Source: Lingula anatina (Eukaryota > Animalia > Brachiopoda). Taken from it: DNA of 64,000 bases. The stretch is taken from contig CM120646.1 of assembly GCA_051362555.1 (NCBI GenBank), forward strand, positions 15,190,001-15,254,000, read 5' to 3'. Positions 1 to 64,000 of the stretch are shown here, piece by piece (within the stretch, counting starts at the first letter, position 1; each line of letters begins with the position of its first letter). The notes under the pieces were generated by a model, which worked only from the letters and a program-made list of their open reading frames with translations, was not told where the DNA came from and searched no databases. Made by a program: the position numbers and the translations under genes.

Positions 1-347
1 ATGGAACAGCCTTCCATTCCTTCGTACAATGCAACCTTGGCCCCCGAAGCCTGGGGCTTTTCCTCCACATATCCATCATACTCACATTTATCATATCTTG
101 TAATCATACATGGATAACGCTTAACGCAGATAGATTGATATTTCTCATAAAATTGCAACGCCAGTTTCAAATGCTACAGATGTTTGAAGCAAATCACCTG
201 AGCTCCCCCCTTTAATACTGCGCTTGTAATCTGATACCGCAGATTACACTATTTCCACGTCGTAATATCTATACTCAGATCTTGTCAGTGTCTCTACGTT
301 TCCTGTACTGCTAAGGTTACTTGGTTAGGCTCTGATAAACAGACTTA

Positions 348-762
348 GAGGGCATTTCCAGAGATTAAGGGACCGTTCACATGGAAAGTCTATTTTCTAA
401 AAATCTATTTTCTATTTGCGGTATCTTGTGATCACGGAAGTAACTGGCTCGCGCTGCCAGTAATTACGCCGGGGGATATTCAGGGCACAGACCGTGATCA
501 CATGATACCGCGAATAGAAAATAGATTTTTAGAAAATAGACTTTCCATGTGAACGGTCCCTAAGTTGGATCTTACTAGATCGACCTAACTCCCTGGGGGT
601 TCACGATAAATTGCAGTCAGCCGACCGCGCACAGAAGTTAATTACCCCCCTTCAGCTTGTAGTAGGCGGGACGGACATTTAAGCCGGATTATCTGGCAGT
701 AATCTAGTGAAACTCCCCACGGGGATCCGATAGATCGTCCTAAAATCTATGGGATTGCGCCC
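348..762. mobile_element. PIF/Harbinger-type MITE (outer), absent from the paralogous copy at ~31617
   Basis: Imperfect TIRs GAGGGCATTTCCAGAGA / TCTATGGGATTGCGCCC with TTA/TAA flanks. The empty site is seen in the duplicate at 31610-31625. Confidence 0.65.
369..560. mobile_element. Nested 192-bp MITE with ~70-bp near-perfect TIRs and TAA target duplication (Harbinger/Tourist-like)
   Basis: GGGACCGTTCACATGGAAAGTCTATTTTCTAAAAATCTATTTTCTATT... at 369 and its reverse complement ending GAACGGTCCC at 560. TAA on both sides. Confidence 0.9.
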
Positions 763-1646
763 TAAAAGCAGGTTTTCTGGGAAGATGAAAATATTTAGTT
801 AAAAGTGAAAATGGATACACGTACGTGTATTTGGTAATTTTGATGCGTGGCTTCACGTACATGCATTTAGCAATTTTGATGGGATCAGAGGCTACACGTC
901 TGAAACATAACCGCCATCATTGATTACCTGAGTTTTGTTTTTTTGCATTCCAATAATAATAATAATAATAACAATAATAATAAAAATATTATTATTATTA
1001 TTATTATTTCTGTTTACAAATGAAATTATTATAATTAATTATGTTACATTTGCGAAAATTAACAAGTCATGCTGATTTTCGATTTCAACCTTCCTTTTCA
1101 CCCAGCAAAGCTTCCAGTCCTAGTATTATGTTTGTGTATATTTTCTCCGTCAACCATATGAAGATTAGACTCTGATTATAACGACAGAAAATACAATAGA
1201 GTGAGTGTGATAATGATAGGGTCGCTAAACGATTGTTGACGGGATATAGTGACCAGCCTAATCCCCTGGGCCCGGTTGCACCAACAGGTTGTAAATTTAC
1301 TCGGCTACGACTGTCGTAAATCGCAACGCCTGGCGTCCGTGCGCCAGGGCTCCGTATCTCGAAAGGTTCGCTATGTTGCGCACGTGCGCAAGCGTCTCGA
1401 TTCCATAACCGATTCTATTTCGAGATACGGGGCTATGGAATCGAGACGCTCTTGCACGTGCGCAAGTGTCTCGATTCCATGGCCCCGTATTGAAATAGAA
1501 TCGGTTATGGAATAATTTTACAACAGTGTAGAGAATGTTAGGTCCTTGTTTCTATGGTTACACCGAGAGGTATCATTTAATTCAATCGAGGTTACATCTT
1601 GTAGATTAAGAAATACAAGAGACCTAATACATATTATATGAGCCTT

Positions 1647-1909
1647 CTTCTTCATGCGCCATCACCCATTCGGTGTTGACGAACGATGATATTCTGCCAA
1701 AGGGTTCTACATGTATTTCTCGCCCATGACCAAAGGTGTCTTGTTGATAATTCAAAATAATCAAGAAAGGACTTTCGATGTCTGCCTCGGGCACTTTTGC
1801 CAGGTATTCTTCCGCTCAGGCTAAGATCTTCTAATCCCTCTTTTCTGATGCAATGTCGTAAGAACTTCAGTTGTCTTTCTCTGACAGTGTTGAGAAGCTG
1901 TCTTTTTTT
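1647..1909 (-). mobile_element. 5'-truncated RTE-clade LINE fragment
   Basis: Minus strand reads KRQLLNTVRERQLKFLRHCIRKEGLEDLSLSGRIPGKSARGRHRK, typical of the RTE ORF C-terminus. It ends in an (AAG)n tail and is flanked by the TSD TATGAGCCTT (1637-1646 and 1910-1919). Confidence 0.8.
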
Positions 1910-2047
1910 TATGAGCCTTAAAATGTTGATATTCTAAGCTTTCGTCTCTGTGTTTATATATAGTAAAACATATATATATATATAATATTTAAAAAACCAA
2001 ACTATATATATAGAGAGAGAGAGTTTTGTTGTCTCCCCTGACGAGGG

Positions 2048-3660
2048 GACTTGACATTTAATATGGAATATTTTTTCCAAATCATTTTTCTTCAGTTTTT
2101 TTCCTATTTTGCTGATAAATGAAAATAAGGATTAAAATCGTGTTTTAATAACTTTAAATTATCTCTTTGATGTCATTGTGACATCAATTCCTTAATGGAA
2201 TTCGCCAGAGAAGCAAACAAAAACACATTGCCTATTCTATGACATACGACTTCCATTAAAAGAGAGATTTTTGATCTCCATATTTTCCAAATTATCGTCT
2301 GTAAAAGAGTTATACGCTCCACAAAAGACCCTCATGTCAGGTGCTAGTCACAGTGATGGTCGCTGTTACGCCTGGCCTCTTTTGGCTGTTGCCAGCGCTC
2401 TCAGGCGGCAAGGCATTCCTTGGGGTAGGTTTTTAGAATTCAATATGGAATAATATTCAAGGCATCGGTCTAAAATTGTCCAATTTGGTCCAGTTTTGTT
2501 GTAGGACATGTAGGCATTTGATTCGGCGAGTAATGGCCTACCGAAATATTATCTATGTGGTTCAAATGTGGCGATTTTGATGACCAGGGCAGCTGCTCAT
2601 TCCCTTGGTTCTGTAAGTTATCTGCTATTAAAAGTGCTCTGTGTGAACCGGCAACCTCACCGTGCAACCTTAAATTGTCCCTAAGGTGCCCCCTAACAAA
2701 TGATAGTCAAGTGGTTCCGAGATCATTCCTTAATTTGATCTGGTTCAGGTTTTCGTCGATGACTTCCATTGGTGCTTTGGCACCAATGTGGTATCCTCTC
2801 CAAATACTGACACTGTCAATCACCCTTGTCACTTTAGACCCGGCATATGCTTCGCCGTAGGCCTCTTCTGGATATATGTAAACTCTGTTTTGACGTATTG
2901 GGCGGTACAGATGAAATCTGACCTCAATAAAGAAAGCCACGCTGTTTCAGTGTTCTACCCAGAAACGTTTATGGCCCCCAATTCATTAGAGAAACAGACG
3001 ACGATGTTTTGCTGTTTACAGTGGGTGCCTCGGAGGTCGTTTGGTGTTCTTACCTGCTAAAACCAGTTTGGTGTTCACTAAGGGCTTTAAAAACGCATTT
3101 TTTGTTTAGTTGCAGCAGCGTATCCCGAAAGACAGTGGGTCCTGTACCCTGTAGGTAAGATTTTGATACATTGGGGGTGACCTCTGTGTAGGTACATCAG
3201 TCTGGGCATTACTCTATAAAACTGTGGGGACCGTTCCGTTTGGCGCTATGATCTGTCTGGTAATGTGTGTCTTTTTCGCGCCATTCTGCCATAGATTAAC
3301 AAATTTGTAATGCACTACTTGACTCATCTTTCGCACTGCAAAACTGACCGTTTGCATGCAAAATATCAAATTCTTCTGTGCAGTAGTTGCTGACATATGG
3401 ATACTTTTTTGACAGAACCAAGCTTTGCCTCAGCCAAGCTTTGACCAGCCCAAAGAAACACTATCCAATTAAATAACTGCATATTACATAATGTAGCAGC
3501 GCAACCAACATGGAACTCGGTTAATTAGTAGCGACACACCTGACTACACATTTTTCCGTTTACAAATCTTATATGCGATTAGAGTCTTTTGAAAAAAGGA
3601 CGCATTTTTACCTAGGCATACCTTCGGAACTGAAATATTCCATATTAAATGTCAAGTCTG
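2048..3660 (-). mobile_element. Degenerate Tc1/mariner element, copy 1
   Basis: TIR (CA)GACTTGACATTTAATATGGAATAT at both ends, with TA at the right end. Remnant DDE transposase motif LPWSSKSPHLNHIDNI (cf. WPxxSPDLNPIEN) in ORF 2470-2667. Inverted homologue at 11674-15490. Confidence 0.85.
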
Positions 3661-4628
3661 TATATATATATATATAATTTTTTTTAAAAAATCAAACTAT
3701 ACAGACGGAAGTTTTGTGGAAGAAACAAACAAATAACAACCCACATTTTCTACGTTAACTACGATAATTGTCATCAAACTCTCTCAGTGACAGCCTAGCC
3801 ATAGTGGAAAACGAGCTACGACCGACTTACACCACCTAGCTGGCAGGCGTAAATTTACGACTAAGTTAAGACCGACGTAAACACTATTCCAGTTTGGTGC
3901 AACTGGCTTTTCTCGGGCGTAGCATAATGCGCCCGGTTTACGCCGGCGCAACTGCTACGCCTCACTTACGACCGGTTGGTGTAACCGGGCCCTGGTCGCC
4001 TGGGTAGGCACTCCCCCGAAGAGTACTTAAGTAAACAAACGTTCTCCCGTAGCGAACTATTCTTTTGTTCAACAGTTTCGCGCGTCCAGCAGATTATATC
4101 TTTAGTAACACTAGCTTACTGCAGTTTAATTGTGCCAGTTTTTCTTTGATTTAAGTTTGCCATGTCGGACGTTGTGGACCAGCACACTGGTTCACTGACT
4201 CATTTCTTTTCTGAAGATTGGTGATGCAGATTTTTGGTGCCTAATTATTTCCCCGCCTTCTAACAAGAGAGAGAGGAACAGAGAGAGTGTCAAATGAAAT
4301 GGGTAATATGAGTAATACAATATGGCACTTTAATTTAAGGGACCCAAGAAGAAACGATAGACTGTTTCGCATCAAGGTGTGCCATTATAATCAGTGCATG
4401 GCCCTTAAGGAGTGGTTACATTAAATGCAAACTAATTGATGTACATATCTATATACCATTTTTGTGGAAGAGACATTAATTTTTAATTTGATTTTCAGGA
4501 AATCGTTTTGATTCAAATAACACAGCAACCTATTAAGGCAATTCCTTTAAAAAATCCTTTTGATGTTGTACCCCCACCCCCATTTCTTTTGCTGTGTTAA
4601 ACATCCCCCGTTTCTCATTACACACTAA

Positions 4629-7600
4629 TAGTCTATGGGCCAATGTAGACCCCCCTGTGTAACGCACACGTAATCCCCCCCCCTCCCCCTTAATGATTTT
4701 CATTCAATATGTTTTTCTGATAGCTTAGGTCTTGAGCTTTTATTTTCTGCTTGTTTGCCATAAAACTGGTGATGGGTGTGTGTGCTACAGCCGTTGCCAT
4801 GGTAACGCCTGAGATAAAAACTTTCTGAAACATTAAATAATTCAAATGTATTAACTAAATGGAATTAAAAATCATTTCAGATGTATATAGTTTAAGAGCT
4901 GCACTATACATTACGATCCTCAAAATATTCCAAGATGGCTGTAAATTCAAGATGGCGGCCAATTTTTGCTAATTTTTGAGTTATTTTAATTATTTTTAAT
5001 ATTTGAGTTTTAATTCAATTATTAAGGAATAAGAATGTGGGATATGTTTTGATGCGCCGGAATAGCATACAGTCTCTACTTGCTACCTACAGTATTTATT
5101 TTAGAGGAAACCTTTTAATTTTGTTGTAAAATCCTGAAATCCAAAATGGTGGCCAAAATATAAGTCTGCTGTCCAAACTGGAAAGATGTCAGATTTATCA
5201 TCAAAGTGTCATTCTTTATTACTTTTAATAAACTGAATTCGAGCTTAGGACTTTTTAACACAATTTGCATTAATTCTGATTACATTAAGACTTTCAAAAT
5301 TCAAAATGGCCGCCAATATGCTTATACACACTGGCTAAAACTGATATAATATATTCTTCCAACAGAATATTAATTTCAATTATCTCCCACCAACTTAGTC
5401 CCATTAGTGATTTTTGTTAACTATTATTTTCTGGTAGGTTAGGCCCTAAGCTTTTATTTTTTGCTTGTTTGCCATTAAACTGGTGGTGGGTGTGAGTAAC
5501 AGAGCTGTTGTCATGGTAATGTCTGGGGTTGAAAATTGATATTTTTGAGACCAAAAATAAAAATTAAATATTCCAAATGCATTTAATATCATGGAATTCA
5601 CAATTTTACCAAATGTGTAAATTAAGAAGTGTGCTATACTTCACAATCATCAAAATGTCCCATGATGGCAGCAAATTCAAGATGGCTGCCAATTATTGCT
5701 CATTTTTTAATAATTTTAGGAATTTTTTTATATTTGAGTTTTTATTTAATTATTAAGAAATTGCAATGTGGCATGTGTTTTGATGTTCCATAATGGTAAA
5801 AAGCCTCTGCTGTCTGCCTAAAGTGCTTGTTGAAGATGTAACCTTTAATTTTGACGTAAAATCCTGAAATCCAAGGTGGCTGCCACAAAACATGTCTTTT
5901 ACATACGGCTGTCCTAACTGGAAAGATGCCACATTAATCATCCCAAATTACATTCTTTATTACTTTTAGGTGTACTGAATATGGACCTAGGACCCTTTTC
6001 TATGACTTTCGAAATTCAAAATGGCCGCCAATTTGCTTACACATGAAATGATATAATACATTATTCCAATACAAAATAAAATTGAATAGACTCAAGCTAG
6101 CTCAGCCCTATTAGCAATTTTTATTTACTATGATTTTCTGATAGCTTGGGCCCTTAGTTCAAATATTCTGCTTGTTTGCCATGTAGGTGAAAGGTGTGAC
6201 AGATTCAGCTGTTGCCATAGTAACACAGGGGTTTTAAAATTATAATTTCTGAGACCTTTAAATTGCCATGTATTTCAAATATATGAACTCGCTGTATTGT
6301 AAACTTTTAAAAAAAAATTAGACTTGGACCTCAGTTATCAACAAAATTATTTGAAAAAATTATCATAGTTAAATTGCCAAAATGGCAGCCAATCGAAGAT
6401 GATGATAGATTTATTTTAATTTTCTTCTTATTACTGAAAGTAGCCTTTTGTAAACTTTGAAAGCAGCATTGGAATATGCTGATATGAACATAATTGCATA
6501 ATTACTGTTTACAGTGATTGTGACTCCTATATCCTCTTTTTTAAGTGTAATAAAACCTAAAATCCATGGTGGCTATCACAAATGTTATTACAAATGTTCA
6601 CGATCTTGGCTTCATATTATTCAAATTCAATACATCAAAATTGAAAAGGTAACAACAAATACAAAAGAATAAAAGAATAAATACAGATAGAAAGAAGGCA
6701 ATTTCGGAGAACAATATACAATATTAGAAGTTTAATAGGACAGCAATATATACCAAAGTAAATCACCCAGGATTTGTTGGGGTCATTTTGGATTTCAAGT
6801 TTTTTTTGTTCTTAAAATGATAATTATAGGAATAACAAACACTGTAAGCCGTAAGTAAAGACTAAATACCATATGGATATCGAAATACTTAACATTTCTC
6901 GATCCCATTAATTTTTTAAAATTTTCAACGTTAGTTACTTACAGTAGAAACAGGTTTAGAAATCAGCTTAAACCGGCCGCAATTTTGATATTGCTGCCAT
7001 CTTGAAAAAAATCACATCATCTTGGATGTTCAAAGAATGTTTTGCCATCATACCACGAATACAGATGTCTTCTTAAGTTTACATTATTGTTGAAGTTAAT
7101 ATATTTGAAATGTATGAAATTTTCTTAGTCTCAGAAATGTCAATTTCGAACCCCTGTGTTAGTATGGCAATGGCTGGGTTAATTGAATAGAAAACAAGCA
7201 AAAAATGGGATCTTAGGATGTAAGCGTAATAGTAAATAAAAGTCGCTAAAGGGGGATTCAGGTTAATAAAATCAATCTAAGTAACATTCTTTTGGAATAT
7301 AATTTTCTATCAATTTTTTAGCAAGAGTGTATCATATTGAGCATGAATATATAGTCCCCTATACTCATTGAAAGCCATTTCTTTCAAATGCGACAAAATA
7401 CATTAGTATTTCAACTTAAAATTATTCTTTCCCATGTCAAATGTGAGTGATTAGCATGTACATGAAACTTTGTGATTTCTTACAGGGTAGGTCAAATGTG
7501 AGTGACTTGCATTTATTGGGGGGTATTATAGGTCTTTTATCTAGTCTAGGTTATTGTTGACCATTTGATCTTTCTTTTTTTTAATCATTTTACATAACCA

Positions 7601-8414
7601 CACATCTAGTAGTGATCAGCACTATTAAAACATAAGTATTCATCCAAACTTAAGATAAAATTAGGAATATTGCTGTCATATTTTAGTCTACTGGTTACAA
7701 AGATGTAAATTCACGGTCGTTGGTGGCCATTTTGAATTTTGAAAGCCATACTGTAATCCAAATTAAGTCAAGTAATTGAAAAGGGTTCTGTTTTTATATT
7801 CAGTGCACCAAAAGTAATGAAGAACTTAATTTGGGATGATAAATCTGTCATATTTCCAGACAGGACAGCTACATGTAAAAGACTTGTTTTGTGGCAGCCA
7901 TGTTGGATTTCAGGATTTTTCATCTCAATAAAAGGATTGCACCTTGAACAAACACTACAGGCAGAAAGTAGAGATTCCATGCTACACTGGTGCATCAAAA
8001 TATCCCAGATATCAAAATATCCCAATTCTTTAATAATTAAATAAGAATTAAAAAATTAAAAATTATCAAAATTTCTGAAAAAAACAGCAAAAATTGGCCG
8101 CCATCTTGGATTTGCCGCCATCTTGGAAAATTTTGTTCATCGTTAGGTATAGTGCACATCTTAGACTACATGTCTAGAACGATTTTGAATTCTATTTAGT
8201 TCATGTATTTGAAATATTTTAGATTTTGTTGGGCTCAAAAATGTCAAATTTTAACCCGTGTGTTACCATGGCAACGGCTGTAGCACACACACCCACCACC
8301 AGTTTAATGGCAAACAAGCAGAAAATAAAAGCTAAGGACCTAAGCTATCAGAAAAACATAGTGAACGAAAATCACTAAGGGGGGGGAGGGTTTCGGTATT
8401 TGGCCCACGGACTA
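4629..8414. mobile_element. 3.8-kb non-coding fold-back DNA element (TAG..CTA termini, possibly Academ-type) built from ~700-bp subterminal repeats
   Basis: TIRs TAGTCTATGGGCCAA / TTGGCCCACGGACTA. ~4690-5330 is the inverted copy of ~7720-8385. Direct repeat units start at ~4710, ~5410 and ~6120. The superfamily assignment is tentative. Confidence 0.75.
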
Positions 8415-8956
8415 TAGGCTAAAAGTATCCTTTCTAGCGTTTTTATTGTTTTTCGTCATCGATTTTTCTTACAAGTTCATTTGTCAATTGATTTAGACGA
8501 TTCGATTAACTCTTTCACCCATTTATTAGGTATACAGAAATAAGTCATCCGACTGAACAAATACCGATTTTCCCCAACCACCACGCATACTCTCTTTCAA
8601 AATTTTCTTTCTTTCCTCTGGAAATGGACTTTTAACACGAACTTTTCTCTTCCTCATAGCGTACGCGATTTCTTCACTGCTTAGCTGATTTAAGACTTAT
8701 GACCTATTAACGCACACGTAATCGGCTTATAACTCATTTACTATGCTTCGCCCCCTCATGGCAACGGCCCTTAGTAACAGAGGCGTTGTCAGCCTGACTG
8801 GGGCGCGCGCCAGTAGAAAAACTCATCAAAAGACACATTTTGCGGTGCAAATTTATAAAAATTATTACATCCAACTTTAGATACTTTTTTGATTGATATA
8901 AACACACAAAAAAATCAAAAACATGATTTTAAGCGTAGTTTACCCTATAAGTGGCC
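8415..8956 (-). mobile_element. Truncated end of a Kolobok-like (GGCC..., TTAA) element
   Basis: Reverse complement of 12744-13292, ending ...CCCTATAAGTGGCC|TTAA. Confidence 0.75.
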
Positions 8957-8997
8957 TTAAACAAACTTAAACCAGGCCTTAACAGTGAGATTGTTAA

Positions 8998-11069
8998 AGA
9001 AGGACGGAAGTACATACGTTTTTTTATGTAGTCCGACTGAGTAATTTTTTAATATTCGAGTCCCGGGAATCCCGTTTCCGAGCGATAGCCTGATGCGATG
9101 TAATTGACGATAATGCAAAATAACTCACCTGAACGCGACTGCCTAACACTCGCTGAAACGGAAATGACGTAACTTATTTGGTATACTCGCTTCACCGCCA
9201 TGCTGCTGAAAAGTTTGGAAGCTTGAAGCGGGTTGTGTTTCTCATCATTCTAACTGAAACAAGTTTAGAGAGGCAAAGGACGCTATTATGTGGTGCATAG
9301 AGGCAACAGTACTAGTTGCTCTATTGACGATGTTTTGTTTCATTTCTTTCGGGTAAAAAATAGAAATTGAGAAGACAGTTTGCGTGCCACGTAAAGATTT
9401 TGATCTGCCGTCGAAGTCGATGCAGATATGTGAGAAACAATTTGAGATTCGCGCTACCTGATATAGTAACGACAATTGAAAAACATTGAAAAAGAAGAAG
9501 AAATGTAAAATTTTGCTGACAGAGATAGTTACGAGCACTCGCCTGCATACCAAGATATTCATCATACAGAGGTACAAGGTATCATAGATTGTAATGAGAA
9601 TGCAGTCTTCCATAAGTACTTCCATTACTTTTTTATTTATGATAAGTTTATATGGTTTGAAACTAACTGATGACACTCAGTATACCAGTAAAGGGCAGAA
9701 GCTGTGGAGATTTTTTAAATTACTTGTTCAGATTATCTTTTTACCTTACCTACAGTTAACTTCTGTGTGTGTGAGTGTATTTTAATAGAAAAGATTTGAA
9801 TTGTGTTATTAAGTCTGTCCACATATACGTAGAATGTTTTCTTATATTTTCAGATACTAGTAACAAGAGGGTCACAGCTGAAGGGAATGAAGGTCCAAGG
9901 TCATTTACTGTTCAGTCTTAGCCTAAACTTCAATGTAAAGGTGGGAAAGCTTCATTATATATTATTTCATTTTTGTGTACTTTAACTTATGACAATTGTA
10001 TTGATTATTATTATTATTATTTTTTATAGATGTCCAGACAAACAGAAATGCAATATGTCACATGCAGAATATTCTGGTCTGACAAATCTCTTCAGCAGCA
10101 CTCGGTCAGGATTTACATGGAATTGAATTACTTTAAATCATTTTAATTACTTAAAAAGTACATCGTTGTAGGTTTTGTCCACTGTCGTTGAAGACCGTTG
10201 AAGAAAATTCAGTGACATACCTCTGGTGGGAATAGCCCCACCCCCTTTGACAGCACAGTACAGGAGACCACAATTTTGTGAGACTATGTCTCGATTTAAC
10301 AAGTGAAGGGCAGCTCATTTGCAAGCTTTGAAAATTTCTATGTATATCTGACTTAGAACCAAAATGATATAGGGTCCACAGAGGCAACAAATGGAGAGAT
10401 GTCCATAATTAATTTTGACACCCTTCAATATATGAAAGCAAAACATGAAAACATTTTACATGAGATAAATATTTTATATGCATTTGTACCATGTGAAACT
10501 TAGAGTTCAAGCCTTAATTCATATGTCATGAAGTCTAAAACCATTGTGCAATAAACTTGCAAATGAAATGTATATAATAAAGTGTACTGTGAGATAATCA
10601 TATGAATTCAATCTGAACTTCTTTTATCTTAAGCTTATCCCATAATAGTAGTGTGGAAAAATAAAACTGACTTAATATAATGGAAAAGCTGGACACTTGT
10701 GATAAATATGCATATACAGTATATATTTTTATTCTTTGATGATTAACCATTTCTTTATACAAGATCAACTCTACGTCACTTCAGTCCGTTAATGGAATAG
10801 AAGTAAATCCAAGTTAGGCAATTTTAACTCTGTGTGATGTCCACTTGATGTAAGCATGGGACCCAGCATTCTTTTGCCCGAAAAAAATCTGCACCGCCAC
10901 ACTACTTGGCAATAAGATATGTTAAGATATTTCCTGAAAGAACAATGCGCTATAAATGCGCTATAAATAGGTCACTAGTGTACGTATTGAAGTCGCGCTT
11001 TCGGCAAGTCGAATTAAAAAAAAATACACTATCGGACTACATAAAAAACGTATGTACTTCCGTCCTTCT
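8998..11069 (+). mobile_element. Kolobok-like TIR element with TTAA TSD and a degenerate THAP-like remnant
   Basis: ~40-bp TIRs AGAAGGACGGAAGTACATACGTTTTTTTATGTAGTCCGA / inverse at 11032-11069, with TTAA on both sides. ~9270-9450 reads ...LFHFF...RKDFDLPSKSMQICEKQFE (THAP-like, frameshifted). Confidence 0.8.
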
Positions 11070-11673
11070 TTAAATAAGATTAGTGTCGTAAAATAATAAT
11101 GGTACTCCAACGATGGAGAATGTGTCATTCACAAATTTAATAAAATAAGACTGACTCAAGCCAACTGTTCATAACAAATAAATATTTTAGTAATTGAGGC
11201 TACAATGCAGCTTCTTCTGTAAATATTAGTTTTAAAAATGATGTTGCTTTCTTTGTTACTTTTAATCTTTATTTTTTACACAGGTCGCGCTGATGGACAT
11301 TTGTGTGCTGAGCATCTTTGACCTTCAAAACTCATTTGCCACAAACTGCCTTTATGAAAATGCTATTCGCTGCTTATTCCTTATTCATTATCATTCATAA
11401 TTTATAAGTACTATTTGCAATAAGTATTATGAGACAGGGTGAATTGTTGATCATGATGATGCACGATGCTGATGCTTATGCATGTTAATCAAACAAACGA
11501 TACTTAGTTCAATTTTGGACTACGGAACACTTCATATTGAATGAAATAAGCAGATTGCTAGCAATACTTAAAACGATCAGCTGCGCGTGCCAAGCTAGTG
11601 AACATAAGGGCAGTTTTCTACGGGAGACGGTTTAGTGGCACGCGGTAGCGTGGGTTCTAGCCTCTTAAAGCTA

Positions 11674-14600
11674 CAGACTTGACATTTAATATGGGATATT
11701 TCAGTTTCGAAGATATGCCTAGGTGAAAATGCGTTCTTTTTTCACAAACTTCGATCTCATATAAGATATGTGAATGGAGAAGTGTGTAGTCAGGTGTGTC
11801 GCTGCCAATTAACTGAATACCAGGTTTGTTGCGCTGCTGCATTATGTAATATGCAGTGATTTAATTGGGTAGTGCTCCTTTGGGCTTGTCAAAGCTTAGG
11901 TTTGGCAAAGCATGGTTCTGTCAAAAAAGTATCCATATGTCGGCAACTCTTGCATAGAAGAATGTGAAATTTTGCATGCAAGTGGTCGGGTTTGCAGTGT
12001 GTAAAATGAACTATGCAGTGCTTTACAAGTCTGTTAATCTGTGGCAGAATGGCGCTAAAAAGACAGGCATTGCCAGACAGATAATTGTGCCAAACGAAAC
12101 GGTCCGCACAGTTTTATAGAGTAATGCCCAGACTGATGTACCTACATAGAGGCCACACCCAATGTATTGAAATCTTACCACCAGGGCACAGGACCCACTG
12201 TCGTTCGGGATATGCTGCTGCACCTAAAAAAACCACCAGTCCGTTCAGAATGAGGGGTAAATTGCCACCAAAACGCACTTTTCAAGGCCCTTAGCGAACA
12301 CCAAACTGGTTTTAGCAGGTTAGAATACCAGATGACCTCCAGGGAACCCACTGTAAACAGCAAAACATCGTTGTATGTTTCTCTAATGAATTGGGGACCT
12401 TGACTGTTTCTGGGTTGAGCACTGAAATCTCGTGGCTTTCTTTATTGAGGTCAGATTTCACCTGTACCGCTCAACAGTCAAAACAGAGTTTACAGACATC
12501 CAGAAGAGGCCAACGACGACGCGTGTGCCGCGTCTAAAGTGACTAAGGTCATTAACAGCGTCAGTATTTGGATTGAATATCACATTGGTGCCAAAACACC
12601 AATGGTAGTCATCGACGAAAACCTGAACCAGATCAAATTAAGAAATAATCTGGGAACCCTTTGGCTATCATTTGATAGGGGGCAACTTAGGAACAATTTT
12701 AGGTTGCACGGTGAGATTGCCGGTTCTTACAGAGCACTTTTAAGGCCGGTGATAGGGTTAAATACGCTTAAAATCATGTTTTTGAGTTTTTTGTGTGTTT
12801 ATATTAATCAAAACGTTGGATGTAATAATTTTTATGAATTTGCATCGCAAAATGTGTCTTTTGATGAGTTTTTCAACCGGCACGCGCCCCAGTCAGGCTG
12901 ACAACTAAGCCACGCCTCTGTTACTAAGGACCGTTGCCATGAGGGGGTCGGAGCACAGTTAATGAGTTATAAGCCGATAACGTGTGCGGTAATAGGTCAT
13001 AAGTCTTACATCAGCTTAGCAGCGAAGAAGTCTAGCTAGTACACTATGGGGAAGAGAAAAGTTCGTGTTAAATGTCCATTTCCAGAGGAAAGAAAGAAAA
13101 TTTTGAAAGAGAGTAGGGCCTATGCGTGGCGGTTGGGGAAAACCGGCCCTATTTGTTCAGTCGAATAACTGATTTCTGTATACCTAATAAATGGGTGAAA
13201 GAGTTAATCGAATCGCCTAAATTAATTGACAAATGAAAGAAAAATCGATAAATAAATTTAAAAAAAAACGCTAAAAAGGATACTTTTAGCCTAGCTCTTA
13301 ATCTTTGCGATATATATCGGCGAGCGTAGGCCTATCTGCGACACGTTACGAAACCGGAAATAATTGTTGGTCGCCGTTTGCAAAAGGTAAATCTAATGTT
13401 GACAAAATGAAATTTTATTCTCCAAGATATGATATCATGGAGCTTGAGAGACACGCGAAAAATTGTGATGTGAATGGCCAAATGAGAGAAATCCAAGCAA
13501 GGGTTGACAGCATGATTAAAACAATAAAAATAAAAAACGCATGTTAGCGGCTTTGCATTTTGCGATATTTGGAGAAAAACAATTTCAAAATCACTGATCA
13601 AGCGGGAAGAAAGAGTTCAAAATGTATCCAAAAATGAAAATCACAAAAAGACCCCGAAAATAGTCAAGACTAGCAGGTAAAAAGCAAATAGGGTCTAAGT
13701 GTCATGTGTGTAAAAATAAAATATTTATTCAAAAGCCTTCTCTCAGCCACTTTTACCGCTGAATCTTGTGCGTCTCCCCTTTATCTTAGCTGGCATTTTG
13801 AGAGAGACCGCTCTGAAGTAATCACTGGGTTTTTCCGTTGATCTGACGATTACCAAGTGCCGTGCAAAATAATCCTGCAGCGTTGCCCGTCAAAAAAAAA
13901 AAAACTCTTATTAACACAAGTGACGGCCACTTGCTCTCGGCAGACAGTTTTACTGATCACTTTGCCGATAACAGAAAAAGAATCTCTCAGGTAGAATTAC
14001 TCGTTTGCCGAGGAAAAGCCATTGAAACGTTCAAATGCAACTTCACACCTCTTAATTGCGGTTAAATGTAATCGCCTTTGTTAGCGCTTCCTTCTTCATA
14101 TCCTTGACACCCAACTGGGCATCACTAGGCTAGGGCCGTCTCCAGAGCTGTCAATCAAAATGGCGGCACGCTTACAAGACTAACGAGTGGTCGGAAAATG
14201 TAACAAAAGCACGATTTTCTGCCCTTTCAAAGCACCCAAACAAAATATTTTTAGATGACAATGAGCAATGGTTCCACCTGGTCGTATTACCGATAACAGG
14301 TAAATTTGCCAGCTAAGCATATGACTAATAAGCTCTGTTAACCAACCTGTGAACGTTTTTGGCTGTTTTAACAGCTTTCTATATTGACGAGATGAGTGAA
14401 TCGCTGCCAAGTATATCTCACTATCTGAGCAACCGATCGTTACAAAAGATGCACCTATTGTTGTTGGGAATGTGGACTACAGCATGATATCAGGGGTTTA
14501 AGAGGAAATTGTTTGTTTGAAAGTTATCGTCTTTTGAAGTGAATAACCCATTGAAATATGGGGTAATTTAACATAAAAGATGATAAAATCAAAAGTAAAT

Positions 14601-15490
14601 AGTTTAAGACAATTCCCTGGTACCGCGCTGAAGTGCTTTCACCCAGCTTTATGAGGCCTTTTGAATCACTCGAATAGCTGTCTTGGTTATAGAGAAAATC
14701 CCAATTCCGAAAACGGCATCCCCCCCCCCCCAAAAAAAAAAAATAATAATAATAATTGGCGCTATAGCGTCATCCGTTGGACACTGTACTTAATCCCCGT
14801 CTTTAATTGGCCTTTTGGGAAGTTTGTTTTAATTTTTTATAAAAAGTTATAAGCCCATGGCTTTGTTTCTATGACTTTGGTCCTTTTACTATTAGTGGCC
14901 TTAATAGCAGATTACTTACAGAACCAAGGGAATGAGCAGCTATCTTGGTTATCAAAACCGTCATATTTGAACCACATAGACAATATGTGGGTAGGTCATT
15001 ACTCGCCGAATCAATGTCCTACATGTCCTACAACAAAACTGGACCAAATTGGACAGATTTTGACCGATGCCTGGAACGTTATTCCAGATTGAACTTTAAA
15101 AACCTATCCCAAGGAATCCGTTGCCACATGAGAGCGCTGGTAGCAGCCAGAAGAGGTCATGCGTAACAGCGGCCGTTACTGTGACTAGACACTGACATGA
15201 GGGCCCTTTGTGGAGCGTGTAACTCCTTTACAGACAATAATTTGGAAAATATGGAGGTCCAAAATATCTCTTTTAATGGTTGTCGTATGACGTAGAATAG
15301 GCAATGTGTTTTTGTTTGCTTCTCTGGCGAATTCCATTAATGAACTGATGTCACAATGACATCAAAGAGGTAACTTAAAGTTGTTAAAACACGATTTAAA
15401 TCCTTATTTAAATTTATCAGTCAGGTAAATAGGAAAAAACTGATGAAAAATGATTTGGAAAAAAATATTCCATATTAAATGTCAAGTCTG
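11674..15490 (+). mobile_element. Degenerate Tc1/mariner element, copy 2 (opposite orientation), interrupted by a TTAA insertion
   Basis: TA|CAGACTTGACATTTAATATGG ... CCATATTAAATGTCAAGTCTG|TA. Transposase C-terminal remnants WLSKPSYLNHIDNMW, AWNVIP and MRALVAARRGH at 14940-15166. Confidence 0.88.
12744..14900. mobile_element. Kolobok-like non-autonomous element nested in Tc1 copy 2
   Basis: TTAA|GGCC ... GGCC|TTAA. The uninterrupted site AGAGCACTTTTAATAGCAGA is present (as rc) in Tc1 copy 1 at ~2621-2640, which shows the TTAA duplication. Confidence 0.85.
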
Positions 15491-16769
15491 TATAATCCTA
15501 TCGCCGCAACAAACAATAGGGACCTTCTGGCTGATTTATTCCGCTGTTGATTACTCTTAGTTACAGCAGATTGTTGTGCTCGCGCTGGACAACAGATACC
15601 GACGTCATGGGGTTCACTCGCCTAAGCTATTGTGTTACTACGCCTAAACTATTGTGTTTTTGCGTTCGGATTTCTAAGGGATTTTTAGGGCTCTCCATTG
15701 TTTGTCCGTCCCCTTCTATTCACAGGACATTATACAACGGAAACATAAATATTACTACCACTGTACTAGCAAATCTAAATAAAAATGGGTGAACCTGACA
15801 CGATCGTGTTCCAGACTGTTTACCTGGTTTGATATACAGTATTTTGTCAGGGTGCTCATTATATATAATTAATTACACGGTAAAAAAATTTTTTTTATTT
15901 TTATTTTTTGAATTAGATGGAATGTGAAAAATAACTTTTTTCAAGATATTTTGACGATCAATTTATATCCCTAACCAGGCCGGAGTGGTTAAAGCTCTTA
16001 CTCATTTTATGTTGAGCAGTAATTGTGCTGTGATTCTTTTAAAAAAAATAAAGAGGTGTAAACAAACGAGTCATGTAGCACTAACAAACAACACTGAAAT
16101 GACAAATTTTAATGTGTGCTTACACTTCACACATGCACAGCTAGGCATTAACATATTTGTCACGAGACTGACCTTTTTGGCAAACATACTCCCCCGGTGA
16201 AACTTCCATCATTTCACTTTGCTACGTATACAATAGCCGTTTTACATGTATGTTAAAGAGGAGAACATGCAACACAAACCTACTTGTTATAATGAGAAAT
16301 GACGAAAGCAGTTCGGAGCTTTCGACCGTTTATTCACCGACTCCTCTTTCACAGAATCTACAAGTATTTATATTCTATTTTCCCAAAGAATTTCCCATTC
16401 TCATATTACAAAACTCTATTCAACATTTCCTAATTTAGTAATTTAAATGAGACTTGTGTATGATTGAAAATATTTAAAATATTTTCCGAATTACTCATCT
16501 TGGATCTTGTCCAACTCAAGTATGCATGAGTTTTACACGTGTTAAAACGTGCAAATCAATAGAAAAATTAACCAATCAGTCCAACTATATCTAACTCTGA
16601 AACGTTCCATACTTTCTTACTTCGAGAACAGTCTCTGCACTTGTTGACACTTTAAGACATTTACTTTGCACTCAATAACTTCCTACACATTTAATTCTCT
16701 ATTAATTGTTTTGTAATTGTCGAAAGTGTATGTCATTTGCTTTACTACATACCGCATAAGCCGCGGCGC

Positions 16770-16975
16770 TGGCATTTACCTCTCCTCTCTCAGTAAACCC
16801 ATCTTTCCTTGAAAGCAGTTTTACTACCTTTCACAAAGCAGTACCACAGTAGTCTAACACCAGTCTTGATTGGAAAATTCCAGATGCACTATTTTAAGAC
16901 ACGCGCATGCGCTGTTGTGACGTGAAAAATCCCCCAGTTCACCTGCGAAACAAATATTGACAAATGTCAGGTGAC
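16770..16975. promoter_or_regulatory. Paralogous copy of the kB/NRF1 promoter module
   Basis: GGAAAATTCC (16872-16881), a perfect NRF1 palindrome GCGCATGCGC (16903-16912) and AAAAATCCCCC (kB-like on minus). Colinear with 26690-26945, including a minus-strand donor GAG|GTAAAT near 16779. Confidence 0.6.
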
Positions 16976-17608
16976 GCCATATTTTTTACTTCACTTGACT
17001 CCTCGGGAGACATTGATTTGGGCAAATGCAGTGAAAATGAAATCTCGAATCGTTGAACAAATACATAACCACCTGTATCACTGTATTACCTGTGCCACAT
17101 GTAATATTACAGGTAAACTGTATTTGTATTGCCGTCATTTATTACGGGCCTACCTCAACTCGCGTCTTATCATTCATCTACAGTATTTCGAAATACATGG
17201 AAGCGATTTAGACATCGATCGTCAGATGTCAAAAAGCTGATCAGCATAAATCTACTTCACATCCCAAGAAAAATACACCCATTATAACCATGCATTAACA
17301 CTTTTCTTTCATAATATACTCTGTCGTCCGGTGAAACGTGACAGAGAGTTCGCTTCCTATTCATTTGTACAGCGTAAGCCTCGCCCTAGATTTTGACCCA
17401 CTTAGGTCAGGCTAACCCTAACCATAATAACTACATGGAGGGCAGACTCTCCGTTACACGGATCCTTAGTTTCGTTACAACGGTTCAATGCAAGTTGACC
17501 ACAGAGGTGTTAACTTTAGACATGCACATATACGCTTTCGATATGTGGGACATCAGAAGTTTACCGACAATGCATATATTGACTTTGTCTATTAATATCT
17601 AACTCTTT

Positions 17609-17892
17609 TGGAATGTAGCTGTCACAGGGCCTCAGGCAGATAAGGGTTCAAATGGACCCCTTCGAAAAGATAATTTTGTGAAATTGAACTATTCACAAAA
17701 TACTGCTAAAACAATTTTAAGATAAAGGTCTAATAGTGCGACTTTTTTCATTAAATCTTATTCGTTCGGAATGTAGCTGTCACAGGGCCTCAGGCACATG
17801 GGGGTTCAAATGGACCCCTCTGAAAAGATAATTTTGTGAAATTGAACTATTCACAAAATACTCCTTAAATAATTTTCAGATAAAGGTCCAAT
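17609..17892. repeat. Two-copy ~160-bp tandem repeat
   Basis: GGAATGTAGCTGTCACAGGGCCTCAGGCA...AGATAAAGGTC at 17609 and 17769. Confidence 0.9.
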
Positions 17893-18855
17893 AAAGATGT
17901 CGTTTCGCCTGCAAATCACTCCAGTAAGTTTGCAGATAATAAACCATGCGTTTTTTTAGGTAAAACGGCAGCGGGTGCAGGGGATGACCATACGTACATG
18001 TATATACAGTAGGCACATGTGCGTAAATAAGTGCGTACGTTTGACGTTTTATATTCAACATTAGACCGCACCACATCCTGGAAGGCCTGGTAATACCCTG
18101 CGTGATGTAATATACTTCCCAAAGAGACGCCAATAGTCAATAGTAAGAATTGATATAAATCGATGCCTAAAGAGACATGCAGAAAAAAATGCCTTTCCAC
18201 AATTTATTCTCCACACTTATATTTCGAAGGAAATGTATTATAATATATCATTATTTAAAAGACACTAAAAAAAATTAGTGTCACTTAAAAGACACTAAAA
18301 ATTCTTTAGTGTCTTTTTAACCAAAAAATGCATTTCAAATTTCGCTTGTTTTAGAAATTTAGTTCTTAATCAAAAACTCCATTAAACAGTAAAATTGCGA
18401 AGTACCAAAACACTATTTGCTAGGCCAATCTATTAAAAACTCAAGTAACATATTAAGCTATATAATACTTAGTAACAATCGCTCATACGTTGCTGTTTGT
18501 ATAACACAAGCTAATAATATTTGCTGTCTAATTAAAATATCATCTCACACGTGCACTTTGTTTGTTACAAGTACAGGTGCACTACACAAAGAATATTTGG
18601 CTATGATGCCTTATCCTCGGTCCAAAGTTTCTCGAAAAGGGCACCATGTTGTGATTTCTCTTAATCGGCATGATCTCTGATGTTCATAGATATCTATTTT
18701 GATTTAAAAGCTCTCCCACACTAAGGACAAGTGCAAACGCACTCATTCACTCTCTTGACATCTCTACAGTCAACCTTTTGCCTGCCTGTCTCCACATCAT
18801 ACTGAAACATCTTGCAAGCAAGGTATAGTTAAATTCGGTGCTTGACCCATCCCTA

Positions 18856-19349
18856 AGGGTTAGGTCATTATTTAAGTCGGAAAGGGGTGGGGGCGGAAGA
18901 GGAAATGCCCGTGATAAAAATTTTGAGACCCCCTTATATATTGTAGCATTCAATTTTTTTCGCGACCCCCCTTCCGGATTGATTGAAAAAGTCAGCCCCT
19001 TCAATAAGAATCGTGTAAAATTTATATTGTTCACTATTACGGCTTAAAAAGTATGTTAAAATACTGCATTCATGCGGGTACTTTAATAAAAATTACATGT
19101 AAAAATTGAATGGTTGTACAAAAAAAAATTGGAATGTAAATATGAGACGCTAAAAACACTTCATTATTATTGCAAATTCTAATAAAAATTTAAGGAAAAC
19201 TACTTTGAAGGATGAAAAAAATTTGAATTCATTAAAGTTACCAAAGTAGCTTTTAAAAAGACCCCCCTTATTTTTGCTTAAAAAGGTCAGGGCTTCCCAT
19301 TTTCTCCTCCACTCCCTCTCCCCATCCAACTTAAATAATGACCAGTACT
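18856..19349. mobile_element. Non-autonomous DNA transposon/MITE
   Basis: Inverted termini GGTCATTATTTAAGTCGG (~18863) / CCAACTTAAATAATGACC (~19326-19343). Confidence 0.55.
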
Positions 19350-20016
19350 TAATAGGGGAAAGTATTGGACAAATATCCCCATCATGATTATCCATTACTG
19401 AATTCTACTCAATTTTGTTTTAATAAACAGAAGTAAAACTTGACAACAGCTTCATAGGACACAACCGGCACTATGGAAGTGGACATTTATCTCCTGTCTT
19501 TAAATGTATCGGAGAAGAGAAATACACCACTTCTTAAACGCAAAAGCTCCAGTTAATTTGTACTAATACATGTTCAAAATCATGATGTAAAGCAGCATAC
19601 ATCTTTCACAACATATTGATATATTAATACCCTCTGCCGCGGATTATTCAAGTACACTTGAATTAACCAGAGATACAACTGCGAATATCTAGTGAAAAAA
19701 TCAATCTGTGGCCCTGGTAGAGGGTAATATCATATGGCATTCAAATACGTTCAAATATTACACGTTACTTAATACCCATTTTATTATCATTATACAATGT
19801 TGGTAAATCGCGATTTCTATTTACATTACCTTACTTTCAGCCCAAACAATTAAATCAATTAAAGTAATTATATGCATATGTATGCAGCGATGTATGTCTT
19901 CGATGTGTACACAAAATGCACGTTCGGAAAACCCGACTGTCATGCAGCCATTAATACAATAGCTTTTATAAATTTGTGCCATTCTCGTGCACACGGAATT
20001 TCAACCGTTAATGTTG

Positions 20017-23000
20017 TCATTGCCCGTAATATCCCAAGTCGTGTGATCGAAGAAACATTAATATTTCATCCAGTTTTTGAAGAATCTGGTCTGAAGCTGT
20101 GACGCTTTTGATCAATTGTCTGAATTTCTCTTCGTTGAAATTGTTCATTTTGATCCAATCAATCTTGTCTTGTTTGCCACCTAGCGACAAAATTGCACCG
20201 GAAGCATCTCTCCACGTGTCTTCAAACTTAGCCTCATCCAGCTCGAATTTTCCGTCATGAAAGATGTTATTTCTGATGTCTCTTATCTTGATGATGTGGT
20301 CGATGTCTCCTTGGGATGCTTGACCAGGCTTTAAGACCCAACTTAAGTTCTTTCCATTGGGGTGGAGGTTTCTTATTAAAATGAATAAGAGGGAAATATC
20401 AAAACGTTTTATATCTGCTTGTCCACTGGATGGATACAATTGGTCATACTGTTGAGGGAACATAACTTTTCCCTTTGGCTTCTTTAGTAGTGTGAGACAA
20501 TTTTTTATATCGGAGAGTGCAAGAAATACATTCAACGTCTGGTTTTCTGAAGCGCCCAAGTTGTACTGACCAACGCTCTTTAGTTTCGGAATGACGATAT
20601 CGCGTAGGAAGAACTTACGAAACACACGTGTACCTTCATGTTGGACGAGATATGCGAGCCTGGCGTGGTATTGCATTTGTTGAGGCAAACAACCAACTGG
20701 CTTTGACTGGGCAACACCAGGGTTTGTGTTCACCGGGGGTGTGCAAGGATTCTGTGGCGGAGTAATCGCCGCGGTTTGCGACAGTTGAGCAAATGAGGCG
20801 TTTCCGACACCGTGTGTTTGGTAACCTGCATACGTGGGTTGGTTGGTTGCGTACGGGAAGTACGGGTACAGGAAGCCGGTGTTTAGAGTTGTATTTGTTT
20901 GACCTTTTTCTGTAGCGGACATCATTTGCGATGGATGCCCACCTATGGCTCCCTGCAACTGATGGGGAACCCCCGGAGCGTATTCTGGGGACTGCATTGG
21001 GAAGGCACCGATAGGAACCGACGACAGAGAGGTCTGAAAGCGCGCTGATCCTTGGAGATAACCCTGGTGCCCTTGAGGCATATAACCAATGTTATTGTAA
21101 TATGGTTGATTACCGTGGGTGCCCTCTGGATAGATGGCGGATGGGAAGACAGGTCCAGGGGGTCTGGAAACATTTGATGATTGCACACCTGTATTTTCTG
21201 GGTGGCTAATATTGAATGGCATATGTGGAAAATTGTGACGCGGTCGGAAAGACTGACTCTGTGAATTCTCAATATCATGGGATACATCATGTTCACTCTC
21301 TGTATCTGCAACTTAAATGAAAGTTACATTTTATTATGAATCATACCACCATGTGCATGTACAGTGTTGGCAGAATATCATAACCGATGTGTTTGAATAA
21401 TTAATATAAATCAGACACTAAATATTTTTGTAAAACTTACTACGAGATACGTTGAAGAAAACCTTTTTTCGTAAGCTGCAATCCAACACTGAAGCCTGTT
21501 TTCTGCCCTGCACAGTTGACATCTGCGACACCTCATTGTTAACCTAGCAGAATAAAAAAAATGTATAAAAATTTCACTGTTAAATGCAGTTTTAATCCGC
21601 GGTGCTTTAACATTGACTTCGCAAGATAAAACATTGAAGAAACAATGCTGATAAATTAGTCAAATCATTTTATAACGAATGCGGGTAATATAAGTTCCAA
21701 AAGACAATATTTCTCTGCATAGTTATCAAAGTGGCGTACAAATATGACAAAAGAACATTGAAAATTTGGTCATAGACATTTCTCATCTCTAGCTTCTTCT
21801 CCTTCCCATCTCTATCTCTACGTGTGTTGGTGTGTGCCTGCGCTCGTTTGTATGTGCGTTTCATTGAATCTATCATACCTTAAATGCAGCATTACGCTTT
21901 ATGTAATTCTAATACTTACTTTCAGTAACATTGACAAAACGTCCGATCTGTATGCTTCAGCAGTAAATATTTTTACTATGGATTGAACAAACCATGTCCC
22001 CTTTTCTTTGTCTCGCCACGATACGTAGTCTAAAACAAACAAAAAAGAAAACGTTGCACTTGTCGTTTTTCACATAAAGTGTAAAATTAACTTTATTGCT
22101 AGAAATTGCCTTCGGTGGCTCAGGTTATCCAACGGTAAATACAAACATCCCATTTTAAAAAGCGACACGATCAAGTACATGTACCTGGTGAAGTCGCCTG
22201 TGCCACGAGAAAATCCGACATAGTGGGATCATTGAATTGCTGTGATAATTCATGCGGTGCATCCGGTACATCATTCCCCGAATCAGTGATCTGCGGCAGT
22301 GGCTCCGGTTGTTGCCCTGCTTGTACGTCAGGTAATGTCCCAGAATCCTTTGTCTCTGGGAAAATAAAGAAATAAATGAATATTACATAAAATACCAAGT
22401 GAATCGTGTACTAGTAAAACTGTTAGCCATGTAGTTTCACTTGCTGTATACATGTAGTTGAGCGCTATTAACACTACTATAAAAAATATGTAATATTACA
22501 GAGCACCAAGCTTTGTTAAGTTGTGATTTTATTCTGCTATATTGAAATGAAGCCACTGTAACAAACCTTGTTTGTTTTAAATGCCAGAGATATAATATAA
22601 AAATTCATTTTAATATTAATGGTCTTGTGCTTTTATAACACTAAAAGTTTTATATTCTCAATAAATACCATATATTTACATATGACAAACAAGTAAAAAT
22701 CAATAATTATTATAGCCTTACACAGCCTTACACTTGATCTTAAAGCCATACACATTGTACTCACTTCCCTGGCAAGCCTGAATAAAAATCATTTTCGGTT
22801 TCCCCCTTAGGCCTGGACAGTTTTTGTTATTCAAAATGTTTTTGATCATGTCGTAGGGCAAAAGATAACCATCTGTACCATACACAGCACCATTGTCACC
22901 ATGGCTCAGTAGAAACAGGATGAAGGAATCGTATTTCCTGTGATCTTCGTTTTTACTCTCTTGCTCTATTTCCTCTTTAATTTGCTTCGTTAATAAAAGA

Positions 23001-23041
23001 AACGAGGGCAGTCATGACACAGGTGGAACGGCATGGTAAGT

Positions 23042-23087
<46 letters not shown>

Positions 23088-23434
23088 CATGGATTGCTAA
23101 ATCATAAAGTTAAAGCAGTTTGTGCATATATAGTTTTTTTTTAAAAAAAGACGATATATCACCGAAACGCATGTGTACAATTAGGGAGGTATGGTAGATT
23201 GTTATTACTTTGTTAATTCTGATGAACTTACATTTGCCTCTAGGTTATTGATCACTTCTACATCATATTGAAGGTAACGAAGAAGTTTCCTCAAGGCAAC
23301 TACATCAACTTTGGTTCCATCCCGTCTTGGAAGGTCTTTCACAGAAAAGCATTCGTTACTTATAATTAGTGCACGACCCCTTGGCTTGGAGTTGTTTTTG
23401 TACTGAAAAAGGAATACCCATTAAACACGTAGTG

Positions 23435-23477
<43 letters not shown>

Positions 23478-24829
23478 AACGCGTGCACTAGCATCAAGGT
23501 GTGTGTGTGTGTTTGTATGCGTAAATGTGTTAGCCTCATTCGTATGTGATTGTGACATGAAAATTAAATAAACTCGATCAGCACAAAACAGAAAAACAAA
23601 AAATAGCATTTATTTTATATTTAACGAGGTTTTCATACAATAAATGTGACATTTGAGGACATATAGTTGTTGCCGTGTATACTGAAGCTCGTCAGGGCAA
23701 TTAATGAGGGTGTTGCATTGGAAACGAGGTTTCATAATGTGATCAGCAATAAAAATAAAGAAACTTGCCTCATCTTCTGGGCATCTAACTGCGTACATGT
23801 AATAAGACGGATTATCCGGGACAGCTAAATTGATAAAAAATGAGCTAGTGTTTGACATATTAATGAAATAAACATGGCTAAAATGCGTCAATAAAACATC
23901 TGAAAACCCAGAGTTGTCACCTTCTGTCACCAGAGGTTTAGGAAAAACAGAATTCGCAAATATTCATTTAACTTAATTTTCACTGTTTTGTTTTCTACAA
24001 ATGGACCTATACATTGAGGAGTGTTAGTGTAAAACAGAGAATATTGATAATGCACGCTTCCGATCCTATATCTTTTCTACTGCTGATTAAAAGTTTCCTG
24101 TTACTGGCGAAATGAATCATTTTAACTATCAATGGGAATAAGGCATTACTCACCAGGTTTGGGGCGTGGGATGAGGACGTATTGCTGGGCGATCTGTTTG
24201 CCTTCCTTCAAAAGAAACTGGCTGAGTCCAGAGACGAGAGCCGTTTGGGATTTCACAACAGGGCTCTGTCGAGAGTGATAGCCAATCACACCACTTAGGT
24301 GGGCGGTCACGGCTGATGTTGTATCCGCCCACACAATGGAACCGCTATCGCTTTTCGTGAATCCGGGGCCCTCTGATGGTACCACCTGAAACCAATCGGA
24401 GCCGTATGTCTCGCCTGCATTTCCGTAAGAAACTTTATCGGAAGCAGTTCTTATGGCGAGGCGACCTTGTGTTGGCGATTCCTCAGAAAAGGGAACTGTT
24501 TGTATGTCATATTGTCCTAATGTTCTCAAGAACGTTTCTTTAAGCTCGATGAGGATCCAGTTACACGTGCCATCGTCATGCACGTGAAGGCAGTTGCCGA
24601 CTCTGGTTGGATTGCTAGCACTCCCAGTGAGACAGATGTCGCCCTCTTCCCATGTGCTGTCGCTGCTTGTCCCCGTACACGTCAGTCCTACATATACACA
24701 TTTCCCGTCCTTGTCACTAAGAACGAAATAAAGACAAAGTGTCCTGAAGTCCTCCTGTGCAACCTTCTTCCCACTGGCTTTAGGGCCGCTTTGCTCTTTC
24801 CACACTTTACAGGCTAAGGCTGTTTCCAT
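20017..24829 (-). CDS. Multi-domain caspase: degenerate trypsin-like domain + caspase (C14, p20/p10) + P/Q-rich linker + DZIP3-type HEPN domain, ~931 aa
   Basis: Coding exons 24829-24154, 23824-23769, 23402-23232, 22984-22765, 22355-22185, 22029-21920, 21543-21441 and 21305(or 21311)-20017 join in frame with compatible phases. Motifs: YKNNSKPRGRALIISN, RDGTKVD, LLSHG, GKPKMIFIQACQG, PTMSDFLVAQATSPDYVSWR..GTWFVQS, SLRKKVFF. HEPN motifs: FDISLLFILIRNL and RDIRNNIFH. An in-frame TGA lies just upstream of ATG 24829. Confidence 0.88.
20170..20680 (-). other. DZIP3/hRUL138-like HEPN domain (putative RNase) within the caspase gene
   Basis: YHARLAYLVQHEGTRVFRKFF...QQYDQLYP...FDISLLFILIRNL...DIDHIIKIRDIRNNIFH...KFEDTWRDASGAILSLGG matches the PF18738 pattern and has an intact R-x4-H motif. 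Confidence 0.85.
21441..23402 (-). other. Caspase catalytic domain exons (caspase-8/2-like, QACQG)
   Basis: Catalytic His in LLSHG and Cys in QACQG (exon 22765-22984). Intersubunit linker containing DVPD|A. p10 motifs in exons 22185-22355, 21920-22029 and 21441-21543. Confidence 0.95.
23046..23085. repeat. (GA)n microsatellite
   Basis: Direct read. Confidence 0.95.
23436..23474. repeat. (GT)n microsatellite
   Basis: Direct read. Confidence 0.95.
24154..24829 (-). other. Trypsin-like (PA clan, Nal1/fungal-type) pseudo-protease N-terminal domain
   Basis: TLCLYF...YVGLTCTG (cf. TLGxx...LTxxH), NWILIEL (cf. DWALI) and FTKSDSGSIV (cf. FxxxGDSGSxV). The His and Asp positions appear substituted. 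Confidence 0.55.
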
Positions 24830-25029
24830 AATGGGAAGTCAGCGTCTTCTGAAACAAAATGAACATTCCGACTTTTAGGCGCAGTTTCATTCAATTAATT
24901 GAAATGAAAATATTTACCTCGACAACTTTAAATTTGACTTATAAAATATTATTTTATGTAGTTTCGATAAAAACTGGTGTTGATTATCACACAAAACAAT
25001 CAGAATAGTCAGTCCTGTCGACCGTTGCT

Positions 25030-26300
25030 TTTAACTTTTTTACATACATCCCAAAAAAATAAAACAATATAAAAACGTCATGGGTGGGAAAGAAGTTTTA
25101 ATGACGACATGTCATTTATTCAGTTGAATTTGCACCGTAAAGTCACAAGGGCGGATGTCTGCCCCCCCCCTTGTCCCATCCCCTCCCAGCCGAAAAAGTA
25201 TACAGAAGAAAAACACATACACTCATCCCACTTATGTTCATACCCGGCACATTATCATGTTACAATTAATCTCTCCTCATCTATTTGTTTTTCAAACTTC
25301 TAGAGCCACCAGTGAAGTGTTAGTCAAACATTTTATAGCAAACTTGATTTAAAAACTCTTGCATTACACAATTTATTGGCCACGTTTTTACCATGAAAAT
25401 GATTAAAGCATGTCAGTTTTATATCCAAGATGTACAGTGTATAATAACAATAATAACAAAAATTTAGTATAAAAAGAAATTTGCATTAGCAGGGCTGTGG
25501 GCTGCAGGGTGGGGGACAAAATAACGCAACAGGCTTAATATGCAACATCTCTGTGCCTATATACTTCATGTTATTTATTTATGTTGTGTAGCTTTGAATT
25601 AATACAAAAAAGGGTGTTGAATAAGTAAATAAAATATCTGACAGTTTCCCGACAATTTGCCGCCTAGCTTTTATATCCACAAAATAATGTAAAACAAGAA
25701 AAATAATTCATGGTTATGAAATTAATTTTATGAAGACGTCCTTTACCAGTATTCAGCTGGATTGTGTACAGCACAATCATTTGGTTTTGGGAGTCCCCCC
25801 TCCCCTCCCCCTAGATTTGGGAGTCCCCCCTCCCTTAAAAAATGTATAAAGGGGACAGAACCATACAATAATACCGTAGCTGTACCTACATTTGGGCCCT
25901 ACCCAGTTCATAATACAATTAATCTGACCTCTTCTGTTGATTTTTGAAAAATCATGGAGCCACCAGTGATGTAGGCCTACCGTACTAGTTAATCATTCAT
26001 ATCGATAGCTTTCTTAATAACTCCCTTCTTTCATTGCATACTAAACCACGCATTTATGGAATGTTTCTTAAAATTAATGTTTATAGGCATGCTGATTTTT
26101 AACATCAAAGATAGGTCCCTATTGGTCTACCCAGTAGGATACCAGTAGGCCTATAGGGCCTATAGGCCTATCCATAATAAAATAAATAAGCGAAGCAGGG
26201 GCGTAGCCTGTGGGTGTGGTTGGTGGATAGGCCCTAAACAATGCAATTTAACACTCACAATAGCAGGCATATCGCGTTATGGTTAATTTGCCCTAGTCTG
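25030..26300. repeat. Degenerate two-copy ~650-bp tandem repeat in the presumed first intron of the caspase gene
   Basis: TACAATTAATCT...GAGCCACCAGTGA at ~25261-25315 and ~25914-25969, with similar flanking blocks. Confidence 0.6.
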
Positions 26301-26689
26301 CTACATGTAGCTAGGATAAGCCTACAATGTACCTTATTATGTCTTTTCCCCCATCCCACAAGCACAAATAGCCTACAAGTACAACCGCAAGGAAAAATAA
26401 TATATACGCACGGGTCCAGTAAGCAAGCAAGCAAGTATACACACACATAATAAATGAAATTGCTTTATCGTTTAAAACATGCACAAGACATGGGTTATTT
26501 ATGATCCATATGTATACTCTGTGTCAGATGGGATAGTCACCTGATCAGTAGGCGCAATCGACCTTCACAGAGCGACTGACCTATTTGTAGGCCCGAGCCA
26601 CTTTCAAGATCTTTCGAGATAATTTCTAGGATTTAGCCTTGCGTCGATAGTCGATCCACAACACAACAATTCAACGCCTTACACTTGAC

Positions 26690-26945
26690 ATGGAATTACC
26701 TCTCTTTTTAAGACGAATACGTCCATATAAGAGACCAATGGCGCTTTTTCTTTCACACTTCCTAATACCCCTTAGCAAAATTTCCAGTGTTGCTATTTTT
26801 ATACACGCGCATGCGTGTCTGAAGTCTGGGGAATCCCCAGTTTCGCCTACTATGATGAGGCAAATTTTATACAGAGAAATCAGAAAAACCCAATTCCACG
26901 AAAAGTAAAAAGAGGGGGAACACTTAAATATTGACTCTGGAGGTA
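26690..26945. promoter_or_regulatory. Putative bidirectional promoter with a perfect NF-kB/Rel site and an NRF1-like motif
   Basis: CTGGGGAATCCCCAG (26826-26840), AAAATTTCC (~26777) and GCGCATGCGT (26807-26816). Candidate donors on both strands: GAG|GTAATT on minus at ~26699 and GAG|GTATAT on plus at 26942. Lies between divergently oriented genes whose first coding exons both begin after splice acceptors. Confidence 0.6.
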
Positions 26946-29434
26946 TATGATTTTAATCAATTATAACAATGCCAAATCCTGATTGACTGTTATTATATAT
27001 TATTATTTGAACTGAATGCGTCATAGGCCTACTCATTGTTTAAGTTATAGGCCCGGCCCTATTGATTTATATTTCTAGCAAGATAATAATTTAATTAAGC
27101 TCCTAGTCACTGCAATTTATTAATATGAATATTTGATTTTTACCTTTTTTATTAGTAAGCCCCAAGTCTAACCTTATATATTGCTATACCTCATTTGTAT
27201 ACTGTACTGGGTAATCTCCAGAGAGCGTTCATTAAGACCTCGGCTGGGAAGAGATCGAGAGACGCTATGAAGAGTTGTAGTAGTGGTGATTAAATTTATA
27301 AAATTTATATCATATATTCCGCTCTTTTTTATCATCTACACAATATTTCTCGAAACTAATTGTAACTGCTATTGCAACGTAAGTTGGGCATATAGAATGT
27401 GGGCTACTGTTAATGTCTTCCCAACATAAAAAAAAAATCCCCATTTCAACCAATTATACTGAACAACGCATGCTCAAACTGATTTCAACTGAGTGGGTTG
27501 GTTGGAAATACCAGACCCTCGCACCGAACACTTACCCCGCATTAACAGCCAGGATTCCGAGCTTATCGCCATGAAATATTTCAACGCTAGCGTCTGGTCT
27601 CCTCTTTTGATGTGGTGATGGTTGCTGTAGAAGTGGGTGTACAGAAGACCGGTCTTACACATCTGTAGCCAAGTTTAAGTACACGTACATGTAAGTACGA
27701 ATAGGCTTACTGATATAAATATGAGGACACTGCCAAGTGACAGCAGTCGCTAACTCGCACTGTCCTTCTACTGTTATCAGTGCATATAATATGAATGTAA
27801 TTCGATCCAGTAGTGTGTATACTGGGTATGTACATGCGGTAGGGTTAGATTGACTTAATCCAAACACTATACAGAGACCGTATATGTAGGTCGCACGATT
27901 GTCTGGTTGACGCCGGGCCACATCAATATATTTATACAGTAGTGCACATCAGCATGCTTTTTCGTGCCTCTGTTTGTAAATTATTCCCCCAGTTTAAGCG
28001 TTATAGCAGGGTTTAGTTTACATGAGCACATTCCAAACATAAAACTTACAGATACTATATTAGACTAAACAATGTATTGCTTAGTAAGAGGAAGAATTCT
28101 TGACGATAAGAAATAGAAGAGTTTATGATATGTAGAAACCACCAGATTGCCAACAAAAACGTGTGTGTGCGCGCGCGCGTGTACGTGTGTGATACATCCT
28201 TAGTTAGAGATTGAAACGGACGCGTATACACTGGAATGCTACTTGATTTTTATTAAAAGTCATCCGGGGCTTTTGTTGCTATCTTTAGCGACAATGGAAA
28301 AACCGATCAGATTGTTTGTTCCCTTTTCGCTAAAATTATCGCAATGGTGTACTAGTAAGTGTAAATTTCATGATTCTGTTCTTACTGATACCTCCTATGA
28401 TTGATGGAATTCTTTCAACAGGAGAAAACTATTTCATATAGATGTGCTCTTTATACACACGTATTGAGCATGGGCTCCATCTTGATTTGATCAGTTTCTG
28501 TCCGTGTGTGCGGGGGGGGGGGGGGGGGGGGGGGCAGGAGCTTCAGTACACATGTCGAAACTTGACCAAGTGGAAGCAATGCAGTGTTCCCAGTTTGACG
28601 GTACTGTGATAGCAAAAAGTGACACGTAGGCCTACGTCGCCGTGCCACCAAATCAAAACCGCCTTCCCTGCAAAAGGGGTCACCTTCAATCCCATTCAGT
28701 CACTTAAGTAGGCATGCATGCCCTGTTATATAACGTTTTAGTTGTCGTATGACAACAACTTAACATGTGCGCACACGAGACAATGGGCGCTTGTGTGCTT
28801 TGTGCAAGGTTAACATCCACTTTATGTATTAATTTGCAAATTACGTGCCCACCAAAATTGAATAAAATTTAATAAGTAAAAATGCACTGGTCTTAATAAC
28901 GAGTGCAGTTTCACAGAGGGAAGTCCTATGGAAAAAAAACTTTCGGACCTTGAGGTCACCTGCGTCTGCTTTTTCTCCCGGATTGAGCCAAGGAGTGGGG
29001 GCGGGGGTGGTGGGGGGTTTAAGCGTCCACATTCTGCATGAACAAGCGCCGCATAAAACATTGCGTGGATCATCCCTCCAGTTTTCACACGCCGCGTTGG
29101 TACAGTGTATCATTTGTCCCTTCCAGGAAAGTTTAAAAATAACTTGCTGTATTAGTCTATATGGAGTTATTCGGATCAAGGACACATTTGATAGATAGAT
29201 AAACCGCAGTTGTTACGTTTACGTTAATCAATGGCAAACATACCTAGTCCATATCGAGGTCGATCTCGTAAATTATAAAGCGTAACTACTGAGTCATCAG
29301 AGTGGGAGAGAGAGAGGACAGAGAAAGAGAGGCAGAAAGAGTGATGGGGGGGGGGGAGGGGTAGAGAGAGAGAGATTTTGATTATTCGTAATTATAACTG
29401 ACTGCAAGGTGTATGGGCTACCAAGGCATACAAG

Positions 29435-29990
29435 ACTCGATGTCAGCTATTTTGATAAAATTACTTAAATGTTTTGTAGAGGTACTGTCCATGCACAGCT
29501 GATAAATGTGACACCTTCCAAGAACGCAATTTTTTATCAGCTGTTTTGACAGAACTTAGGCAGGTAAATAGTTTGGGACACGTTCGATAAGCTCAACAAG
29601 TGCGTGTGTGAGTGCGAAATATATGTTGATATTACTTCCCATCCCTTTTTTCTGTTGGTTGCTCCGTTCGCTAGTTATAGCAAAAATGCATATATGATAC
29701 AATTTAGACCGCAAGACTTTTTGATGTCTCGGTGGTGTCACATTTCCTAAAGTGTAGGACACTCAAACAATGAACACTGACTCATCACAAAATATGGGGG
29801 TCCTTTTTGATAAAATCAAGTAGGCATAAACGTCCCGATGTCAGCTTTTTAATAAAATAACCTAAATGCTTTGTAGGGACACTATCCATGCACAGCTGAT
29901 AAATGTGTCAACTTCCAATAACACAATTTTTATCAGCTGTTTTGACAGATATCAAATAAAAGTAGTTAACAGTCTGGGACACGATCGTGT
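29435..29990. repeat. Direct repeat pair (~150 bp, ~400 bp spacing)
   Basis: CGATGTCAGCT...TCCATGCACAGCTGATAAATGTG...TTTATCAGCTGTTTTGACAGA at ~29438 and ~29836. Confidence 0.85.
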
Positions 29991-30346
29991 GAGGACAACT
30001 GTTTTTTTTTAGTTTAGTTTAGATTTGCTAGTATGTTTGGTGAAAAGGAAGGTTGAAATCGAAAATCAGCATGGCTTGTTAATTTTCACAAATGTAGCAT
30101 GTTCGGTTTTAGGAACCCTGCTGCCCAATGTTTTAACTAACACGGCACGTTGTGCAAAGGAAAGGGTTATTACATGTTACAATTTTATTTAGAGATTTAT
30201 TTGAATATTCATGTCGCTAATTAGCAAGGTGTGTTCCTTCTTAGACCATATTTTGTTCAATGATATTGTTATCATGTTCGTTATGTTTATGCCGCCCCCC
30301 TCTCTCTCTACTGTTTCTCTGTTATGGGGTGGTACAGGTGTATCAG

Positions 30347-30348
<2 letters not shown>

Positions 30349-30408
<60 letters not shown>

Positions 30409-30583
30409 TTAGTTCTCTTGATTACAAGTCAAAACATAAAAATGCATTTGTATTGATGGTTTACCAGAAATTTATATTTTATTGTGAAAGATGCTAAAAA
30501 TCAATGGTTATAGACAGATCACATACCTTTCGTCGTCCATCCTGCCTACATATTATTAAATGTTTATTATTATTATTATCTAT

Positions 30584-30626
<43 letters not shown>

Positions 30627-30627
30627 T
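30349..30627. repeat. (AT)n and (ATTT)n microsatellites
   Basis: Direct read at 30349-30398 and ~30580-30627. Confidence 0.9.
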
Positions 30628-32124
30628 GATTTCGACGTCTGCATTTGTGTCATCCTTGATATCTTGTTTTCTTCTTTTTGAATAACATTAACTTTAAGTC
30701 TTCTTTTTTGCTGGTGTCTGCTTTTCAAATATTGATACTTGAATGACCTCAAAAAAATTATGACATAGTGCACTGAATGTTTGCGGTTTGTCCGATTCAA
30801 CGTTGATAGCCACCCCTTGCACTCAAAGGAAATGTTTCACAATACAAAAACCGATGAAAAAAGTGATTGTATTCCTGAAATTTTATGCTCTCCACGCAAT
30901 AGGTATGGTATCGTCATTTGAAGAGGTTTCTTTTGTTCTTTCCAAGAAAACGTACGTCCTGTAATTGGCCTTACAGACAACGTGTACCTCAATAAACAGA
31001 ATATGTGAACAGTGTATAAGTTAAGAGTGAAAGTAAATTTCAACTAGAGATATAATGTAAGCGAAGTAAAGTTTAAATTAAGACTTATCTTAAACCTCTT
31101 AGAATTAATTATGACCTTATAAATGTACAGTGTACAACTGAAATGTCATTGTCAACACCAAGGCACCCAGTTGAGCTCATGTACACGCACGATTTTACAC
31201 CTACAACACATACAACCGTGCTATAGATAATGTAGAGGTTTTAAAGAAAGACTTGAAACATTCTTAATTGAAATTTTATATTTTGTCATTTTATCATAAA
31301 AAGACTATTACTGTCATAACCAGCATTAATTATTAGAATTTTTTATTCACCTCAGCTTCAAGTATTTATACATGTATAATAACTGGCAATTCTGATAATT
31401 TTTTTGTAAACAGAAATAAATATAATTATTATTATGCACAAAAACAAAACCCAGTTAATCAATGGTGGCGGTTATATTTCTGACGGGTAGCCTCTGATCC
31501 CATCAAAATTGCCAAATGCATGTTCGTGAAGCCACGCATCAAAATTACCAAGTACGTACGTGTAGCCATTTTCACTTTTAACTAAATATTTTCATCTTCC
31601 GAGAAAACCTGCTTTTAGTCAGTTTATCTGAGCCTGACCTTACAGGAAATTACGCTGCGTAGAGACACTGGGAAGTGTGTATAGAAACTGCGGCGTGGAA
31701 ATAGTGTAATCATCGGTATCAGATTACAAGCCGCAGTATTAAAAGGGGGGGGGGAGCTCAGGTGATTTGCTTCAAACATCTGTAACATTTAAATCTCTCG
31801 TTGCAATTTTATGATATATATTTATATCAATCTTTCTGCGTTAAGTGATATCCATGTATAATTACAAGATATGATAAATGTGAGTATGGTGGATATGTGG
31901 AGGAAAAGCCCCATGCCTCGGGGGCCAAGGTTGCATTGTACGAAGGAATAGAAGGCTGTTCCGTGCAAGGGGGATATCAGACGCATTGCGTTTGATGCGA
32001 TTGAAAGCAGATTACATACGGGAAACTTAATCCTTGATTTCTTTTCACTCTTTTAAATTTGTTAAAATTTGTGAACCCAACTTAATTGACTTTTGCCTTT
32101 TTTGTGATTTTACAGTCAGCGACA

Positions 32125-33036
32125 ATGACAGCACAAATTGACGCTTACTTCCAAAGAAAGGTTCAGCACCGCCCCGCCACAGACGACCTACGGTGTTGGT
32201 GGGACAGGGTAATACAGTGGATTGGACCATTTTTGCTATTAGTGGGCTTCATAGCGATGGTACTCCACGTAAATGTAACAGTCAGGTGCTCAGTGAATGG
32301 CGACATCGACTTAAAAGCCCTCGGTACAAACGCTTCATCTTTGCAGTCCACGACACTACCCAATGCTGATTTTGTAAACGCACAATGCAGTTCCCAACTT
32401 GGATTTCCCACAAAAAGTTTTTCAGGAATTCTGATTGCTCTGGCGTTTATCCTAACTCTAATCGGTAATCTCTGGTTCCGTTTACCGATCACAAAATCTA
32501 AAATGAAAACTTTCAAATCAAGGACAGACGGGTCAATAAAGTCAAGTGGAACTCAAGAAGAAATACAACGTATGATATCAGATCCTGGTTCCACTCCTGT
32601 TCCTGATGCCTACGATGACTTAAAGAAACAACATGAAGAACTATGGCAATATAGACAGTGTCTAGAAAAGAAACGTTTTCTTGGCAGGTTTTACCTGGCC
32701 AAGAGTGTAGTCCAACTGGTGTTTTCCGTTTTGGCGCTAGTGTTCAGTGTGTTTTTTGCGGGTTGGCCATCAATGCACCAGGGGTTGTTTCACTGCACAT
32801 TGGCAAATGTAAGAGCTGCCTACGTTTGTACACGAACCCTTGGGACATGGTTCATTATTCTGAATGTCATTTACGCCATAGCTGCTGCTCTGTACATAGC
32901 TATATTAGTATTTGGTATTGTGTGGTACCTCAAAGAAGGCAGAAAGCCATACGGTCTGGACGAAAACGCAGACAAAATTACTGGCAGACAGAAGTCGACC
33001 AACAAGCCCCAGGAACAGGTAAAAGTGCTAATCTGA
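32125..33036 (+). CDS. LRRC8/pannexin-like 4-TM large-pore channel domain without LRRs (single exon; either stops at 33036 or splices at 33018)
   Basis: LRCWWDRV (cf. LRRC8 LKPWWDVF), DFVNAQC...KSFSGIL...NLWFRLPITKSKMKTF (cf. YVDAVC...KYFPYL...NFWFKFPRTSSKLEHF) and FHCTL...YVCTRTLG (cf. VDCTV...YRCAHPLA). Four hydrophobic segments and extracellular Cys pairs. Acceptor TTTTACAG at 32115. Confidence 0.88.
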   Translation: MTAQIDAYFQRKVQHRPATDDLRCWWDRVIQWIGPFLLLVGFIAMVLHVNVTVRCSVNGDIDLKALGTNASSLQSTTLPNADFVNAQCSSQLGFPTKSFSGILIALAFILTLIGNLWFRLPITKSKMKTFKSRTDGSIKSSGTQEEIQRMISDPGSTPVPDAYDDLKKQHEELWQYRQCLEKKRFLGRFYLAKSVVQLVFSVLALVFSVFFAGWPSMHQGLFHCTLANVRAAYVCTRTLGTWFIILNVIYAIAAALYIAILVFGIVWYLKEGRKPYGLDENADKITGRQKSTNKPQEQVKVLI

Positions 33037-33576
33037 CAATTCCATCATTTATTTATTTATCATACGACACAGTGTTAGAGTATAAAATCCTTGTCTATAG
33101 GGTTCACACAAAGCAGGTTTCATACAGTAGTATTTCTGTAATTTCAACATTATATAAAATTAATATTGTCCTTTGAGATTGTTGTGCGAGCTCATTTTTG
33201 TTTTCTGAATTGGAATCTAGGTTCAGCAAGTGTGTTTGGTTTCTTCCTTGTATATAGTAAGTTGTTTACATATGCAGAAAGTATAAATAATAATAATAAA
33301 TGCACGCCTTAAATTACAGGGAATACCGTTAGGGCTAGAGAAGTTGCCGGACCTTTTTATAACCCGTTTCATTCTTTCTCTCTGGTCATTTGCGTCGTTA
33401 TGGGCAGAAACAATAAGTTGCTATACCATTTCCTTAAATCCATGATAACTATAAACTTTCCTTTTTTTCTACTCTCAAAGCGGTTTTCCATCGTTCATCG
33501 ACCAAAATTATACTGGTGCCAACACAAAACAAAACTTCTAGCAAAAAAAAAAAGAAAAATGAACAAAAAAAATGAA

Positions 33577-33609
<33 letters not shown>

Positions 33610-34651
33610 ATTAGTCAGGTTCCCGGGCCAAAAACTTAATTGGCAACGTTACATGGCCACTTGCGCACATCTTACCCTATCAGGAATCAGGAAATGTTAC
33701 AGCATTTTCATGGAAATCATAGTCAACTAGGCCAGAAAACTTGTCTTGTTTATTTATTTATTCGAAACTGGGATCAGGTTTCTGTTAAATGGCTCTGTGG
33801 CATACGATAAACATACATGGGGATACCCCACTATGCAGAAAATTACTAAATTGTTTTTAACTAATATATTCACGATTTTTCATTGAATGATTATCATATA
33901 ACATTTTTTAAATTACCTATTTATCATGCTTTTATAGGTTGTTATAGATATGGAAGGGGGGCATAATGCCGCATATGAGGTAAGAAACATTTATAGCTCA
34001 TGCATTATTCAGGCGAATGTGAGACTTTTAAGTAAAGTAAGAAGACTATTATTTTTATCTCATATTCCCGAAAAGGCAAATTGGGAACAGAATAGAAATA
34101 AATAGTATACTGGTGCATATTATTAGTTTGGACCAACTAATCTGTTTCAGGATGTTTCAAGGAGAGGGACAAGGGGAATGTACATAACATTGGCCCTTTG
34201 GCTGCAATATGATGTCATGTTTGGGACAAATGTAGCGATTAATATATATTTAATATTATATATTTAATGAACAGTGACAGTGTGAACATCTAGTTTATGT
34301 AAATACTTTCTATACAATGACAGGGAGGTAATGATGACCCAGTGCCACGACGACCGCCAGACGGTGAAGCGGAGGTGAGTTTGACCTACTTCAATAAAAC
34401 CAAACCCTCAGACAGGATTGGTTCAACAGTTTTAGACCCCCTCAAAAGATTGGGATTTGTTGCACAAAAAGTCATTTGGTGTTTGGCTATTTTCTTAGAC
34501 TGCTAAAATTTGATAAGCAGTTACGCAAAGTGACGTTGATTTAAAATTGGTTTAGAAAGGGTGATTGAAGCATGTACAGTAAAGTGATTGTTACAATTTT
34601 ATAACAGTATAAAGGCTATTGATCTGTCTTAGTCCTTTTCTAATATAAGTT

Positions 34652-34697
<46 letters not shown>

Positions 34698-37428
34698 AGA
34701 CTAGTTCCTCAGGAAGTGAAGGCGATGAGATTGCAGAAGTGCATTCATCCAAGCACGAGCTAGAGGTACAAATATATAGTGATTTCTGTTATTGATTAAG
34801 TCTTATATTTAACTGAGTATTTTTGTGTAGAATTTACACATAAAATGTAATATTTTGATTAATTGATGTTACATAATTGTTGAGGGCCCTGAATAGGTGT
34901 AATGACTTTATTACTCGCTTGACATTCTCACGACATACCTTATTTTAATGCAATAAAAGGCCCAACTACCACAACGGCAGAGTTATACAGTCTCATCTTT
35001 GACGGGACGGTGATGATTCGACTCAAATATGATAGGCCCTATCACAAAACTAATCAATAATCCCCTTAGAAAGATAATTATCTTGAGATAAGGGGTTGGT
35101 TTGGAGGGGAATGGTCTTACGAATGTGGTGGATTCAGGGGAAGCTGAACAGTGCCCCGCCTAACATTACTAATACCATTTTATCACTAAGGCAGGCTAAC
35201 AAGAGGTTTAGAGGACATCGTTAACTGTAAAATATGTAACATTTGTTGCTTTATTGCTATTCACTCCAAGATACGGTATGGTCTGAATCAATATCAAAAT
35301 AAAGTTTTGACTCTGTATCTCCTTGTAGGTTTGTGTAGAAAGCGATTCTCTTCTTGTCAAACAAAGAGATGTACCAAAGGTGAGCACCGATCATTTTTAT
35401 AAAATTATCCAACTTTTTTTTTTTTTTTTTTTGTTCCTTTTTGCAACGTAAGCGTTAACAAGAATGGTCATTTTATTCAGTCTTTGGTTTTACATGTAAG
35501 ATAACAAAAATTGTGCGACAAATGTTTTAGCGAAATGAGAAATTTATACTTATACTTTATACTCTTTTTGGTAAAAACGGCAAACAGTAATACTATATTG
35601 ACAATCCTATTTCTGTCATTGTTCAGGAAGTCGATACATTTCAAGGAGACGCAGCTTTTATGGTGCGCCTTTTGGAGAGAAACAAGTCCGAGGAAGCGGA
35701 GCACGTGACGCGGATGATGTCCCGTCCGTTAAAGGAAATGCTGGAAGGTTGGTCAGCATGCTAGACACTTTTCTGAATACTATGTCTCTGGTGGATTCTA
35801 CTAATACTTTAAAGAATTAAATACAACAGTCTAGGGAATTATGGAAGATTATAGAATTACGTGAAGTGCCGCACTGCTGATATCAAACAAAATGATACCA
35901 CAAACATACAGACAGACAGACAGACGTTTATGTACAGCCTGTACAGCCTATACAACAAGGGGTTTATCGCTCTTCATTTTCTGTTAACATGAAAAGCATT
36001 TTTCGAATTTTAGGTGTGGTGTTTGATCCAGATGAAATACGAATCCATCATGAAACCATTGAGGATGATGATACGGTCACTGTCAACCTGGAGTGGAATG
36101 GGCCGCTCAAAGGGGAATACTCGGGGTTTAGAATAACGGTAGAGAAGAGAACCGACGGGAATTTTGTGGCTGATAACACAGTTCACGTTGTGAAAGCAGA
36201 AGTCGGTGAAGAAAGAGAGAGAACAGCGTGTTTGCGACATTTAGAGCGCGGTTCTGTATATAAAGTCCGAATCTTTACTGTATTGGAAAAAGAAGAAGGG
36301 GTTTTCAGAACAAGCCAGCCGTCAAAAATAGTCATAGCTACTAGTAAGTATAAGTCATTCGTGTAATTATATGTATTATAATACATATCAAGAAGTGGTC
36401 GTATCATTCAACTACACCTCTTTGCAAGGAATATAAATGGTGTTACGTGCATGAATACGCACCGAATGCGAATGCATGCACTTTACGGGCAACGCCCTTT
36501 CCTTTGGGGCGCAGATTTTCATCCCGCATTTAACCAGGTTTATAGAACGAATAGGTGCTTCATTCATTATAAGATAATTCTTTCTATGTATCATTGATTT
36601 TTTTAATATGTCATCTTCAGAGCCACCCGAGCCCCGTTTATTTGTTCTGAAAAAATCACCTGGAAGATTTGCAAGAAATGACAGGAGGTTAACATTGACC
36701 GGTATGGTGGACAAGGGTAATGTGACCTCATTCGTTTTGCAATACAGCGTTTACTCCACCCACGCTAGCACGAGTGGGACTCATTCGAAAACCACCACGA
36801 AATCGCGTGCAATTCCGGATGTTATAACAGGCAAAGAGACAGATATCCAAGTGAGAGACCTTCTACCAGGGACACTCTACAGGTGGGTTAGCTAGGTTTT
36901 AATGTAGAATCTCCTCCTCCTTAGCAATGGAAGGGCGCATACACATATGTGTAATGGAAAGCTTCGTGGTATAAATTTTTCACATTTTAAACCCGTGTGA
37001 ACACGTTTCATAACTGATGACGACGAATGTAGGTTAACGTGACTGTAGTTACAGGTAGATCTTCATTAAATGGGTTAACCATTCTTTTCTAGCGCCTCTC
37101 CTGTAATCAGATTATATAGTTATATGTGTGATTTGCTTTATGTTATATGTGATTTGCGTCATGTTATTTATGCATGAAGAGGCGGTGTGTCGTCCTTCTA
37201 TGCTAAAACATTGATTAAAATGAATTGTTTGTATTATTGACCGCTATTAGCAGTTGTAGGACGTGGTTACCACTCACCAAATCTCTGGCTTTCAGATTCA
37301 TGCTGAAGTGCAGATGTGACTATAGTAAAATGGAAACTGAGGAAAGGCCAATAAACATGGATGCTTCTCACACCGAAAGTGATTTCGTTGAAATAACTGT
37401 TCTTACAAGTGAGTGGATAAATGCAATT

Positions 37429-37464
<36 letters not shown>

Positions 37465-40400
37465 GGGGGGGGGGGCACAATTTTCAATTGCGATGAATTG
37501 GTAAGGTTTGCGATTATAGTTTTAATCAAATGTGTCAGTGCAATACAGTATTTTTAGTCCTTGTATCAGTGCCATGTTTGCATTTAGCTTTTAGCATATG
37601 CATTTTTTTTTTTTTGCTGATGCGAACTAGCACATGTACATGTATCACGCACTGTATCAAAAATATATCTTACATCTATTCTCCAGTTCCTGGTGAGGTG
37701 AAGAAAGTGGAACTGCAAAAAGAAAGAATGCCCAAATTGGATACTACGACAAGTGTCCCAATACGATGGGTTAAGCCAAAGGGCAGCGTTGACAGATACA
37801 CTGTGTTCTACAGAGGAAGCCAGGATGAAGTATTCCGACAAGTACTTTCTCACAAAGAAAGCTGTATCTTATACGGGCTCACACCAGGCACCGAGTACAC
37901 TGTAATTGTTGCAGCGGAGTGTTGTACTGATAACGAGGTAAGAATTAAGCAAAAAATGACAACGATATTACCTAGCAAATAACATGCAAATAATGATAAC
38001 AGTATACTCATCATTATTATTTTTATATTCCGTATTTTATTCAACGGCAAACTATATTTAAAGGACCAGTGGCTTTACTGGTATAATGCTGGTGATTGTG
38101 GCTGATAGTCCCAAATGTCATATACGCAGCGTATATATTGCTTCCTTTGTATGCTTTTTATGAAGGATGTTTAAAAACAGTTTGAGAAGAGTCATAAAAG
38201 CTAATGATACATTGTAAAAATTGGCTGATTTACAGTAGTTTATCGATTATACCTAAAGTATAAAATCGAAAATTTCCTTTTTATTAGCTTTGTGAATACC
38301 CACCAGCCGAAGGGATACAAGAAAGTGCCGAATCAAATTATATACAGGGGAAGAAGGTCCAGGCAGACATCACACTATACACACGTAAGTCTAGCTTGCA
38401 GCAAATTAAGGCTAATGTACTGAAAAAGAACAACCGTACACATATTCTGTCATCCTTTTTTGTTTTCCCTAAATTTCCCAATTACTTTCCCATTGCCTAT
38501 GTAGGCAGCGTGTCTCTCATTATTCTCTCTAGACCCCGCAAAACCGACAGAAATGGCGGCTGATTCCACCTGTACCAGTATAGATGTCACTTGGGCGAAA
38601 CCGTTGGGACAAGTGCAGTCGTACCTGGTCTCTTGGAGTGACGGCAGCGGTGACACCGGTCTTAAAGAGGTTCCATGCGACACGTGCACGTATACCATTA
38701 ATTACCTACAGCCGGGCACCAAGTACACTATATCAGTGCAAGCAAAAAGTAATGGGATTTTAAGTGAGAAGGAAATCATGTCCAAAGTTACAGGTAAATA
38801 ATTTCCATTCGTCAGATCAATAAATGTATAATGTTTTATTTTAAGAAATATCTTGTATTTAATACTGTGTGTTTTGAAATATTCATTTATACAAATTACA
38901 GGCTAATCCATGTTACAAGCAATGTATATAGGTATTTTTCTCAATTGCTCTAGCTTCAGCTGCGAAATGCGCTTTTGATTTAAACGTTCTCATTCAGTAA
39001 TAAAAAATCTTATCGAATAGTGCCAGACAGTGCAGTTGACGTGAACATTTCCGAGGTCGGTGACGATACATCCAAAGTGAGAGTGACATGGGGACGATTA
39101 CAAGGGCGTGTTGATTCATATTCTGTAATTTGTATGGACCGAGCCATACAACGAGAATGCTACCGCCGTGAAATAAGAACTGTCAAATCCCAGGATGACC
39201 ACTCTGTTGAATTGCAAGGTCTTGTACCAGGGCGCTATTATGAAGTATGCATCACCGCCTTCAGTTGGGATGTTCAAGGTCGTAGGGAGGATTTTCAATT
39301 CTCTACCAGTAAGCTTTTGTGAATTCCCAAATGCCGGTTTGTTCTTCTCTGTTTCGGAGATTAGTCTGCATTAACCCAAGGCTTCTATGTCCTACTGTGT
39401 GCCTACTACTGTAATTTGATTTATAGTTAAGCACAGATATCGAACATTCTGTATATACCGGTAGCAATATCAGTATACCAGTAGTAAAGCTTAGTAGCAT
39501 ATGAGAAGTCAGAGGTAAAGTATGGAACCAATATTAGAGCGTTTTAAATACTAAAACACATTTGCTTATTCTCTAATATATTTTCGTGTGATATGTGATG
39601 TCTAAATTTAGAATGTTATGATTGTACATTAAATGTTTGTTACCCCTTACCCAAATGAAATGTTTGCGGCAACGATTTTGCAGCAGTTTGCCGGAAATTA
39701 TTGCTGCTAATTTGCAGAAATATTAAATTTGCTGCAAATTTCCGAAAAGGAATTGCATTTTGCATCAATATTGCAGCAAATTTACAGCATTTTTGCAGCA
39801 GACCTGATATTTTCCTAATGGACTTGATCTCAAAATAAATATCTTTGCCACACTTTCGTATACAGAGCCAAACCCGCCTAAACGTCTCAGGTTAGACGAT
39901 GAGCCGGGCATGGATCGTTCTGCATTCGAATGGGAACCCCCTGTTGGAGATGTCGAGGAATATGTACTGAGGATCAATCAGAAAGATAGTGACCATTGCC
40001 TTGGCGATCACGTCACGACAGCAACTGGCTTTTCAGTAAACGATCTTTCTCCGGGATCAATATATGTGTGTTTTGTGACATCTTACAGTCAAGGAAAAGA
40101 AAGTGTCCCGTCATGCATAACGTTCATAACAGGTAAATAAAAGTACCCACATATCTGTAAATATCAGCAGACATATGCTAAAAGACTCACTGAGAAAATA
40201 ACGTTAAAAGATATAACAATAACTTTGTAAACGTCTGCTTTTACTTAAGCATCATTATGTACTACAGGTATCTTATATATCTGACAATAAAGTAATATGC
40301 ATTGAATTATCTGCAGCACCTGTTCCCCCAGAAGAAATTCAGTTGGAGTTACGTGATGACACGAGTGTTTTTGTCACTTGGAGATCCCCGTCAGTTGGTC

Positions 40401-43400
40401 TGTATGATGGGTATACTGCTCGCTGTTACTCCTGTGAAACGGGGGACACAATAATGGAGGTGAAATCGAATCTTGAAAAAGCTGAATTCTGCGAACTCTT
40501 TCCTGGAACCAAATACAAGTTTTCAGTAGAATCTTGTTCAAATGGCCGTTTTAGTCAACCTGCAGAAAAACATTACCTAATCAGTAAGTTGGTGAAATTA
40601 TCTTAATTGTCATTGCTAACATTTTCAATAGAATACACAGTGTGTGGCAGTGTATGTTGATCTTATAAAAGTGGATATTGATAACTTAATAAAATAAAAT
40701 AGAAACATTCCTGTATGTATTTCTACAGTATGTCACGCTTTACGCGAAAACAACTGTAATTTGCAAACCATCCTCTTTATATCCTAGGACCGGGCAAACC
40801 AGTTGTATTAAAACAGGAAAAGTTTGATACGAGAACTATACTCCTCCAATGGTGTCCACCGCATGGCAAAGTTAATCAGTATGTAGTGAAATACACTGGT
40901 TTCGGTGAGGACTGCCAAGAGACAATGACGACAGAGGATGCAGGAATAACTCTTTGCAATCTTAACCCTGGAACTCGGTATTCTGGTGATATCATAGCGA
41001 GGGTGTTTGATGATGGACGACATTTTGATGGGCTGGTAGAGCACTGGACGGCTGTCACAGGTATCACGACATTTAGCACAGTAACAAATGCTAAACTTAT
41101 TTAAATGGTTGATATATTGAACATTTGTTTTTGTTGTATGTATCCCAATTCATTAAACTTGTGATGCGCTTTTTATATTCTTTAAGTGTATATAATAATA
41201 ATAATAATAAGTTTCTCTTATCATACACACGTCTAATAAATTTAATGCATACATATGGAAGAATATATTTCAGCAAAGTAACTTTCTTAAGTTGTAAAAG
41301 ACCCCCGGGTTTTTTACTACGATTTTTTTAACCGTAAGGCAGACCCCTGGTAGAGAAAACAGCTAGGTTGACATTACACCGGTTCGCTTTTTTTAAAGAT
41401 CCTGATTGGATAGGAGACTGTGACGTTATGCACCTGACTCTAAAGAGTGTCCAGCTGTCCTGGAGGCGACCAGATGGTCAAGTCAACCATTTCCGAGTAT
41501 CTTACTGGCCGCGCGGGAAGGCTTACCGCTCGAAATATGTGGAAATACGAGAAACGTGCAAAGTCCTCACAGGTTTGGATCCTGGTACACGTTACGAAGC
41601 ACAGATCACGTCAGTGTCAAACGGGAGGGAAAGCGATTCTTACCAAATGCAGTTTGACACAGGTATATAATCAAATGTAACACTCTTTGATAGATTTTGC
41701 TAGGTAATATTGATCAAAGCTGAAAAATAAACTGTGATTGACTAGTTTCAGTGTAATATACACACTTCATTTGTATGGAATCTGTTGCTTTCTTCCAGGT
41801 CCGGATGTGGCATTGGATTTTGCAGAAGCAGGCAAGGGATCGACCCACGTGGATCTAAAATGGAACATACCGCACGGTTCATTTGAATTCTTCATCGTTC
41901 GATGGCGGTCACAAGATGAGGCAGGGCTATATGAAAGCACAGAGACAACAAAGACACATCACACCGTTGATGGCTTGTGCCCTGGCGACCGATATGAAGT
42001 CAGTGTTGTTACAGTCAGTAACGAGATGGAGAGTGAACCTTGTTTCATTTATGTGCAAACAGGTGGGGTTTTTTTTTATTTTTATTTTTTGGGGAGTTTT
42101 AGCACACATTGTTTGTTTGTTTTCCATGATGTCTCGTATCATTTCCCTCTCCATCAGGAATATAACCGAGATGTTTGTTGCATAATAGAATTATGTAGTG
42201 CAATTTGACACATACATTTATTAATTCTACAAAAAGAAAATATTATATTTTACCAGACCCAGCACCCATTGCAGATATAGATATTGAACCTTGTATTGAT
42301 GCTATCAAGTGCAAATGGAGTAAACCCAAAGGCAAAGTTGACGGATACCTGTTGCAATTGAAGGGACCCAAAGATTTACAAACAGGCAAAACATTGCCTC
42401 CTATAGAAGTAGAAGAGGTGGAAATTCCTGGATTGACTCCGGGAACAACATACCTTGGTTGTCTATTTACCGTGCGAAATAACCAACGAAGCGAGTCTTA
42501 TTGTTTCAGTTGTTCCACAAGTAGGTGCAACTGTGTCAAATAAGTTGGATATGGTAAATCATCTATTCCATACAAAATCGCAAACAGGCATGACAAAGTC
42601 ACTGGAAATAGTATGGCGCATATGGAAGCGGTTAGAACATTACGAGAACAATGTAACCCAGATACCATAATTACAAAATACGACTTAGATAACATCAGAG
42701 CCTCTTTGGTCCATGATAATATTTGTATTCTTTTTATTTCAGGGCCAGCCAAATGCACTCCAGAGTGCAGTGACAAGGGTACCAGGTCTTTGAAAATAAC
42801 GTGGGAACCCGCTGAAGGCGAGATTCGGTATTATGAGATCCAATTGATCAGAGATCATGAATCTGTTCGAATTAAGAAAGTACCTCGAGACAACGATACA
42901 GAGACAGCGTTTGATGAACTGCTACCAGGGACTAAATATGAAGTGATAATTCGCACCGTTACTGACAATGCAGACACTGCAAGTGACCCACTGAATGTTT
43001 ACACAGGTATTGTATATTTGGGTACTTGTGTTTCCCTTATCTGTATTTGTATCTTTACTAACTTCAGTCACAATATTGATCCGGTATAAATTTCCTGACG
43101 TAATTAAGTTATAAATATACGTTTGCAGACGAATTAAAACCAGTAAAAAAATATTGTATTTTGTGTCCCCTAACAGATCCAGATGAAGTTGGTGATATCG
43201 AGGTACAAACACAGGAACGATCGGCAACTCTTTGTTGGGAACCCCCATCTGGAAATTGGGAAAGTTTCAGGGTTTCTCACTGGAAATACAAAAAACAGGA
43301 TAAAATTGATGAATACACACACGAATGTGTGTTTGCTCTGGTCGACCTTGAACCAGGAGAAAAGAATTATGTAGAAATCACTACTCTTGTAAACAGTATA

Positions 43401-46400
43401 GAAAGCAAAGAACGAACGACTACTTTTGTTACAGGTAGGTGTATTTCTTTACATAATGTTTAACTGTAAGGGTCATTTAACACTCAAAAACATGAATTTT
43501 AGAACTACATGTAACTTCATCCTATTTATAGAGTTATAATGATTATCTCATATACATTTATCATCTAAGTTATTTTAATTGATAAACTTAATTGTTATGT
43601 TTATAATTGTGATTTGATTACCATTTATGCATCTCGACGTATTTTTTGTCCAGTCCCTGCCATGGTTAGTAAAGAAAAGATCCATGTGACAGAAGAAATA
43701 AAGTCTTTTAAACTCAAATGGGATCGGCCTGTTGGTCAAGTTGATGGCTATGACATTTTGGTCAAGCAGGAAGACAACGAATCATACAAACCAAACTTTA
43801 AAACACCCAAACCAAATGCCTTGATCAATAAAATCACCCCTGGAGTCAGCTACATAATTGAAATCCGATCTTTTAGTGTTGAAAATCACAGTGAACCATG
43901 TTGCATCCATCTACAAAAATGTAAGTATACAAATAGAAATTTGAGTCACCATGAAATAGCCTTAAAGCCTATAAAATAGAATGTGTACATTGAGCGTTTT
44001 GTGCGTATATGTGAGTTTTTTAAGCGATAAGAATTTAGCCAAGGAAACATTAAATCCTCATGGATTGGTACATTGTCAAAGGAGCATATATTTTGAATTG
44101 CCTGGTATTATAACCTAGCCTCACCTTCTATGTTTTGACACTTAATGATATAGATGCATTAGAACGTTAGAACTGAATATTATTGAAATACTTCTTTAGG
44201 CGTGCAGCATATGTGATATCCAAATATATTATGGAAAACGTTACTTAATGTTCTTCTGGCTACCTGTTTATACTTGATGATATAACGTGTTACAAAAATA
44301 CATTTAAGCACCAGCGCCACCCACGCTGCAGAGGGGTGGAGTTATTGCCACCAAGAACACGATTACATTGTCCTGGGACCTCCCAAAAGGAAAGTTTGAA
44401 CGATATCAGATCTTTTGCAAAAAGGATGTCACTGACAAGAAGGATGGTATTGACACTGGGACATGTTATGACCTTAGTGCAGGGAAGACATATGTAATAA
44501 ACGATCTGCAACCAAGCACCCATTACATCGGTTGGATCCGTACCCTGTCCAGAGGGGAACTAGAGAGTGAGCATGTGAACTTCGACTGTTTTACAGGTTT
44601 GTACTGTAATTTCTAAGATTTGTATTTTGTTTAAAGCAATGTTTACAACTTAGCAACATGTCTAATTACACCTGTTTTGTTGTATAGAACCAGAACCTCC
44701 ACAGCATTTCACTTGCCTAAAAGATCTTAGAGAAACGACAACATTGACATTGAAATGGGGGGCAAGTAGAGGTGATATTGAAGGATACACACTGATCGTC
44801 AGGGACACAGTTGGCAAAGAGACCTTCCATGAACTAAAGCCGAACATCACCAGATACTTAGTAAAAAATTTGACTCCCGGCATGATGTATCATTGTCTGA
44901 TCTCCAGTACATCACAGGCAGGCGTGAAGAGCAGCTACGTGGAATGCCAAACAAGCACAGGTTCGTAAACGTTATTATTCTATTACATGTGTGTGTTCTT
45001 AACAAGCTTGATAATAAGAGTATGGAATAAATTTGATCTGATAGCGATTGGCTATACAAATATAAATTTCAAAGTTTACTTTTGGATAAACATAAATGCA
45101 TTTAACGAAATGCTCAAGGAAACATGTATCTTGAATGTGTTTTTTCATAAAGGTAATACGAATACATATGTTAACACTACTTGCCTTCAGTTCCAGAAGT
45201 TCCAAAAGCCGAATTCATCACCATAAGCTTTCGCGAAGGTGCATATGTGGTGTGTTGGGAAAGGCCACGTGGGGTATTCAAACACATGTCCTTTGAATAT
45301 TTCCCAACTGACAGTGAAAAAGATCTGAAAACGCTGACGTCAAAAGAGAGTCCGTCACCGCCACTTTCCGTCACCTCTGGAACTATTTATGTCCTGCACG
45401 CTTTCTCCGTAACGGATCATGACAAAAGTGACCAATGTGTACTGAAATTTACAACAGGTATGTTTGTTTGCATTCCCACAATTGAACGTTGCGTATTTTA
45501 TCACCAATGTTCTACGTCCATATTGATTTATGCGTGATGCTGCATTTAAATGGCATTCACCATTTTTATTTTCATATAATTACATAGGCAGTATTTCTAG
45601 TTATTTAACGGTGTCGTTTTTAATATACAATTGACTTTTGTAGCGCCAACCAAACCCGTACTATGTGATCAAATGGACATTGAAACAAGGTCAGTCTCCA
45701 TTAGTTGGGAGCCGGTTCAAGCATTGTGTAGTTACGAAGTGTCTTGCAGACAAGCTGGCATCAACGCCATGAACCCAGAAAGAACAACGGAATGTAGATA
45801 TAAACTGATGAACTTATTGCCCGCCACAAAGTATGATGTAAAATTAGCAAGCTGTGTAAAGGACAATAAAGGGGAACTACTAAAGAGTGATACAAGCAAC
45901 TGCACAATATGGACCAGTAAGTCTGTCTTCGTAATAATTGAGATGCGTACATGTATACTTAAAATGCCACTCTCTATCTGTTTATGTGAAGGATGCATAT
46001 TCTGTTGCGTTCTTCAGAAAAAACACCATTGCTGTTTTTGTTATATATATTCACTGTGACAGCCTGGCATGTCAGAATGCATCATATCCCATCCTGGTTA
46101 TTGTTGCACGTTATATCTCTTTAGATCCGTCAGCACCAACCAACTTCAAACAGATATGGTCACAGGTGAACAAGAAAAGGCAACCAACATCGGTTAAGCT
46201 GAAATGGGAAATGCCAAGAGAAGACATTGATCACTTTGAAATAGTCTATGACGCCCAGGGGGTTGGGCGTAGTCCAGTGAATGTCGAGTGCAGCCTAGAG
46301 ACTGCCGAAATAGTTGGGTTAGAGCCTGGAACTGAATACAACTGCAGTATTTCGGCTTTTTTAAGCAGTGGACAAAAGAGTGAATGTGCCACGTGTAAGG

Positions 46401-49400
46401 CTTTTACAGGTATTTATAATTATTGATTTCTGGTTAATAGTAGGTTATAATACCTCTTGTAGAATTATAGGCCTTTGATTGGTCAGTGGCCACCGGCTAT
46501 TTCAAAAAATAACACTGGTTTGGACAAGGGGACTTTTGGTTATATGACCATGCACTATTACCGTGGACTATAAGTTGATCTGAAGTGAAGGTTTTATTCA
46601 AAACCCTCTGATTAGCCAGATTCCACAGAGTGTCTAGAAATTAGACATTCTGTAACAATGCGGTATGGGTCGTGTATGGCATTCATAACGTTTTGAAGTG
46701 AATTAGATATTTATAGACCTACACACACTGGAAAGTAGAAGTGTCACCCCTACTGAACCAATACTTAAGGGAGATGAATGACTGTGGAATGATATGCTCC
46801 TGGTGTTATGTTATTAACATCAAATTTCACAAAAAGACCAACAGTACAATTCCATGGTACAGCGGTTTTATACTCATTAGTCACATTATACAGGTAAATA
46901 GACCAGGCATTATAAGTTTGATTACTCTGATTCAGGGGGGTGACACTTCTATTGTCCAGTGTGTGTAGATATGTAGGCGCACTTATTAAAAAGTGAAAGT
47001 TGCCTTTCTTCATACATTTAAGGACAATTGCTATAGTAAACCAAGTAATGCAAAGTCTCTCTCGGGCTACGATAAAAAGTGACCAGTGAGAAGAAAAAAA
47101 GACACCTCGCTTCGTGTGGGGACAGTGCGATTTTTTATTCAGTTCATCTTATTCGTACACTTCGTTCATTGAAATGATATCCTAAAGGTTGTGTTATTAG
47201 ATAACCTGTACATTTGTGAGGTAAAGGTTAAGTACGGTACACTTTTAAATATAAGTTCAGAATTTAATCCTACTTTACAGCGCCCGCAATGCCCGGTACT
47301 ATTGTAACAGGTACCCTTGTAGCAAGCAACAAAGGTTTATACTTGCAATGGATGCCAGCTGCAGGAGCTGTCCATAATTATATTATCATGTACAGAAGTG
47401 CTCAAGTAACTGTCACTGACAATCAAGACGACGGCAGTGCAGATACTCAGACAAAACTACTTCTACAGGGAAGTAACAATGATGAACCGGCGTCAGAAAA
47501 AAATCTAGAAATTCTAGACAACGATGAAGAAAAGGCACGTGATGCAAGCTATGAACAAACCGAAACTGTGCAAAGCAAGTGCAATTTAGAAAGGCTTGTT
47601 CCTGGCACAAATTATGAAATCCGAATTTTTGCGATAACTCACGGTTATCCTAGTCTGCCACAACAGCTGACACAGGCAACAAGTGAGCGTTACTATTTTA
47701 TCTTTACTGTATGTACACAATGACCTATCCATACAGTTTACTTTCAATAAAGGGTTATATTTTGTTTTCATTATGTTGTAGATATTCGAAACACAAGCAT
47801 GTCTCTTTATTAAACATCTATACTATGCAGGAATTTGATACAGTAATTTGATATATTGAGTTGGAATCAAAGTGATGTTTTATGTATTTATTTTATTCCA
47901 GAGCCGGGTAAACCTGGGGAAGTTACAAAAAAAGAACAGACAACTAGTGCAGAATCAATATCTCTGTCTTGGGGTGCTAGTGAAGGCAATGTCAGTGGAT
48001 ATGAAATAGAATACGGAAGAGAAGACCGAACCACAAGACAACCATTGAGCTCAAGTACTCCAAATTGTATCATTGATAACATATCGCCTGGTGTTCCCTA
48101 TAGCTACAAAGTGTATGCTATAAGTAATGGGATGAGAGGCGATCCTTCTCAGTTTGTAGCAGCCACAGGTAGATTTATCATTTCTTCGCACAAGTTTTCA
48201 ACACACACCATATGCTGCAATGGTGGTTGGGTTACATCAACAACCCTGATTTATTGCACACATGTGAACTAGATCTACAATAAAGTTTTCGGTATGATAT
48301 GATATGATATGATGTGTTTTAAATATTTCTCAATTCAAAATATACATAGCAAGAACAGTCAACTATATAGCCTATATTCGTTTGTTAAAGTATATATTCT
48401 TTAAATGTGTACTGTTATTAAGCAGAAATACTTTTAGATGTTTGTTTTAATTTCAGATCTTCCGTGTCCTGAAAATTTCCGACAGATCCAAAGCGATTTA
48501 CCCACACGCTCAGTACATTTGCAGTGGGATGCACCGCCATCTATTGCGGCAGCTTCTTGGTCATACACGGTGAAATATCGACGTTTTAGAACTACCGAAG
48601 AATACCACAATGATACGGAGGTTAAAGCTCAAAGTCTGAAAGTTACTGGGTTAGTCCCAGGCAGAAAGTACGAATTCTCTCTTCAAGTTACTGGATGGAA
48701 AGACACAATCGGCCACTCTACAAGCAAAGAAGTGTTTTGCATAGGAGCAACAGGTACACAAGCTTTCATGCAATGAACCATTTTCTTTACAATGATATTT
48801 TCTGCAGACACATCTTGTTTCATACATGTAGGGGGCAAAACTGTTGGTCTAAAAGTTTTGACCATTTTCTAGTTATTTTATGAAACTGGCCACTGGAGCT
48901 ATACCACATCTGGTCGTAAAGGTTTGTTAAAACTTAAGTAATATATCAGTCATCCACTCGGTGTCAACCAATGCAACATTATCAGCACCACTTAAGCAAT
49001 TGCTGACTTAATTGGGTAAATAACTAGACCAGATATGTTGAAAGTATATGTGTTTCGTAATACCAATGGGCAGAAATGTATAAAAGATGGATTTTTTACA
49101 ACCATAGGCGCTGAACATCCTACGTACGTACTCATACCTGTACCATAATATTTTTTCTTTCTATACAGATCCAGAACCAGTCCATGGTCTTATATGGGAT
49201 ACGTTAACCAACACATTATCTTGGGAAAAGCCTGACGGTGATATTTGTAGATACGATGTCACCGTTGAGGTGGGAGAAAATAAGAATATATCCCGCACAA
49301 CGACCTGCAGACATAAAGTGGAAACTATTGAAAGGGGGGAAACCTATGTTTTCAGTGTAGCGGCCATCAGCAATGAAATAACAAGCAAGACGATTTTAAA

Positions 49401-52400
49401 AACGATCACGATAGGTCTGTCTTTCACATCTGTTCTTATTTGACATTATCTCAAAGTCCATGACATACGGGCACACATACCATTAGATGAAATGCACTTC
49501 ATTAATTCATTGAACAATGTTAGACATCGCATGTAGAAACATAATACTGTATATTCTATATTTATGATATTGTGATAATTTTCTTTAATTTTAGCCCCTG
49601 GCAACCCGGAATTCGTACAAGAAAATTTAGTGGTGACAACAACCTCCATCACCCTTAACTGGAATCCTCCTGGCGGAAAAGTAAAACACTACGCTTTATA
49701 TCATCAACTTGTAGATGAAGAAATGGGTTATTTCACAAAGTGGTTGTCCGGTGGCGAAAAAAAGGATATAGTAGAAGGTCGTTTTAAAATATTGGATAAC
49801 CTTCAGCCAGGATTGAAGTACCGCATAAGAGTATGCGCTGAGGTAGATGGTGCAAGGGACGAGAAAGGTGACACCATCGAAGTTGCAACAAGTAAGTTAT
49901 TTTTATTAAGCTAAACAACTCTTCCGATTAAGAAAAGCAGAAACTATTTTATATGTTTATACTGCTCAATAACTTTATAATAAATCGACCATCTCTTTAT
50001 AGAAGTATGCACAATGTTTGGACTTAACTATCAAATATCATTATACAAATGACCATATAAAAAAGGAGGTGAAAAATAAAATTGACACCCCCAAGAGTCA
50101 CTCACTATCATGCTTGTCAGCCTGTCGTAACCAAACATGCTTCACAACGCCTCTCCATTGAGTAATAAATGTCTGGAGCGACTGCCATGAAATGAACATT
50201 TCTACTTGAGCGAGGCTTTGAGCGAGCTTATTATAATATCTTAATTCTGATATGATCATGGGGTGATTTCGCTGAAATGATTGAAGTGATCCCATAAGGG
50301 TGCATATCTGTAAAAATAGACCAGTTAATAAGTCCTTTCTGTGGACGTTTCTCAGCAGCTGAAATTCTTTTAGAAACACTTGCACGATGAGAACTTACAT
50401 TGTTTAATTGTAGAATAGTTCCATGACTTAGCTTACAGGAGAATGACATAACATGCTTATCAGGTTTTCATTTCTGTAGCAGAATCCGGTGAGATAGCCA
50501 TTTATAATGTAGGCTAAGGGGGGAGAAAACCCACCGCACCATTACTGGTCGCACTGCCTGGAGTATCAATATCTTAAGAATAATAATGTTTATTCTTGTA
50601 ATTAAACGTTGCATAGTATATGTAAGTTATGAAAGCAACTAAAATAAGAATTCAGTGATTTAAATGTAAAATCTAAACTGCCTCTTTAAAATAGTTCATT
50701 GCCACAAAATCGTTCAATTAATATTAAAATATTAAATCAATCGGTTTCCTTAAAAGAATTTAATAACATAAAATGGTTCAATTTATTAAAGTACATGTAT
50801 GATATCAGTCATTTTCTTTAAGATAATTTAGAGTTTGTACATTAAAATTTCGAAGGACCAGTGAGATAAAAGTCTTTGGAGATGTAACAGATCTAACATT
50901 TGAGATATAGACGTTCCAAAAGTGTCTCAGAGAATGCAAATGTTTTTTTTTACTTTTCTTAATTAATGATTCAGTGTATGCTCTTCAGTACACATGCTTC
51001 TAAACATTTTAAGGCATAAGTAATTGAACCTGCTTTGCAAGGGGACAGAGTTTGTTTCTTTTATTTGTAATGTTTAGGGGTACTAGATATTCAAATTCAA
51101 TAGCTTAATGCTAATATCGTTTATTTTCTAAGGGTTCAAAATTTTCAGCTTGGCACTTATGTCTCTATATCTCTCAGTCAACATCCCCTCCCTCTCTGTG
51201 GCTTGGTCGCTACTTTTATACTCTATTATAATGTACATTTCAAATGAACTTCCATAACTGACATGTAACATGTCATGCCTATATACATTAACTTAATTGT
51301 AGATACATTAAAATTAAATCTTGATTTACATTTTAAATGAACTTCTCTAACTGACATGCAACATGCCATGTCTATATATATTTGAATAATTAAAACTTAA
51401 ACAAATATGCGTACCTAATGTATGCAAATTTAGAAAACTATCAGTACAATTAGTGGCTCACTATTCAGCACAATTAATGGTTCACTACAATATGTTGCTA
51501 TTGCTTTGGTGGGGTGCACTTGGTTAAGGGGCTGGTACATGGCCCTCTCTGAGTGATGTGTTGAATATTGCAAGGATTGGAGCTGAATACGAAGGAAAGT
51601 CATGTACAATCCAGGTTGGGATCTCATCTTGTCCTAATGATTTGTTCAATAAGACCTTCTCCTTATCTCCAGGTAGTGTACCTGCTTCCTCGTAGACATT
51701 CGGTCCCATACAAACGAAGTCACGTCACAGATTGAAGAAGCAAATTGATTGTCTCCACAGATCCTTTTTATCCCCATTGCATTCGATCATTATTGGCCAG
51801 ATTTTGCAGGTTGTTGTTTTAATTGTTTTGTCAGTCAGCGCCTTGGTTTAATTTCTCCACTGTCTTCATGTGCTATCGCTTATGTGTTTCATCTTTGCTT
51901 CATCGCATTTTCCCTCAATACTTATGAAAGCCTATTGGTTTGGTTTCTGTATTGACGATAGACGGCTTACAACGGTTTCTATCAGTCATTAATGGTAGTG
52001 TGAGTGGCCCTTCTGGGGGATATTTGCAGTGCTCTAGTAGTGACTAAAAAGTTTCATATGAGATACAAGTAAAGAAAATAGTCCCGAGTTTGGTTTGTGA
52101 CACAAGGTGGAACTGGCCTATGTTTGTTGGATTACTCCCTGTTAGCGTTACCCATTAACTCAGTCTGTAAATTACTGAAGGACTTATACATGTATCTAGT
52201 CTTCTGACAGTGTCCTACATGTCAAAGCCTGTCTATATGTCTCCCTCTTTCCTCCAGAGACAAACCACGGCGTTGTGGCATGGGTATAGGATGTGTCAGT
52301 CAAAGCTCTTGTAATGCTATTCAGTTACTTGATTTTATAATTTTACAACCCCAGGAAGTTAGGAGGCCGAAGAGTCTTGTCCAACTTTTTACGTATTTCA

Positions 52401-55400
52401 CTCCATAAAAAATCATTATTATTATTATTATCATTATTACTTTAAATGTGTACAAAGTTAATTTTATTCCATTATTACAGATTAAATAGAAATTTGTCAT
52501 CCAATACGGAATGATGGTTTGGTCCTAGAATGGCAAAATTTTATAAACATTACGCATTGTTCAAACTTTTGCATCTTAAATATTTGGTCTTTAAACCTTC
52601 TTTGGGTAGTATATTATGAACACGTGAAAATATTTATTGTATACGATTTATTGTTTTAGTAATTAACATGATAAACATTGTTTTAACTATTTATTGCCCT
52701 ATCTTTTCTAGAGCCTGAAAAGCCGCGCATTGAATGTGATCTATCCAGTAAAATCCTTGTCTTACGATTCACATGTGATGGCAGAAAGGATTGCTATGAA
52801 GTACTTTATAAACTCTACGAGACTAAAGTGTACCAATTTCGGTACTTTGTAAGCAACACAAAGATTTCAAACGAGAGGGCAGATTTGTTTGAATGGCAAT
52901 CTGGGCGTGTTTATAATGTGGAGGTGAGGAGCATAAGTTATTATCAGAAGGACTTGGAGGTCAAGAGTGATCCAGTTACGCTGACAATACATACAGGTAA
53001 ACCAGTTATTATGAACTTTGTAAATAGACAAACATTATGCAGTTTAAGTTTTGTATACAATTTAAACAGGTATCCTGTACTAATGCCTGTTTAGTTGTTT
53101 CCAGAACTTCACAAAGCTGTTAAAACAGACTTGCAACTTATGCCATATGAAAATGAAACTAAATGTTCTTTCTTGTTGTCGCACCAATCATTTAACAAGC
53201 CAGTGCTTAAATGTTGTTACAGAGCCTTAGATCACAAGACCTTCTAAGTCATATGGGTATCGTGGAACATCTGGGTTTTATTCTCCGCCAAATACTGCAT
53301 AATACATATTAAACCTTGATTACAGTACCATCAAAACCAATCGTTAGATACGAAGCATCAGCGACTGACTTGACAGTGAAATGGCTCAAGATAAATGAAC
53401 CAGGTGTAGACAAAATCACGATTAAGTATTGGCAAAAAGGAGATACAAGTCCTTCACAGTTGCCTGATATGACTGACGTATCTGCGACCACCGCCAGCAT
53501 ACATAATCTCCGCCCAGGCACCACGTATATACTAGAAGTCACTTTCCACTGTGGAGACAAATCAAGCACAAGTGGTCCGATTGATATCATGACTGGTAAG
53601 TATATTATTAGAAAAACCAATGTATAGGTACTTCTCCATAATACAGGCATAAACGTTTATATATTTTTTTCAATGTACGGGGTTGTTTGCAGGAATGTAT
53701 GTATTAGACCAGGGTCCCTAACTCGAAAGCATCGCGTATTGCGAATAGCGATATTACATAAGAGGCTACAATGTATTATATGGGGCGAGTATGGGCGAGT
53801 TATGGAATCAAGACGCTTGAGCTCGGTCGCAATGTGCGATGCTTTCGAGTTACTGGGCCCAGTTTGGAAATATTTCTATATAATGGTGTCCTCCACTATA
53901 TGGTTCCTTATAGACGTGAATTATTTAAAAGTCGTAGTATATTTTTTTCAAATAATATCTGAATTGTAAACGTAATTTTGTGGGGTCATGGCATGTTGTG
54001 ATCAGGATGAACACTATGTCAGTATTTCGAGGTGTTTCTCACGATGAACTCATGATTGCTGAACATGTATGCCGTTTTGGGGTTCACATTAGGAATACAA
54101 GTATAGGGAAATGCAGTGTACATCGTAGCAGACACGTTAAACGCTTGCTCAATAACTAGAAATAATAAGTATTAGGAATAGTATTATCGTTTTTATGAGA
54201 GTGCAATTTTGTTCAGTTGTAAAACACTGAGATATAGACAAGTGATTCTCACACTGGATCTTACGTTTGAAACGGAGATCACGACCTTTTGACTTCATCA
54301 AAAAAATTATTGTCGCCTTCTTCAGGTGAACCAGCGTTGAGCTTGAAATCCAAATTGTAGAAAAGTAGAGGGTATGGTATGATCAATAAGTCACATATAA
54401 TTTAATATTACGAAAAGTTATATATCATTGTTGATAAAAAGCCTAACCCAACGCCATTGCAGCCAGTTCCTCATATTCAGTTGGAATTCAACTTTTTTGC
54501 AGAGCTTGTTCCTCCAGCAACGGTTTACCACACGTTAGTATCTGCTGTGTCGGCCAACATTGAATGGGAGAAGCCGAGAGGCCAGTATGACAACATCGTC
54601 GTCACTCTCACAGACTTGGCAACTAAAAAAACAACTGAGAAAAAAACAAAGGAACTCAGCATAAAGTTCCCTGGTCTCCGCCCTGCCACTTCCTACCGTG
54701 TAGACGTCTTGACGGTAAAAGGACCAAATGAAAGTGATGTCAGGTCTCACAATTTTCATACAGGTATATGTACTGTGTATACATTTTGAAAACCAAAAAA
54801 AATCCCCATTTTAATCAGTTTGTCAAAACTGCTGCATTTAATCCATTTTGAAAAAACACATGAAAATAGACAATGTAATATGCTCTCACCATTAAATTTG
54901 ATTAAACAAGTAGGGAACCCTACATTTTATAGATACACAGATAGATCATATCCCCATATAAATTGTTGTGTACATTTACAGCTCCTTTGCCCCCCACGGG
55001 TATATCTGTCAACCCCGGGGCGAATACAGCAAACATATCGTGGACCTATTCAGATAAACTGGAGGACGGGAGCATCACTTTTGAAATCAGGTATTGGGAA
55101 GTGACCTCTCGAGGATCTGAAGACTGCCTGACAGTGTCTTCTAAAACCTTGGAGACAACACTTAAGTCATTAACACCAGGGTCACAGTACATGGTACAAG
55201 TGAAGACCGTCTTTCAAGGAACGAGGAGTGACGGTTTCAAGGAGGCATCGTTTAGCACCGGTAAATAACTTATTGTCAAGCATTTTGTAGTGTTTGGTAA
55301 TGATAGAATAGTAGCAAGAGAAACCCATGGCTTTGTTTAGATTGCACTTGTTTTATTATTGCCATTTATTGGTTCCGGATTGTACATATAGTGTTTATAC

Positions 55401-56025
55401 AAAGAAAAAAATTGACCTTGTGGTAAACATTGTTGCAGGTTGTATATGTGCATATTCCTGGCAATTTTGTTACGATTACGCTAAACAGTCACTCAACATA
55501 AAGTTATTATGGCTCAAGTATGCCTGAATCATACTGTTGATTTTAATTCTTAAATGGAATTATAACTATGAATACGCAATTAAATGATACATCCGTTGAA
55601 TCTTCTCTCTGGTTTCTATAGCCCTGCTTTCCCTTTTTTTATGGGTTAAAGCAAAACATGTGGTTTATTGAGTATTTACACAGGACTTACTGCGAGAAGA
55701 ATGCACTTGTGATTTTATTTTATTATTTCAGAGCCACCTGCTGTAAGTAATGTACAAGTGCAAGGGTTTTCCACCTATGCCGACGTGTCCTGGAGGCCGC
55801 CTAGTCATGGAAAGGTCAAGAGTTATGATATCCTATTTTGGCCTGCTCACAACCCATCAGCAAAGCGCAAGACCACGGTTCAGTATCCTGCAGTCAAGGG
55901 ATCAATTATTGACCTTAAACAAGGGACCAAGTACATCGTGGAAGTGAAATCCAGTGTTGAAGGGCGCGAAAGCCAAGGTGGCGATAGGAAAACGTTTTAT
56001 ACAGGTAAGGCGTGATGGGGAAATT

Positions 56026-56068
<43 letters not shown>

Positions 56069-59000
56069 TATATATTCCAATCTCCCACCTCGCGACACTG
56101 TGTGTGTGTGTGTGTGTGTCGGAATATGTCTGTCTGTATATCGGAACAGGCCCATACCTGCATAATATAAGGTTTAGCCCATATCGGCCCATTCCAATAG
56201 CTTGTTTTTTGTAAGTATTCATCGTTATTTGTAATTGCATATATAGGCATATATTTATTTCAATTCTGATTAAATTGTTTAATTTAGGTTTTGTAAAAAC
56301 AATAGAATATATTTACATCCGTCAGCGATGCAATTTGTGTATAAACCATGAAAATACACACTGTTATAAGACATCTTATTCCGGTTCCCTTTCTCAATTT
56401 CCGCTTCTTCCACCTAGTTCCATCACCGCCGTGGATTGGCAGTATTGATGCTGCACCAGATTCAATCAAACTCAAATGGAGTAGAAAGGAGGATGAACCA
56501 GATGTCACCGATGCAGTAGTCACATATCGTATACCTGGCTTTACTCAGAAAATAACTGAACGTTTATCTACGAGAGAACCCCAGCAGCTGTTGATATATT
56601 CTCTGATGCCAAACACACGTATTGAAGGCTATGTTGAACTGGTGTGCGGAGATAAAACCAGCGACAAGACAAATTGGTCAGCAGCAACAGGTATGTTACA
56701 GCATCACCTGCAGTAAGGTTCCAGTTGTGTTTTTAAAGCAAAAAAAATCAAGTTAATAATGTCCCGTCATACATTTTTATTTTCCTTTAAACATCCTTTC
56801 ATCTTCGCGCTTTATTCTTCAGACTAAGACATGCAAGGTTCATCAGCCTTGGCTGTCTGGTTACAGTTTTAGTAACATGCATTGCTATATAAATTGACTG
56901 AAAACTTTTTAAAGTGTCAGATTTGATTTGCTGCTTTTAGATCCCATTAAACCAGGAAGTATACATGTAGGCTGTATATCAGAAACAACAGCTAATTTGT
57001 CGTGGGCAGATAACGGTATTGCAGGGACTGTAGAATATCGTGTTGATTATAAAGAGAAATCAGGGGCGAAGCGGTTTACGAAGGGTACATATGTACCCAA
57101 CCTGAAACTGACAGATTTGGAACCTGGGACAGAGTACATGGTGGCAATATCAACTGTGATTGACGGTACTGACTCTGAAGCCAGAACCACAACAGAATTC
57201 ACCACACGTAAGTAATCTGGAGTTGATAACACAGCTTCGTTTGTGCTTATGAGCGCCTGAGTTTTGATATTGCTTTGAATCTTTGAAATAAAACGTAGGT
57301 ATTCAATTATCACATGCTAATGTACTTCCCCCCTTCCATGCAGGTTTATACAATAATAATAATGATAATAATAAAACCATTCTGGGCATACTTATGTGAG
57401 GTGAAATCCCCAACGTTGTTTACCGTATTTAGGAAAAATCATAACTTGAACGTAATACACCCGAAATTTCGTAACCATGCAGACACATTTAAGTATTTGT
57501 AACGCCATTGTATACGCTGTTCACTGTTAACATGGAATCAAATGCCCTGTCCGATATTTGTATATAAATTTCAACTCCAATAGGCCCAGGCCAACCAGAC
57601 GCTGTAAAACTTGTGGGTAGTCCAGCTGCGGAATCGGCCCCCATTAGTTGGAAACCTCCTGCGGGTGTTGTGGATCACTACCGCCTTGAATACAAAACAG
57701 ACAAAGGTGAACCAGTGACTAAAATGATACGTGGCACTGAATCGAGCTATGAATTGGCTAATCTTATCCCTGGAACTAACTATACCATTGCACTATGCTG
57801 CGTACGCCACAAAAAAGAAAGTGAGATATACACGTTCGCATTTACAACAGGTACGGTCCGGTTATGTTGTGTATTACTTATTCCAACATGATTAAGAGAG
57901 TACAAGTATACAGCATAAATGTATATATTCCATTTTTATTTTCGCTAATTTATTAATTTATTCTGAAAAAATAGACCTGTCCATATATATATGTATGTTA
58001 AGTTGAGGGACGCACCGATGGACTATCGTGTATCTTACGAGTTAGGTTTTAATTTCACATCAATTACATCGATTGTTTTTCTTTGCCCAATAACAGCACT
58101 TGATGTGCCTATCATCACAGCCCAGCCTGACAGCACCGCCATATTGTTATCTTGGAGCCAGTATAAGGGAAATGCTGAAAGCTTTGAGATCACTTGCCAA
58201 AGTCAACATGATGAAGATGAGAAGCAAAGTGTGGTACTCCCTGGCGACATACGCAATCATACATTTAAAAACCTCACTGTAAATACCAGGTATTCTGGGA
58301 AAATATGGGCAAATCTTGGACCCCAGAAGAGTGAAACTACTGAATGGGAATGTTTGACAACTGCTAAACCGCCAGCAGGTAAACTGAATTATATATTTTT
58401 GTCCCTTTACTTCTTCATATCATGTTACTGTTCTCTGGGTTTAGTATCCAATTGTTTTTTGGTGATAAATTTTCTGGATATCTTATGCACAGTAGTTATG
58501 CACCGTGTATGGACTCAGTTGAGATCTTTTGTATTTGTTGTTCAGTTATATTTGTTATTCTGTTGTCTTTTCTACTATAACTACTATTGTTTGGCAGAAC
58601 ATGTTGCATTTACAAAGTGTGCCTTATGCATGTCATTTTATATGTTAGTTCCCAGTTCCCCTTCAAGGGTATTAGGACTCACATGTGCATACCCATGGAG
58701 ATAAAAATGTTGGAAAGAGTTATGGCTGTTATTGTAACTGTTATTGTAACTGAGTGCATGACACAACTTATGAAATTATGTGCCGAAAGGTGGATTTTTT
58801 TTATTGTTGTACCAGTAACGTGTACAGAAATACTTTAAATCTATCCGTGTTTAATATATGATTAAAATATTTTCAGATCCGAGACCGACTGGTGCAAGTG
58901 CAAAACCAGAAGCGGTATGTGTATTATCTGTCCGTTTGTAAACATTAGTCTGTAATGTTTCTTCTGATTAATAATCAGGGGCGGATCCAGAGATATTTTC

Positions 59001-60826
59001 TGACTGTCTTCCAAATTATCTTTGTTGATTCATTTCCTGTTGTTACTCTTGTTGTTCTTGTTGTGAAGTTAATTTTTATTGAATAATCACCATTATCGTT
59101 AATCACTTGGACACCAATGCTAACATATGTTAATTATTCTTTTCAAGCGCATATCATTCAGTCTAAAATTGATCAAAAAGGAAGGCAAAGTTTCCGAAGG
59201 TGCAGAAGCAGGACATGGCCATCTTAGCCTGGTGGTTGTCGTGAAGGGCGCAAGGGCCCTTCCTAACACTAGACGAACGAGTAAATTTGACACTTATTGT
59301 TCTGGGTAAGTAAGGCAGGATAATATTAGTATATGTATGTATCACCCTCAAAAGAGGCCAAACAAGTGTCCTCTACGAGGGGAATGTTTGTCTAACAACA
59401 TTCTGTATTAAGCAGCACTTACTTCAGATAATAAATGTATGAAGTATGTAGGCCAATGTGATATAGCGCACTTGTATTCAACAATCAACATTATTGTTTC
59501 TCTACATGTGATTGTACATAACGTCACTACTATGACGCAACACTTAACAACAATGATATCATAATATACATACCGAAATAAACTCTGAAGAGGCCCATAA
59601 GGGCTGAAATAATTGGAACATATACTATATACATTCTGCACAGGAAAGGAATTAAAAAAAGAATCACTTTCTTTCTCTCTGTGTTCTTACAATGAAGCAT
59701 GCTTGTAATTTGGTGACATGTGTCGGTGATCTTTTAATTTGATGAACTTATTTACCTCTGAGGAAATCACTTTTGAACATCAGATTTCTGAGGTTTGAGG
59801 GGATGCGTGCTGTAAAAATGGAGAACTGGTATAGTTATCTTCACCGGAATTATGTGCATTTTATGTACCATTAGCCAACTTATCTTTGGTATCTGGAATA
59901 AAATATATTTAATAAAGCTGACAGTTGTGAGCTAATCAAACATAGGTTAACAAATGAAAATAATCGTGAAGACACATTTTACAAATACGCCGAATTTCGC
60001 AACAAGCTTTAGTCAATGCAAAGGTTTGGAGAGCTATTAAGATATCTAACTGTATACGCTCAAGTGAGAACTACTTATTTGTCCAGAACTGTAGGTCTGA
60101 TTGTGATTCCATTTGAATCGTATCAGTTTCTTTTATGGCGGTGCTTATTATATGAAACATCTTGTACAACTGAAGTATGAATGGGACATTCATACATAAT
60201 GGCGATAAGTGGAATTTATTTCAATGGAGTAATTATTGACCAAACAGTTTTGAATTGATTTTATATATGCAAGTACGAACACGTTTTAATATTTGCAGAA
60301 TTGTCTACCCAAAAGGAAACAGAAAGGCACTTAAAACGAAGGCAATCACGGGACACAATCCTGCTTGGAGAGAGGAATTCGAATTTAGCGTTTCTTCTGT
60401 TGATTTTTTAAGAAAAAAATGTTTGCAACTGAACATTAAGGAATATTTTAGAGTTGGACAGGATGCTCCAGTCGGAGGAATCCGTCTTAACAGGGGAACA
60501 GGTTTGTATAATACATGTAAATTACCCTTTTTAATCCACATTATAATATTTTTCTATTTATGATTTTAATGATTGTCGCCATGCGAAATGTAAAGATTTT
60601 TTTACTTAACGAAAATATGCAATTCGTTTCTCATGTAATTAGTTCTTAGTTCCTTTCTGGGCGAAATAATGTTTTGAATTCTTATACTGTAGGGGAGTAC
60701 AATGGTAATTCAGTGGACTGGATGGACTCCACAGATCAGGAACAAGAAGTGTGGAGAAGATTATTAGACTCTACGCTTGGGGAAGAGATCACTGCCGATT
60801 TACCACTAAGACCTTTAAAAAGTTAG
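32125..60826 (+). CDS. Giant LRRC8-like TM - acidic linker - ~33x fibronectin type III - C2 domain protein (~3,600-3,700 aa, spliced model)
   Basis: Donor CAG|GTAAAA at 33018 (phase 0) joins acceptor TATAG|GTT at 33938 in frame. Linker exons 33938-33979, 34324-34374, 34700-34765, 35329-35379 and 35627-35747. Then phase-1 FN3 exons 36014-58378, a small exon 58878-58914 and C2 exons 59148-59305, 60299-60501 and 60693-60826 (TAG). Confidence 0.7.
33819..33829. promoter_or_regulatory. kB-like palindrome upstream of an in-frame ATG (33950)
   Basis: GGGGATACCCC. A second kB-like GGGAATACC lies near 33319. Confidence 0.3.
36014..58378 (+). CDS. Array of ~33 fibronectin type III exons (RPTP/tenascin-like repeats)
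   Basis: Repeated ~260-300 bp phase-1/1 exons, each with P.P...[LI].W..P.G....Y...L.PG..Y...V (e.g. 38533-38794, 41399-41662, 54982-55260, 57584-57850). Repeats 2 and 3 are split (36622-36882 + ~37296-37408; 37687-37937 + 38288-38384). Confidence 0.93.
50100..52000 (-). mobile_element. Decayed LINE (reverse transcriptase) fragments in the large FN3 intron
   Basis: Minus strand 51524-51709 reads KSLGQDEIPTWIVHDF...PILAIFNTSLREGHVP (cf. KSxGPDxIPxxxL...PLxxIFNxSLxxGxVP). It sits in a ~2.8-kb intron among otherwise short introns. Confidence 0.65.
53712..53860. mobile_element. Short MITE (CAG TSD), related to the palindromic element at ~1347-1513
   Basis: TIR TAACTCGAAAGCATCGC / GCGATGCTTTCGAGTTA. 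Shares TTATGGAATC[AG]AGACGCT with 1433-1450. Confidence 0.65.
56028..56119. repeat. (TA)n and (TG)n microsatellites
   Basis: Direct read. Confidence 0.9.
59148..60826 (+). CDS. C-terminal C2 domain resembling synaptotagmin-like protein (Slp4/5) C2B
   Basis: RISFSLK...LVVVVKGARAL...FDTYCSG|IVYPKG...KTKAITGHNPAWREEF...CLQLNI...VGGIRLNRGTG|EYNGNSVDWMDSTDQEQEVW (cf. Slp4 [30 protein letters not shown]). Confidence 0.85.
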
Positions 60827-63800
60827 ACATTAAACACGTCAGCCTAGCCCGAATTAGGTTAACTGTACGTTTTTTTACGTGTGTCACCAGGGGCATATTA
60901 TTTCTTAATTAAATTATCAAATGGTCCCGCTTTACTAACGTTTCTATAACAAGTGAATATTTACAAATGTTCTTGGTCATGTAGCACCCCTTAAAATGGA
61001 GTCGACTTTTTATCACATTCGATTCTGGTTTAATGGTGAATTTGCTTGAAATTCATATATTGGATCATTATATCTTTCTTCTACAAGCCCACTTCTCCTT
61101 ACAGGTATATACTAGTAGTTATATTCTTAAATTAAAGAAAAAGAGGACAGCGGTACTTCAGACGACCGAAGTAGCTAAGTTCTCCATTTCAATAATATTT
61201 ACCCCAGTTCACATTTTTTTCGTGCGGCTACCCTGCTGTACCTAGTGAACTGCATTTTGTATGGTTGTGGATTGATGTTACTCGTTATTATTTTCTTTTA
61301 CTATTTTATCACAGTAGGCATACAAATTACAATAAATTCCAAGTATATTTGTTTATAGGTGTTAGTCTATAATAATGTTGGAAACGTATGGACTGTATTT
61401 TAATTTTTCATGTGCTACATGTATACTGATTACATGTATGTCATCGGGATACTTCATTATTGGACACATTTTAAAACACAATGTTTTGACAGTAGCGTAT
61501 TTTGTGTATTACAATTATGTGTATGTCATAATGTTTACTGCAGTATATTTAGAGTTGTTTATTGCAACATGTACATTAACTTTGCCGTTATGTTAATTTC
61601 ACTTTATGATTTGTGTGTAATGCATTCATATTTTAATGGCTTACATGTATCACCGTGCATCATAGTATACACTTTTGCTATAGGTGATATTTAATTGTCT
61701 CTTTTATAACTTACATTACCAGGAAAATGGAGACGCGACTAAGACACCCTAACAGAAGTTGTATTTTGTGCAATTTAAATTTTGGATTTGTGTTTTCTGT
61801 TGTAATTACAGATCATTTTAGATCATTTAAGTGATAAAAACATTTCTTGTTACTACAAGCAATCGCCTCCGGAGGCATGTTATATAATTTGTACAATTGT
61901 GATTTAAATGATGTCACTATAGATACTATATAAAGCCTACTTGAACTTTACAGCGTGCAACGTGCTGCCATAACTTTTGTCAGTGAAATATTTTACGGCT
62001 AACGGGATTTGTTCAGTAAGCTTGTAAGGCACCTTCGATGTCTCGTTGTCATGTCTTACAGATTCTGATGTTTGCATAACCTGTGCAATGCGTATTTTTG
62101 TATGTCCTTTTCCTATCGTTATTTCGATACCATATCAAATTCTGCCACAAAGTACGTTGATTGTGATTTGTGTGCAAATATATTTTGCTAATGAATCCAG
62201 GCAGTCCATTCCGTACTGAACACCTGATAGTATAAATATATTGATTTTGAGAAAAGGATCAGGCTTATTTGAGACACTTACCCAGTACCCCAAATATGTC
62301 ATTGCTTCCCCTGGAAGGCAATATTGTCATATTCAAAGGAAATAAACAGTTCAATGATATCAGTGTCGTTGTATTTGCAACGTTGTATTTGTTAATTCGA
62401 TGTTCATCTATCAAACTTTCGTTCACATTTAAGGTCTTTTCAAGGGCAACATTGCAAAGCCACAGAGTTATACATAATTTGTGATTTTTGTGCGAACGTT
62501 TTAATATTTTAATCCAGCGAGATATTTCAGTCTTATAATCAGGTGGCATAAAATCAATATTGCCACATTATAGGATTGTAAACGCCTTAGTTGTGTTATT
62601 TATTTGTAACGTAGAGATATAATCTTTATTACTAAATAATTTTTCCAGAAAACACGTCATGTTCGGATCCCATGGCTAGCACGTTGCTACCACATTTATT
62701 ACGTCATAGTCACGGATTAACCACGTGGTACCAACGTGATGTGTTTGTTGGGTTTTCTATTAGTAAAATAGTCACACCTCGGAATTTTTGATAAGCCAAG
62801 ATCAATTGCTTGATATGATTAGTTCCAAGTCCGAAATAACATAATAATATTTATAAACGTGATGTGCTTTACATGTACTTTCGTTCTAGGTGAATGACAT
62901 TCAACCAACAATGTTATCTGTAGCTGTTGACGAAATTAACGTTTAGAAAATTGTTTTATTTTATGTTTAATTACGGTCACATTCTAACGTGCGGTACGTT
63001 TGATCCAGTCTTCCATCGTCAGTTAATTATATATGATTTATCATGGCAAAATGTCCGTGAAACAACAATGTAGAGATTTTAATCTGCAAAATAATAATTA
63101 AATCACAACTGACACACTGCTGCAATGAAAAGAAAACCATCTTGTGTACCACAGCGATTACTGAACACGTGTTCGTCCGTTGCCTCTTAATTCTTTCAAA
63201 GACGACATTAGCATGCATGCTTGAGCGGTTTCTATTTATTAAAACTGACGGGCATTAATTTAATGGCTATTTAAATCGGAATCGTGTTTTATAAAATATG
63301 AGGTGGTAACTGTAAAATTGATATCGAGGCCGAGAAAATATTAGCAGCAAACGGTGGGCTTGGTTGTACTGGTAGAAGAGGAAAATTAGTTTACGAATTG
63401 GTGAGTTTCCTTCGTTAATTATTTTACAATGAGTAAAGGCAGCGATAGTTTTTCTTTTATGTAAAACTTTAAAAGCACATACGTATTTAAATATGATTTC
63501 ATCTAATGTAAACGTATTCCTTTGACAAGTAATTATTTATCTTAAACGTCTTTTCCCCGAAAATTCAGAAGTCTTTGACTGAGACTCGTCATGCTACAAT
63601 AGTAATCGGGTAGAACGCATAAAAAATCAAATAGTATCTTCTAAATTATAGTGCGCTTCGGATGAAAAGTACTCGCCAATTATACCATTCATATATCGAT
63701 CAGTGCCCATATTTCTGGTATATGGCTTACACACTGATATGGAAATGTTTCCATTTCGTGATATAAGACAGAGAGATAAGGTTAATAAAGAAAAACCACG

Positions 63801-64000
63801 TCCTTAAGTGTAGAACTTTATTTTGCAACAGTGCACACCACGTTGTATATTTTATGTCAAAATATGCAGATCAATAAAATGGAGACGGTTATGATTAGTG
63901 GTGATGTTAACGAGAATCACGGATGCAAAGACTCAAATCTTATTCTTATCATACAAGTCGTTAGTGTATCTTTGTCACGCCACATAACGATCGATGCAAC

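Follow-up and report, generated by a model that had tools for sequence, protein, structure and literature searches.

RNase L and Ire1 each join a kinase to a HEPN-type RNase. Both are named as HEPN homodimers, and characterised HEPN nucleases are described as requiring dimers in which two motifs are juxtaposed (10.1101/760058). In the animal caspases of the surveys consulted, additional domains precede the protease. Among lophotrochozoans, the prodomains described in PMC11463336 include PARP (Lingula), ROC, kinase, TIR, subtilase, Z-binding and ankyrin domains, which place a species-specific enzyme or sensor domain where CARD or DED would stand. The Lingula anatina gene described here, which lies in a window of 64,000 nucleotides, shares this feature and differs from those caspases in its probable trypsin/Nal1-like prodomain and in a second enzyme domain after p10.

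An animal protein that combines a caspase with a HEPN has a coral precedent: Orbicella faveolata XP_020625600.1 is tabulated as HEPN+TRADDN-DEDD2+CASPASE (PMC8195603, 2021, Figure 4 source data). As given there, the coral protein likewise belongs to a lineage-specific immune expansion, but it has the opposite order, with a TRADD-N adaptor between HEPN and caspase. Among the animal architectures listed in the matches from that source, the caspase comes last, whereas the Lingula caspase is internal with HEPN behind it. The Lingula protein has no Pfam match to a TRADD-N or Death-like domain, a test that a very divergent TRADD-N might escape. DZIP3/hRUL138-like HEPN proteins (PF18738) such as bivalve HEPN-NACHT belong to the same family and have an intact Rx4H motif; in PMC9646362, the HEPN of bivalve NACHT proteins is N-terminal, whereas that of Lingula is C-terminal. 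The whole gene is thus a new order of known parts, and the domains themselves are known. No caspase-HEPN relative outside Lingula was found in sequence searches, which were word-based and weak, and no description of a caspase followed by HEPN was found in a literature search that covered few subscription papers. The RefSeq protein of the gene, XP_013395069.1, is absent from the table of 24 Lingula caspase accessions in PMC11463336 and from the rows listed of the PMC8195603 supplement tables.

The gene has eight coding exons on the minus strand (24829-20017) that give a single 933-aa frame without a stop, and the seven coding introns have GT-AG ends in six cases and GC-AG in one (Table 1). From N to C terminus, the product consists of an N-terminal domain, a caspase, a P/S/Q/G linker of about 210 aa and a DZIP3-type HEPN. 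The exon model agrees with XP_013395069.1 (LOC106162344, 'uncharacterized protein', 932 aa), with the same exons and 931 of 932 aligned residues identical; the record, which carries no functional name, is the same gene product, from which the window product differs by one V/I change and one additional Thr. The micro-exon is required for the frame and is identical in XP_013395069.1. Since the RefSeq model uses this GC-donor micro-exon and a weaker AAG acceptor, transcript evidence is suggested to lie behind it. A second RefSeq locus, XP_013407939.1, shows seven differences over 458 aa and has the same 21441/21311 joint. Upstream, the frame is closed by TGA before the ATG, and the joint 24848/26541, with GT-AG ends, is present in four reads of run X4. 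The caspase exons of the original prediction were confirmed; the prediction was silent on the 225-aa N-terminal domain and the 56-nt micro-exon.

Table 1. Features of the caspase-HEPN gene, in positions of the window
Feature	Coordinates	Strand	Evidence or remark
Upstream non-coding exon	26541..26742	-	3' end 26541; 26742 is a depth-bin limit only
Start-ATG exon (ATG 24829), 225-aa N-terminal domain	24154..24848	-	Atlas and alignment
56-nt micro-exon, GC donor GAG/gcaagt, ends ...RCPEDE directly before caspase	23769..23824	-	
Caspase p20 first exon, YKNNSKPRG...RRDGT, S1 Arg271	23232..23402	-	PF00656 E 1.5e-8
Caspase p20 catalytic exon	22765..22984	-	PF00656 E 1.6e-22
p20/p10 linker and p10 start, candidate sites QITD/S, DVPD/A	22185..22355	-	Sequence
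Caspase p10 exon, SWR (Arg437)	21920..22029	-	PF00656 E 2.2e-5
Last caspase exon (exon F), ends SLRKKVFFNVSR, phase-1 donor GTAAGT	21441..21543	-	Sequence, RefSeq
129-nt intron, read-through stop and AATAAA, tandem acceptors	21312..21440	-	Sequence, RefSeq
Low-complexity P/S/Q/G linker, about residues 503-714; Asp505, Asp511, Asp515 at start	20677..21311	-	
DZIP3-type HEPN domain (Pfam match 20535-20125), stop 20019-20017	20017..20676	-	PF18738

The caspase was confirmed by PF00656, which matched three of the five caspase-region pieces scanned and, on XP_013395069.1, aligned residues 251-496 with profile positions 1-233 (E 1.3e-58). The end of p10 at SLRKKVFFNVSR was also as predicted. In alignments the last caspase exon corresponds to the final strand in coral caspase-3 and CED-3, which together with caspase-9 are the best PDB matches of the caspase. 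The catalytic residues are intact (SHG 328-330 with His329, motif 22906-22898; QACQG 370-374 with Cys372, motif 22780-22766), as are the Asp-binding Arg motifs (RRDG 270-273; SWR 435-437), and all four motifs align with their equivalents in 6wi4 and 8jol. In the p20/p10 linker, QITD/S and DVPD/A are candidate self-processing sites by sequence. Both sites suit caspase preferences much better than the three Asp after p10, which precede T, V and I. A CARD or DED prodomain was not found, and PF00656 and PF18738 were the only Pfam matches of the RefSeq protein at E up to 1.

The open last exon of 1.3 kb, as predicted, encodes a linker of 212 aa, among them 28 P, 21 S, 21 Q and 20 G, and a HEPN domain, for which the profile check with PF18738 gave E 4.5e-23 and 82.1 bits against a cut-off of 27, covering profile positions 4-140 of 144; in the whole protein the E value was about 1e-22. 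ESM Atlas matches to HEPN_DZIP3 clusters scored 0.95-0.96. The RNase motif is intact, but Rx4H corresponds to RNNIFH, starting from the second Arg of RDIRNNIFH (residues 849-854, coordinates 20274-20257), and not to the whole string originally named. It has the polar residue after Arg, its aligned counterpart in the HEPN-NACHT protein P0001 is RNELCH, and it fits the commonest Rx4H form of pearl-oyster DZIP3 HEPNs, with Asn after Arg, as reported in PMC9646362. No solved relative was found in the PDB by sequence (0 matches at E up to 10). Weak, word-based searches for homologues confirmed 1 of 493 candidates among near-length proteins and 1 of 395 among longer proteins, the latter a HEPN-NACHT-TPR protein lacking a caspase; the longer-protein search missed the full-length protein because it belongs to the P0003 cluster.

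The N-terminal domain is likely a catalytically dead trypsin/Nal1-like fold, judging from sequence comparison. Its three best ESM Atlas matches scored 0.97, and Trypsin, Trypsin_2 and Nal1_C sets were among the matches, at a recognition of 2105 (below 2300). In the alignment to bacterial Nal1/S64-like proteases, in which H, D and S are conserved in 72/72, 71/72 and 72/72 members, His is replaced by Gly and Asp by Asn while Ser is kept, and the counterpart of GDSGS is SDSGS (24352-24338); the N-terminal half of this alignment is uncertain. The His-Asp-Ser triad and the GDSG oxyanion motif are absent by the same alignment, and an active serine protease was rejected. A local profile of the 72 bacterial proteases scored 11.3 bits, where the best of 500 shuffles reached 7.0, but it fell to -1.6 when the selecting motif was masked; in a global profile test, 15 of 150 shuffles scored equally high. 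A model built on those proteases had a pLDDT of 51.5, and its fold matches (S1 proteases and NAL1, none better than E 0.055) are circular since the model was built from proteases, while an AlphaFold single-sequence model (pLDDT 30) was uninformative. The domain has no Pfam match, and nothing credible was found in NCBIfam, PHROGs or PDB sequences. Word-based, weak searches returned none of 860 candidates among longer proteins and, among 1.84 billion representatives, one match, the Lingula paralog P0002. A metagenome scan gave 109 pattern matches, of which none was confirmed, and four Rhizobium plasmid tblastn matches (E 0.2-3; ORFs read at two of the four) were rejected as chance.

We consider the caspase-HEPN splice very likely to be a real fusion. 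The donor at 21441 (CGTA/GTAAGT) is phase 1 and has the full GTAAGT consensus, as predicted. The absence of a stop after p10 holds only if the intron is spliced, whereas the unspliced frame reads SRSKFYKNI and ends at TAG 21420-21418. In-frame AG acceptors are present at both 21311 and 21305, separated by 6 nt, and the choice between them includes or drops Asp505. The junction was originally placed at 21441/21305; both RefSeq models instead splice 21441 to 21311 (FNVSR-IADTESEHD), and 21305 as the sole acceptor was rejected. The predicted fusion is supported by the single frame, by the same donor in two RefSeq models and by similar depth on HEPN and caspase exons, whereas the joint itself is absent from the read listings.

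RNA reads came from seven of nine runs with a matching species label (X3 and X6 were left out), in eight mappings, with joints listed from three reads at two starts. At this threshold, no joint across 21441/21311 was listed in the eight mappings of the seven runs, although 11 reads in X7 and 10 in X8 lie 25 nt from the 21441 donor. Four other splice joints of this gene were seen: besides 24848/26541, 22355/22765 was present in reads, 22029/22185 was covered by seven reads of three runs, and a 376-nt skip after the exon 22029..21920, equal to the next intron, was covered by five reads of two runs. In X4, a strand-biased run, the exon reads all fall on one strand, and 14 of 16 pure-intron bins had no depth. 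Depth of the HEPN and caspase exons was similar in three of the four runs compared; mean depths for HEPN, caspase exon E and the N-terminal exon were 6.2, 11.3 and 10.0 in X7, 12.8, 7.6 and 6.5 in X8, and 7.5, 7.9 and 3.4 in X9. Eight X7 reads depart from the exon end 24154 into homologous sequence. Most reads are only 85-95% alike to the window and exon 23402-23232, over which paralog P0002 is only 61% identical, has nearly zero depth in every mapping, so divergent alleles or paralogs are the main source of the RNA. The reads thus show expression for close homologues of the three kinds of exon, N-terminal, caspase and HEPN.

For the function of the fusion, we tentatively favour, at somewhat less than an even chance, a role in immunity: dimerisation of the caspase would bring two HEPNs together and so start RNA cutting. 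Given that characterised HEPN nucleases require dimers, activation of the RNase through dimerisation appears a reasonable reading. The N-terminal pseudo-protease would take the place of the missing CARD or DED, serving for sensing, as a decoy or for oligomerisation; clustering would lead to dimerisation of the caspase and to self-cleavage at QITD/S or DVPD/A; the p10 C-termini of the dimer would tether two HEPNs through the flexible linkers so that a composite Rx4H site forms; and proteolysis and RNA cleavage would jointly shut down the cell. RNase L and Ire1, in which a dimerising signalling enzyme stands ahead of a C-terminal, dimer-requiring RNase, are the best working analogy, but there a kinase or pseudokinase is packed on an RNase of a different HEPN family, whereas in Lingula a protease sits on a 210-aa flexible tether. 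A more specific version, which we regard as rather improbable, has a dead trypsin-like decoy sense a pathogen protease, inhibitor or substrate while the caspase dimer licenses the tethered HEPN RNase; it likens the single-chain Lingula device to a bacterial sensor-protease-effector module. The gene would then be an RNase L-like antiviral and suicide switch with a caspase in place of the kinase, in which paralogs or splice forms keep the RNase off.

That the caspase simply ends in the intron, with the HEPN exon belonging elsewhere or being rarely joined, is very unlikely. The intronic stop and an AATAAA at 21335 would allow it, the junction is not listed in reads, X5 has about 4x depth on the N-terminal and caspase exons and 0.4x on the HEPN exon, and RefSeq models may err. 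Against it stand the consensus donor, the joint used at two RefSeq loci, and the reads in bin 21312-21475, all bases of which can be placed on the flanking exon F. In addition, no 5' exon or read pile-up of its own was listed for the HEPN exon across the seven runs. It is also doubtful that the fusion is an exon-shuffling by-product, in which one member of a Lingula caspase family gained a HEPN exon downstream that is spliced while the domains stayed functionally uncoupled. A phase-1 intron precedes the single terminal exon that holds the HEPN, and the weak, word-based searches found no relatives outside Lingula. Four X8 reads depart from exon F into other sequence whose translated loose end reads IAQGEQE and then a stop; therefore, a paralog or allele stops after p10. 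Read differences in HEPN show little sign of constraint and are near neutral (10 of the 29 listed are synonymous, against about 27% expected without selection), but immune genes are also expected to change fast. The 1.3-kb frame and RNNIFH have stayed intact, with none of 62 listed read differences creating a stop or affecting RNNIFH in reads about 10% divergent, and the HEPN exon is expressed, with reads in all seven runs (very few in X1, X2 and X5).

Coupling in the reverse direction, in which HEPN senses viral or damaged RNA, pairs and activates the caspase by proximity, seems unlikely. Since CARD and DED are absent, another dimerising module is needed; HEPN proteins are predicted as RNA sensors or RNases (PMC8662601) and bivalve caspases with dsRNA-binding prodomains are on record (PMC7836458). 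However, the HEPN keeps an intact RNase motif, and an active RNase under constant tethering would need an off state of its own; it is also the N-terminal domain that occupies the usual site of caspase activating modules. Release of the HEPN is improbable; here the caspase, once activated, would cleave after Asp505, Asp511 or Asp515 and liberate linker-HEPN as an active RNase, as in bacterial protease-effector modules. These three Asp, clustered directly after p10, are the only ones of residues 497-739, so the stretch originally called Asp-rich does hold three Asp, but the next is at 740; the tandem acceptor toggles the first of them. From their sequence they would be poor caspase sites, which weakens the proposed release, with T, V and I as the next residues. 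Caspases disfavour T, V and I after Asp. Cleavage there would also sever the link by which HEPN pairing is favoured, although proteolysis-gated effectors are frequent in prokaryotic defence, according to 10.1101/2025.11.14.688446.

The architecture is known from Lingula only so far, no read joint across its junction was listed in the seven runs, and the coral HEPN-caspase fusion was tabulated earlier. If true, a nuclease behind p10 would, within a single polypeptide, link apoptosis-type proteolysis directly to the destruction of RNA, which would give invertebrates an RNase L-like output. DZIP3-type HEPNs have expanded widely in molluscs and other invertebrates, and the Lingula gene offers a small single-gene construct for asking whether they cut RNA and what activates them.

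An intron-rich animal gene lies on the minus strand at 24848-20017, and its exon chain was built from splice signals and reading frame. The chain forms a single frame without stops of 933 aa, or of 931 aa via the downstream acceptor of the last intron; of its seven coding introns, six have GT-AG ends and one has GC-AG ends. The GC-AG intron follows the 56-nt micro-exon at 23769 (minus strand) and occurs in the RefSeq model too. In RNA run X4, four reads join 24848 to a non-coding exon that ends at 26541. On the 3′ side of the stop, a short element (19683-19728) drew hundreds of partial-match reads on both strands and is probably a dispersed repeat or the end of a MITE.

Coding exons of the probable caspase-HEPN gene in the window
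Feature	Position	Strand	Basis
Coding exon 1	24829 (ATG)-24154	-	splice signals and frame
Coding exon 2 (micro-exon, 56 nt)	23824-23769	-	splice signals and frame
Coding exon 3	23402-23232	-	splice signals and frame
Coding exon 4	22984-22765	-	splice signals and frame
Coding exon 5	22355-22185	-	splice signals and frame
Coding exon 6	22029-21920	-	splice signals and frame
Coding exon 7 (exon F, last caspase exon)	21543-21441	-	splice signals and frame
Coding exon 8 (HEPN exon)	21311 or 21305-20017	-	splice signals and frame

Both profiles named for checking the proposed fusion match: the whole of PF00656 (caspase) over residues 251-496 (E 1.3e-58) and PF18738 (HEPN_DZIP3) over residues 761-897 (E 1.3e-22), with no further domain in a Pfam scan of the full protein. 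The catalytic residues His329 (SHG) and Cys372 (QACQG) and the Asp-binding Arg271 and Arg437 (window-model numbering) are intact and line up with coral caspase-3 and CED-3. A P/S/Q/G-rich linker of about 210 residues leads to the HEPN domain, whose motif RNNIFH is of the Rx4H form with Asn following Arg, the commonest form reported among 202 pearl-oyster DZIP3 HEPNs (PMC9646362).

The original prediction overlooked the 225 residues before the caspase, which have no match in Pfam, NCBIfam or PHROGs and no credible one in PDB. The ESM Atlas placed this domain near trypsin-like and Nal1_C clusters (0.96-0.97, with the recognition value under threshold), and one nearby cluster is mostly molluscan. 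Bacterial Nal1/S64-like proteases were gathered by motif (121 loci, 72 with a sufficiently long frame), and all five that were checked match Nal1_C (E 7e-11 to 0.003). A profile of the 72 scored 11.3 bits on the domain, where 500 shuffles reached 7.0 at most, and -1.6 with the selecting motif masked; a global comparison was not significant (15 of 150 shuffles equally high). A model folded on 33 protease sequences (pLDDT 51.5) gave weak fold matches to S1 proteases and NAL1, a circular result. Taken together, the domain is probably of trypsin-like origin; if so, it is predicted to be catalytically dead, since in the alignment Gly replaces the triad His, Asn replaces Asp, and SDSGS stands for GDSGS.

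The HEPN exon, used as query, retrieved XP_013407939.1 (Lingula anatina, 458 aa, 99%), whose cluster contains XP_013395069.1 (932 aa). The latter protein and our model, which was built independently, share 931 of 932 aligned residues, including the micro-exon. The two records, from scaffolds of 516 kb and 54 kb, are named 'uncharacterized protein', and both use acceptor 21311 after the last caspase exon. A third, XP_013407924.1 (307 aa), has an N-terminal domain about 90% alike, followed by a truncated, more divergent caspase (61-75%). These records make the gene a member of a small brachiopod family. The RefSeq entries P0002 (LOC106171938; 5′ half, N-terminal domain and partial caspase) and P0003 (LOC106171950; 3′ half, p10 end and HEPN) have nearby locus numbers, both give a longest contig of 516,319 bases, and may be one split gene model or tandem paralogs. 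Reads with loose ends at 21918, 22765 and 24154 show at least three different continuations from the same exon ends, which suggests that this caspase family has several paralogs, or divergent alleles, that are expressed.

In the DNA, the fusion hinges on a 129-nt intron. The absence of a stop after p10, as originally predicted, holds when this intron is spliced; the unspliced frame ends after SRSKFYKNI, with AATAAA further on at 21335, and the claim is therefore conditional. Tandem in-frame AG acceptors lie 6 nt apart here (21305/21311, minus strand), and 21311 puts Ile-Ala-Asp where 21305 gives Asn, so that a possible caspase site directly after p10 is gained or lost. When seven of nine RNA runs picked by species label were aligned to the window (eight alignments, 6-30% of each run, loose ends displayed in part) and a joint was counted only at three or more reads with two starts within one run, joints 22355/22765 and 22029/22185 were seen, as were the 5′ intron and the 376-nt intron, and joint 21441/21311 was not among them. 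In favour of the fusion, HEPN depth resembles that of the caspase and N-terminal exons in runs X7, X8 and X9, 14 of 16 pure-intron bins are without depth, the bases of bin 21312-21475 can all be placed on exon F, and X4 reads of all exons lie on a single strand. Against it, four X8 reads run from exon F into sequence translated IAQGEQE*, X5 has caspase reads and almost no HEPN reads, most reads are 85-95% alike, and exon 23402-23232 is nearly without reads. Thus, for the most part the RNA stems from divergent alleles or paralogs, and some members of the gene family lack HEPN. The unusual splice sites of the RefSeq models, a GC donor and an AAG acceptor, suggest that transcripts lie behind them. 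Given the RNA evidence and these two models, the caspase is likely spliced to HEPN, and a spurious fusion is improbable.

Caspase activation is a dimerisation through the last strand of p10, and in RNase L and Ire1 the RNase is paired by kinase dimerisation. By analogy, we tentatively propose that the caspase dimerises and thereby pairs the HEPN domains tethered to each p10 C-terminus, as the kinases pair the RNase; the N-terminal pseudo-protease would be the natural candidate trigger because CARD and DED are absent. Characterised HEPN nucleases require two juxtaposed motifs (10.1101/760058), and the caspase beta-6 interface has been described (PMC4715348). That HEPN instead senses RNA and switches the caspase on seems unlikely. 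Release of HEPN by cleavage at Asp505, 511 or 515 is somewhat less likely still, the residues that follow (T, V, I) being a poor fit when set against the candidate sites QITD|S and DVPD|A of the p20/p10 linker, and a by-product of exon shuffling with uncoupled domains is equally doubtful.

Among the 62 distinct differences listed from two read alignments (a further 79 and 251 rows lie outside this count, and each change was judged singly), none creates a stop or touches RNNIFH. Synonymous changes among them number 10/29 in HEPN, 11/24 in the N-terminal domain, 4/5 in the caspase and 3/4 in the linker, with about 27-28% expected without selection; the pattern is compatible with an immune gene that evolves fast or with weak constraint.

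Elsewhere in the window, the plus strand carries a single-exon pannexin-like/LRRC8 transmembrane ORF (32086-33036; PF12534, E 1.7e-8) and, after it at 35896-60560, 29 ORFs with an fn3 match and one with C2 (66 ORFs scanned). If they form one gene, it would encode a channel resembling LRRC8 in which a huge array of fn3 domains takes the place of the LRRs. An extra exon would then be needed, as the apparent donor (33019) has phase 0 and the first fn3 acceptor (near 36015) has phase 1.

A lophotrochozoan survey reports caspases with unusual prodomains, including a Lingula PARP-caspase; XP_013395069.1 is missing from its table of 24 Lingula accessions and 'HEPN' from its supplement (PMC11463336), as from the main text of a bivalve survey (PMC7836458). 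Rows listed in other source data include a coral HEPN+TRADDN-DEDD2+CASPASE protein, XP_020625600.1, and other Lingula HEPN fusions (PMC8195603). A single animal chain with both HEPN and caspase thus has a tabulated precedent, in the reverse order. Our literature search found no paper describing caspase followed by HEPN, and homologue searches of limited sensitivity found no such relatives outside Lingula. Taken together, the gene is a real, expressed family member, and its order of likely pseudo-protease, caspase and HEPN is probably genuine. This order of known immune parts is apparently undescribed so far, and the gene falls, as a variant, among the domain-shuffled immune effectors of marine invertebrates.

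Follow-up and report, generated by a model that had tools for sequence, protein, structure and literature searches.

The brachiopod Lingula anatina encodes a predicted caspase whose N-terminal domain probably has a PA-clan fold, that of a trypsin of the NAL1 type. Given this fold, the domain is likely to be non-proteolytic, and the caspase behind it appears intact from its sequence. The favoured reading, held tentatively and with less than even confidence, is of an exon-shuffled caspase whose dead trypsin domain would act as a bait or peptide-binding sensor that triggers the caspase.

Gene structure

The window, which is the whole 64-kb stretch of DNA that was analysed, consists of AT-rich animal DNA in which introns and microsatellites occur. 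Eight exons on its minus strand have compatible phases and join into a single open frame for a predicted 931-aa caspase. AG is found at every acceptor and GT at every donor, except for a GC after exon 2. Coding exon 1 (24154..24829, residues 1-225) holds the trypsin-like domain and runs from an ATG at 24829 to a phase-1 GT donor after 24154; its 676 nt make up 225 codons plus one nucleotide. The same exon begins with a 5' UTR (24830..24848), defined by sequence and by an acceptor used by RNA reads. One or more further 5' exons, presumably non-coding, are placed at 26541..26800 (upper bound approximate) by RNA reads and GT donors. The window contains no second copy of exon 1.

The caspase cassette begins with exon 2 (23769..23824, 56 nt, residues 226-244), which is assigned from frame and phases and has homologous segments in the related proteins P0001 and P0003-P0005. 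Its GC donor at 23768 is a prediction backed by frame and paralogue alignment. Pfam places Peptidase_C14 on exon 3 (23232..23402, E 1.5e-8), where p20 starts, on exon 4 (22765..22984, E 1.6e-22), and on exon 6 (21920..22029, E 3.2e-7), which encodes p10 with its SWR motif. The His-Cys dyad is intact in exon 4, with His329 in SHG and Cys372 in QACQG (the QACxG motif). The residues of an Asp-specific S1 pocket, Arg271 (exon 3), Gln370, and Arg437 (exon 6, in SWR), are also present, and we take them to be the equivalents of caspase Arg179, Gln283, and Arg341. Exon 5 (22185..22355), aligned to P0002 and P0004, is the inter-subunit linker and contains the candidate Asp sites ITD/S and DVPD/A, where caspase cleavage may occur. 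Exon 7 (21441..21543) ends p10 and is placed by its splice sites and by alignment to P0004, a paralogue whose alignment supports exons 2-7 as a whole.

Predicted exon 8 (20017..21305) encodes a Pro/Gln/Gly-rich linker (30% P+Q+G), then a HEPN domain of the DZIP3 type, an RNase-type domain, and the stop codon. HEPN_DZIP3 (PF18738) is matched at E 4.5e-23, and the Rx4H motif is intact (RNNIFH, 847-852). The junction between exons 7 and 8 is a prediction from the open frame and canonical splice sites; unspliced, the frame would end within a few codons of exon 7. It is likely that the HEPN domain lies on the same chain as the caspase. The initial annotation of this gene does not mention this C-terminal domain. 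DZIP3-HEPN is joined to cnidarian NLRs in the portion of PMC8260672 available.

Two other features lie on the plus strand of the window. At 32086-33036, a single long ORF matches the LRRC8 pannexin-like membrane region (E 1.7e-8) and has no LRR match. From about 35900 to 60560, a long run of fibronectin-III exons is followed by a C2-domain exon (60240-60560), in a gene that heads toward the window end.

Expression and splicing of exon 1

Exon 1 is expressed and is spliced into an exon-2-type segment. RNA reads cover it at low depth in 7/7 different runs. Upstream, four reads of run X4 join 26541 to 24848, and two reads of run X7 join about 26700 to 24841 with seven extra letters between; GT donors are present at both joints. 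Two upstream ATGs yield ORFs of only 6 and 15 codons. Because an in-frame TGA lies four codons ahead of the ATG at 24829, within the same exon, nothing upstream of that ATG is coding. Exon 1 is thus the N-terminus of the protein.

On the downstream side, eight X7 reads placed at 85% likeness break at 24154 and continue for 30 letters, 19 of which agree with window exon 2; nowhere else in the window is the agreement as good. The continuation translates in frame into an exon-2-like peptide. The X7 reads appear to derive from other copies or alleles, since most of them (23/27) are only 90-95% alike to window exon 1. At the locus's own exon 2, a depth of about 26 letters over 23786-23847 in run X8 fits one spliced read; among the reads placed, no joint between exon 1 and this exon 2 reached the listing threshold. 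The L. anatina RefSeq protein XP_013407924.1 (P0001) carries a 91%-identical copy of exon 1 joined to caspase exons 2-4. The splicing of exon 1 to caspase exons, on which the initial annotation had staked its proposal, is therefore borne out by the X7 reads of related copies and by this protein.

A one-base insertion at 24215, found in 3/10 X7 reads, would put the last part of exon 1 out of frame, so some expressed copies are probably broken. The first residues of P0001 correspond to the +1 frame of window exon 1, and its model appears to be mis-started or frameshifted.

The N-terminal slot of the cassette

All named relatives of the window gene are L. anatina proteins. A search with exon 4 scored ten candidates and led to three Lingula caspases, and a cluster look-up added a fourth, P0005. 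P0004 matches COR-A (Pfam, E 9.7e-19), and P0005 is its cluster mate at >=90%; the two are the COR-caspases XP_013381226.2 and XP_013405061.1. P0003 has the same last pre-caspase residues as these two, and P0002 begins at the caspase (a truncated N-terminus). No CARD or DED was found in the four paralogues P0002-P0005, and Pfam finds no CARD, DED, or Death domain on exon 1.

The likeness of the paralogue caspases to the window gene starts exactly at exon 2. From there, the cassette of the COR-caspases is 64% identical to that of the window gene, and the junction is the same. The COR-caspases differ in having COR in the N-terminal slot and in gene models that stop just past p10, with no HEPN. 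Since the likeness starts at exon 2 and COR occupies the same junction, the slot is swappable: exon shuffling at a phase-1 intron has placed the cassette behind either COR or the trypsin-like exon. The trypsin-like exon had been proposed to replace a CARD or DED, a wording that is not supported: among the closest caspases found, the alternative occupant is a ROCO-type COR or a truncated N-terminus. P0004 and P0005 may represent the 3' portions of longer Roc-COR genes, and COR-driven caspase activation would be interesting by itself.

Evidence for a trypsin-like fold

Several weak tests agree on a trypsin-like fold for exon 1, and none is decisive alone. The spaced PA-clan-like motifs reported for the 225-aa N-terminus are all in place, with GLTCTG at residues 48-53 (from G48), NWILI at 90-94 (from N90), and SDSGS at 160-164 (from S160). 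A DSG[SG] motif alone occurs in 2.3% of shuffles. The exon is predicted to be beta-rich.

Direct searches with exon 1 return little. Pfam gives no family at E<=1, and so no Nal1_C; NCBIfam gives none at E<=5, and a search of PDB sequences gives nothing below E 0.57. Ribosomal S6e matches at E 0.57-1.7 were rejected. Homologues of exon 1 are absent from 861 longer candidates and from the viral contigs searched, and P0001 is the only one among 141 near-length candidates and among 1.84 billion protein representatives. Twelve weak matches in 401 genomes of one bacterial phylum were rejected as chance; of those inspected, some align with a single membrane-transporter-like family and the rest are short sequences that lack the motifs.

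Among the Atlas language-model neighbours of exon 1, the best clusters score 0.97 (181/256 features in common), a score that shuffled proteins reach about 1 in 100 times and that is weakened by a recognition value of 2122, under the mark of 2300. The ten best family-bearing matches all fall in one family/clan (Trypsin, Trypsin_2, Nal1_C). Trypsin or Trypsin_2 is found on 10-35% of members of the 0.97 clusters. A cluster at 0.96, which is 98% eukaryote and mostly mollusc, has Nal1_C on 16% of its members. With P0001 as the query, scores are 0.79 and lower and serve as leads only.

Profile tests point the same way with one exception. A first motif pattern run on metagenomes for NAL1-like domains had no match. 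Fetching by motif from genomes gave 120 loci, of which 75 were usable. Six of the fetched domains were checked and match Nal1_C, Trypsin_2, or S64, and a profile of the fetched domains matches rice NAL1 at E 2e-14. Against an HMM of the 75 NAL1-like bacterial domains, exon 1 scores 5.0 bits, which is reached by 1/3000 plain shuffles and by 10/3000 shuffles with SDSGS fixed. A mixed HMM of 34 sequences gives 6.8 bits (1/3000 plain and 5/3000 motif-preserving shuffles). A second motif scan returned 26 loci, and the HMM of the seven LTC-type domains used from it gives 0.4 bits, which is not significant (219/3000 shuffles); pairwise tests of exon 1 against these domains were not significant in 5/7.

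Exon 1 and the metagenome ORF L142 are collinear across the regions of His, Asp, and Ser, and 14/5000 shuffles reach their global alignment score. BLASTP between the two gives E 0.28, and the hhalign probability for exon 1 is 15%. L142, L153, and L133 are NAL1-type protease ORFs in metagenome contigs, the last of which ends ahead of Ser; base composition and sequence suggest that all three are animal-like. L155-L158, each a trypsin-like ORF of 378 aa in contigs of a viral collection, are nearly identical to one another and similar to L144.

Structure prediction adds a qualified result. AlphaFold on the single sequence of exon 1 gives a pLDDT of 30. With alignment A3, pLDDT is 58.7 and pTM 0.54, and this input is circular because A3, one of four among 262 trial alignments that meet the expected register, was chosen for that register. 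The same circularity applies to the comparisons of the A3-steered model, in which the best Foldseek match has E 0.12, the best VIA match has Z 7.3 (rmsd 4.1, 145 aligned), and all 50 VIA matches listed are trypsin-fold proteins. A two-copy complex prediction, made with no alignment, scores 0.30 against a mark of 0.32 and is evidence in neither direction. AlphaFold with Foldseek had been put forward as the check on the fold; the steered model is compatible with a trypsin-like fold, but circular. A trypsin-like domain in front of the caspase is nonetheless likely, given the Atlas score and HMM scores that beat about 99.7% of motif-preserving shuffles.

Loss of the catalytic His and Asp

An S1 protease depends on a catalytic triad, and a Ser that lacks its His and Asp partners should not be active. 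In exon 1, the position of His57 is taken by Gly53 or Ser58, that of Asp102 by Asn90, and that of Ser195 by Ser162. In the 262 trial alignments (MAFFT), Ser162 occupies the Ser column every time (262/262), Gly53 the His column in 229/262, and Asn90 the Asp column in just 67/262. Pairwise alignments under 60 scoring settings each place Asp on Asn90 in 53 (L142) and 50 (L153) and Ser on Ser162 in 51 and 50, respectively. Over these 120 settings, the His column is never His and is mostly Gly53, Ser58, or a gap. The homologues in A3 have His at the catalytic column in 34/34.

At the Asp position P0001 likewise has Asn; over Gly53 it can be taken to have the same DNA, as its off-frame start indicates. 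Ser162 and Asp161 are kept in the window and in P0001, and the reads show no residue change in DSGS. If the fold is right, the domain has lost His and Asp but kept the Ser162 cleft, and proteolysis would not be expected. The proposed loss of both residues thus stands, and the domain is probably dead. The NAL1-type ORFs L142 and L153 retain all three catalytic residues.

Conservation

The window and P0001 are identical at 148/160 residues of exon 1 and at 72% of p20. The p20 of the COR-caspases is 70-71% identical to that of the window gene and is about as distant as that of P0001. The high identity of exon 1 could reflect selection on the dead domain; alternatively, the exon may have been copied recently to different caspases. 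Reads show 30 differences over residues 114-221, of which 12 are synonymous against an expected 25% (p = 0.046, with copies pooled and transition bias ignored) and 18 alter the residue. The trypsin-like exon is found only in Lingula-like sequences.

Possible roles of the domain

No signal peptide or membrane segment is predicted in the protein. Binding would be the simplest task for a dead protease that is conserved in front of a working caspase, and it is the role favoured here. The dead domain would mimic active cytosolic NAL1-type proteases and bind their substrates, their inhibitors, or a pathogen effector. Ligand binding would bring two caspase domains together, the paired caspases would cut the linker at Asp, and this cleavage may free the HEPN domain. 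A narrower version, which is rather unlikely as a whole, is a defence switch on one animal protein chain, with the build of a bacterial conflict system and an integrated decoy: the pseudo-protease would sense an effector aimed at cytosolic NAL1-type proteases, activate its own caspase, and free the HEPN RNase, all without a death-fold adaptor, and exon shuffling would have swapped the slot between COR and the decoy.

After the bait or peptide sensor, the readings rank in the order plain dimeriser, passenger, wrong fold, and residual activity. Initiator caspases are switched on by proximity. The domain could bind to itself and in this way dimerise the caspase directly, in place of the COR that occupies this slot in the paralogues. 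COR is described as a dimerisation domain in the part of PMC7159879 consulted. This reading is unlikely, if the foremost of the alternatives, and constitutive dimerisation of an intact caspase would presumably require a separate brake. Oligomerisation in the manner of NAL1 had been suggested as the driver of activation. According to the sections available of PMC12012508, NAL1 forms its trimer through the ATP-binding domain and its hexamer through an N-terminal strand, and requires about 180 residues in the N-terminal and ATP-binding region. Exon 1 has about 28 residues ahead of its first predicted strand and lacks these domains, so NAL1-style assembly is unlikely and that suggestion is weakened.

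The domain could instead be a decaying passenger, a once-active NAL1-type protease exon inserted ahead of a caspase whose family undergoes fast birth-and-death, and without any function itself. Its occurrence in one Lingula protein only among the 1.84 billion representatives, the low read depth, the frameshifting insertion, the out-of-frame start of P0001, and the 18/30 read differences that alter a residue all fit such decay. However, the 225-codon frame is open in the window, expression in every run is accompanied by precise splicing at 24154, exon 1 is better conserved than the caspase between the two copies, and a mild synonymous excess goes with an unchanged DSGS, all of which make the passenger less likely still. 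A domain that is not trypsin-like but novel and beta-rich, with motifs similar by coincidence, is improbable; curated families and PDB sequences give no match, hhalign and BLASTP are weak, and one of three HMM tests is negative, but the Atlas score, the two HMM tests with motif-preserving controls, and the collinear L142 match speak against chance. Least probable is that the domain is still a protease, uses a non-standard base, and acts on the caspase or a different substrate. Ser162 and Asp161 are kept and other His are available at 82, 84, 177, and 185, yet none of these His falls on the catalytic column in the 120 pairwise settings. The residue that precedes DSG is Ser, a position that varies among homologues (Gly in 16/34).

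Comparison with known systems

Animal initiator caspases are taught as death-fold-driven. The window protein resembles caspase-2, -8, and -9 in having a long N-terminal module before an intact p20/p10. It differs from them in having no death fold, with a pseudo-protease in front and a predicted HEPN behind. Rice NAL1 (PDB 7Y77, 8PN2; Nal1_C, PF25819) and its bacterial and animal relatives show the same order of motifs as exon 1, namely a GTLG-like strand, LTC, an Asp strand, and DSG[SA]. NAL1-type proteases also share with the window protein the lack of a signal peptide and a weak HMM family match. Unlike NAL1, the window domain has no catalytic His or Asp, no N-terminal or ATP-binding domain, and no Nal1_C match; its loops are shorter and it is fused to a caspase. 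The L. anatina protein XP_013407924.1 (LOC106171938) has the trypsin-like exon on caspase exons 2-4 but starts in another frame, ends in p20, and is annotated as uncharacterised.

Inactive trypsin domains occur in bacterial conflict systems, where the available part of PMC7159879 proposes them as dominant-negative or peptide-binding modules. The MoxR-vWA ternary systems in the same part of that source have, as here, a dead trypsin in a swappable position within a putative defence protein. Trypsin and caspase are described there as mutually exclusive, whereas the window gene has both on one chain, and the likeness is one without shown homology. Excerpted text of PMC8195603 provides a precedent for shuffling among death-fold, trypsin, caspase, and HEPN domains. 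Mytilus coruscus caspases with the odd prodomains FN3 and PB1 (PMC10967218) and ROCO on Aplysia immune proteins (PMC9334734) are likewise known from the portions of those papers available. The trypsin-like/caspase/HEPN architecture was not described in the titles or abstracts searched.

The gene combines known parts by a domain shuffle restricted to one lineage, and its trypsin-like fold is probable. Its reach is limited to one lineage and few copies, in a setting where invertebrate caspases with odd prodomains are already known. At one and the same exon junction, a single caspase cassette is preceded by either of two unrelated modules, neither of them a death fold, and death-fold-independent caspase activation thereby becomes testable. 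The dead copy also suggests that pathogens may target the active cytosolic NAL1-type proteases of invertebrates, which have been little studied.
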